DNA of 32,000 bases from Candidatus Saccharimonadota bacterium (GTDB lineage: Bacteria; Patescibacteriota; Saccharimonadia; Saccharimonadales; UBA4665). The stretch covers positions 660,001 through 692,000 of the forward strand of contig CP025011.1 of the NCBI GenBank assembly GCA_002952755.1, in the 5' to 3' direction. Below, in pieces: positions 1 to 32,000 of this stretch (the stretch's first letter is position 1; each line of letters begins with the position of its first letter). The notes beneath the pieces are model-generated. The model ran no database searches. It saw nothing but the letters and a program-made list of their open reading frames with translations, and was not told the DNA's origin. A program made the translations under genes and the position numbers.

Positions 1-535
1 AGGCAAGATGCTACGCGAGGACTACGTCGAGGAAATGATTGTAGCGGAACTTAAAAAGCTCGTCTGCCCGTCGCCGGAGATTATTGATTGGGTAGCCAAC
101 GCCATGCGCACGCAGTACAAAGACCGGATTGAAGAGCGTGAGCGCATTGTAGACACGCTAGGGGCTCAACTAAAGCGCATCGACACTATGGACGAGACTT
201 TGTACGATGACAAGCTCTCAGGCGAGATAAGTAAAGAAAGGTACGAGGAGAAGCATGGACTGTTCATGAAGCAGAAGGCCGAAATCGAGAGCCAACTTAA
301 CAACGTCGATGCGTCTATGAGCGAACGGCTGGAACAGCGCCTAGTAATCCTAGAACTATCCCAAAAAGCAGCCGATTTATACGCCAAGAAGACGCCAGAG
401 CAAAAACGCCTGATAATTTCCAAACTTTTCGAGAATCTAACCTTAAAAGGAGGTGTCGTATCTGTTAAATATTCAAAGTTCGCTCTAGCAATCGCCGATA
501 AAGTTCAAAAAACCCGTAATTTACTGGAGGCCTAA
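1..535 (+). CDS. large serine recombinase, C-terminal portion (5' end lies upstream of the window)
   Basis: The frame is open from the window edge (track ORF 8..535). The coiled-coil-rich tail contains LYDDKLSGEISKERYEEK, typical of the C-terminal domain of large serine recombinases. The catalytic N-terminal domain is not in the window. Confidence 0.7.
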   Translation, partial: GKMLREDYVEEMIVAELKKLVCPSPEIIDWVANAMRTQYKDRIEERERIVDTLGAQLKRIDTMDETLYDDKLSGEISKERYEEKHGLFMKQKAEIESQLNNVDASMSERLEQRLVILELSQKAADLYAKKTPEQKRLIISKLFENLTLKGGVVSVKYSKFALAIADKVQKTRNLLEA

Positions 536-809
536 AAATGACATTCCAAACCCCACAAAACGACCAAGCTAACAGATACAAAAACAGCTCCGAAGAACTG
601 TCTGACGAAATTTGTTCTATATGGCTGGGCATCACGTGCCTAGTAAAAACTTTTAATAGAGATGTGGGCGAGAAAATTAACGTCAACGAAATTTACGATT
701 TACTTGAGAAGGGTGATATAACAGCACCCGCTTGGTTGGTTGGCGGTTTAAAATACTCCAACATTTTATCACCACGCCACTATTTTACCATCCAGTCCAT
801 CAATGCAAC

Positions 810-1412
810 TTACTTCAAAACCTTGTACCGAATGTGGGTCGCAAGCCGAGTGCCACTGGCCTCCAAGGGTTCAAGCTTGAGGTTTGGCACACCATCAAAC
901 AAGCGAGCACCACTACCAATCGTAACGGGCGCAATATGCAGCCAGAGCTCGTCAATAAGGCCGGCCGCAAGATACTGGTTAACTGTGTTGGCGCCTCCGG
1001 CAATGCTTATTTTTCCACCCCCTGCAGCCTCTTGGGCTTGCCTGAAAGCCGACTCAATTCCATCGGTCACAAAGTGGAATGTTGTACCACCCTCCATTGG
1101 AATCGACTCTCGCGGGTTCTCGCAAAGCACAAAGACTGGAGCATGGTATGGAGGATTGTCACCCCACCAGCCCTCCCATTCTGGGTCGTCGCGCTTGTCT
1201 TTCGGCATAAACATGTTGCTGCCCATGATGAATGCACCGGCATCAACCAAATAATTGAGCATCTCATCCCTCTGCTTGTTGTCATCTTCGTCAAACATCC
1301 AGTGGTGCAACAGGTTCTCGGGGATATCGCCCATCGGGTTTTTCAGACTCTGGTTTGGACCTGCGACAAACCCATCCAGCGACATCGTGATTCCGCATGT
1401 AACTTTACTCAT
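810..1412 (-). CDS. dihydrofolate reductase family protein (RibD C-terminal domain-like)
   Basis: 200 aa. The N-terminus KVTCGITMSLDGFVAGP and the later GGANTVNQYLAAGLIDELWLHIAPVTIGSG fit the RibD_C/YwjB-like family. A GAGGA Shine-Dalgarno (SD) sits 8 nt upstream. Confidence 0.8.
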   Translation of the reverse strand: MSKVTCGITMSLDGFVAGPNQSLKNPMGDIPENLLHHWMFDEDDNKQRDEMLNYLVDAGAFIMGSNMFMPKDKRDDPEWEGWWGDNPPYHAPVFVLCENPRESIPMEGGTTFHFVTDGIESAFRQAQEAAGGGKISIAGGANTVNQYLAAGLIDELWLHIAPVTIGSGARLFDGVPNLKLEPLEASGTRLATHIRYKVLK

Positions 1413-1465
1413 GTGGGTATCCTCATTACTCTTTCTCTTAAATTATGGCTATTTGGCCTCTTTAC

Positions 1466-1981
1466 TTATTTACCTGGAGCCACCCATAGGGGGTAGAGGT
1501 GTTCTACTTCACCAAACCTGCTGCCAAAATCAGGCAGTTCTTTGTCGTCCACAAAGGCTGCAAGCCGATCGAGAATGACATGTGTACCAGGAGCAACGCC
1601 GGCAGTAGAGGTCAAGCCGCTCTGGGTAAACGTCAGTTCAGTACCGTTATCTTTTGGCTCTAAGGTCCAGGTTACCACGGTTTGTGCGCCACCTGGCATC
1701 TCAGGAACTGGCTCGTGATTATGCTCGTACTGAAACTGCTTAGGTTGATCCAAGACGGTAATTGGTCCCTGCCACGTGAACGGACCAGAATGGACGGTAA
1801 ATATTCCACCTACTTTCGGGTCAATTTCCGCTGTAGCGTTATACCATTTTCCAAATTGCTCTGGATCGGTCAGAGCTCGCCACACTACGTCTGTAGCATG
1901 TGGCAGGAACCGCTTAAATGTAAGTGTTGCATACCCATCTGCTGTTGTATCGACTGTACCCATTTGCATATCTTGATTCAC
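1466..1981 (-). CDS. SRPBCC/AHSA1-like family protein
   Basis: 171 aa with the FxRxxxxxxxxVWxAxTDPExxxxW pattern (LTFKRFLPHATDVVWRALTDPEQFGKWY). GTG start with an AGGGGA SD 7 nt upstream. It lies directly downstream of the ArsR gene, a common pairing. Confidence 0.75.
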   Translation of the reverse strand: MNQDMQMGTVDTTADGYATLTFKRFLPHATDVVWRALTDPEQFGKWYNATAEIDPKVGGIFTVHSGPFTWQGPITVLDQPKQFQYEHNHEPVPEMPGGAQTVVTWTLEPKDNGTELTFTQSGLTSTAGVAPGTHVILDRLAAFVDDKELPDFGSRFGEVEHLYPLWVAPGK

Positions 1982-1997
1982 TTTATCTTCCCCTTTA

Positions 1998-2294
1998 TTA
2001 CTGACTTAGATGATGCTCTAATGCGTCTAAGCGCTCGGACATACACTTTTGTTGTAGCTGAACCCAACTTTCCACTTCGGCTAAGCCATCCGCCCGCACA
2101 GTATACAAGCGCTTTTGTTTATCTGCGCGTGACTGTACGAGGCCAGCTTTCTTCAAAATCTTGAGGTGTTGCGAGATAGTTGGTGCTTTGAATGAAAACC
2201 GCTCCACGATTTCACCTACCGATGTTTCACCGCGAACAATATATTCGAAAATGTTACGACGAGTTGGATCGGCTAGAGCTGCGAATGTATCCAT
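1998..2294 (-). CDS. ArsR/SmtB family transcriptional regulator
   Basis: 98 aa. ALADPTRRNIFEYI...ISQHLKILKKAGLV is the winged-helix HTH signature of the ArsR family. Confidence 0.85.
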   Translation of the reverse strand: MDTFAALADPTRRNIFEYIVRGETSVGEIVERFSFKAPTISQHLKILKKAGLVQSRADKQKRLYTVRADGLAEVESWVQLQQKCMSERLDALEHHLSQ

Positions 2295-2300
2295 GCTACG

Positions 2301-2329
2301 ATAATAAGGTAATCGACTAATTAAGTCAA
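2301..2329 (-). promoter_or_regulatory. sigma70-like promoter of the ArsR operon, predicting a leaderless mRNA
   Basis: On the minus strand: TTGACT (2329-2324), a 17-nt spacer, TATTAT (2306-2301), then 6 nt to the ATG at 2294. No SD is present. Confidence 0.5.
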
Positions 2330-2394
2330 TGGCTAAATATTCTAACGCGCTAGCAGGTATGGAATAATATTAAAATTACAGATGTTCGCTCGAG

Positions 2395-2436
2395 CATAGT
2401 ACAAAGCCCTACCATTCGGCAGAGCTTTGTACTATG
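2395..2436 (-). terminator. 13-bp perfect inverted repeat immediately 3' of tRNA-Gln (possible terminator or processing hairpin)
   Basis: CATAGTACAAAGC (2395-2407) pairs with GCTTTGTACTATG (2424-2436) around a 16-nt loop. The right arm overlaps two bases of the tRNA CCA end. No U tract follows. Confidence 0.35.
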
Positions 2437-2508
2437 GCTGGGGATGAGGGATTCGAACCCCCGATCACGGGACCAGAACCCGTTGCCTTACCACTTGGCC
2501 AATCCCCA
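2435..2508 (-). tRNA. tRNA-Gln (anticodon CUG), CCA encoded
   Basis: Hand-folded cloverleaf. The acceptor stem TGGGGAT/ATCCCCA has U1-A72 and discriminator G73. The anticodon stem is ACGGG/CCCGT with loop TTCTGGT. The T arm is GGGGG-TTCGAAT-CCCTC. The gene ends in CCA at 2437-2435. Confidence 0.9.
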
Positions 2509-2630
2509 TTGACAGATTGGATTGTACCAAAAAGCCACCCCTTTGGCTAGCCACATCCAAGCGTTCCAACATTCGTTTGGTACGGCAGGCAAATGCTGCT
2601 ACTATTATCTCTATTAACAATTAAGAAATA

Positions 2631-2745
2631 TACAGAGTGCAGGGAGAGATCTAGCTTGTTGATCTGCCAGCAACCTATCCGGTCGCAGGATAAGGTGCTC
2701 CATCTAGCCCGCTGGGACGGGGAAGATGTTTTGTCTCTTTAGAGA
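2631..2745 (+). promoter_or_regulatory. SAM riboswitch aptamer, SAM-I superfamily (SAM-I / SAM-IV / SAM-I-IV-like core)
   Basis: It lies directly upstream of metK. Core-like strings are GAGTGCAGGGAGAG, CCAGCAACC (compare CCGGCAACC) and AAGGTGCTCC (compare AAGGTGCCAA). A P3-like hairpin TATCC-GGTCGCA-GGATA and a P2-like AGATC...GATCT are present. The subclass could not be resolved by eye. Confidence 0.55.
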
Positions 2746-2748
2746 TGA

Positions 2749-2783
2749 TCCTTTCTGCGTTGCCAAGCAGAAAGGATATTTTT
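2749..2783 (+). promoter_or_regulatory. expression-platform hairpin that sequesters the metK Shine-Dalgarno, followed by a T tract
   Basis: TCCTTTCTGC (2749-2758) pairs with GCAGAAAGGA (2767-2776). The right arm contains the SD AGAAAGGA. It is followed by TATTTTT and then the ATG at 2784. Confidence 0.5.
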
Positions 2784-3899
2784 ATGTCAAAAAAAGTACG
2801 TCTATTTACGAGCGAGTCGGTTTGTGCTGGGCATCCTGACAAAATTGCCGATGCCATCTCTGATGCCATTGTCGATGCGGCTTTAGCGAGCGACCCTGAT
2901 TCCCACTGCGCCATCGAGACCGTAGCTGGAGCAAACCAGATTTGCTTGTTTGGTGAAATCAAAACCAAGGCAAAAATCAATTACGAGCAAGTGGCGCGCG
3001 ACGTAGTGAAGCGCTTGGGCTACACCAAGCCGGAGTGGGGATTTAGCCAGGAGTCGATCTTTAGTAATGATATCCATGAGCAATCGCCCGAGATTGCTAT
3101 GGGCGTGGATAATGACGGTGCCGGTGACCAGGGTATGATGTTCGGCTACGCCTGCAACGAAACGCCTGAGTTGATGCCGCTGCCGATCACCCTTGCGCAC
3201 GCGCTCACCAGACGGATCGACGAAGTCCGCGAGACGGGCGTGTTGCAGTGGCTACGCCCTGACGGCAAGTCTCAGGTGACGGTGCGGTACCAGGATGATA
3301 AGCCGGTAGCTATCGAAAAGTTAGTGGCTGCCGTTGCCCATAGCGAAGAAACATCTGCCGAAAGGGTCCGTGCCGATGTCATTGAACATGTGTTTACTCC
3401 GGTGCTTACCAAGTACGGCTTCGATCTGCCGAAAGATGCAGATATCGTAGTGAATGGTACTGGCCTATGGCATATTCCTGGCCCAGAGTCGGATGCTGGC
3501 CTTACTGGCCGCAAGATTGTAGTCGATACTTATGGTGGCTACGCTCGTGTGGGCGGCGGTGCATTCAGCGGCAAGGAACCCCACAAGGTGGATCGCTCCG
3601 GCGCCTATGCTGCACGCTATATTGCTAAAAACATCGTAGCCGCAGGTCTCGCCGATAAGTGTGAGGTGGGCCTTGCGTATGTTATCGGGCAGCCGTTGCC
3701 ATTGATGCAGACGATCGAGACCTTTGGCACCGCGACGGTAAGTGATGAAGAACTCCATGCCTTTAAGGATCAACTCATTGACACCTCAGTAAAGGGCATT
3801 ATCGAGGCGCTCGATTTGTGCCGTCCGATATACAGCGCCACCAGCGCCTACGGGCACTTCGGCAAAGAGGGCCTTCCCTGGGAAAAGATTAAAAAATAG
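2784..3899 (+). CDS. metK: S-adenosylmethionine synthetase
   Basis: The start MSKKVRLFTSESVCAGHPDKIADAISDAIVD was chosen over the track start at 2745. GAGDQGMMFGYA, DAGLTGRKIVVDTYGG and GGGAFSGKEPHKVDRSGAY are classic MetK motifs. Confidence 0.95.
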   Translation: MSKKVRLFTSESVCAGHPDKIADAISDAIVDAALASDPDSHCAIETVAGANQICLFGEIKTKAKINYEQVARDVVKRLGYTKPEWGFSQESIFSNDIHEQSPEIAMGVDNDGAGDQGMMFGYACNETPELMPLPITLAHALTRRIDEVRETGVLQWLRPDGKSQVTVRYQDDKPVAIEKLVAAVAHSEETSAERVRADVIEHVFTPVLTKYGFDLPKDADIVVNGTGLWHIPGPESDAGLTGRKIVVDTYGGYARVGGGAFSGKEPHKVDRSGAYAARYIAKNIVAAGLADKCEVGLAYVIGQPLPLMQTIETFGTATVSDEELHAFKDQLIDTSVKGIIEALDLCRPIYSATSAYGHFGKEGLPWEKIKK

Positions 3900-3914
3900 T
3901 GTAAAATAGAGCTA

Positions 3915-4310
3915 ATGAGAACAATCGTGGCCGCTGGCGGTATTTTGTTTGACGATGGGCGTATTTTGCTTGTCAAACAGCCAGCGGGCTACGGCTTTAT
4001 ACGGGGTCCGCTGCAGTTCAACGAAACGTCAGAGCAGGCGGCTGCACGGGAAATGCGCGAGGAATCCAGCTTTATTGCCACGCCTGTGCGATATATCGGC
4101 AGGGTGGTTCGCCCCAGCCGGGAAGAGGGTGGCGAACCGGTAGAAAAGCAGATCGACTTATTTGCCATGCAGTTAATTGGTCAAGACCCGGTCCATAATG
4201 CCGAGAAGACCATCGTCTGGGTGCCATACGATGAAGCCATCGCCCGCATGTGGCATCCTGAAGAATCTCGCTTTTTAGAAGAGCACCGCAGCGATTTTTT
4301 TGGCGCGTAG
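3915..4310 (+). CDS. NUDIX hydrolase
   Basis: 131 aa with an intact Nudix box, GPLQFNETSEQAAAREMREESSF (Gx5Ex7REUxEExxU). Confidence 0.8.
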   Translation: MRTIVAAGGILFDDGRILLVKQPAGYGFIRGPLQFNETSEQAAAREMREESSFIATPVRYIGRVVRPSREEGGEPVEKQIDLFAMQLIGQDPVHNAEKTIVWVPYDEAIARMWHPEESRFLEEHRSDFFGA

Positions 4311-4323
4311 TAGAAATAAAAGT

Positions 4324-4764
4324 CTAAGAAGCAGTAACCGTGCCCACTAATTGGGCTTGACTCAGAATGTGACCTAGCAGTGCTGCGTGCAGATCAGGTA
4401 AAGGGGCGCCCATTGGTACATCGAGCAATCTATCGAGGGCATAAAGATCAAACAAGTAATGATGGGTGCCGGATGGTGGTGCGGGAGGTGTGTAGCCGAC
4501 AGTGCCTATATCGTTCGTACCCTGGCACACACCTTTAGGCAGGGCATTTTGAGACAGCAGAGTTGTAGTGGGTGGGATATTCCAGACTGTCCAATGTGTA
4601 AAATCGCCGCGCGGAGCATCAGGGTCGTGAACTATAAGGGCTAGAGCAACGGTACCCGGCGGAATATTGGCAATGACCAGCGGAGGCGCAGTGCCAACGC
4701 CCCGCGCGGTAAATTCTGTAGGTATCAGTTGGTCGGCGGCAAAGGTCGGGCTACTGAGTTCCAT
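4324..4764 (-). CDS. YbhB/YbcL-family PEBP (Raf-kinase-inhibitor-like) protein
   Basis: 146 aa. DPDAPxxxFxHWxxWNIP and GYTPPAPPSGTHHYLFDLYALD are family signatures. Confidence 0.85.
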   Translation of the reverse strand: MELSSPTFAADQLIPTEFTARGVGTAPPLVIANIPPGTVALALIVHDPDAPRGDFTHWTVWNIPPTTTLLSQNALPKGVCQGTNDIGTVGYTPPAPPSGTHHYLFDLYALDRLLDVPMGAPLPDLHAALLGHILSQAQLVGTVTAS

Positions 4765-4888
4765 CCTGCACCACCTGGATTGGGCTGGTGAGGGTGCCGG
4801 TTGTTTTCGGCGACCCCAGTTTCGTGATTGCCACGACTGTTAAAACGAGCAAAGTAAAGAGCGTGATAGTACTTATGATTTGTTTCAT
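4751..4888 (-). CDS. 45-aa ORF encoding a signal-anchor-like peptide, overlapping the PEBP start in another frame
   Basis: Hand translation gives MKQIISTITLFTLLVLTVVAITKLGSPKTTGTLTSPIQVVQDGTQ*. It has one hydrophobic helix. Its stop (4753-4751) lies 11 nt inside the PEBP ORF. It is below the track threshold. Confidence 0.3.
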   Translation of the reverse strand: MKQIISTITLFTLLVLTVVAITKLGSPKTTGTLTSPIQVVQDGTQ

Positions 4889-4973
4889 GTGTAGCTCACA
4901 GTATAGAGTTGTCGTTTGCATGCGTCAAATGCTCTATCGGCTGAAACAGTGTATATAATTGCCTTTTGCTTAG

Positions 4974-5672
4974 GTGTTGGTGTTTTCACACACAAAGCAT
5001 CTATTTTTATTTTATGCTAAGACGGTGGCGAATCAGGCATACCACAAAATTACTTTTAAAGCCGATAGACCGGTGGATGCAAAAGACACCCTTTCTCATT
5101 TTGATTATGATTTGCAACCACTTGCAGATATCGCCTTAAGAGCGGCTACTAGCAATGGCGATGTATATTCTATAGGTAATCCGAGTGAACACAGGGTGAA
5201 TAAGGATTTATATCCCGCCGTATACATTGGGCGTGCTATGCTCCGCTTGCTACTGAGTGCCGAAGCGTTTAAAAGTCAGTCCCGGCCGACCGTCATCGAT
5301 GGATATGAGCTCTTTGAGAAATCGTTAGATGGAAATCGTGCACAGGCATGTAATGATATGTTTGGATGGTCGGAATCGTCTGAAAATGCGAGGATCGCAA
5401 TGAGGTATTTGCGTTTAGACTCGTTTAGTTCCGAAGATTTACCCGGTATAGAGTTAACGGCAACAACCGGCATTCCAGAAACAGATTTTTATCGTATTTT
5501 TGCCGCGACTATTCTTGCAAACAATGATGAGCTTCCGGCCCCTCTCAGCAGTTTCAATTCACTGAGTATTATCGCTGGCGAGGTAGATCGACACGGCTTT
5601 TTGGGGCCTCCAACGCATTGGGCATCTCCGTTCGATTGCCTTGGTGCGTGGGCGGATGTGTTGCGGCTTTAG
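4974..5672 (+). CDS. hypothetical protein
   Basis: 232-aa ORF with no motif I recognise. The start is uncertain: GTG at 4974 is the first codon after an in-frame stop, and TATAAT lies at 4954-4959. Its 3' end overlaps rarA by 4 bp. Confidence 0.5.
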   Translation: MLVFSHTKHLFLFYAKTVANQAYHKITFKADRPVDAKDTLSHFDYDLQPLADIALRAATSNGDVYSIGNPSEHRVNKDLYPAVYIGRAMLRLLLSAEAFKSQSRPTVIDGYELFEKSLDGNRAQACNDMFGWSESSENARIAMRYLRLDSFSSEDLPGIELTATTGIPETDFYRIFAATILANNDELPAPLSSFNSLSIIAGEVDRHGFLGPPTHWASPFDCLGAWADVLRL

Positions 5673-6847
5673 GGAAAGAAGTCTGCATCGTGCAGTTCGG
5701 GCGGCAGAAAACCAGCTTCGTGTTTAAAATTGGCTTTCCATTCGTAGCCAGCATTGTAGCCCAGATCTTTCATAAGTTTAGTAGGAGCGTTTCGCAGATG
5801 TAAGGGCACGGGCAAATCGGGATGTTCACGAGCGGCAGTTTGTGCGGCGTGCATAGCGCTCGCGACTTCACGGGATTTTGGTGCTTTAGCCAGCACCGTA
5901 GCACAGTGGTAGAGTGTATATTGGCACTCGGGTAGGCCGATACGCTCCACGGCCTGAAATGTTGAAACGGCTAAATTGAGTGCGGCTGGGGCGGCGATTC
6001 CTATGTCTTCTGAAGCAAAGATAATCATTCGCCTAGCTATAAATTTTGGATCTTCGCCGGCTTGAAGCATGCGGGCCATATAGTAGAGCGCCGCGGTTGG
6101 ACTAGAACCACGCATGCTTTTGATAAACGCGCTGATGATGTTGTAGTGTTGCTCGCCTGCTTTATCATAGCCAGGCACGCGTTTTTGGGCCGCAGTTGTA
6201 ATAATGTCAGTGGTGATCGGCCCGTTACTCAGTTGGAGTGCCAGTTCCAGATTGCCGAGCGCGATGCGGGCGTCGCCACCGGATAATTCTGCCAACAGCC
6301 CAATGCTTTTGGCGGGCAGGCGCTTTGCGGTGAGGCCTTCTGCTTTAGCGGTCTTTTTGAGAATGGCGGCGATGTCGTCTTTAGTCAGCGGCTCAAGAAC
6401 GAGAACACGGGAGCGACTCAGTAGCGGAGTAATGACCTCAAAGCTAGGGTTCTCGGTAGTTGCGCCGATGAGCACTAGCGTGCCATCCTCGACGTAGGGC
6501 AAGAAAGCGTCTTGTTGTGCTTTGCTAAAGCGGTGGATCTCATCAACAAAAAGGATAGTCCGCATGCCCAGGCGCTGATTAGCCTGAGCTTCGGCAACCA
6601 CCCGCGTGACGTCAGCTTTTTTGGCTGTAACTGCGCTTAGCTCTACGAACTCCGCTCCTGTCTCACGGGCGATAATCCGCGCCAAAGTTGTTTTACCAGT
6701 GCCGGGCGGACCCCATAAAATAAGGCTGGTAGGCTGCTTACGCTCGATAATTTGCCGGATGATCTGGCCTTGCTCAAGCAGATGTTTCTGGCCAATGACT
6801 TGGTCGAGACTGGTTGGACGCATACGTTCGGCAAGTGGCTCGTGCAT
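5669..6847 (-). CDS. rarA: replication-associated recombination protein A (AAA+ ATPase)
   Basis: Walker A is GPPGTGKTTLARIIA, and the MgsA/RarA C-terminal region is conserved. The start MHEPLAERMRPTSLDQVIGQ was chosen over the track start at 6934. Confidence 0.9.
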   Translation of the reverse strand: MHEPLAERMRPTSLDQVIGQKHLLEQGQIIRQIIERKQPTSLILWGPPGTGKTTLARIIARETGAEFVELSAVTAKKADVTRVVAEAQANQRLGMRTILFVDEIHRFSKAQQDAFLPYVEDGTLVLIGATTENPSFEVITPLLSRSRVLVLEPLTKDDIAAILKKTAKAEGLTAKRLPAKSIGLLAELSGGDARIALGNLELALQLSNGPITTDIITTAAQKRVPGYDKAGEQHYNIISAFIKSMRGSSPTAALYYMARMLQAGEDPKFIARRMIIFASEDIGIAAPAALNLAVSTFQAVERIGLPECQYTLYHCATVLAKAPKSREVASAMHAAQTAAREHPDLPVPLHLRNAPTKLMKDLGYNAGYEWKANFKHEAGFLPPELHDADFFP

Positions 6848-6967
6848 AATCTGTAGTATACGACGCCGCTGTCTGTTTGACACTGCACGATTTTGTTCGT
6901 ATAGACATACTATATGGACGGACAGCGCGGGCAACAGTTTCCGTGCGCGGAATTTTGACGTAACCGG

Positions 6968-7108
6968 TTAAGGAAGTCTGAAAGCTGCGCTTTTGGCGGC
7001 ATGCTTCCAGAGCACGATATGGCGATTCTGGTCATGGAAACGTGCACTAACCCCGCATTCTTTGTAGAAATCTGCGATCAAGGCGGTTTGGAGGTCCGGG
7101 AATAACAC
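6968..7108 (-). CDS. possible small ORF (about 46 aa) between the CNNM/CBS gene and rarA
   Basis: Hand translation gives (V)LFPDLQTALIADFYKECGVSARFHDQNRHIVLWKHAAKSAAFRLP*. It has a GTG start with AAGGTG upstream. No family was recognised, and it is below the track threshold. Confidence 0.2.
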   Translation of the reverse strand: MLFPDLQTALIADFYKECGVSARFHDQNRHIVLWKHAAKSAAFRLP

Positions 7109-7140
7109 CTTCACACCTTACGCTGGATTAGGCGAATCCT

Positions 7141-8145
7141 CTATTTCTGACGTTTGAGCTTGGGGACCTTGCTGCGCTTGCGCCGATCGGTTTCGTCTTC
7201 TATTTCGTGGCCGACGATTTCTTCCAGTAGGTCTTCGATGGTGACGATGCCGACGATCTTATCATCGCGCTCCACAGGCAGTAGATGTGCGCCACCGGAA
7301 ATAAATCTGCGGAACATAGTATCGAGGGCGGTCATACTCCCAACGACCTGAACCGGGTACAGCGGCAATTCGTGCGCCATCACTGATTGGCGATCAAAGT
7401 CTACATCCACCATGTCTTTCATGAGGAGTAAGCCAAAACAGATAGTGCGTTGCTTATTGAGTACCGGGATGCGGCTCCAGCCGTGCGTTTTGATTTCGTT
7501 GATCTTAACAGAATCGATGTGGTCGCTTGGGGTTAGCCAATAGACGTTGCGGATAGGGGTCATGATGTCACGTACCCGTTTTTCGCTTAGCTGCAAGGCG
7601 CCACGGATAATCTCTACCTCATCCTCGTCGAGTTCGCTATTGGTATCACCGAGGTGCTCGGAGATCATGATGCCCAATTCCCGTCGGCTCTGTAGTTGAT
7701 TAGTCTCTTCGCCGAAAAGGTGGTCAAGTAATAATTGGAGCGGTTTAGAAACAGGGTAGGTAATGATAATCATGATGCGAAGCAATGTGGATAGTTTGGC
7801 GGTGAAATGGAGCGCTTGTTTGGCGAACAACGCCTGCGGCATAATTTCGCCAAAGATAACGATGAGCAGTGTGCTGATAACGCCGGCCAATAGCCCGCCA
7901 GTGAAGTTTTCGAGCACCAGCGAGGTTGCTGAAACGGCGGCCACGTTTGTAAGTAGTATGGCTGCCAAGCTCAGATGGCTGTTTTTACGTAGTGGCAACA
8001 CGCGCGATGCGTCCTTATTGCCAATTTTTGCTTTGCGGCGCAGATCGGCTGTGCCGAGCGACATGAGGGCAATGTTAAGCCCAGAGCAAATTGCCGACAG
8101 AGCAATTAACAATAAGACCTCGATGCAAAGAGTAAGTGCACCCAC
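7141..8145 (-). CDS. CNNM/DUF21 transmembrane domain plus CBS-pair protein (hemolysin/CorC-TlyC family)
   Basis: 334 aa. The N-terminal multi-pass membrane region is followed by a CBS pair (VRDIMTPR..., VGIVTIEDLLEEIVG). It ends in a basic tail rather than a CorC_HlyC domain. GTG start. Confidence 0.8.
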   Translation of the reverse strand: MGALTLCIEVLLLIALSAICSGLNIALMSLGTADLRRKAKIGNKDASRVLPLRKNSHLSLAAILLTNVAAVSATSLVLENFTGGLLAGVISTLLIVIFGEIMPQALFAKQALHFTAKLSTLLRIMIIITYPVSKPLQLLLDHLFGEETNQLQSRRELGIMISEHLGDTNSELDEDEVEIIRGALQLSEKRVRDIMTPIRNVYWLTPSDHIDSVKINEIKTHGWSRIPVLNKQRTICFGLLLMKDMVDVDFDRQSVMAHELPLYPVQVVGSMTALDTMFRRFISGGAHLLPVERDDKIVGIVTIEDLLEEIVGHEIEDETDRRKRSKVPKLKRQK

Positions 8146-8290
8146 TCGCTTAGACTCGTTTTTCTAACAGAATAACACTTACACGCATGTACTATAAGCA
8201 GTATAACAAAAGCGGGCGGCACGGCCAATTGGAGCGGTAATTATGGATCGGATATGGGATAATATAAAAGGCTAACAGGAGTGCACGCAC

Positions 8291-8875
8291 ATGTCTATGA
8301 TTGGAGAGCGCCAAGGCCCTCGCCCACGACGGGCTTTTGCCGATTCGGCGATCCGGACGGCTATTGTTTCAGGCTCATTGTCTGACTATAGAGCGGCATA
8401 CTATGCGGTGGAGCGCGTCGGCAATTCACCGCAAGATAGGGATGCTAATTTTCATCATCGTCTGGCCTGTCTGGCCCTTCGTGACGAGAGCACGAGGATA
8501 ATCGTTACCGCCGCCAAGCAAACCTTGGATCCAGTTGGGACACCAGCTGTGTATGACGATTATTTTAGAGATTGGGTGCAGCTACGAGTAAGTCCAGACT
8601 ACGTACCCGGACATAGCGGCGCATTTATTGAAGGTTCCTTTACATATGATGATAGCGAGCGTCGCTATGCCAATTTCAGCATCAGTTCCTATGATGATAG
8701 TGAGCGTGGCAATGGAAGCTATCGCATCCCCTTATTGGGAGATGCTGTAGACGTCTGTGCTGTACGGCTTATTCCAGATGATGTCAGGTTCCCGATGGCC
8801 CACCTCGCCTTGCGCATCGACTCATCTGCAATCCCTCATGTCAATCCTTTATGGCAGCATCCTGGCTATAGTTGA
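8291..8875 (+). CDS. hypothetical protein
   Basis: 194-aa ORF with an AGGAG SD 10 nt upstream and an internal YDDSER duplication. No family was recognised. Confidence 0.55.
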   Translation: MSMIGERQGPRPRRAFADSAIRTAIVSGSLSDYRAAYYAVERVGNSPQDRDANFHHRLACLALRDESTRIIVTAAKQTLDPVGTPAVYDDYFRDWVQLRVSPDYVPGHSGAFIEGSFTYDDSERRYANFSISSYDDSERGNGSYRIPLLGDAVDVCAVRLIPDDVRFPMAHLALRIDSSAIPHVNPLWQHPGYS

Positions 8876-8962
8876 CCAACAAAGGGCTTGCCAATCCGAT
8901 ATGTCTATGCCATAATATAAGTAAAGAAATGGCAAGCGCATGTAAGGTAGGGCGCTCTTTTT

Positions 8963-10792
8963 ATGAATAACACCCAAGACCCAGCCAAGATTCGTAATAT
9001 CGCGATCATCGCCCACGTGGACCACGGCAAGACAACTCTCGTGGACGGTTTACTTAAACAGAGCAAAACCTTCCGCGACAACCAGGCCGAAATGAGCCAG
9101 ACGCTCATCATGGACAGCGGCGACCAGGAACGCGAGCGTGGTATCACCATCACCGCCAAGGTAACCGCCGTCCAGCACGATGAGTATCGCATTAACATTA
9201 TCGACACCCCAGGTCACGCCGATTTTTCCGGTGAGGTAGAGCGCACGCTCAATATGGCCGACGGGTGTCTCTTGATCGTCGACGCCCAAGAAGGCCCCAT
9301 GCCACAAACCAAGTTTGTACTGACCAAGGCCCTCGCCAATGGTCTCAAGCCGATCGTTATTATCAACAAGATCGACAAGGATGGCCGCCGCATCGCTGAA
9401 GTGGAGGATGAGCTGGCTGATCTGTTCTTAGAGCTGGCAGTGCACGAAGATCAGCTGCATTATCCGGTGTATTACGCCATTGGCCGGGAAGGTAAGGCTT
9501 GGGCGGCAGTTCCTGCTGATCCAACCGCCGACGCCAATCTGGATGTTATTTTTGACGCCATCATCAATCAGATTCCTGCCCCAAAGGTGGAGCAAGACAA
9601 GCCTTTCCAGATGCTGGTGACCGCGCTAGCCTGGGACAGTTTTAAGGGAAAATACGCCATTGGCCGCATTACCCGTGGCAGCATCAAGCCGGGCGAGCAA
9701 GTTGCCTTATGTAAGGCGGACGGTTCGATTATCAAGGCCAAAGTAGAGCTCGTCTTTATGAGCCATGGTGTGAGCCGCTTTGAAGTACCAGGTGGCATCG
9801 CCGGCGATATCGTGCAGCTCACGGGCATTGCCGAAGCGCGTATTGGTGAAACGATTGCCGACGCCGCCAATCCCGAGGCACTGCCGGTTATGGAAGTTGA
9901 AGCTCCTACGCTGCGTATTTACCTTGGCCCTAACACTTCCCCTTTTAAAGGCCAGGAAGGTGAGTTTAACACTTCTCGCCAGATTGGCGATCGTCTCGCA
10001 AAGGAGCTTGAAACCAATGTTGGCCTGCGTGTCGAAGACAATGGTATTGGCTTTACCGTAGCAGGTCGCGGCGAGCTACATTTAAGCGTCCTAATCGAAA
10101 CCATGCGCCGTGAAGGCTACGAATTTGAAGTTGGCCGCCCGCAAGTCGTTACCCACGAGGAACATGGCCAAATCATGGAGCCAATTGAAGAGCTAATCAT
10201 TGAAGTCCCTGCCGAGCACGTTGGCACCGTACAGATGGAACTCGGCAAGCGCCGTGCCACACTTAAGGAGCAGTTTGCTAGTCCGAAAGGTGTTACTAAA
10301 TTAGTGTACGAGTTGCCTACCCGGGCTCTGCTGGGCTTGCGTAATATTTTGATGACCAACACCAAAGGCACGCTGGTTATGAATTCGCTGATGACTGGCT
10401 ATCAGCCACTTGGTGCACCATTGCAGCAGCTTCGCAATGGCGTACTCATTTCCTTCGAAACGGGTACTACTACTGCCTATTCCCTGCAAAACGCCGAGGC
10501 GCGTGGGACCACCTTTGTCGGTCCGGCCGAGAAGGTCTACGCCGGCCAGATTATTGGCCTTAATACCCGCCAAGAAGATATGGAAATTAATATCTGCAAG
10601 GCCAAGCACCTAACCAATATGCGTTCATCAAGTAGTGATGGTGTTGTGCAGCTCACCCCGCCGGTTATTTTTAGTCTGGAAGAATGCCTGGACTTTATCG
10701 AGAACGACGAGCTGTTGGAAGTAACTCCCCAAAACTTGCGTTTGCGCAAGCGGGAACTCGACCCCAACAAGCGCAAGCGCCTCGGCAAATAG
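8963..10792 (+). CDS. typA: translational GTPase TypA/BipA
   Basis: 609 aa. IRNIAIIAHVDHGKTTLVD, DTPGHADF and NKIDK are the GTPase motifs. The full length matches BipA architecture. Confidence 0.95.
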   Translation: MNNTQDPAKIRNIAIIAHVDHGKTTLVDGLLKQSKTFRDNQAEMSQTLIMDSGDQERERGITITAKVTAVQHDEYRINIIDTPGHADFSGEVERTLNMADGCLLIVDAQEGPMPQTKFVLTKALANGLKPIVIINKIDKDGRRIAEVEDELADLFLELAVHEDQLHYPVYYAIGREGKAWAAVPADPTADANLDVIFDAIINQIPAPKVEQDKPFQMLVTALAWDSFKGKYAIGRITRGSIKPGEQVALCKADGSIIKAKVELVFMSHGVSRFEVPGGIAGDIVQLTGIAEARIGETIADAANPEALPVMEVEAPTLRIYLGPNTSPFKGQEGEFNTSRQIGDRLAKELETNVGLRVEDNGIGFTVAGRGELHLSVLIETMRREGYEFEVGRPQVVTHEEHGQIMEPIEELIIEVPAEHVGTVQMELGKRRATLKEQFASPKGVTKLVYELPTRALLGLRNILMTNTKGTLVMNSLMTGYQPLGAPLQQLRNGVLISFETGTTTAYSLQNAEARGTTFVGPAEKVYAGQIIGLNTRQEDMEINICKAKHLTNMRSSSSDGVVQLTPPVIFSLEECLDFIENDELLEVTPQNLRLRKRELDPNKRKRLGK

Positions 10793-10854
10793 CCCTATCA
10801 CACCAGGGGTGATTACTCACTCTGTCATTGTATTGGTCTAGATTTCTTTATGGG

Positions 10855-10874
10855 TTCCGGCTCGGAGGCCGGAA
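10855..10874 (+). terminator. GC-rich hairpin 60 nt downstream of typA; member of a repeated hairpin family
   Basis: TTCCGGC-TCGGAG-GCCGGAA. Nearly the same ~34-nt string recurs at 25253-25286. No U tract follows. Confidence 0.45.
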
Positions 10875-10986
10875 TGGCAGAAAAGAGGATCGGAGAGGCA
10901 AGGGGAGGAGTATTTGATATACCATCCCAATGAAAGCGAAACTTTCGAATAGGTAAATTTGGAGATGGCGGCTAAAATAGGGGAAC

Positions 10987-11358
10987 ATGATTGATATATC
11001 CGACGAACAGTTTGCCGACTTGATCGACGAAGCATTTGACACCCTTCCTAAAGAACACCGTAAGGCAATCAAAAATGTGGCACTTATCTATGCCGATGAG
11101 CCCACTCCAAAACAGCGCGAGGAGCTGCGCTTACAATGCAACCAGACGCTATTTGGCTTGTATGAAGGCGTACCGCTAACCAGGCGTGGCGGCCACACCA
11201 ACTTCGCCCCCGACAAGATCACTCTCTTTAAAAATCCCATGCTATCGTCTGTAAGCACAGTGTCCGAGCTGCGCGAGCAAGTCCGTCATACGTTGTGGCA
11301 CGAAGTGGCGCACTATTTTGGTTTGGACCACGACCAAATTCATAAGCTCGAGTCTTAG
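10987..11358 (+). CDS. metallopeptidase family protein (Zincin_1/DUF1025-like)
   Basis: 123 aa. LFGLYEGVPLTRR and the HExxH motif in TLWHEVAHYFGLDHDQIHKLE are typical of this small zincin family. Confidence 0.8.
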   Translation: MIDISDEQFADLIDEAFDTLPKEHRKAIKNVALIYADEPTPKQREELRLQCNQTLFGLYEGVPLTRRGGHTNFAPDKITLFKNPMLSSVSTVSELREQVRHTLWHEVAHYFGLDHDQIHKLES

Positions 11359-11431
11359 GCAGTAGTCAGCTCGCCTTGAGTACATAGTGGCCGAGGCGTA
11401 CACTGCATAGAGATATGGAGGGATAGTACCT

Positions 11432-11995
11432 ATGGAAAATGATATTACGATCGCGGTGATTTGCGGCACTGCGCGCGAGGGGCGTGAATCGATTAAAGCA
11501 GCCCGGTGGGTTGCCGAATTTGGCCGCAAGCAAGCTGGCGTAGACATTATGTTCATCGATCCGAAAGAAGTACACTTGCCACCAGATGGTGCGCCAGAGG
11601 ACGGTCGCGACCCAAACTATAGCAATGCGACCGAAAAAGCGGATGCTTTTTATATTGTTACTCCGGAATATAACCACAGTTATCCAAGCTCTCTAAAACG
11701 ATTGCTGGACAGTGAATACGACAACTACAATCACAAAGCAGTTGCCATTGCCGGAGTGAGTAGCGGCCAATGGGGCGGTGTTCGCGCCTGCGAGGCACTA
11801 CTACCGGTTTGCCATAGGCTAGGGCTCGTAAATATCAGGCCGGAGTTGTACTTTCCTAAGGTACAGACACTCTTCGACGAGCAAGGAGAACTCAAACCAG
11901 AGTTTACCGACGGCTACACGGCTGCCGCGCAAAAAGCCTTTGACGAATTAGTCTGGATGGCTAAAGCCCTCAAAGCTGGCCGTCATTCGAGCTAA
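11432..11995 (+). CDS. NAD(P)H-dependent FMN reductase family oxidoreductase
   Basis: 187 aa. The N-terminus ITIAVICGTAREGRES and TPEYNHSYPSSLKRLLD fit the FMN_red family. A GGAGG SD lies upstream. Confidence 0.8.
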   Translation: MENDITIAVICGTAREGRESIKAARWVAEFGRKQAGVDIMFIDPKEVHLPPDGAPEDGRDPNYSNATEKADAFYIVTPEYNHSYPSSLKRLLDSEYDNYNHKAVAIAGVSSGQWGGVRACEALLPVCHRLGLVNIRPELYFPKVQTLFDEQGELKPEFTDGYTAAAQKAFDELVWMAKALKAGRHSS

Positions 11996-12154
11996 TATCC
12001 TCTTACTGGCACGCCCAACTCGATTCGGTATCCATAACCGGGTGACGCACGGACTAAGAGGCGCCACTTCTGGACAGCCCCTGGGCAAGGGGAAGACAAG
12101 TATGGACAGCCCGCTTCTCTAAGCATAAGTGAATTTGTGCTACACTGAAGCGAT

Positions 12155-12652
12155 ATGTCGGGATACAGAGGTCACATTGCCGGAGCGGTCGTGCTCAATA
12201 CTGCCTATGTTGCCGCCGTTCGGATGGCACCCGGGCACCTGTTGGAGCGGTGGGATATTTCGCTGCAGGATTGGCAGCTTTTGATCGGTCTGTTTGTCAT
12301 TGCTATATTATTTGGCTTATTCCCTGACGTCGACACCAACTCTATGGGCCAAAATATCTTTTATGGCCTGGCTTTTGCTGCCGAGTGCGTTCTGGTTATA
12401 ACGGGAAAATTCGAGCCCGCAGCGTACTTGGGTTTGTTGGCTATGACCCCCGTTGTAGGCAAGCATCGCGGTTGGACGCATAGCAAGCTAGCAATGATCC
12501 TTGTGCCCGCCCCGATCGTTGTAGTGCCTTATCTGCATAATCATCATGTGTGGACACTAAGCCTGGTGCTGTATGGCGCTGCGGTTGCAGGCTATTTTAG
12601 CCATTTGCTCCTCGATGGCCTTATTGTGTCGTTCATCCGCTTCAAGGGGTGA
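12155..12652 (+). CDS. membrane-bound metal-dependent hydrolase, YdjM/DUF457 family
   Basis: 165 aa, multi-pass membrane protein. HRGWTHS and the C-terminal SHLLLDG are family hallmarks. Confidence 0.7.
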   Translation: MSGYRGHIAGAVVLNTAYVAAVRMAPGHLLERWDISLQDWQLLIGLFVIAILFGLFPDVDTNSMGQNIFYGLAFAAECVLVITGKFEPAAYLGLLAMTPVVGKHRGWTHSKLAMILVPAPIVVVPYLHNHHVWTLSLVLYGAAVAGYFSHLLLDGLIVSFIRFKG

Positions 12653-12779
12653 TCGCTTGAAAGTCACTAGCATATGGTTGCTAGCTGATATATTCATGAG
12701 CGCTGAAATATATAATATCTACTTATGGTGTTCATTTTTAATCTTGACGCTGCGATGATAATGCCCAGGAGCTGCAACT

Positions 12780-12808
12780 TTGCATATATTATCATGTAGT
12801 GTTATAGT
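12780..12808 (+). promoter_or_regulatory. sigma70-like promoter for the 12835-14104 gene pair
   Basis: TTGCAT (12780-12785), a 17-nt spacer, then TATAGT (12803-12808). An AAGGAG SD follows at 12822-12827, 7 nt before the ATG at 12835. Confidence 0.55.
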
Positions 12809-12834
12809 TGTAGTTAATTTTAAGGAGTTACCGA

Positions 12835-13272
12835 ATGCGCCCAACAGAGCAGGGAGGGGTTTTACTAGAAGGTGAGGATATGTCATTTGCAGTTAATACG
12901 TTATCCGCTGCAATGCTGAACGTTGGTGCGCGGGTAAGTACTAGGGTAGGGCACGAAATTTTTAAAGACTTAGCGATTAAGATTGGCGATTCTATGAGGG
13001 GTGGAGTGCAAACGCTTGATCTCAACGGCGACGAAACTGGCTCATTGCGCGATGCTTGTAAAGTTGCCGAAGCCGATACCCACTTTTCACTAGGTGTGTT
13101 GACGTGCTTCCAAAGTATGACCGACCTGCCCAAGACTTTGGCTATTGAAGCTGCAAGAGGGTCTACAAATCCGTTGCTCCAAAGTGCAGCCCTGATTGCT
13201 GAGATTGGCCCTGCCTCCATGCACCTATCAGGACTGCTTGAGCTATATGGTGGGCAAGAGCCAACCATATAG
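12835..13272 (+). CDS. hypothetical protein
   Basis: 145-aa ORF with a strong SD and its own promoter. No family was recognised. A mirror ORF on the minus strand (12828..13268) is judged spurious. Confidence 0.55.
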   Translation: MRPTEQGGVLLEGEDMSFAVNTLSAAMLNVGARVSTRVGHEIFKDLAIKIGDSMRGGVQTLDLNGDETGSLRDACKVAEADTHFSLGVLTCFQSMTDLPKTLAIEAARGSTNPLLQSAALIAEIGPASMHLSGLLELYGGQEPTI

Positions 13273-13345
13273 ATATATTTCTAATTTCAGGATTCGTATA
13301 TCATAAGCTTGATATTTCTTATGCATCAGTAGATAGTGCAACTAA

Positions 13346-14104
13346 GTGCTGAATATAGAATCGATCCCAAGACTGCCTGAGAGTCTGAGTGTTAGATACC
13401 CCTTGTTAAGCGGGCCAACAAATGCTGTCGTAGCACTAAGCCGTGAATACCGAGACCAGATTAGTACGGACCAATTAAGTGGGATGGGTCTCGCGTTAGA
13501 GGTCGACGAAGTTGCCTTGGCTGATGCGCTCGCCGCGGGTGGAATGAGTCCTGAAGCGCAGCTCCAATGCCCAACCATTATTATGCCTGGCCCAGAGAGT
13601 GCTCAGCATGTAGGCGGCCAGTTTGTCCCGCAGAGCGAATATAACGACGGTGCACCTGCCATACATCTTTTTACTTCAACGGCACGCCCGCAAGTGTTAG
13701 ACACTGTAGCGGCTCACGAAGCGGTACATGCGTCCGCCTTTATTAATGAGGATGAATATATGAGTGCAAAGGCCGTCGGGGTGCGTAAGATGGTAGCTTC
13801 TGGTGTAGCCTTACTCGCTATGGGGGCGATCGATTTTGCCATGCGCCAGAAAGGGGCAGATCTCACCCAGGAGATTACTACAACGGTGTTTGCAGGACCT
13901 CCTTTTCTTAATTTCTGTCTGTATCGCGAATATGTGCAGCGCCCTGATGAGCGACTGGCGTTTGCGGCGGAAGACCATATGACCGGTAAGGCAGTATTTG
14001 AGATCCCTGCTGGAGATGGGCACTTGCCCGATGGGCAGCCATCTTTTTGGGAGAGCGTCAAGAAAGCGCTCAAATGGTATTTCATGCCGGATTATATGCA
14101 TTAA
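13346..14104 (+). CDS. hypothetical protein with an HExxH motif and a hydrophobic segment (putative membrane-associated zinc metallopeptidase)
   Basis: 252-aa ORF. VAAHEAVHASAF is followed by a predicted TM stretch, MVASGVALLAMGAIDFAM. The start is uncertain: GTG at 13346 has no clear SD. Confidence 0.5.
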   Translation: MLNIESIPRLPESLSVRYPLLSGPTNAVVALSREYRDQISTDQLSGMGLALEVDEVALADALAAGGMSPEAQLQCPTIIMPGPESAQHVGGQFVPQSEYNDGAPAIHLFTSTARPQVLDTVAAHEAVHASAFINEDEYMSAKAVGVRKMVASGVALLAMGAIDFAMRQKGADLTQEITTTVFAGPPFLNFCLYREYVQRPDERLAFAAEDHMTGKAVFEIPAGDGHLPDGQPSFWESVKKALKWYFMPDYMH

Positions 14105-14164
14105 CTAGCTGTTTGAACTTACATAAAATATATTCAGCTGAATTCGTCAGCTATACTATAGGAA

Positions 14165-15217
14165 ATGTCTATGTTTGATGCACAGTCGCCAGTTCGTATT
14201 TTTGCCGTTTCGGCGTTGATTACTGTCACCGCGTTAGTCGGCGTTGGTATGGGCAAGGGGGTAGGCGCCTCATGGGTTGCGCTTATTCTGATTGCGATCG
14301 AAATAGCGTTCAGCTTTGATAATGCCATTTTAAACGCCCGGATACTGAGTCGCTTATCGCGGTTTTGGCAGAATATTTTTTTGACGGTTGGCGCCCTTGT
14401 TGCCGTATTTGGTATGCGCATTGTGTTTCCGATTTTGATCGTTGCACTCACCGCCCACACGGGCTGGCACCAGGTACTTGATTTGGCCCTGCACCATCCC
14501 GACGCCTATGCTACCAAGCTAGAAGAAGCTCACCCAGCTATTGCTTCATTTGGCGGGGCATTTCTGCTCGTGTTGGCATTGGACTTTTTCACCGATAATA
14601 CACGCCAGGTACTATGGCTGACTCGGTTAGAGCGCAAGCTGAGCCGTTTAGCGTGGAATTGGGCACCACCGCTTATTACACTTGGCGCCACGTTTGTTGT
14701 CGCCTGGCTGCCTTTTAACCATTATCAGCGCACAACCATGATTTCGGGTATGGCTGGGGTCGCTATTTACAGTCTTATGCATGGGATTACTGAGTTTATG
14801 GGCAAACTTGAAGGGCGGCGAACGAAAACGCACGCCAGGGCGCAAACCGGCCTGTTGGCGTTTATTAGCTTTTTATATCTGGAAGTGCTAGATGCGAGCT
14901 TTTCATTCGACGGCGTGATAGGCGCCTTTGTTGTTACCCAAGATATTATTTTAATTGCGGTAGGTCTTGGCGTGGGGGCGCTGTGGGTCCGCTCGCTCAC
15001 TATCTTTATGGTACGCCGCGGCACATTAGCCCGGTATATGTATGTCGAGCACGGGGCGCACTATACCATTGGTATGCTTGCCATCTTATTATTTGTGAGT
15101 CTGTTTGTTGATGTGCCCGAAGTTATTACCGGGCTGGCGGGGATGAGTATTATCGCGGCGTCGGTCATTGCTTCGCAGCAGGCTATCCGAGCTGCTTACC
15201 CCGGAAGGTCGCGGTAG
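14165..15217 (+). CDS. DUF475 domain integral membrane protein (TerC-related)
   Basis: 350 aa, multi-pass. IEIAFSFDNAILNA...VFGMRIVFPILIV and a second LEVLDASFSFDGVIGAF repeat match DUF475. Confidence 0.75.
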   Translation: MSMFDAQSPVRIFAVSALITVTALVGVGMGKGVGASWVALILIAIEIAFSFDNAILNARILSRLSRFWQNIFLTVGALVAVFGMRIVFPILIVALTAHTGWHQVLDLALHHPDAYATKLEEAHPAIASFGGAFLLVLALDFFTDNTRQVLWLTRLERKLSRLAWNWAPPLITLGATFVVAWLPFNHYQRTTMISGMAGVAIYSLMHGITEFMGKLEGRRTKTHARAQTGLLAFISFLYLEVLDASFSFDGVIGAFVVTQDIILIAVGLGVGALWVRSLTIFMVRRGTLARYMYVEHGAHYTIGMLAILLFVSLFVDVPEVITGLAGMSIIAASVIASQQAIRAAYPGRSR

Positions 15218-15219
15218 GT

Positions 15220-15681
15220 ATGCATTCCTTTTACGAGTATGATCCATGTAGTATCGGCACTAAGGGATTGGTTTTTATTGGCGATCAGATTGTAGTGTGC
15301 CGCCGGGATACAAACACCAAGAATCATCCTCTCGAACTTGATCTGCCAGGCGGCGGTCCCGAGCCGGGAGAGACACCGTTCGAAACCTTTCAGCGAGAAG
15401 TTTGGGAAGAGCTTAGGTTGAAAATTACCCGTGAGCACATACAGTCTGTTCGCACATATCCTAGTGCCCGGCGGCTAGGCTGGGCCTCTTACTTTGCCTC
15501 AGCACTATTGCCGAAGGAAATGGGAGCACATATTCAGTTGGGCGACGAAGGAGTCGAGTTTTTACTCCTCTCACCCGACGAGTTTGCGAGGCGCACCGAC
15601 GCCTGGCCGATTATGCAGGAGCGTACGGTGGATTATTTGACTATGCCGCCAGCCCGGCTGGAGGATCAGAACGTTGTTTGA
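15220..15681 (+). CDS. NUDIX hydrolase
   Basis: 153 aa with the Nudix box GGGPEPGETPFETFQREVWEELRL. Confidence 0.8.
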   Translation: MHSFYEYDPCSIGTKGLVFIGDQIVVCRRDTNTKNHPLELDLPGGGPEPGETPFETFQREVWEELRLKITREHIQSVRTYPSARRLGWASYFASALLPKEMGAHIQLGDEGVEFLLLSPDEFARRTDAWPIMQERTVDYLTMPPARLEDQNVV

Positions 15682-15713
15682 GCCCAAGCGGCGAGTGCTA
15701 TACTGAAATCTAT

Positions 15714-16421
15714 ATGAAAAACGAGAAAACCAAAAAGCAGACGATAAAAAAGACTGCCGCTAAAGCCGAATCAGAGCCACAAAAGGTTCCTGAGACGGCA
15801 TTCAAGCCAGTTCCGGAACGCCAGCGTTGGTGGGTTGCAGGTTTAATTGGCAGCTTAGGCGTTTTTGTTGCTAGCGCCGCAATTGCAGTACATCATACTA
15901 TTGTCGGACTCGAACTGCATATCTTTCGACGCATCAACGATTGGCCTACTAGTCTCCATGCTCTTTTTACCGTATGTACCATTGCGCCGGAGAGTTTATG
16001 GATCGCAGTAGCGGTCGTCGCGGTAACTTTTTTGCTCAAGCTATACCAGCTGACATGGCAACTGGCGGCAGCTGGCTTTGGTGGCTATGCCTGTACGTTT
16101 CTAGCAAAGCACTTTGTGGCCAGGCCCAGGCCGGGCGTGCTGCTAGCCGATGTACATGTGCGCGCACATGAATCAGACATGGGTTTCCCTTCGGGTCATA
16201 CGATGACTGTTACGATTGTGGCACTCATCCTATTCCCGTACCTGCCGAAGGGTTGGCGCTGGGCTGTGGTGGTACTCATCCCGGTCGTAAGTTTGAGCCG
16301 TATCTATTTGGGAGTGCATGCACCACTGGATGTGGTGGGCGGTTTTGCTGCGGGCGTATTCGTTATAGCCGCTATGCGTCTTTTGCCAGACCGGCTGAAA
16401 GAATTGTTGCGTTTCGAGTGA
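15714..16421 (+). CDS. PAP2-family phosphatase (undecaprenyl-diphosphatase / phosphatidic acid phosphatase type)
   Basis: The three PAP2 motifs are KHFVARPRP, PSGH and SRIYLGVHAPLDV, in a multi-pass membrane protein. The ATG at 15714 is preferred to the TTG at 15678. Confidence 0.8.
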   Translation: MKNEKTKKQTIKKTAAKAESEPQKVPETAFKPVPERQRWWVAGLIGSLGVFVASAAIAVHHTIVGLELHIFRRINDWPTSLHALFTVCTIAPESLWIAVAVVAVTFLLKLYQLTWQLAAAGFGGYACTFLAKHFVARPRPGVLLADVHVRAHESDMGFPSGHTMTVTIVALILFPYLPKGWRWAVVVLIPVVSLSRIYLGVHAPLDVVGGFAAGVFVIAAMRLLPDRLKELLRFE

Positions 16422-16444
16422 TTGTATCCAATACATATCCAAAA

Positions 16445-16468
16445 AGACCCGGGGTATCCCGAGTCTTT
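16445..16468 (+). terminator. hairpin with a short T run downstream of the PAP2 gene
   Basis: AGACCCGGG (16445-16453) pairs with CCCGAGTCT (16458-16466) with one mismatch. It is flanked by AAAAA on the 5' side and TTT on the 3' side. Confidence 0.45.
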
Positions 16469-16595
16469 AAGGAAGCCTCACACTTCCATACCACTAGTAT
16501 ACCGCGCTAAACGTAAAGCGCAAGCATTTTATTGACACTTGCCAGAGGCGGCTCTGATGTTGTAGATTTGTATTGATAGTAGGGAGGAGTTATTC

Positions 16596-17405
16596 ATGGA
16601 TAACGATGGGAGTGGACCGTTAGAAGGCATGGATTTCACGCCTCCACCGGCCCATACACAACATAATGGGCGCGACCGCGCCGGCAAGAAGCGCTGGTTA
16701 GTGATCGGTTTGATTACCCTAGTGGTGATTACTGTAGCTGTGGGCGTCGCGCTGCTATTGACTCACAAAAAGAAACCGGCCGATAAGACACAAGACGCTG
16801 CACAACAAACGACAGCCAGCTCAAGCTCGGCGTCCAGTGCTAACTCGACTTCCGCTTCTGGCTCGAATACTGCGGGCGGTACCTATAAAAGCACCACACT
16901 CAACCTCAGTTTCACCTATCCAGCGGGGTGGACAGCGAAAGAGTCGGCCGATAAGGCCGAGGTAATCGTAACCTCTCCATCCACAAGCTACACCAAAAAA
17001 GACGGCACTGCCGCCCAAGGAGTCTTCACGGTGAAGATGCGCCACGGTACGATTCCGGAAGGTATTCAGCAGACAACTACCAAGGCAGTCGCAACGGCCG
17101 CTTCACTTATTATCGCTTACGACAAACCTACGGCCAATCAACGCCAATATACGAATGTCAGCTACGGTGGTGCCGACGCCAGCACTTTCAACTTCTTCAT
17201 TGTGAGTGGCAACGCGGCGCTCAAAGCCGGCCAGGCTATGGGCTACAATGTCGATCTAACCGGATCCGATGCCTATATGTTTGCTGGTGGGTATGGAGCA
17301 GACGCTAACGACACACTCTCATTCGACCCGATTGCCACAACCTCCTACGATACGCCCACTTTCGAAGCTGCTATGGGTATCATCAAGTCGCTCCAGATTA
17401 ATTAA
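16596..17405 (+). CDS. membrane-anchored hypothetical protein with a Ser/Thr/Ala-rich linker
   Basis: 269 aa with a GGGAGGAG SD. It has one N-terminal TM helix (WLVIGLITLVVITVAVGVALLL), then a low-complexity linker (QQTTASSSSASSANSTSASGSNTAGG), then a globular domain. Confidence 0.6.
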   Translation: MDNDGSGPLEGMDFTPPPAHTQHNGRDRAGKKRWLVIGLITLVVITVAVGVALLLTHKKKPADKTQDAAQQTTASSSSASSANSTSASGSNTAGGTYKSTTLNLSFTYPAGWTAKESADKAEVIVTSPSTSYTKKDGTAAQGVFTVKMRHGTIPEGIQQTTTKAVATAASLIIAYDKPTANQRQYTNVSYGGADASTFNFFIVSGNAALKAGQAMGYNVDLTGSDAYMFAGGYGADANDTLSFDPIATTSYDTPTFEAAMGIIKSLQIN

Positions 17406-17474
17406 GGAAGTCCTTACGCAGCTTCGCCTAGGGTAGTGGTGTAGTGGCTCAAAAATATGCTACAGTAGACATCT

Positions 17475-17885
17475 ATGCGTGCAGTCCGGTTCTCTGCTGT
17501 AGAAATGTTTGGCATTCCGCTCAAAGAGCCAGACAACCTTGACCCTCGTATTTTGCAGGGGCTCATGTCGGCATATAGTATCACGAGCCAAGAAGTGCCC
17601 GAAGACCCCACAGATATAACACCTTATTATTGGTCCGATGCACCATCTAGATATTTCTTATCGAAAGCTACACCACCAAACCTGGCAGTCGTGGAGTGGA
17701 TGCCTAAGAGGACAAACTCAACTACAAAAGTAGAAGTAATGGCCGGATCGGTGGCGATCGCCTCTTATGAAGCCCCAATACGGGCTCTCTACATCCCCAC
17801 AAATGTAGAAAATTTTGCCATAACGGGCGAAAGCCCAAGGTTTGCAGGGCAGACTTGCCTTCACGAATTAATAACCCTCATATAG
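17475..17885 (+). CDS. hypothetical protein
   Basis: 136-aa ORF. TGcTACAGT lies 8 nt upstream of the ATG. No family was recognised. Confidence 0.45.
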   Translation: MRAVRFSAVEMFGIPLKEPDNLDPRILQGLMSAYSITSQEVPEDPTDITPYYWSDAPSRYFLSKATPPNLAVVEWMPKRTNSTTKVEVMAGSVAIASYEAPIRALYIPTNVENFAITGESPRFAGQTCLHELITLI

Positions 17886-17945
17886 TATCTTCGCGCCATG
17901 AACTGTTGGCCTTTTCGTTATTAAACAGCGTACAATAGGGGCACG

Positions 17946-19025
17946 ATGCTTATAGCTATTATTATCCTTGGGGGAGTCTGTGCGGTGCTGGCCGTGCTTG
18001 TGTTGCGTAAATCCCAGGCAGTGACGACTGATCCCAATGCAGCCCTGCTCCTTAAACAAGATCTAACGCAACTAAGTCAGGATATTACTAAACTAAAGGA
18101 TGGGCTGCACGCCCAGATCACCGATCGTTTGGACAAGAATCAGGAGTTGCTGCGTGACTCGATCCAGAAGCAGTTCAGCGCCAGCTCCAAGATCGTGGCC
18201 GATGTCACTGAGCGATTGACCAAGTTGGACGAGACCAACCAGCGAGTGGTAAACGTTGCTGACGAATTAAAGACGCTGCAGAATGTACTGCAAAACCCCA
18301 AGCAGCGCGGTGTGCTCGGCGAGTACTATCTCGGCCAGGTGCTGGAAAATGTACTGCCACCCGACCGGTTCCGTTTGCAGCACAAATTCAAAGATGGCGA
18401 GATCGTGGATGCGGTCATTGAGTTCGATAAAGGTAAAATCTTGCCGGTAGACTCAAAATTTTCGCTCGAAAATTATAATCGCCTGGTAGAAGAAAAAGAT
18501 AAAACCCAGCGCGAAGTCTATGCCAAGGCTTTTAAGGCCGATCTCAAGAATCGGATCGATGAAACTAGCAAATATATCCGGCCCAACGAAGGCACTATGG
18601 ACTATGCGTTCATGTTTATTCCCAGCGAGGCGATCTATTACGATCTGCTCATTAACAAAGTAGGGGTTACTAATACCTCGGCCCGTGATCTTATTGAGTA
18701 CGCCTTCCGCGAAAAGAAGGTGATTATCGTCAGCCCTACGACCTTTATGGCGTACCTGCAAACGGTGATGCAAGGACTGCGCGCGCTGCAGATCGAAGAG
18801 CAGGCCAAGGAAATCCAACAGCGCGTTGGCGAGCTGGGGCGGCATATCGCAACCTACGAGCAACTCATGCAGAAGCTGGGCGGCAGTTTGGGAACAACGG
18901 TTAATCATTTTAATCACGCCCATAGAGAGCTAAAGAAGGTTGATAAAGACGTCGTTAAGATTGCTCGCACTGCCCCTTCGGTAGAGCCGGTGCTTTTAGA
19001 CAAACCGGCGTTCGACGAAGACTAG
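17946..19025 (+). CDS. rmuC: DNA recombination protein RmuC
   Basis: 359 aa. An N-terminal TM helix and coiled coil are followed by RGVLGEYYLGQVLENVLP...PVDSKFSLENY, typical of RmuC. Confidence 0.85.
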   Translation: MLIAIIILGGVCAVLAVLVLRKSQAVTTDPNAALLLKQDLTQLSQDITKLKDGLHAQITDRLDKNQELLRDSIQKQFSASSKIVADVTERLTKLDETNQRVVNVADELKTLQNVLQNPKQRGVLGEYYLGQVLENVLPPDRFRLQHKFKDGEIVDAVIEFDKGKILPVDSKFSLENYNRLVEEKDKTQREVYAKAFKADLKNRIDETSKYIRPNEGTMDYAFMFIPSEAIYYDLLINKVGVTNTSARDLIEYAFREKKVIIVSPTTFMAYLQTVMQGLRALQIEEQAKEIQQRVGELGRHIATYEQLMQKLGGSLGTTVNHFNHAHRELKKVDKDVVKIARTAPSVEPVLLDKPAFDED

Positions 19026-19079
19026 TTCTGCTAGAATGAGGGTGATACACGCAACAAGTTAGGCTAGAAGGAGCATCTC

Positions 19080-20444
19080 ATGGGTCCGGATATTCGTCGT
19101 TCTAATAAGGCTATGCAGCGACCGCGTCCAGTGCAGCCAGCAATACCCCCTGCGCCCGCAATGTCAGCGATCCCTCGCAGCACACCCCCGAGTGTACAGC
19201 GACCGTCAGCACGCAAACGCCATCGCTCTTTCAAGCCGCCGTTCGTTATTTTGGCTGCTCTGGTGCTGTTTGGTGTTGGTGGTCTGGTTTTTAAATCATT
19301 GCACAGCAGTAGTAAGAAGTCGGGCACTGTTTCTCAGCACACTGGCAGCAGCGCTCCGCAAATAGCGGCCTCGCCTACGACCATCAAGTTTATTGCCACA
19401 GGCGATTTTATCGCTCACGATTCGGTCAATGCCGCCGCCCTGCAACCTAACGGAAGCTATAACTACCTACCTATCATGCAGGAATTTGTACCTATTTTTA
19501 AGGATGCCGACATCAAGTTCTGCAACGACCCGATACTAAATGGCGGCAAGTCGTTTGGCATTGCCGGTTACCCTAAATTCAACTCGCCAACCGACTTTGT
19601 CACTGATATGGGAAAGTTGGGGTGTAATCTGGTAAACACCGCTTCCAATCATAGTTTCGATAAAACCCAGGATGCTATCACCGCCTCGGTGAACGCCTGG
19701 GCGGGCGTGCCGAATGTGCTAGCAGTTGCCGGTGAGAATCGCAGCCAGGCTGACCACGATGCCGTCCACTACTTTACGATCCGAGGTGTGAAGTTTGCTT
19801 TCTTGGCATATACTACCTATTCCAATAATGATGCACCTGCCCAAAATAACTACGGCGTCAATATTTTTAGCGACACCTTCGCTGCCAGTCAGATTGCTGA
19901 AGCCAAGCAACAAGGGGCACAGATTATCATTGCCAGTATGCGCTGGGGTACCGAATATTCGACAACGGTGAACGCCGAACAGAAAGTCGACGCCCAGTTC
20001 CTGGCCGACCACGGCGTGAATCTTATCTTGGGTCATGGCTCACACGAGTTACAACCGGTGGATGAATTAACCGGCAGCGACGGCAATAAGACGTTAGTGT
20101 GGTACAGCTTGGGTAATTTTATCAATACTCAGGAACCACCCGAGACATTATTTAACGGCCTGGCGGTTATGAATATTGATAGCAAGAGCAAGCAGATCAG
20201 TATTACCGGTTACCTACCCATTTACATGCACTACGAATGGACGGCAGCCCAGGCAGCTGCAGATAACACTAATGCTCGTAACCACCTGCATATGTACCTG
20301 CTAGAAGACGCTACACAAAGTATGGTCGACGCTCAGCAGCTCAAAACGACGATCGACGCCCAAAAACAACGCATAACCACTACGCTTACCGCCAATGGTG
20401 TGCACATTCCATTGCTCACTGCCAAGCAATACTACGACGAATAA
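19080..20444 (+). CDS. CapA-family (PGA_cap metallophosphatase-like) protein with an N-terminal membrane anchor
   Basis: 454 aa with an AAGGAG SD. FIATGDFIAHD, ASNHSFD and LGHGSHELQP fit the CapA family. Confidence 0.75.
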   Translation: MGPDIRRSNKAMQRPRPVQPAIPPAPAMSAIPRSTPPSVQRPSARKRHRSFKPPFVILAALVLFGVGGLVFKSLHSSSKKSGTVSQHTGSSAPQIAASPTTIKFIATGDFIAHDSVNAAALQPNGSYNYLPIMQEFVPIFKDADIKFCNDPILNGGKSFGIAGYPKFNSPTDFVTDMGKLGCNLVNTASNHSFDKTQDAITASVNAWAGVPNVLAVAGENRSQADHDAVHYFTIRGVKFAFLAYTTYSNNDAPAQNNYGVNIFSDTFAASQIAEAKQQGAQIIIASMRWGTEYSTTVNAEQKVDAQFLADHGVNLILGHGSHELQPVDELTGSDGNKTLVWYSLGNFINTQEPPETLFNGLAVMNIDSKSKQISITGYLPIYMHYEWTAAQAAADNTNARNHLHMYLLEDATQSMVDAQQLKTTIDAQKQRITTTLTANGVHIPLLTAKQYYDE

Positions 20445-21286
20445 CCCGCACCGCCAACAACACCGAAGAATTCTTCGAGCGTTTCAGTGTTTTGATTGTG
20501 CATTTCGGCCGCCAGAGGAAGCCCCACATATCGAACGTGCCACGGTTCGTAATCGTATCCTGTTACGCCTATCTTATCTTTTGGATAACGGATGATGAAG
20601 CCGTACTTGTAGGCGTTGGCAGCGATCCATTGGCCCTCGGGCGTGTCGCCAAAGCAAGCGTCTAGTTCGCATTTTCGAGTAGTTGCTTCGAGGTCTACCG
20701 CAAAGCCGCTCTGGTGCTCGGAATAGCCGGGCCGGGCACTGGTTTTGTCGGCTTCGGCTTGACCGATGCTAGCAACGTAGCCGTTATAAAGGTTGGTTTG
20801 GTAACTGAATGAACGGTAGCCGCTGGCGATCATTAGATTGAAGCCGGCAGCCTTGGCGCCGCTAAATAGCTGGGTGAGCGCGCTAGCAGTAATGGAGCGC
20901 ATTTGCATGGTTTCGTTACCAGGTACACGCTGGGGTAGGTCGGTCGCGGTTAAATCGGCGGGCGCGTAATTTTTGGGACTAAGTGGGCGTTTTTTGTTAA
21001 CGATCACCCAGATACTCGTAGGGTCGGTGAGCGAATATTGCTTTTTGTCGAAGGACGGCGTCGTGGGGGTGCTCTGCGATTGCTGAGGGGACTTGTTTAC
21101 TACAGGCGAAGCATGGCCGCCGCGATGATGGCTCTCGAAGAATACAATGAGCAACAGGGCGGTAACGAGCGCAGTAAGGGCTACCCATACTTCTTTGCGG
21201 CTCATTTTTTTATAGGTTGTACTATCCTTGCGCGGCTGTGGCGCTGACGATGGGGTGCGATAGATAGGACGGCGTTCTTGTTGCAT
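20432..21286 (-). CDS. D-alanyl-D-alanine carboxypeptidase family protein (VanY-like, peptidase M15B)
   Basis: 284 aa. SGYRSFSYQ, SEHQSGFAVDL and EPWHVRYVG form the M15B zinc-site signature. It has an N-terminal TM anchor. Its SD AAGAGG overlaps the upstream gene stop. Confidence 0.85.
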   Translation of the reverse strand: MQQERRPIYRTPSSAPQPRKDSTTYKKMSRKEVWVALTALVTALLLIVFFESHHRGGHASPVVNKSPQQSQSTPTTPSFDKKQYSLTDPTSIWVIVNKKRPLSPKNYAPADLTATDLPQRVPGNETMQMRSITASALTQLFSGAKAAGFNLMIASGYRSFSYQTNLYNGYVASIGQAEADKTSARPGYSEHQSGFAVDLEATTRKCELDACFGDTPEGQWIAANAYKYGFIIRYPKDKIGVTGYDYEPWHVRYVGLPLAAEMHNQNTETLEEFFGVVGGAGYSS

Positions 21287-21290
21287 GTAT

Positions 21291-22619
21291 TTACCTCTTG
21301 TCCGATTGTAGCAGATCTATTGAGAGGGCTGCTGTCCAGCTGAAGTCATGCGCACCGTGCCCAGAGCCATTGATAGGGTTGAAGTACTCACGGTACCCAC
21401 CCTGTTCAATCAATTCGTGCATGCCATCAACTAGGGCAGCGGCATGGTGCTTATAACCGTAGCGCTTGAGGCCGTCGATAATTAACCAGTTGGTATTAAA
21501 CCACGTTGGCCCCTGCCAATAGCCATTGGGCTGAAACCACGGCGAATTAACTGGAGTGCTTGGAACCGGATAGGGCGGTCCGAATAAATGTTCGTTTTCT
21601 AAACTTTTTATCAGCAGCGCGGCACGTTCTTTGCTGATGCAGCCGGCATACAGGGGCAGTAAGCTGGCGACGCTTGGCTCTTTAATAAGGCGATGGGTAA
21701 TGAAATCGCGCGAATAGTACGATTCTGTGTAAGGATCCCACAGCTCATCAAACGTCTTAGCGCTTAAGTGTATCCGACCCAGTAGATCGGGTGGTATCGT
21801 TGCTCTGGTACTCTTGGCGATATCAAGCAAATGTTGGTTGGCCCGGATAAAAATCGAGTTGAAGGCCAGGTCTTCGATAGCAAATAGCGAGTGATCTAAA
21901 ATATGTTGAATGTTATAGGCCTTGCGCTTCAGACGCCGTTGGGCATCGAACATTGCGAGCGCGTCGATTGTCGAGTAGCGCTTACCTCGCGGCTCTACAT
22001 GGCTATCACGCCGGAACCAGCCGACTACCGTGTCTGTTTTAGTGGCCTGGAGGGCGCGAATCCACCAAGGGAGCAGGTGATCGTGCATTTCGCCCATCCA
22101 AGGCGGGGTGTTGTCGAGGCCTGTTTCCCAGGGATGGATCTGCAGCGTAAGCCCTTCCCCATGTGGGTCGCGTTCAGTAAAAAGCCACTGGTGATAAGCG
22201 AGCAACCCGGGCCATACCTGGCGGTACCAACTGCGCCGTTCTACCACGGGCATTTTTTCTCCGACGCGTACAATTGCTTCGGCGAGCATTGGCGGCTGTG
22301 TGATGCCGCTGGTAGCTACGCCATCTGGTGCGAAGGGGCTGATTTTGCTGTACCAGAAATTCTGGTCGCGCCGATACTGGTGTCCCTTACTAAAAATAAT
22401 ATGCGGTAGCATGCCATTACTCCACTGACCGCGGAGTAGGCTCAAAATTTCCATCTTCGCCCGTTCAACGTCGTCGTGCCTGAGGCCGATGGCAATAAAG
22501 CAGCTATCCCACAGCCACTGGTGGGGATATAAGCCAGGGGCGGGCATGGTGTAGAGCCCTTTATCATTTTTTTGCAGGACGTTTCGGGCGGCAGCCAGAA
22601 GATCGTCGTTTTTGCTCAT
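21291..22619 (-). CDS. GH63-like (alpha/alpha)6-barrel glycoside hydrolase (MGH1 / glucosylglycerate-hydrolase-like)
   Basis: LYPHQWLWDSCFIAIGL, HPWETGLDNTPPW and YWQGPTWFNTNW resemble the GH63/MGH1-like family. The ATG at 22619 is preferred to the TTG at 22652. Confidence 0.7.
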   Translation of the reverse strand: MSKNDDLLAAARNVLQKNDKGLYTMPAPGLYPHQWLWDSCFIAIGLRHDDVERAKMEILSLLRGQWSNGMLPHIIFSKGHQYRRDQNFWYSKISPFAPDGVATSGITQPPMLAEAIVRVGEKMPVVERRSWYRQVWPGLLAYHQWLFTERDPHGEGLTLQIHPWETGLDNTPPWMGEMHDHLLPWWIRALQATKTDTVVGWFRRDSHVEPRGKRYSTIDALAMFDAQRRLKRKAYNIQHILDHSLFAIEDLAFNSIFIRANQHLLDIAKSTRATIPPDLLGRIHLSAKTFDELWDPYTESYYSRDFITHRLIKEPSVASLLPLYAGCISKERAALLIKSLENEHLFGPPYPVPSTPVNSPWFQPNGYWQGPTWFNTNWLIIDGLKRYGYKHHAAALVDGMHELIEQGGYREYFNPINGSGHGAHDFSWTAALSIDLLQSDKR

Positions 22620-22694
22620 GGTTATCAGTATATCGTACTCCAGGCTAGACAAAAGTACTTGACTTCTATAGTACCTTGTATAACATAGTACTGT

Positions 22695-23042
22695 ATGGAT
22701 GAAAGTTCTGAATTACTCAACCAATCGGAAACACAGATGCGTAAAGGCATGCTTACGTACTGTGTATTACTGCTGTGCAAGGATGGAAAAGTGTACAGCT
22801 CGGAGATCATCCGCGAGCTGCGCGCAGCGGAGCTGATCGTGGTGGAAGGCACCCTCTATCCGCTGCTTAGCCGCCTAGCGCGCGATAAGCTCATGGCCTA
22901 CGAGTGGCAGGAATCCGGGCAAGGCCCGCCGCGCAAATATTATTGGTTAACCGAGGACGGGCATGCGCTCCTCAAAACACTGCAGACGACCTACCACCGC
23001 CTGCATACATCGGTCCAACGACTCGAGAAAGGCAAATCATGA
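22695..23042 (+). CDS. PadR family transcriptional regulator
   Basis: 115 aa. GTLYPLLSRLARDKLMAYEWQESGQGPPRKYYWLTEDG is the PadR winged-helix signature. Confidence 0.85.
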   Translation: MDESSELLNQSETQMRKGMLTYCVLLLCKDGKVYSSEIIRELRAAELIVVEGTLYPLLSRLARDKLMAYEWQESGQGPPRKYYWLTEDGHALLKTLQTTYHRLHTSVQRLEKGKS

Positions 23043-24370
23043 ACGAAGTTACAAACATTCACCTGGGGCGTCAGTCGTTTACGATTGCTGCCGACGCATA
23101 TAAAACATTGCAGGCCTATCTGCATGAAATCAAAGGGCAGGCAGGCGATAGTGGCGCTGAAGTAGCCAAAGAAGTCGAATCGCGAATGGCTGAATTGCTT
23201 ACTGAACACGGCATCACGACGCACAAGGTAATCTTGGCCGAAGATATCACGTATCTTAAAACGCAATTGGGCGAGCCGCGTGATTTTAAGACAGATGACG
23301 GCGAGGAACTCCCGAGTTCCGAATCGAGCGAGCCACATGGCAAGCGCCTTTTCCGTGACACTGAGCACGGCATGATCGCCGGTGTGGCGGCCGGTCTTGG
23401 CGCTTTCTTTGGTTTGCCGGCAATCGTGTTCCGTTTGCTATTTATTGTACTGCTCATACCTGGCGGAACGAGTATTTTAATCTATCTACTATTATGGCTG
23501 CTCGTCCCGGAGGCGACAACGCCGAGCGACCGTCTGCGCATGCAGGGCAAAGCGGTAACTGTAGACAGCCTAAAAGAAGTGATCGACCGTGCTGATGTGC
23601 AGGGTGCCGCGCAGCGTGCGAGCAAGATTTTCGGCGGGGCCGGTGAGACCTTCGCAAAATTGCTGCTCGGGATTATCGGCGTCGGTTTTATCCTTAGCGC
23701 GTTTGCACTGCTTACTGGCGGGGCAACGGTAACGAGCTTTCTGTTGGGTCACGGCTTAAAAGTCGGCAGTACTACTATATTCCCTGTTGGCAAAAAGGAG
23801 ACGTTAATCGTCATCTGTGGCCTCATCGTAGTTGCGCTTATTGCCAGTATGTTTGCGGTGGTTGGCAAGGCGATGTTCAGCCGAAAATGGCGACTTCCCA
23901 CCTGGGCAGCAGCGGCAATGGCGCTAACGTTTATTACTGCAGCTTCTGTTGGGGTGGCGCTCGGCTTCCAGACTGCCCCGGCTTGGCAAGCGCGGTATAG
24001 GAACAGTATGCATAGCCAGCTGTACAGTACCGCTCCATTTACCGAAGCGCGCTTTATAGCTCCAGATATCCCCGTCCTCTTCCAATTCGATCAGCACTAC
24101 GGCGTCGAGATCAAAACCGCTAGCAACATCGACACCAAGACAATTACAACAAACGTCAGCAAGGGCGTCCTCATGATCGACACCAGCCACTTGGTAACAA
24201 CTGACAGATGCGGTTTCCTATGTCCTGATGGTAACCGGAACGTTGAGATTGTGATCCATTCACCTGTGCCGCTCAATAGCACCACGGGCGTCGATCCGGG
24301 GAGCCCTCTGATGTTTAGCACCACGCCAGCCGAAGAACAACCGGCCGCAAAGCCCTCTATCGGTAATTAG
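23039..24370 (+). CDS. PspC domain-containing membrane protein
   Basis: Its start overlaps the PadR stop (ATGA). The PspC domain is LFRDTEHGMIAGVAAGLGAFFGLPAIVFRLLFIVLL...LLWLLVPEA. Further TM helices follow. Confidence 0.8.
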   Translation: MNEVTNIHLGRQSFTIAADAYKTLQAYLHEIKGQAGDSGAEVAKEVESRMAELLTEHGITTHKVILAEDITYLKTQLGEPRDFKTDDGEELPSSESSEPHGKRLFRDTEHGMIAGVAAGLGAFFGLPAIVFRLLFIVLLIPGGTSILIYLLLWLLVPEATTPSDRLRMQGKAVTVDSLKEVIDRADVQGAAQRASKIFGGAGETFAKLLLGIIGVGFILSAFALLTGGATVTSFLLGHGLKVGSTTIFPVGKKETLIVICGLIVVALIASMFAVVGKAMFSRKWRLPTWAAAAMALTFITAASVGVALGFQTAPAWQARYRNSMHSQLYSTAPFTEARFIAPDIPVLFQFDQHYGVEIKTASNIDTKTITTNVSKGVLMIDTSHLVTTDRCGFLCPDGNRNVEIVIHSPVPLNSTTGVDPGSPLMFSTTPAEEQPAAKPSIGN

Positions 24371-24854
24371 TGAAGCTTAGTGGGAAGTCAAATTCCTGCG
24401 TGCGCAGCAGTTGCATGACGGCCTGAAGGTCATCTTTGCTCATGCTCATCACACGCACCGCATCACCCTGAATCTGTGATTTGACCTTCGGGTAATGGTC
24501 GCGGATCAGGGCGGTGATTTTCTTAGCCTTCTCCTGGTCTAGACCTTGCTTGAAGGGGACTTCCTTAGTGGTTTTGAGGTTCGATTCAATCTGTTCTTTA
24601 CTTGTGTCCAATACTTTTTGACTCTGATTGCGAGCAGCAAGCTTTTTGCGCACAATGTCTAAAATAGCATCGATCTGCCATTCACCATTACCGGTAATTT
24701 TGAGTCCTGTTTTGTCGCTACCCAGCCACTCGATGCCCGCTGGCGTACCTTTAAAGTCGTAGCGCGAGGTCATTTCACGCTCGGTTTGATCAAAGACGTT
24801 ATTCATCTCTGCCTTGTCATACTCGCTTACTACATCAAAAGAAAACTGTGCCAT
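24357..24854 (-). CDS. yajQ: YajQ-family nucleotide / cyclic-di-GMP-binding protein
   Basis: MAQFSFDVVSEYDKAEMNNVFDQTEREMTSRYDFKG...QIQGDAVRVMSMSKDDLQAVMQLLR aligns along its full length with the YajQ family as I recall it. The ATG at 24854 is preferred to 24899. Confidence 0.85.
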   Translation of the reverse strand: MAQFSFDVVSEYDKAEMNNVFDQTEREMTSRYDFKGTPAGIEWLGSDKTGLKITGNGEWQIDAILDIVRKKLAARNQSQKVLDTSKEQIESNLKTTKEVPFKQGLDQEKAKKITALIRDHYPKVKSQIQGDAVRVMSMSKDDLQAVMQLLRTQEFDFPLSFTNYR

Positions 24855-24861
24855 GACGTTC

Positions 24862-24870
24862 ATTATACCA
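24862..24870 (-). promoter_or_regulatory. extended -10 promoter of yajQ, predicting a leaderless mRNA
   Basis: The minus strand reads TGgTATAAT, then 7 nt (GAACGTC), then the ATG at 24854. No SD is present. Confidence 0.45.
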
Positions 24871-24983
24871 GCAACCTGTGTCATTCCACCCTCATCCACC
24901 TCACCCGGAATCCATGTCTCCCACTAAGAACGGTATCCACAAAGCTAACTCTGCAAACTAGATTTCCTTAGTATTATCCGTCC

Positions 24984-25200
24984 CCGCGATTTACGCTTCT
25001 TCCTTGTCACTTTTTGTCCCGCAAAAAGTAACCAAAAACTCCCCAAGGCAAACGTAAAACACTACTGGAAAATACCCCGCACAGCATCTTCGCTGCGGAA
25101 CTCGCCCTTGATTGGGCTCAAACAGTCCTCGCTCGTGCAGATGCTGTGCGGGGTATTTTCCAATCGGTTTTACTCCAGGCCCCGAACCCCGTCGGAGGTG
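24984..25200 (+). repeat. copy 1 of an unclassified ~215-bp structured element
   Basis: It aligns block by block with the reverse complement of 25356-25570. It contains short hairpin 25009-25029 and a long perfect 23-bp hairpin, 25067-25089 paired with 25139-25161. Confidence 0.7.
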
Positions 25201-25256
25201 GAAAATGAATAATTGTAAGCGGGTGCAGTATATATATGAGAAAAGGAATGGAATGG

Positions 25257-25278
25257 ATTCCGGCTCAGAGGCCGGAAT
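25257..25278. other. central GC-rich hairpin (possible bidirectional terminator) between the two inverted element copies
   Basis: ATTCCGGC-TCAGAG-GCCGGAAT. It belongs to the same hairpin family as 10855-10874. Confidence 0.5.
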
Positions 25279-25355
25279 GACAAAGGCATAGCTTAAAGAA
25301 ATAGATCCTTATTTCCTTCTATCCTACATATTTACTGGATACCTCCCAACCGCAG

Positions 25356-25570
25356 CCCCACCTCTCCGAGTAGTTCGGCCGTAATGGAAAACTGATTAGC
25401 AGAAGGAACTAACATACTGGATAAAGACGAGGACTGTTTGAGCGTAGCGAGTTCCGCAGGCTCAGTATGTTAGTTCCTTTTGCTAGTAATGTTTTTCATT
25501 TTAGGCCGAGAGGTTTTTCGGTTCCTTTTTTGCGGGAAAAAAGGAACATTACAAGGATTACAATTCGCGG
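25356..25570 (-). repeat. copy 2 (inverted) of the unclassified structured element
   Basis: It contains short hairpin 25521-25547 and a long perfect 17-bp hairpin, 25403-25419 paired with 25463-25479. The stem extends to 25 bp if two G-T pairs are allowed. The loop blocks are identical to those of copy 1. Confidence 0.7.
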
Positions 25571-25755
25571 TTACAGAATTTACTGAGGGGGTTTGATGAG
25601 GGGGATGGTGCCTTTAGGAAGAGGGAGTTGGGGTTGAGGAGCCTTAAGGTATATGACAAGGGGTGGCGGATAGTATTCATATAAAAGATACATTCTGGAT
25701 CAGGGCGAAATGGTAGGAGCATTACTTTACCGACCTACTCTCTGGTAACAGATTT

Positions 25756-25764
25756 TGATATAGT
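25756..25764 (+). promoter_or_regulatory. extended -10 promoter of pheS with a very short leader or none
   Basis: TGaTATAGT is followed by 9 nt and then the ATG at 25774. No convincing SD is present. Confidence 0.4.
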
Positions 25765-25773
25765 AGAGATAAG

Positions 25774-26829
25774 ATGAACTATACCAATCCCCGCATTGCT
25801 GAAGTTGCCGTTCAACTGCATACGCGCTTGAGCGAATCGCAAGACCCGGCTGAAATTTTAAAGGCCACCGAACTACGCGCGCTCTATGCCGAAATTCCGA
25901 CATTGCCGCCTGAGGAGCGAGGTGCATTCGGCAAAGAGATAAATCTTCTTAAATCAGACTTAGAGCGGGCTATTGCTGAGCGGCAAGAAACCGCCGAAGC
26001 GTTGCCATCGATCGACATTACTGCGCCATTTGACACGAACATTGCTCCAGATAAACGGCCGAAATTACTCGCCGCCGACAATGGCAGCGCGCACCCTCTT
26101 ATGACTGAGTTGGACGCCATTGTCGATATTTTCTATCGGATGGGCTTTACGGTAGCCGAATCGCGTCAATTGGACGACGAGTATCATATGTTTACCAGCC
26201 TGAATTTTCCCGAAGGTCATCCGGCACGTGATGACTACGACACTTTCATGACTACTCAAACCGACAAAAACGGCCACCCGCTCATTGCTCCAGCCCATAC
26301 CAGTACCATGCAGAATCGCATGCTCCAAAAGTACCGATCTAATCTTGGGGCGGGCAAGCCGATTGCCATACTCGTCCCTGATCGCGTTTTTCGGAACGAA
26401 GATCTTGACGCCCGTCACGAGCACACTTTCTATCAATACGAAGGGATGTACGTTGACAAAGGGGTGCATGCCGGTCATTTGGTGGCGACACTTAAAGCAT
26501 ACTTTAAGGCTTATTTTGAGCGCGATATAGAAGTGAAAATTCAGCCGTTCTACTTTCCATTCACCGAGCCAAGTTTTGAATTTGCTGCGAGCTGCCCGTT
26601 TTGTGAGGGCAAGGGTTGTAACATATGCAGCTATAGTGGCTGGATTGAGCTCGGCGGTTGCGGCATGATTCATCCGAACGTACTACGTATGGCCGGTATT
26701 GACCCAGCCGAGTACACTGGCTATGCCTGGGGTTTTGGAGTGGAGCGTATGGTAATGGTCAAGCGGGGTATCGAAGATATTCGCCTGTTTGAAAGTGGCA
26801 AACTTGAATTCCTAAAGCAGTTCGCCTGA
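25774..26829 (+). CDS. pheS: phenylalanine--tRNA ligase alpha subunit
   Basis: 351 aa. HPLMTELDAIVDIFYRMGF, FPEGHPARD, FRNEDLDARHEHTFYQYEGM and GFGVERMVM are class II PheS motifs. Confidence 0.95.
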   Translation: MNYTNPRIAEVAVQLHTRLSESQDPAEILKATELRALYAEIPTLPPEERGAFGKEINLLKSDLERAIAERQETAEALPSIDITAPFDTNIAPDKRPKLLAADNGSAHPLMTELDAIVDIFYRMGFTVAESRQLDDEYHMFTSLNFPEGHPARDDYDTFMTTQTDKNGHPLIAPAHTSTMQNRMLQKYRSNLGAGKPIAILVPDRVFRNEDLDARHEHTFYQYEGMYVDKGVHAGHLVATLKAYFKAYFERDIEVKIQPFYFPFTEPSFEFAASCPFCEGKGCNICSYSGWIELGGCGMIHPNVLRMAGIDPAEYTGYAWGFGVERMVMVKRGIEDIRLFESGKLEFLKQFA

Positions 26830-26845
26830 AGAAGAAAGGATATAC

Positions 26846-27247
26846 ATGCCAACTACTCCTAAGAACAAAACGGCCCTTACTCTCGAAGATTCAGCCTTGT
26901 GGCAGCTCGCCAAGAGTATGAGCGAGGCCGTGCGTAAGGTTGTCGCTGCGGTTCCTTATGAAGATCATTACACTTTCGCGTCAACCGCCATCCAGAACAG
27001 TACGCTCACCGCATCAGATATCGCGTTTGCCGTAGGCAAGGGGTCTGATGCCTCTCTATTCGACTATCACTATGCTCGTGGCCACCTATTTACAGCCAAA
27101 GGTTTGCTGCTCATGGCGCAGGATCTTAAGATTATCGCCATACCCAAGAGCTTGCTGAATGATTTCGACAAGCTGCAGCTACTCATCGAGCATGAAATTG
27201 ACAGGCTTGAGCAATCAGATGCCACAAAAAAGGAAGGCAGTAGATAG
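26846..27247 (+). CDS. four-helix-bundle protein (23S rRNA intervening-sequence protein family, TIGR02436-like)
   Basis: 133 aa. The pattern P.E..Y.....(Q)....S...IA...G.......DY.YARG...E....L.MAQDLKII loosely matches this family. The match is diverged, so the call is tentative. Confidence 0.55.
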   Translation: MPTTPKNKTALTLEDSALWQLAKSMSEAVRKVVAAVPYEDHYTFASTAIQNSTLTASDIAFAVGKGSDASLFDYHYARGHLFTAKGLLLMAQDLKIIAIPKSLLNDFDKLQLLIEHEIDRLEQSDATKKEGSR

Positions 27248-27249
27248 AT

Positions 27250-27711
27250 ATGGCAGAGCCGACGCTCTTTGACAAGATTGTTACCGGGACGATTCCTAGC
27301 TTTAAGGTTTGGGAAGACGACCAGTATCTAGCCTTTTTAACGCCATGGCCGAATACGCCAGGCTTTACCGTGGTCGTACCTAAAGTCAATCCTGGCGATA
27401 ATTATATTGATGTTGGCGATGCTGCCTACACCGGTCTGCTTTTGGCGGCCAAAAAAGTTGCCGTTGGTCTTGGGAAAGCGTTTGACGTTACCCGTGTTGG
27501 TTTAGTAATCGAAGGCGAGGGCGTGCCGCATCTGCATGTCAAACTCATTCCGATGCACGGCCAAAGTGACGGCCGCCATTCCCACGCTAGCCATAGTGAA
27601 TTTTATGAGCAATATGCCGGCTATCTGACCACCATCGAGGGGCCGCGTATGAGCGATGACGAACTAGCAACAACCCAACAGAAAATCATAGAGGCTGTAC
27701 GTGAAAATTAG
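27250..27711 (+). CDS. HIT (histidine triad) family protein
   Basis: 153 aa with the triad GVPHLHVKLIP. The N-terminus LFDKIVTGTIPSFKVWEDDQYLAFL is typical of HIT/Hint proteins. Confidence 0.85.
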   Translation: MAEPTLFDKIVTGTIPSFKVWEDDQYLAFLTPWPNTPGFTVVVPKVNPGDNYIDVGDAAYTGLLLAAKKVAVGLGKAFDVTRVGLVIEGEGVPHLHVKLIPMHGQSDGRHSHASHSEFYEQYAGYLTTIEGPRMSDDELATTQQKIIEAVREN

Positions 27712-30262
27712 TCTAAACACCATCAAATATCTTAACGAGCACTACCACTCGGCAGGCGACCCTGCACCGGATGGTGCCGACGCGTTAATCCAGAAAATTG
27801 GTGCCCAGCTGGGTGCTGTCGAGGAAATCATACCATTCGGTAAGCGCTTCGAAGGAGTGGTTATCGCTCGAGTCGTTTCTTGCATCGATCATCCGGATTC
27901 CGACCATCTCCATATTTGTAAGATCGACGATGGCGGCCAGACTGAGGGCGTGGAGCGCGACGAACATGGCCATGTGCAAGTGGTTTGCGGCGCGCCAAAC
28001 GTCCGCGAAGGACTCACGGTTGCCTGGCTGCCTCCCGGCGCAACAGTGCCCGAGTCGTTAAACGACGCCGAGCCATTTGTACTGTCGGCGCGGCCCTTGC
28101 GGGGTGAGATGAGCAACGGGATGCTGGCAAGCGCCCGCGAACTAGCGATTAGCGACAGCCACGAAGGCATTTTGGAAATCGACGGCGACATTGCGCCGGG
28201 TACGCTTTTCGTTGATGCTTACCATTTGCGGGATGATCAGATTGTCGACATAGAAAACAAAATGTTCACGCACCGACCAGATTGTTTTGGGTATCTTGGC
28301 GTAGCGCGGGAGCTGGAAGGTATCCAGGGAAGGGCATATAAGAGTCCAGAATGGTATCGCATGGACCCCGACTTTCCTGGGATAGAAGCTGAAGCGTTAC
28401 CCTTGGAGGTACGTAATGAGCTGCCAGATCTGGTACCTCGTTTTACTGCCATCGCCATGCGTGATGTCACTGTCGGCCCCAGTCCGGTGTGGTTGCAGGT
28501 GGACCTTGCTCGACTAGGCTTACGCTCCATTAATAATATCGTTGATTACACCAACTGGTACATGATGCTTACCGGCCAGCCGCTTCATGCCTACGATTAC
28601 GACAAAGTCCGCGCACGAAGCGAGGGTGATGTGGCTACGATCATGGTCCGCAAACCAAACGAGGGTGAAAAAATAACCTTGCTGAATGGCAAAGAGATTG
28701 CACCTCGCCAGGACGCCATTATGATCGCCACCGATACTATGCTGATAGGTGTCGGCGGGGTAATGGGCGGCGGTGACACCGAGGTGGACATGCATACCAA
28801 GAATATCATTTTGGAATGCGGTACCTTTGACATGTATTCGATTCGCAAAACGAGCATGGCGCACGGCGTGTTTAGTGATGCTGTCTCGCGGTTTAACAAA
28901 GGTCAGAGTCCTTTGCAAAACCTGGCTGTGCTTTGGAAAATTATGGACCAGATCCGCGGCAATGCCGGCGGCAAAGTAGCAAGTCCGGTCATCGACATCA
29001 GGCACTTGCCTGACGGGGCTTGGGAGCGGGGGAATATTCATCCGCCAGTAATCGTCACACCTCAGTTTATAAACGATCGACTTGGCTTGAGTCTATCTAT
29101 CGAAGCCATCGAGGCATTGCTCGTAAATGTTGAGTGCAAGGTAGAAGTACATGATGGCCAGTTAACGGTTATGGCACCCTTTTGGCGTACTGACATTGAA
29201 ATACCAGAAGATGTTGTCGAAGAAGTTGGGCGGCTGTATGGCTATGATCATCTGCCGTTAGCGTTGCCGCACCGGGATATCACGCCTGCAGATAAAAACG
29301 AAATGTTCGAGAAGAGGACGCGCGTGCGCCAGGTTCTCGCTGCTGCAGGCGCGAACGAAATGCTCAGCTACGCCTTTGTACACGGCAAATTACTCGATAG
29401 AGTCGGTCAACAACGCATGAACGCGTATGAATTGAGTAATGCGCTCAGTCCTGACTTACAGTACCTTCGATTGAGCCTTACGCCAAGTTTGCTAGACCGG
29501 GTGCATGCCAATATCAAAGCGGGCTACGATCAATTTGCATTGTTTGAAATGAACAAGACCCATTGCGTAGGCATACAGGATCCAAGCGAGCCGGATGTGC
29601 CGCTAGAAGTGCTCCGTCTTGGATTGGTCGTAGCAATGAATGATAAGTCGGCTGCCCAAAGTGTGCATGGTGCACCGTTTTACCAAGCAAAGCGTTACCT
29701 GGAAGAGGTGACACTGGGCAGCATTCGGCAATTGGTCCCGCTCAAAGACTTTGAGTTTGGTGAAGATATCTGGGCCCGCGAACTATGTGCGCCATATGAG
29801 GCGGGCCGTAGTGCGGTTATTATGCAGGATGGTATGGTGAAAGGCGTTGTTGGCGAATTTCGCTCAAACGTCCGAAAGGCACTGAAACTTCCTGCTTTTA
29901 CGGCTGGATTCGAACTTTCGTTAGATATGTTGCCTGTAACTTCAGGTGAAAGCTACACGCCCTTGCCACGCTTCCCAAAGGTAGAGCAGGACATTTGCTT
30001 AAAAGTGTCTGCCGATAAGACCTACCAGGAAGTGTTCGATTTGGCTTGGGACAGTATTGGTGGGGTATTGCCAGAAACAGCACTCGCCACACTGAGCCCT
30101 GTCGACATTTATCAGCGCGATGACGATCCCAGCCATCGGCAGATCACATTGCGCCTGAGCATTGCCAGCTACGAACGCACGCTCACCGACGAAGAAGTGA
30201 CCAAAATACTCGACCACGTTGCGCTCACCGCAGCTGAAAAGCTCAACGCCGTACGTATCTAA
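27701..30262 (+). CDS. pheT: phenylalanine--tRNA ligase beta subunit
   Basis: 853 aa. The GTG start overlaps the HIT gene by 11 nt. The tRNA-binding, B3/B4, B5 and C-terminal FDX-ACB-like regions are recognisable (for example HICKIDDG and FWRTDIEIPEDVVEEVGRLYGYD). Confidence 0.9.
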   Translation: MKISLNTIKYLNEHYHSAGDPAPDGADALIQKIGAQLGAVEEIIPFGKRFEGVVIARVVSCIDHPDSDHLHICKIDDGGQTEGVERDEHGHVQVVCGAPNVREGLTVAWLPPGATVPESLNDAEPFVLSARPLRGEMSNGMLASARELAISDSHEGILEIDGDIAPGTLFVDAYHLRDDQIVDIENKMFTHRPDCFGYLGVARELEGIQGRAYKSPEWYRMDPDFPGIEAEALPLEVRNELPDLVPRFTAIAMRDVTVGPSPVWLQVDLARLGLRSINNIVDYTNWYMMLTGQPLHAYDYDKVRARSEGDVATIMVRKPNEGEKITLLNGKEIAPRQDAIMIATDTMLIGVGGVMGGGDTEVDMHTKNIILECGTFDMYSIRKTSMAHGVFSDAVSRFNKGQSPLQNLAVLWKIMDQIRGNAGGKVASPVIDIRHLPDGAWERGNIHPPVIVTPQFINDRLGLSLSIEAIEALLVNVECKVEVHDGQLTVMAPFWRTDIEIPEDVVEEVGRLYGYDHLPLALPHRDITPADKNEMFEKRTRVRQVLAAAGANEMLSYAFVHGKLLDRVGQQRMNAYELSNALSPDLQYLRLSLTPSLLDRVHANIKAGYDQFALFEMNKTHCVGIQDPSEPDVPLEVLRLGLVVAMNDKSAAQSVHGAPFYQAKRYLEEVTLGSIRQLVPLKDFEFGEDIWARELCAPYEAGRSAVIMQDGMVKGVVGEFRSNVRKALKLPAFTAGFELSLDMLPVTSGESYTPLPRFPKVEQDICLKVSADKTYQEVFDLAWDSIGGVLPETALATLSPVDIYQRDDDPSHRQITLRLSIASYERTLTDEEVTKILDHVALTAAEKLNAVRI

Positions 30263-30429
30263 CTTCTGTTCTAGAAGCGACGTCGTCATACCGGACTCGA
30301 TCGCTGCCCGAATACAAGGACGGCGAGGGGGCTCCCTATGACGGGATCGGTAAGACGATCAACGATGCCGAGTATTCTATCCGCCTTTTACATAGCTGTT
30401 AGCGGTCGGCTAACGGATCAAAGTGCCGC

Positions 30430-30807
30430 CTATGCTGTATGTACGTGCAACCACTGCACAATCGCAGGAATATCTAACTTGTCGGTAGCTATTTTTACCG
30501 CAAAGTCTTCAAGTTCACCTAACTTAGCCTTAAAGAGAACGCCATTAATTTCTAAGAGTGTTAGCCCTGCAAGCATAGCCGTACGTTTATTGCCGTCCAC
30601 ATAAGGATGATCAGCAATAATGCCGCGAATCATTGCTGCAGCCTTATCAATAAGGCCAGGGTACAGCTCTTCGTCGAAAACATTTTGAGTTTGTGCGGCA
30701 ATTGCAGCCTCCAGCCTGCCAAGATCTCGTAAGCCTATGCTACCGCCTGTAGCTTCGACAACGAGGGAGTGTAGTTCAAAGAGTTGCTCGAGGGATAAGA
30801 TATTCAT
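30430..30807 (-). CDS. doc: type II toxin Doc (Fic-fold, death-on-curing family)
   Basis: 125 aa with the Fic/Doc motif HPYVDGNKRTA. It overlaps the upstream antitoxin gene by 4 bp. Confidence 0.85.
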   Translation of the reverse strand: MNILSLEQLFELHSLVVEATGGSIGLRDLGRLEAAIAAQTQNVFDEELYPGLIDKAAAMIRGIIADHPYVDGNKRTAMLAGLTLLEINGVLFKAKLGELEDFAVKIATDKLDIPAIVQWLHVHTA

Positions 30808-31025
30808 CGCTTTGCGAGATTATCAAAATCTTTCTGGTAATCGCTAAGGATTTTTTTAGCCGTGGCTAGGACCTGCTGGTCCTCGCTATTCTTATTATGA
30901 AGAGGACGAACGATTACTTCAACTTCATCGCCGAAAGCGATGTTCTGTCTTTTAAGATCTTTAGCAGGGATGGTTACGCCGCCACTCGAACCTATTTTTA
31001 TAACTTTTTGTATACTTTGAATCAT
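30804..31025 (-). CDS. AbrB/MazE/SpoVT-fold antitoxin (Phd-equivalent partner of Doc)
   Basis: 73 aa. VIKIGSSGGVTIPAKDLKRQNIAFGDEVEV is a swapped-hairpin AbrB-type DNA-binding domain. Confidence 0.8.
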   Translation of the reverse strand: MIQSIQKVIKIGSSGGVTIPAKDLKRQNIAFGDEVEVIVRPLHNKNSEDQQVLATAKKILSDYQKDFDNLAKR

Positions 31026-31026
31026 A

Positions 31027-31060
31027 GATATATTATAACAACGTTATAATATATCGTCCA
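31027..31060 (-). promoter_or_regulatory. toxin-antitoxin promoter overlapped by a 13-bp perfect palindrome (putative operator); predicts a leaderless mRNA
   Basis: GATATATTATAAC (31027-31039) pairs with GTTATAATATATC (31043-31055). On the minus strand: TGGACG, a 17-nt spacer, TGtTATAAT, then 6 nt to the ATG at 31025. Confidence 0.5.
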
Positions 31061-31271
31061 GGATAAAATGTGCATGGCTGAAAGCATTATTCGAGGAGAA
31101 AAAGATGTAACCTCCCTATAATGCCTTTAGGGCTCAATCCGCGGCAACTATCGTAATGATTTCTTGTAATACTTCTTCGTAAATAGAATCATTTAAGGAT
31201 TACTGGGCTCCCGTCATTGACTCCCGGACATTCTTGGGGCATCATGTGAGAATATCAAAGCGGGAGGGTAG

Positions 31272-32000
31272 ATGTCAGAGCAACTTCTTACGCCGTACAT
31301 CGGACGAAATAATGGACGAATCCTCGCCCCAGACCCTAATGGTCCTGAATGGCAGCGAGAAGCAGCATGTCAGCCTGCAGTTGTGGAAAACGGGCCTGGT
31401 TATACTATGCTGTTCCGCGGTATCCCGACTCGCGAGTTTGCCGAACCGGGAAAATATAGATCAAGCATCGGGCTAGCAGATAGTAACAACGGCATCGACT
31501 GGGTTATTCGAGACGAGTCCCTTGAGATCCGGCATTTTCCAGAAGCACACGACCTAGGGGAAGAAGATGCAGGGGTAATACAGATAAGCCCTAATAGTAA
31601 TAGATATGCCGTAACATGGAATAATGCCACTTATGGGGAAGATGGCAGAATACGCGTGGGCATCGGGGGTGCTATCGTAAAAGACAACTTCGAGACCGTT
31701 GAAAGTCAGACTCCTGTCATACTAGAATCGCTCCGACCTGGCTGGATGAGAGCCAAGGGTCTTGCTCTCTTTCCCGAAGAACTCGCTAATGGCAACAGGC
31801 CCTTTTTTGTTACGCTAGGCGCAGATGGACCGTATGATCTTATTGCCTATGATGAAGACCACTCTTTAGATGACATATTCCGGCTTGGTGAATCACCAAG
31901 CATCATTACCCCAGAGGATGTAGCAAGGATGTATGTTGAAAATATATATTTGCCTAACCTCGAAGAAGAAGTAGCTAGCGGAGGCCTCTTTAGGCGTTTT
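31272..32000 (+). CDS. GH130/DUF377-like beta-propeller glycosidase-related protein (3' end beyond the window)
   Basis: Hand-translated frame, open for 243 codons to the window edge and absent from the track because it has no stop. A GGGAGG SD lies 5 nt upstream. PDPNGPEWQREAACQPAVVENG...YTMLFRG...SSIGLADSNNGIDW resembles the GH130 N-terminal blades. Confidence 0.55.
   Translation, partial: MSEQLLTPYIGRNNGRILAPDPNGPEWQREAACQPAVVENGPGYTMLFRGIPTREFAEPGKYRSSIGLADSNNGIDWVIRDESLEIRHFPEAHDLGEEDAGVIQISPNSNRYAVTWNNATYGEDGRIRVGIGGAIVKDNFETVESQTPVILESLRPGWMRAKGLALFPEELANGNRPFFVTLGADGPYDLIAYDEDHSLDDIFRLGESPSIITPEDVARMYVENIYLPNLEEEVASGGLFRRF

Follow-up and report, generated by a model that had tools for sequence, protein, structure and literature searches.

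What is the block of DNA which separates the divergent yajQ and pheS genes of a Candidatus Saccharimonadota bacterium? The window, that is, the whole stretch of 32,000 nucleotides analyzed here, had been the subject of a sequence-only reading in which a gap of about 920 bp was noted between a yajQ-like ORF and pheS. The divergent arrangement and the gap were borne out by the match to PF04461 and the ORF coordinates (Table 1). Two diverged, inverted copies of one structured element had been recognized in the gap, and three explanations were offered: a pair of structured RNAs, a cruciform- or hairpin-forming DNA element, and a protein-binding regulatory region common to both operons.

Table 1. 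Features of the yajQ-pheS interval and its flanking genes (positions are those of the window)
Feature	Position	Strand	Sequence and basis
yajQ (DUF520/YajQ)	24357-24854	minus	PF04461, E 7e-53; flanking gene, outside the element
Left arm	24966-25202	motif as written (GCGGAACTCGC..GCTCAAACAGTCC) on plus; inferred folding strand minus	right-arm alignment, folding z, mismatch asymmetry
Left outer short T/A hairpin (P0)	25006-25032		GTCACTTTTTG-TCCCG-CAAAAAGTAAC, then AACCAAAAAC; inverted repeat I23
Left long hairpin	25057-25171 (arms 25057-25089/25139-25171)		I1, 33 nt, 88% complementary
Left invariant apex	25093-25131	plus	CTGCGGAACTCGC-CCTTGATTGG-GCTCAAACAGTCCTCG; exact pattern match, 0 expected by chance
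Dyad middle	25203-25355		about 150 bp, no cargo gene; small hairpin at ~25255-25279 and 28-codon ORF with Shine-Dalgarno-like GGAGGTG
Right arm	25356-25588	motif as written on minus; inferred folding strand plus	left-arm alignment, folding, mismatch asymmetry
Right long hairpin	25388-25494 (arms 25388-25419/25463-25494)		I2, 32 nt, 84% complementary
Right invariant apex	25428-25459	minus	CTGCGGAACTCGC-TAC-GCTCAAACAGTCCTCG; exact pattern match
Right outer short hairpin (P0)	25521-25547		GTTCCTTTTTT-GCGGG-AAAAAAGGAAC; I17, 11-bp perfect stem
pheS	25774-26829	plus	flanking gene, outside the element

The dyad of two diverged inverted arms spans positions 24966 to 25588 (623 bp), and each arm, about 230 bp in length, consists of one short T/A hairpin and one long hairpin. 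Read on opposite strands (left arm plus, right arm minus), the two arms align at 72% column identity, which agrees with the proposed paralogy of the two copies. When 24966-25056, the outer module, was aligned with 25495-25588 in reverse complement, the score was 54; shuffled sequences scored 15.7 +/- 2.7, and none of 500 reached that value. Both of the short hairpins pointed out between yajQ and pheS are present as inverted repeats. The arms fold far better than shuffled sequences, with z-scores of -5.3 to -7.7 as RNA and of -6.5 and -7.6 as DNA (left arm, -7.3 and -7.7 as RNA and -6.5 as DNA). The secondary structure of both copies is under constraint, as the earlier reading had it. On the other hand, the homology said to continue in blocks outward from the dyad (24855-24965 versus 25589-25773) is at chance level, since 203 of 500 shuffles score as high.

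The left long stem is mostly copy-specific and its sequence was found nowhere else in the window, while the right long stem is unrelated to it. No match was found when the stem sequences were considered as guides for other sites in the window. The bases of the long hairpins read GTAAAAC/GTTTTAC and GAAAAAC/GTTTTCC. Despite these unrelated stems, the apical blocks of 13 and 16 nt are 100% identical between the two arms, which no shuffle matched. The covariance model R1 matches both apices, the left one at 25081-25144 (49.3 bits, E 5.5e-16) and the right one at 25415-25471 on the minus strand (60.8 bits, E 3e-20). The identity of the apices between the arms is a key detail that had been overlooked. 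In independent Logan assemblies, the window sequence breaks at 25503 and 25535, before and inside the right short hairpin. The claim that the gap has no credible ORF was nearly right: the longest ORF inside the dyad has at most 39 codons, but a 28-codon ORF (25205-25291, plus strand) starts at GGAGGTG-N4-ATG. This small ORF has no Pfam match, and no counterpart was seen in the middles of other close dyads. The idea that dyads have a conserved small ORF between their arms, prompted by this ORF and by analogy with smalltalk, was thus rejected.

Is this element present in the relatives of the bacterium? Five orthologous loci (L123-L127) were compared. In two Saccharimonadales relatives (L123 and L124; pheS 77% identical) having the same gene order as the window, PadR-PspC-YajQ followed by PheS-HIT-PheT, the yajQ-pheS spacer is only 68 bp and lacks the element. 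The element is also absent from the 125-bp spacer upstream of pheS in L126 (pheS 80% identical), where a Ser_hydrolase gene replaces yajQ, and from the 143 bp present upstream of pheS in L125, while in L127 yajQ and pheS are separated by other genes. The covariance model found zero copies anywhere in these five loci. Since the empty sites come from genomes whose pheS proteins are 77-80% identical, the element termini are approximate. Judging from this comparison, the yajQ-pheS block is a lineage-specific insertion and not a conserved spacer.

Is the element known? In Rfam 15 at gathering thresholds, the whole window gave only a tRNA (2438-2508), and the best sub-threshold match in 24800-25850 was 24.4 bits against a cut-off of 80. 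No Rfam family, including T-box, riboswitches, 6S, SRP, tmRNA, RNase P, ribozymes, and HEARO, reached its gathering threshold, so that the earlier failure to match the block to any known RNA held up. Rfam searches of eighteen related loci and of one Gallionellaceae copy likewise gave nothing at the element, and six-frame translations of the element gave no family in Pfam or NCBIfam. A full-text literature search with the core sequences (both strands, as DNA and RNA, long and short) returned unrelated primer matches or nothing, and searches by keyword were fruitless as well. The element family is apparently undescribed.

In a collection of one genome per species, the pattern GCGGAACTCGC-N(0-25)-GCTCAAACAGTCC matched at least 120 DNA stretches from at least nine phyla. 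Among the matches listed, the hosts belong to Patescibacteria, Beta- and Gammaproteobacteria, Bacteroidota, Lachnospiraceae, Coriobacteriia, Nitrospirota, Gastranaerophilales, Spirochaetota, and Desulfobacterota. Every listed motif match tops a hairpin whose stem is locus-specific. The universal part of the apex is AACTCGC-(GC-NNN-GC mini-hairpin)-GCTCAAACAG, extended in the window to CTGCGGAACTCGC...GCTCAAACAGTCCTCG; its full conservation was imposed by the search pattern, by which real variation was lightly sampled. Variants of the apex include an A to G change in L014 and a shortened core in Ralstonia and Parabacteroides. Within the limits set by this pattern, a core of ~20-30 nt is conserved to a degree that normally only rRNA, tRNA, and universal protein-binding sites show, which would imply a conserved partner protein. 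Four base pairs adjacent to the apex covary with 4 to 6 pair types each; none of 500 shuffles reached the observed covariation score, and slid controls were much lower. The variable, covarying hairpins below this apex come from at least 120 species-level genomes. In Gallionellaceae, Nitrospirales, Saccharibacteria, Prevotellaceae, and Parcubacteria, 85-100 nt separate the P0 module (xCTTTyTTG-loop-CAArAAAGTAACCAAA) from the apex, and the module was also found in Ralstonia and Parabacteroides. Zero copies were found in 2.9 million viral contigs, phage records, and E. coli genomes, and plasmid records had variant cores only, in six records of which four are replicons of 1.8-2.5 Mb.

Among the matches listed, at least ten genomes contribute two or more contigs each, and one Bacteroidaceae MAG has three near-identical copies (L077, L097, and L108), all close to contig ends. 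A scan of a single metagenome with the outer-hairpin pattern for sister copies in the same genome gave a chance match only, in a coding region. Some copies in the same genome (L095 versus L106; L032 versus L040) have the apex and the inner arm in common, while their outer arms are unrelated yet perfectly paired, which is not predicted by simple copy-and-paste. In the family as a whole, rapid evolution of the stems contrasts with an unchanging apex. Separate REP-like GTAGGTTGGGTTAGC hairpins adjoin some of the Gallionellaceae copies as distinct units.

The copies typically occur as pairs, but also as singles, and the paired ends always face each other. Close facing pairs, 160-430 bp apart, were found at about a dozen loci of Beta- and Gammaproteobacteria, Bacteroidota, and Patescibacteria. 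In wider pairs, with 1.2-3.5 kb between the arms, the enclosed cargo is McrB + McrC, DUF4357, DUF2971, an 8xMP membrane protein, an independent IS, or smalltalk. The middles of the other dyads contain either unrelated sequence (100-370 bp) or cargo (1.2-3.5 kb). The only transposase found between arms, an IS4-like DDE transposase fitting snugly into L014, was rejected as an autonomous partner, since perfect 22-bp inverted repeats of its own mark it as an independent IS insertion. All-against-all clustering of the neighboring ORFs of 120 loci revealed no common protein family that might represent a linked enzyme, and the largest cluster (six loci) consists of a spurious ORF that runs through the element. 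No direct repeat or target-site duplication was recognizable at 24966/25588 or at the ends of the Gallionellaceae dyads, the termini being approximate. Many loci have a single unpartnered hairpin, in some cases in-frame within a gene: the IleRS gene in three Saccharibacteria species (L013, L031, and L117) and the SHMT gene in a Patescibacterium (L087). PDB alignments show these copies as insertions of ~65 amino acids in IleRS and ~30 amino acids in SHMT. The inferred folding strand is antisense to the mRNA in the IleRS copies and sense in the SHMT copy. With respect to their flanking genes, 14 single copies are co-oriented, 16 anti-oriented, 5 divergent, and 5 convergent, showing no orientation bias.

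Which strand folds, and is it DNA or RNA? In the motif orientation, the arm mismatches comprise 66 A.C versus 27 G.T (p = 6e-5), 82 C.T versus 16 G.A, and 19 C.C versus 0 G.G. This asymmetry means that the tolerated G.T, G.A, and G.G mismatches sit on the strand complementary to the motif. Once perfect pairs were peeled off, a triloop was left at 80 of the 124 apices; on the complementary strand, 69 of these 80 read GNA, corresponding to the d(GC-GNA-GC) minihairpin. This minihairpin is unusually stable as DNA. The mismatch asymmetry and the GNA triloops together suggest that folding takes place on the strand opposite to the written motif, probably as single-stranded DNA. The strand asymmetry and the triloops are not wholly incompatible with RNA.

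One alternative is that each arm is a structured non-coding RNA gene, with transcription of the pair starting either in the middle and running outward or at the flanks and running inward. The product would work in cis or in trans, perhaps by sponging up a protein or by serving as a processing/stability element, with its apex bound by a conserved protein or RNA. Covarying stems with invariant loop nucleotides are found in many functional RNAs, the RNA folding z-scores (-5.3 to -7.7) are consistent with this possibility, and tolerance of G.U and G.A on one strand is equally expected of RNA. Moreover, bacterial multi-copy sRNA families exist, such as FopS in Bacteroides, which is Bacteroidaceae-specific and GibS-like (PMC11697453). 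FopS itself was considered because of the Parabacteroides locus; no link to the element was found in its published description (PMC11697453). However, no sigma-70-like promoter and no convincing terminator were found within 24800-25800, the single copies show no orientation bias, and the folding strand is antisense in IleRS but sense in SHMT. In addition, the element is missing from the orthologous locus of relatives, it has zero Rfam family matches, and its apex has GNA triloops and not the GNRA or UNCG tetraloops typical of RNA. RNA genes are therefore a rather unlikely explanation. Of the earlier idea of a pair of structured RNAs, two paralogous copies of one structured element survive, while their being RNAs is disfavored.

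A second alternative is that the dyad is a recombination or integration site, namely a landing pad or a cassette boundary resembling attC or Xer-dependent pdif sites, at which a site-specific recombinase captures, excises, or inverts genes between two facing sites. Integron integrases recognize attC in the form of a folded strand, by its asymmetric bulges and variable terminal structure, and the site considered here would likewise be a folded strand having both. The ends always face each other, the middle is empty or holds unrelated accessory or defense-type genes, an IS, or smalltalk, and no target-site duplications were seen in the window and Gallionellaceae dyads (with approximate termini). 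Nevertheless, no recombinase gene is consistently near the copies, and a fixed landing pad does not account for the unpartnered hairpins, some of which are in-frame in genes. The entire dyad is missing from the orthologous site of relatives, indicating that the dyad itself, and not its content alone, was gained or lost. Overall, this alternative is improbable.

Lastly, a cis-regulatory region common to yajQ and pheS, working through leader RNAs or operator DNA, is very improbable and appears to be effectively refuted by the empty orthologous sites: the block does lie between two divergent starts, the inferred folding strand of each arm points to the adjacent gene, and pheS in other bacteria is often under structured leaders, but relatives with identical synteny make do with the 68-bp spacer, the same element adjoins unrelated genes in every arrangement across nine phyla and sits inside ORFs, and Rfam shows neither a T-box nor a ribosomal-protein leader.

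It is fairly probable that the block is a cargo-less copy of a non-autonomous selfish DNA element, mobile or formerly mobile, which was inserted into the short yajQ-pheS spacer. The best reading is a MITE- or RPE-like element with structured inverted ends. Of the three explanations offered at the outset, the cruciform- or hairpin-forming DNA element is thus closest to the evidence. The argument that the copies are too diverged for a MITE or IS origin does not hold, as the family behaves as a mobile, multi-copy element. The unit would be the dyad with its two inverted ends of ~230 bp. From the outer tip inward, each end is made of the short T/A hairpin with a AACCAAAA linker and then the long hairpin, whose stem may vary freely provided that pairing holds, with the invariant asymmetric motif at the tip. 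The functional form would be a folded single strand, most likely of DNA; the left arm would fold on the minus strand, and the right arm on the plus strand. A putative trans-acting protein, either a dedicated or a host enzyme, may recognize the asymmetric apical loop (GTTTGA opposite G, a TT bulge, and the GNA triloop). Paired ends would enclose and carry unrelated genes, while a lone hairpin might insert by itself, even in-frame into coding DNA. The element may still be moving at present.

How does this putative selfish element compare with known systems? Rickettsia palindromic elements (RPEs) are also non-coding, multi-copy, intergenic palindromic hairpin repeats of ~100-150 bp, occur in-frame in essential protein genes, whose products thereby gain additional peptide loops, and have no known transposase. 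In-frame palindromic insertion is seen in IleRS and SHMT, and the window copy is intergenic. RPEs are not known outside Rickettsia; the present family differs in its occurrence in at least nine phyla, its invariant apex, its outer short-hairpin module, and its facing, gene-carrying dyads. NCBIfam includes some RPE-domain models, and no reading frame of the element matched NCBIfam or Pfam. MITEs, including MITE-flanked composites, resemble the element in being small and non-autonomous with inverted ends, in being multi-copy, in their presence or absence between relatives, in pairs that bracket cargo genes, and in breaking assemblies. The 623-bp dyad is short and has inverted ends, and at least ten genomes have several copies each. 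No parent IS with the same ends was found in the neighboring ORFs of the 120 loci, the transposase in L014 being independent. Unlike those of MITEs, the ends are ~230 bp in length and each is internally folded, and the stems of one dyad can be unrelated; while MITE families normally stay within one lineage, this apex is conserved from phylum to phylum.

REP/BIME/REPIN sequences, associated with RAYT of the IS200/IS605 type, are similar intergenic hairpins, often in inverted pairs without target-site duplications, and are thought to act as folded single-stranded DNA, as proposed for the element. However, REPIN stems are conserved and the loop varies, which is the reverse of the element, and neither a GTAG-type head nor a RAYT gene near any copy was found. 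The integron attC sites share a conserved structure with largely variable sequence, one folded strand, asymmetric bulges, a variable terminal structure, and an association with promoterless accessory-gene cassettes. In contrast to attC, the conserved part of the element is at the apex and the copies form facing pairs, not a direct array; there are no RYYYAAC/GTTRRRY boxes at the stem base, and no integron-integrase family recurs among the neighbors. Finally, the parvovirus-type hairpin ends of single-stranded DNA replicons offer a purely geometric analogy, with inverted ends folding on the strand with the outward 3′ end, triloop-capped arms, and cargo between the ends. The element differs in that no Rep or HUH gene and no viral copies were found, and plasmid records have variant cores only.

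A bolder proposal, which is rather unlikely at present, is that the family represents a so far unrecognized, cross-phylum class of gene-cassette vehicle with facing single-stranded DNA hairpin ends. The invariant asymmetric apex would be read by a putative recombinase or a universal host enzyme, which would move the vehicle itself, solo hairpins, and enclosed accessory or defense genes without target duplications. In this view, the arms that are unrelated yet perfectly paired within one genome would be due to fast concerted evolution of the stems, by hairpin-templated repair or copying. If true, such a vehicle would be a third solution beside the integron attC cassettes and the Xer-dependent pdif modules.

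If the family is indeed undescribed, it would be a selfish or cassette-type element common to minimal-genome Patescibacteria, gut Bacteroidota and Lachnospiraceae, and environmental Proteobacteria and Nitrospirota. The element breaks assemblies, gives rise to spurious ORFs, adds peptide loops to essential enzymes, and enlarges intergenic regions, which are then mistakable for regulatory RNA. Cultured carriers, including Parabacteroides distasonis, Ralstonia, Zhongshania aquatica BJYM1, Zooshikella ganghwensis DSM 15267, Uliginosibacterium, and Niveibacterium, make the element tractable. Since the element brackets defense genes, it may be a marker, or a cause, of gene-exchange hot spots.

It was found that the 919-bp gap between the divergent yajQ-like ORF and pheS holds two inverted arms, each with a short T/A-rich hairpin and a long hairpin (see the table). 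The plus strand of 24966-25202 can be aligned to the minus strand of 25588-25356. For the outer module, 24966-25056 was compared with reverse-complemented 25495-25588 and scored 54, while shuffled sequences scored 15.7 +/- 2.7 and none of 500 was as high; the similarity of the inner flanks is marginal (6/500 shuffles as high). Farther out, 24855-24965 and 25589-25773 are similar at chance level (203/500). Thus, the dyad extends from about 24966 to about 25588. The inverted two-arm dyad noticed in the sequence-only reading is real, while the blocky homology which it had extended outward toward both genes is not above chance.

Whether taken as RNA or as DNA, and on either strand, each arm folds far better than shuffled sequences (z -5.3 to -7.7). 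The stem sequences of the two long hairpins are unrelated to each other, while their tips share the CTGCGGAACTCGC and GCTCAAACAGTCCTCG blocks with zero differences; the spacing of the blocks is 10 nt on the left and 3 nt on the right. A covariance model of this apex recovered both arms (60.8 and 49.3 bits), and nothing else in the window scored above 11 bits. No target-site duplication was visible at the ends of this dyad or of Gallionellaceae dyads. The dyad middle contains a 28-codon ORF (MNNCKRVQYIYEKRNGMDSGSEAGMTKA, 25205-25291, plus strand) with a GGAGGTG-GAAA-ATG start context. Its product matches nothing in Pfam, and the middles of other close dyads have no similar small ORF.

Features of the window and of compared loci
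Feature	Sequence	Position	Strand	Remark
tRNA gene	window	2438-2508	minus	Rfam, 61.7 bits; ordinary context gene
PspC-domain membrane protein	window	22904-24370	plus	ordinary context gene
yajQ-like ORF	window	24357-24854	minus	PF04461, E 7e-53
-10-like box region	window	24855-24884	minus	
Short T/A-rich hairpin, left arm	window	25006-25032		
Long hairpin, left	window	25057-25089/25139-25171		
Dyad middle	window	25203-25355		about 150 bp
Long hairpin, right	window	25388-25419/25463-25494		
Short T/A-rich hairpin, right arm	window	25521-25547		
pheS	window	25774-26829	plus	divergent from yajQ-like ORF
Fic/DOC protein	window	30430-30807	minus	ordinary context gene
-10-like box region	L123 (relative)	2933-3000		also upstream of pheS in relatives L125, L126
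IS4-like IS between arms	L014	1938-3440		DDE_Tnp_1, 440 aa; own perfect 22-bp inverted repeats
Smalltalk protein gene (NF033879) between arms	L129, Parabacteroides distasonis NZ_OY725754.1	1412-1990		exactly between facing copies
REP-like hairpin	L078 (Gallionellaceae)	~2900-2990 and 4800-4900		both sides, inverted orientation; also L005, L016, L039, L113

Is this apex confined to one lineage? The pattern GCGGAACTCGC-N(0-25)-GCTCAAACAGTCC, scanned in one genome per species, matched in at least 120 stretches of DNA. Among the matches listed, the hosts are Patescibacteria (Saccharibacteria, Parcubacteria, Gracilibacteria, Falkowbacteria, Uhrbacteria, and Paceibacterota), Beta- and Gammaproteobacteria, Bacteroidota, Lachnospiraceae, Nitrospirota, Gastranaerophilales, Spirochaetota, Desulfobacterota, and Actinomycetota (Coriobacteriia and one other genome). 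In every listed locus the motif is a hairpin tip on a locus-specific stem, and the gap between its two blocks is a mini-hairpin of variable length. Across 84 non-redundant instances, the four base pairs adjoining the motif each show 4 to 6 standard pair types; none of 500 shuffles had as high a covariation score, and slid-partner controls were far lower. A short outer hairpin followed by AACCAAAA, 85-100 nt from the apex, recurs in Gallionellaceae, Nitrospirales, Saccharibacteria, Prevotellaceae, Parcubacteria, Ralstonia, and Parabacteroides. Ralstonia and Parabacteroides retain only AACTCGC-TTC-GCTCAAACAG as the invariant part, with the variable stem directly adjoining, so this is the truly universal core.

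At least 10 genomes among the matches listed have two or more element-bearing contigs, and one Bacteroidaceae MAG has three near-identical copies, each near a contig end. No copies were found in 2.9 million viral contigs, phage records, or E. coli, and plasmid records have variant cores only (6 records, 4 of them 1.8-2.5-Mb replicons). In many Gallionellaceae copies (L018, L078, and others), one frame across the whole element is open for 70-90 codons (e.g. ...RRLRNSRYALKQSSPKSPDQPPLLGGAQG...), which is a recurrent source of spurious "hypothetical proteins". Gallionellaceae copies are often bordered, just beyond their outer end, by a REP-like hairpin (GTAGGTTGGGTTAGCG...CGCGTAACCCAAC) that is distinct from the element.

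With the motif read as written, paired copies face each other as a rule, plus copy before minus copy. Among the matches listed, about a dozen loci in four phyla have close pairs 160-430 bp apart, about nine further loci have pairs 1.2-3.5 kb apart, and the exceptions are two weak divergent and two tandem cases. In a close pair of Sulfuricella (L090), the stems differ between the arms, as in the window. The longer pairs flank unrelated genes, namely McrB plus McrC, a DUF4357 protein, a DUF2971 protein, an 8xMP membrane protein, proteins without a Pfam match, an IS4-like IS, and a smalltalk protein gene. The IS is inserted in the small palindrome of the middle of a Sulfuricella dyad whose left arm has the core variant GCTCAGACAGTCC. 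The smalltalk gene has amidase, HU, and DUF4248 surroundings, and its replicon is labelled a plasmid yet bears prmA. No recurrent neighbour protein family was found among the listed loci.

Single hairpins are also found in-frame within essential genes, namely within the IleRS of three Saccharibacteria species (core translated as AELAALKQSS) and, in the opposite orientation, within the SHMT of one Patescibacterium (EDCLSEASSAV). Alignment to solved structures revealed clean insertions of about 65 and 30 residues, respectively. Single copies have no orientation bias to flanking genes (14 co-oriented, 16 anti-oriented, 5 divergent, and 5 convergent).

Copies in the same genome can share the apex and the inner arm and yet have outer arms that pair perfectly but are unrelated between the copies (L095 and L106, L032 and L040, L103 and L109). 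Rapid concerted change of both arms via hairpin-templated repair or copying would account for this. In the window, the variable stem segment is flanked by conserved sequence, so it is not target DNA.

Which strand folds? Mismatches were counted in 57 long arms (1853 paired positions) in motif orientation: A.C/C.A 66 versus G.T/T.G 27 (p = 6e-5), C.T/T.C 82 versus G.A/A.G 16, and C.C 19 versus G.G 0. Since the common mismatches become the least helix-destabilising G.T, G.A, and G.G on the complementary strand, folding seems to be selected on the GGACTGTTTGAGC...GCGAGTTCCGC strand. In the window, the left arm would fold on the minus strand and the right arm on the plus strand, and in each arm the short hairpin then lies at the 3′ end, which points outward. 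On the GGACTGTTTGAGC...GCGAGTTCCGC strand, 80 of 124 apices examined end in a triloop, which in 69 of the 80 is GNA closed by C-G (e.g. GC-GAA-GC, GC-GTA-GC), a classic DNA minihairpin of unusual stability. Variable helices of structured RNAs are usually capped by GNRA or UNCG tetraloops.

It is unlikely that the arms are a pair of structured-RNA genes. Folded single-stranded DNA is favoured over RNA by the GNA triloops, by the lack of any preference for one transcription orientation, and by the copies inserted in coding sequences. Moreover, the window region of the element has no sigma-70-like promoter or convincing terminator, and Rfam 15 has no match at the element in the window, 18 related loci, or one Gallionellaceae copy, in agreement with the mismatch to known RNA classes noted from the sequence alone. 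Six-frame translations matched no Pfam or NCBIfam family, and the core sequences retrieved only unrelated primers from the searchable literature; a description of the cross-phylum family was not found in these sources. It is also unlikely that the dyad is a recombination landing pad.

That the block is a regulatory region serving both divergent operons, which was also proposed in the sequence-only reading, is refuted by related Saccharimonadales. Two relatives whose pheS is 77% identical keep the order PadR-PspC-YajQ(-)/PheS(+)-HIT-PheT with a yajQ-pheS spacer of 68 bp, in a third (80% identical) pheS is preceded by 125 bp, and the covariance model found no copy of the element at these loci. 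The block appears to have been gained by insertion and not kept as a conserved spacer with a regulatory role. Two Logan contigs, independent assemblies of the same sequence (window 25503-32000 and 25535-29204), have their ends at the short hairpin of the right arm, either shortly before it (25503) or within it (25535). This is typical repeat or palindrome behaviour; the element breaks short-read assemblies.

The operon has a second variable insertion, since a 133-aa ORF between pheS and the HIT gene (26846-27247, plus strand; a weak PF05635 match, 23S rRNA-intervening-sequence protein, 20.5 bits, below cut-off) is matched in size and position by an ORF in relatives L125 and L126 and by none in L123, L124, and L127. 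In these Saccharimonadales, the start codons of yajQ and pheS are preceded at just 4-10 nt by -10-like boxes (TATAAT, TATACT, TATAAA), which suggests mRNAs with no leader or almost none. The ATGACA..GGGTGG motif that the upstream regions have in common may belong to a promoter of this lineage and not to the dyad.

The yajQ-pheS block belongs to the cross-phylum family. In the best-supported reading, it is probably a cargo-less copy of a non-autonomous element that resembles MITEs or RPEs, has structured inverted ends, and was inserted in the yajQ-pheS spacer. The unrelated stems with identical tips, which the sequence-only reading missed, make the finding more interesting than was first described.

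Follow-up and report, generated by a model that had tools for sequence, protein, structure and literature searches.

Two long hairpins on the chromosome of a member of the Saccharimonadales (TM7) mark the middle of two repeat units that are polar, non-coding and diverged from each other and that lie in inverted orientation. Together the two units form one insertion of approximately 800 bp between the genes yajQ and pheS. The loop sequences belong to a motif that occurs at no fewer than 120 genome loci, in bacteria of at least 11 phyla. This palindromic-repeat family is apparently undescribed, and a full-text search of the literature with the core strings and descriptive terms returned only primer coincidences and papers on REP and MITE sequences. 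The top of the hairpin is an invariant core, asymmetric and some 33 nt long, with a very stable mini-hairpin of the GCGNAGC type at its centre; below it come a hypervariable, perfectly paired middle stem and then a lineage-specific base. We propose, with a probability of roughly 0.45, that the unit is a selfish palindromic DNA element comparable to the REP, REPIN and RPE sequences, whose folded single strand is read by a putative trans-acting factor. An earlier note on the window (the whole stretch of 32,000 nt analysed here) had described the two hairpins, which are real, but had overlooked that each belongs to a larger polar unit, about 340 nt long, and that the two units make a single insertion.

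A composite insertion in the yajQ–pheS spacer

The composite non-coding insertion, which has no strand of its own, extends from position 24875 to 25666 and consists of the two inverted units and a central spacer. Its limits follow from the unit-to-unit alignments and from the short spacer of a relative. It takes up almost the whole interval between yajQ on the minus strand (DUF520, 24357–24854; Pfam DUF520, E = 9e-53), with TGGTATAAT located 7 nt ahead of the ATG, and pheS on the plus strand (25774–26829; Pfam tRNA-synt_2d, E = 3e-75), both of which flank the element and lie outside it. The homologues of the window pheS belong to the Saccharimonadales/Patescibacteria. In a syntenic relative with the gene order PspC-YajQ(-)-pheS(+), the yajQ–pheS spacer measures just 68 nt, and the core model found no copy in the loci L003–L005, this relative included. 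We take the 68-nt spacer, together with the differing contexts and the several copies per genome described below, as evidence of insertion and mobility.

Unit 1 (24875–25234) has the minus strand as its R strand and reads towards yajQ, and unit 2 (25327–25666) has the plus strand as its R strand and reads towards pheS. Unit 1 aligns lengthwise with unit 2, at about 70% identity, and with a metagenome locus, L132; the alignments with unit 1 and L132 likewise define unit 2. A metagenome search for further close copies gave this one true relative and five chance matches. Unit 1 is nearer to L132 than to unit 2: the flanks are 83–86% identical and the stem arms 17–24%, and every arm pair is perfectly complementary. 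The central spacer contains the hairpin ATTCCGGC-TCAGAG-GCCGGAAT followed by GACAAAGG (25253–25286, plus strand), recognised from the inverted repeats I3 and I6 and from the L132 sequence. A diverged inverted copy of this hairpin at 24875–24915 forms the outer end of unit 1, and the L132 unit terminates in the same module. Each unit also carries a hairpin A, 62 nt 3′ of the core, with the R-strand sequence TTTTT-G-GTTACTTTTTG-CGGGA-CAAAAAGTGAC in unit 1 (25006–25038, minus strand) and TTTTT-CG-GTTCCTTTTTT-GCGGG-AAAAAAGGAAC in unit 2 (25514–25547, plus strand).

Inverted repeats between divergent genes recall an invertible switch, in which the units or the palindromic hairpin-A sites (25006–25032 and 25521–25547) would serve as recombination sites and an invertase encoded elsewhere would flip the segment. 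The half-sites of hairpin A bear what we take to be a faint likeness to hix-type A-tract half-sites, and two independent assemblies with an identical pheS stop at window positions 25503 and 25535, the latter inside the hairpin A loop. These two contig ends do not coincide, however, and a repeat or a drop in coverage explains them equally well. The genes of the window include no transposase, recombinase or other candidate partner, and no recombinase gene was found near the other copies. With no alternative orientation observed, units of such limited identity, and solo units and in-gene copies being common, a switch appears very improbable. A local inverted duplication with arms homogenised by gene conversion, and of no wider meaning, would agree with the adjacent and inverted position of the units, and template-switch correction is a plausible cause of their perfect stems. 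L132 nevertheless resembles unit 1 more closely than unit 2 does, and the presence of the same core and architecture at so many loci and in so many phyla refutes this reading, to which we attach a practically negligible weight.

Large hairpin 1 (25057–25171, minus strand) was delimited by inverted-repeat and folding analysis, and large hairpin 2 (25388–25494, plus strand) by both of these and by alignment. The perfect middle stems had been placed correctly to the base: 25067–25089 pairs with 25139–25161 (23/23) around a 49-nt loop, and 25403–25419 pairs with 25463–25479 (17/17) around a 43-nt loop. If mismatches and G–T pairs are allowed, the stems lengthen to 33 nt (88%) and 32 nt (84%). The base of hairpin 1 spans approximately 10 bp including G–T pairs and mismatches, and the base of hairpin 2, AAAACYGATTRG / CYAGTARTGTTTT, is shared with hairpin 1 and with L132. 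Neither arm sequence occurs a second time in the window with up to 3 mismatches. The folding z-scores as RNA were −10.2/−9.7 for copy 1 and −8.1/−6.8 for copy 2, those as DNA ranged from −8.4 to −6.4, and none of 200 shuffles folded as well as the window hairpins. As RNA the R strand was favoured over the opposite strand in copy 1 (−65.3 vs. −61.6 kcal/mol) and in copy 2 (−46.5 vs. −35.6 kcal/mol), and in each of the four window modules it has a slight folding advantage. The plus-strand preference of copy 2, which had been deduced from its G–U pairs, agrees with these energies, and the strand is also the one favoured family-wide.

The two blocks reported in the loops were recovered at the same places, CTGCGGAACTCGC at 25093–25105 (+) and 25447–25459 (−), and CTCAAACAGTCCTCG at 25117–25131 (+) and 25428–25442 (−), spaced by 11 nt in copy 1 and 4 nt in copy 2. 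The exact match at the CTCAAACAGTCCTCG block is 16 nt long (GCTCAAACAGTCCTCG). Both blocks lie at the centre of a motif of the form CGAGGACTGTTTGAGC-mini-hairpin-GCGAGTTCCGCAG. Core copy 1, CGAGGACTGTTTGAGC-CCAATCAAGG-GCGAGTTCCGCAG, located on the minus strand at 25093–25131, scored 38.7 bits with model R1 (E = 5e-12) and has its inner hairpin at 25104–25117. Core copy 2, CGAGGACTGTTTGAG-CGTA-GCGAGTTCCGCAG, on the plus strand at 25428–25459, scored 63 bits with the same model (E = 4e-21) and contains a GCGTAGC mini-hairpin at 25442–25448 with a C(GTA)G triloop. Across the 32 kb, the covariance model of the core detected these two copies and no other.

An invariant core on hypervariable stems

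A search for the loop strings showed the blocks to be the centre of the motif that occurs at the 120 or more genome loci. The carriers include Saccharibacteria, Parcubacteria, Betaproteobacteria, Nitrospirota, Lachnospiraceae, Coriobacteriia, Bacteroidota, Melainabacteria, Omnitrophota and Spirochaetota. The 33-base core hardly differs between carriers from these 11 or more phyla, an apparent invariance biased by the exact-match search used to gather the copies, and the surrounding stems are wholly different yet always paired. The loop blocks, whose conservation had first been read from the two window copies, are under very strong constraint. The gap between the blocks takes lengths of 4, 8, 10, 12, 16 and 23 nt, a distribution that is not stepped by multiples of 3 and rules out a protein-coding core, in agreement with what the earlier note had argued. 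The core pattern had 0 matches in 2.9 million viral contigs, the motif was absent from E. coli genomes, and among plasmid sequences it matched only three proteobacterial megaplasmid or chromid records, without annotation. Several assemblies gave two or more motif contigs, in data made up of 8-kb loci and the 32-kb window.

The outer stem has no conserved sequence. Its arms are 27% identical among non-redundant copies, yet strongly paired: the mean is −36 kcal/mol when the arms are cognate and −16 kcal/mol when they are not. Covariation was seen among the pairs of the proximal stem, with a score that 0 of 500 shuffles attained. Hairpin length ranges from 50 to 143 nt among the copies listed, with perfect stems of up to 51 bp. 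It had been remarked that every difference between the two window stems is mirrored in the partner arm; this is true but automatic for any two perfect hairpins, and for this reason the evidence for compensation is taken only from the wider family, in which the stem is indeed maintained. Gene conversion within the palindrome, which had been put forward as the alternative explanation, probably keeps the stems perfect but cannot account for a core common to 11 phyla. The idea that the stems are spacers or guides was rejected, as the 23-mer arm had 0 viral matches, the 17-mer arm had 4, which is about chance, and there was no second match in the window.

Judged from its sequence, the inner hairpin of the core usually ends in a triloop, C(GNA)G, of the kind known from DNA mini-hairpins. 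A triloop was seen in 83 of 140 distinct inner hairpins, 70 of these being GNA closed by C–G, and a tetraloop in 5 only. Mini-hairpins of the d(GCGNAGC) type are far more stable than their RNA versions and are found at single-stranded DNA priming sites (PMC13037366, PMC3201870).

The polarity of the unit is visible at several levels. About half of the copies possess a second A/T hairpin 60–75 nt away, on one side. The hairpin A module lies at the same distance 3′ of the core in 64 of 126 family members and on the opposite side in 3 of 126, and it is preceded by the T-run. Among the stem wobble pairs, G–T outnumber A–C (205 vs. 136). We take this bias, the one-sided hairpin A and the better folding of the R strand in the window modules as evidence of strand polarity. 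Copies typically come in pairs that point away from each other. Doublets are divergent at 22 loci, the window among them, against 1 convergent and 3 tandem, with a spacing of 160–430 nt. Some doublets enclose McrBC, DUF4357, DUF2971 or 8xMP genes; the cargo of wide pairs is heterogeneous, and an IS4-type gene in one locus is the only transposase between a pair. Because some doublets surround McrBC or other genes of defence type, the element may serve to carry small gene cassettes.

Folded DNA, RNA or host signal

In the explanation that we favour, the R strand, GGACTGTTTGAG...GCGAGTTCCGC, would fold whenever it is single-stranded or is extruded to form a cruciform. Once folded, the core would be recognised by a trans-acting protein which propagates or maintains the element, as in the REP/REPIN–RAYT pairs or at IS200/IS605 ends, and mobility would be the cause of the spread. 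Pairing would be the sole need of the middle stem, kept perfect by this need and by template-switch correction within the palindrome, which would also let it change more quickly than the flanks and the core, both of them under constraint. Of the two options advanced earlier, a functional RNA or a protein-recognised hairpin, the second fits better, probably as DNA, and the evidence leans away from RNA.

The case for a structured non-coding RNA deserves to be set out nonetheless. Transcription of each unit would run outward along its R strand, in one case towards yajQ and in the other towards pheS. The invariant internal loop, perhaps containing tandem G–A pairs, would form a catalytic or a protein- or ligand-binding centre, and the variable stems its scaffold. 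An invariant internal loop, covarying stems of variable length, multiple copies and a sporadic cross-phylum spread compose an anatomy similar to that of ribozymes or riboswitches. An RNA product of the R strand would agree with the excess of G–U over A–C on one strand and with the GNA loops. In both copies the R strand folds better as RNA and it is co-oriented with the downstream gene in the three Saccharimonadales units (the two of the window and L132). Rfam at the gathering threshold, however, found only a tRNA in the window, and even at E ≤ 10 there was no true match in the hairpin region, where the best candidate was bglG-cis-reg with 24 bits against a cut-off of 80; ten other loci gave a 16S fragment only. 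A sigma-70 scan detected no promoter-like site, and its two terminator-like matches were no more than those of shuffles. The T-run stands before hairpin A and not after it, perfect helices of 40–50 bp would be RNase III substrates, and the loops are triloops and not GNRA or UNCG tetraloops. The likenesses of the core to the hammerhead (CUGAUGAG/CGAAAC), to a hairpin-ribozyme substrate (ACAGUCC) and to a K-turn are superficial, since a comparison by eye did not find the defining residues, spacings and bulge sizes. The pattern GGAACT-N-TCAAA, presumably that of an ECF-type promoter, was also rejected because the spacing between the two elements varies from 8 to 32 nt.

The genomic context bears on the same question. 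Relative to the flanking genes, the copies at 37 low-GC loci comprise 15 (−,−), 9 (+,+), 10 convergent and 3 divergent cases, without fixed orientation. Copies are found in frame in glyA in the R orientation (L107) and in ileS in the opposite orientation (L018, L038), are read through without a stop, and represent two independent in-frame insertions in essential genes. This free orientation and the in-gene copies in both orientations, in addition to the GNA triloops, the perfect stems to 51 bp and the Rfam and promoter results, are taken as arguments for DNA over RNA, and make the RNA reading fairly unlikely.

The context of the copies differs at every locus. Clustering of the ORFs within ±3.5 kb of about 120 loci revealed no conserved neighbour protein, only spurious ORFs through the repeat, in which Pfam recognised no family, and beside the copies there was neither a transposase nor any other gene that could be the partner. 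Direct repeats were seen neither at the hairpin boundaries of the 60 copies listed nor at the doublet ends, a comparison made without an exact empty site. The lack of a partner gene beside the copies, and of a target-site duplication or terminal tag, counts against a selfish element. So does the sharing of the core between phyla, unlike REP and MITE sequences whose recognition sequences are lineage-specific; a core alike across phyla points to a universal partner or a host function. A further objection comes from the age of some copies. The ileS copy is present in two species, and in Gallionella a copy occupies the orthologous position, the element being 82–87% identical between species compared to 74% for the flanking genes; these copies look old and vertically inherited.

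A DNA signal serving the host would be a folded single-strand site for primase, PriA or RNA polymerase, analogous to the initiation signals and origins of single-strand synthesis, which are found on either strand, or would affect topology, termination or mRNA stability in the manner of a REP. The cross-phylum core argues for a universally conserved partner of this kind, and the high identity of the Gallionella element agrees with it. Known priming sites contain GCGNAGC mini-hairpins, namely that of phage G4 and the ssiA of the RSF1010 origin, which has both ssiA and ssiB (PMC13037366). Copies are underrepresented in divergent, promoter-only spacers (3 of the 37 low-GC loci). The ssiA and ssiB of RSF1010 lie on opposite strands, and single-strand origins (ssoA) have conserved unpaired blocks within long stems of non-conserved sequence, an arrangement resembling the present one. 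Against such a signal, the family shows no link to replication genes, plasmids or phages, copies lie inside coding sequences, and copies are missing at the same locus in close relatives, which implies that they are dispensable. If the R strand were the template, the two halves of a doublet would direct synthesis towards each other and not apart, and the absence of a T-run 3′ of the hairpins indicates that they are not terminators. We regard a host signal as distinctly improbable.

A cross-phylum conserved core with fast-evolving, perfectly paired stems is unusual. It is conceivable, although we think it unlikely, that the core on its hairpin is a universal module read as folded single-stranded DNA or RNA by conserved machinery (primase, RNA polymerase, or a novel nuclease or recombinase), or a new catalytic RNA, and that the hypervariable stem is more than a scaffold, being renewed or exchanged as one unit by fold-back copying or serving as a guide-like cassette. 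This hypothesis, if true, implies a new class of genetic element, not another REP or MITE. Small palindromic repeats are normally lineage-specific, and a core common to many phyla would imply either a widespread unrecognised mobilising enzyme or a contact with universal machinery. The family would be one of the rare cases in which the reduced genomes of the Candidate Phyla Radiation harbour repeats or mobile DNA, here even within ileS and glyA. Its fast-evolving perfect stem, located between conserved flanks and an invariant top, offers a clean natural case for palindrome correction, and the element may be one reason why many metagenome-assembled genomes have assembly breaks and falsely called ORFs.

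Comparison with known systems

Of att sites and transposase ends, neither the integron attC nor the IS200/IS605 ends correspond in architecture to the present copies. The attC site has R''/L''...L'/R' boxes (RYYYAAC/GTTRRRY), with conserved ends and a variable centre, and lies beside intI in arrays of one orientation; here the pattern is the reverse, the copies are paired in inverted orientation and no integrase is found near them. The IS200/IS605 ends carry subterminal hairpins that differ between left and right, share one strand and flank tnpA and/or tnpB, whereas here the copies are inverted, on opposite strands, with no tnpA or tnpB between or near them. The MITEs (Correia/NEMIS, ERIC/IRU, RU-1/2/3) are small non-autonomous long-hairpin insertions, intergenic and sometimes in genes, whose presence varies between relatives (PMC3184786, PMC2759123). 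They possess conserved terminal inverted repeats shared with an autonomous insertion sequence, a variable interior and a target-site duplication; here it is the arms, at 27% identity, that vary, and the conservation is central, in an invariant interior.

The small ribozymes in Rfam (hammerhead, twister, hairpin) share with the present family the invariant internal loop, the covarying stems of variable length, the sporadic multi-copy spread and the absence of conserved neighbours. They differ in that the core studied here fits no known class and has no Rfam match, and in its DNA-type triloops, very long perfect helices and lack of relation to the gene strand. The ssi and sso sites (phage G4 ori-c, ssiA/ssiB of RSF1010, rolling-circle ssoA) are likewise orientation-specific DNA hairpins with GCGNAGC or GCGNNAGC tips and conserved unpaired blocks in non-conserved stems, and RSF1010 has two copies. 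They are phage or plasmid origins beside replication genes, whereas the present copies are chromosomal and nearly plasmid-free, have housekeeping neighbours and also lie in genes.

The REP/REPIN sequences are dispersed, mostly extragenic, non-coding palindromes that act as folded single-stranded DNA and are propagated in trans by RAYT (Y1 HUH); they often form inverted doublets, persist for a long time and make mosaics with other repeats (PMC3116915, PMC3337134, PMC3479197). The present family is similar in its dispersed non-coding palindromes and its inverted doublets, the 22 divergent loci being organised like REPINs although their spacing far exceeds that of REPINs. REPs are 20–40 nt long and lineage-specific, with a GTAG or CGTC tag at the foot, compared to a 70–140 nt hairpin conserved at its top and across phyla. 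They also number tens to hundreds in a genome, and the repeats flank their RAYT gene. No such tag recurs at the hairpin feet of the 60 copies listed (GTCAT, GAAAC, CGTTT, GCGAC, ATATC and others), and neither the window nor the ±3.5 kb around about 120 copies contains a RAYT gene. The Rickettsia palindromic elements (RPE), of about 100–150 bp, were reportedly found by Ogata et al. in 2000 to be inserted in frame in essential protein-coding genes and translated through. They are confined to Rickettsia, which is not among the carriers here, and have their own consensus, without a cross-phylum core, cargo doublets or a second hairpin. The copies in glyA (L107) and ileS (L018, L038) are nonetheless in-frame insertions in protein-coding genes of the same kind as those of the RPE.

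The paired hairpins and their insertion between yajQ and pheS

The two long hairpins reported in the earlier note were confirmed in the sequence and with a repeat finder. Hairpin 1 (25067–25161) pairs at 23 of 23 positions around a 49-nt loop, hairpin 2 (25403–25479) at 17 of 17 around a 43-nt loop, and the repeat finder lengthened the stems to 33 and 32 nt, respectively, once mismatches were allowed. The two loop blocks were indeed exact and inverted between the copies. The 32-kb window held no further exact copy of either block, and no second occurrence of the arm sequences with three mismatches allowed. On both strands, as RNA or as DNA, both hairpins folded 6.4 to 10 standard deviations better than dinucleotide shuffles.

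The hairpins sit in a spacer of approximately 920 nt separating the divergent genes yajQ (DUF520, minus strand, ATG at 24854) and pheS (plus strand, 25774). The remainder of the window corresponded to ordinary housekeeping genes, with no transposase or recombinase gene, and its sole Rfam match was a tRNA gene (2438–2508, minus strand, 61.7 bits). PheS homologues placed the source organism in the Saccharimonadales (TM7, Patescibacteria), the PheS of the nearest relatives being just 75–80% identical. The segment 24860–25240 (minus) aligned with 25320–25680 (plus) over about 340 nt, so that each hairpin lies inside a longer unit and the spacer is one composite, with two inverted units (24875–25234, minus; 25327–25666, plus) on either side of a central segment of about 90 nt. 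In one relative that shares the PspC-YajQ(-)-pheS(+) arrangement, only 68 nt separate yajQ and pheS, and no copy was detected with the covariance model described below at the pheS loci of three relatives. This implies that about 800 nt (24875–25666) were inserted in this lineage. The central hairpin module ATTCCGGC..GCCGGAATGACAAAGG (25253–25286) has a diverged inverted copy at 24875–24915, beside the yajQ promoter, and the solo unit L132, a metagenomic locus, ends in the same module; the centre of the doublet may thus contain what is left of the end of a third unit.

Several other features of the locus were observed. The sequence TGGTATAAT lies just 7 nt before the yajQ ATG (24854–24880, minus strand) without a Shine-Dalgarno motif, which suggests a leaderless or near-leaderless yajQ mRNA. 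The same layout precedes a gene in L132 (positions ~290–340: TTGCAT-17 nt-TATGCT, 8 nt, then a GTG start). Two extra ORFs (26846–27711) separate pheS from pheT in their operon. The second is a HIT-domain protein; the first, of 133 aa, weakly matched the 23S rRNA intervening-sequence protein (four-helix bundle) family (E = 5.6e-4, below cut-off). Relative L004 lacks this first ORF, and L003 and L005 have it with no Pfam match; it is therefore itself variable. A weak covariance-model match inside this ORF (26936–26988, minus strand, 11.9 bits, E = 0.06), with agreement limited to the outer stem and the CGA/CGCAG edges, is probably due to chance.

A widespread core within rapidly changing stems

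The pattern GCGGAACTCGC-N(1-30)-CTCAAACAGTCC, scanned in one genome per species, matched at least 120 loci, with about 8 expected by chance. The core was common to at least 11 phyla. Carriers included Saccharibacteria and other Patescibacteria, many Gallionellaceae and other Betaproteobacteria, Gammaproteobacteria, Nitrospirota, Lachnospiraceae, Coriobacteriia and other Actinomycetota, Bacteroidota, Gastranaerophilales, Omnitrophota, Desulfobacterota and Spirochaetota. The apparent invariance of the core is inflated by the use of an exact 23-nt pattern to collect the family; a CTCAGAC variant was common among the partner copies found with mismatches. No match was found in 2.9 million viral contigs or in 5,426 E. 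coli genomes, and among 72,556 plasmid records only three proteobacterial megaplasmids or chromids matched, with nothing annotated there. Rfam 15 held no family for the motif, in the window or at ten other loci, and a full-text search with the core strings and descriptive terms found no published description. In the cultured Variovorax paradoxus (CP063167.1, 173.6–174.2 kb), a practical experimental organism, an unannotated divergent doublet lies beside a HigA-like regulator and a HigB toxin remnant.

All copies were listed on the R strand, the strand reading GGACTGTTTGAG...GCGAGTTCCGC, and showed a single design: a long outer stem, CGA GGACTGTTTGAG, an inner hairpin, GCGAGTTCCGC AG, and the outer stem again. 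The conserved hairpin with constrained loop blocks proposed in the earlier note was correct and generalises widely. That each difference between the stems is mirrored in the partner arm, as the note pointed out, is trivially the case for two perfect hairpins and alone gives no evidence of compensation. The 5' arms of 85 non-redundant copies were 27% identical, as for random sequences, yet arm pairing averaged -36.3 kcal/mol for cognate versus -15.6 for non-cognate arms. A covariance model built from 28 copies gave 149 matches in the loci at its E-value cut-offs (120 and 29) and recovered exactly the two known copies in the window. In the model alignment, the four core-proximal stem pairs showed G-C, C-G, A-U and U-A alternatives, with 82% of cells paired as compared to 30–44% when the partner column was slid. 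The observed covariation score of this proximal stem was reached by 0 of 500 shuffles. The homologous arms of three Patescibacteria loci (L028, L076 and L093) showed many differences with pairing kept.

The inner hairpin spans 4 to 28 nt; its closing bases are the final G of the first block and the GC with which the second begins (GCGTAGC in window copy 2). Its lengths are not multiples of three, which rules out coding, as the earlier note had argued. A triloop was present in 83 of 140 distinct copies, being G-N-A closed by C-G in 70 of the 83, and a tetraloop in only five.

Metagenomes yielded one true relative, L132, a solo unit flanked by two genes that run in the same direction. Its identity to window unit 1 was 83–86% in the flanks (hairpin base and hairpin A, a second hairpin, included), 87% in the core and 17–24%, equivalent to random, in the mid-stem. 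Self-complementarity was nevertheless perfect in each stem of the window units and L132 (23/23, 17/17 and 19/19). In Betaproteobacterial copies, too, the flanks GCGCCGCCGAGTAGCGCA... / ...GAGCAACGCAGGG were conserved, the core was invariant and the stems were unrelated. Mismatches and G-T pairs were confined to the conserved base, not the hypervariable middle. In the simplest account, pairing would be the sole constraint on the middle stem, and template-switch correction within the palindrome would copy each change to the opposite arm; together they would maintain perfect pairing and make the stem diverge faster. A conceivable alternative is that the stem is exchanged as a whole. The idea that the arms are spacers was rejected, phage matches being no more than chance.

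Polarity, neighbourhood and mode of action

Of 126 copies, 64 carried a second module 3' of the core in R-strand reading, at 60–75 nt (median 68), and only three had such a hairpin on the 5' side. In this module a T-run precedes hairpin A, an A/T hairpin with a pyrimidine-rich 5' arm and often a GCGAAGC tip. In the window it lies 62 nt from the core in both units (25006–25038 in unit 1, 25514–25547 in unit 2). Its sequence, TTTTTGGTTACTTTTTG...CAAAAAGTRAC, was recognisable in Saccharibacteria, Betaproteobacteria, Bacteroidales, Nitrospirales and Gastranaerophilales. Two independent Logan assemblies with identical PheS (SRR9952756 and SRR34954209) both stop inside unit 2 (at 25503 and 25535), one of them in the hairpin A loop; repeat collapse, a coverage drop at the hairpins or structural heterogeneity are possible causes.

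Pairs typically had their R strands outward (22 loci versus one convergent, a weak match, and three tandem), and the window is a standard outward doublet. Spacing was mostly 160–430 nt, with the copies of some doublets 1.2–3.5 kb apart and enclosing heterogeneous small genes (McrBC and an AAA partner, DUF4357, DUF2971, an 8xMP membrane protein). One doublet enclosed an IS4-type transposase. No recurrent protein family adjoined the element among the loci examined. At four Gallionellaceae loci (L010, L023, L116 and L118), short repeated modules such as ...CCATCCTTCGAYAC... and ...CATTCATGTTTCGATA... recur just outside the units in varied combinations, a mosaic that recalls BIMEs.

The earlier note proposed a functional RNA or a protein-recognised hairpin. 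An RNA gene or cis-regulator now appears less likely than an element working at the DNA level. No promoter-like site emerged from the scan, which gave two terminator-like sites, no more than in shuffles; the T-run of hairpin A lies on its 5' side, not after it. Flanking genes at 37 low-GC loci were oriented (-,-) in 15 cases, (+,+) in nine, convergent in ten and divergent in three, so that the strand of the element bears no fixed relation to transcription, and promoter-only spacers are avoided. Copies also lie in frame within essential Patescibacteria genes, adding approximately 35–60 residues: a copy of about 105 nt in glyA (L107) in the R orientation, and copies in ileS of two Saccharibacteria species (L018 and L038) in the opposite one. 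Further large insertions differ between these two ileS genes, including hydrolase-like N-terminal or internal segments. Perfect stems reach 35–51 bp in several Patescibacteria, which also argues against the RNA reading, as does the C(GNA)G triloop preference. This matches the "mini-hairpin DNA" motif, which is far stabler as DNA than as RNA and occurs at single-stranded DNA priming sites (PMC13037366; PMC3201870). A functional strand, DNA or RNA, is favoured by the excess of G-T over A-C in R-strand stems (205 versus 136; binomial p 2e-4, copies not being independent), the one-sided hairpin A and the slightly better folding of all four window modules on the R strand. Most likely, the element works as DNA, its R strand folding when single-stranded or extruded; an R-strand RNA is a less probable alternative.

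Comparison with known palindromic repeats

No named family matched the element in all its defining traits. The GTAG or CGTC tag of REPs was absent, and no RAYT gene was found within 3.5 kb of about 120 copies; unlike in MITEs, the arms are variable, and no target duplication was seen at the boundaries of 60 copies. For RPEs the comparison covered host range, which differs from Rickettsia. Unlike IS200/IS605, its ends are inverted rather than on the same strand, with no tnpA or tnpB between or near them, and the conservation pattern of attC is the opposite. What distinguishes the element is that at least 11 phyla share an invariant asymmetric core and that the stems are adapted to the base composition of each host; this points to long residence and strong constraint by a putative widely distributed or universal partner. 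It is unlikely that the element represents something more fundamental than a bacterial palindromic repeat. Most likely it is a palindromic DNA repeat, selfish or semi-domesticated, of the same kind as REP/REPIN, RPE or MITE elements: it is non-coding and dispersed, varies in presence between relatives, apparently occurs in several copies per genome, is tolerated inside genes, forms inverted doublets and has no gene of its own.
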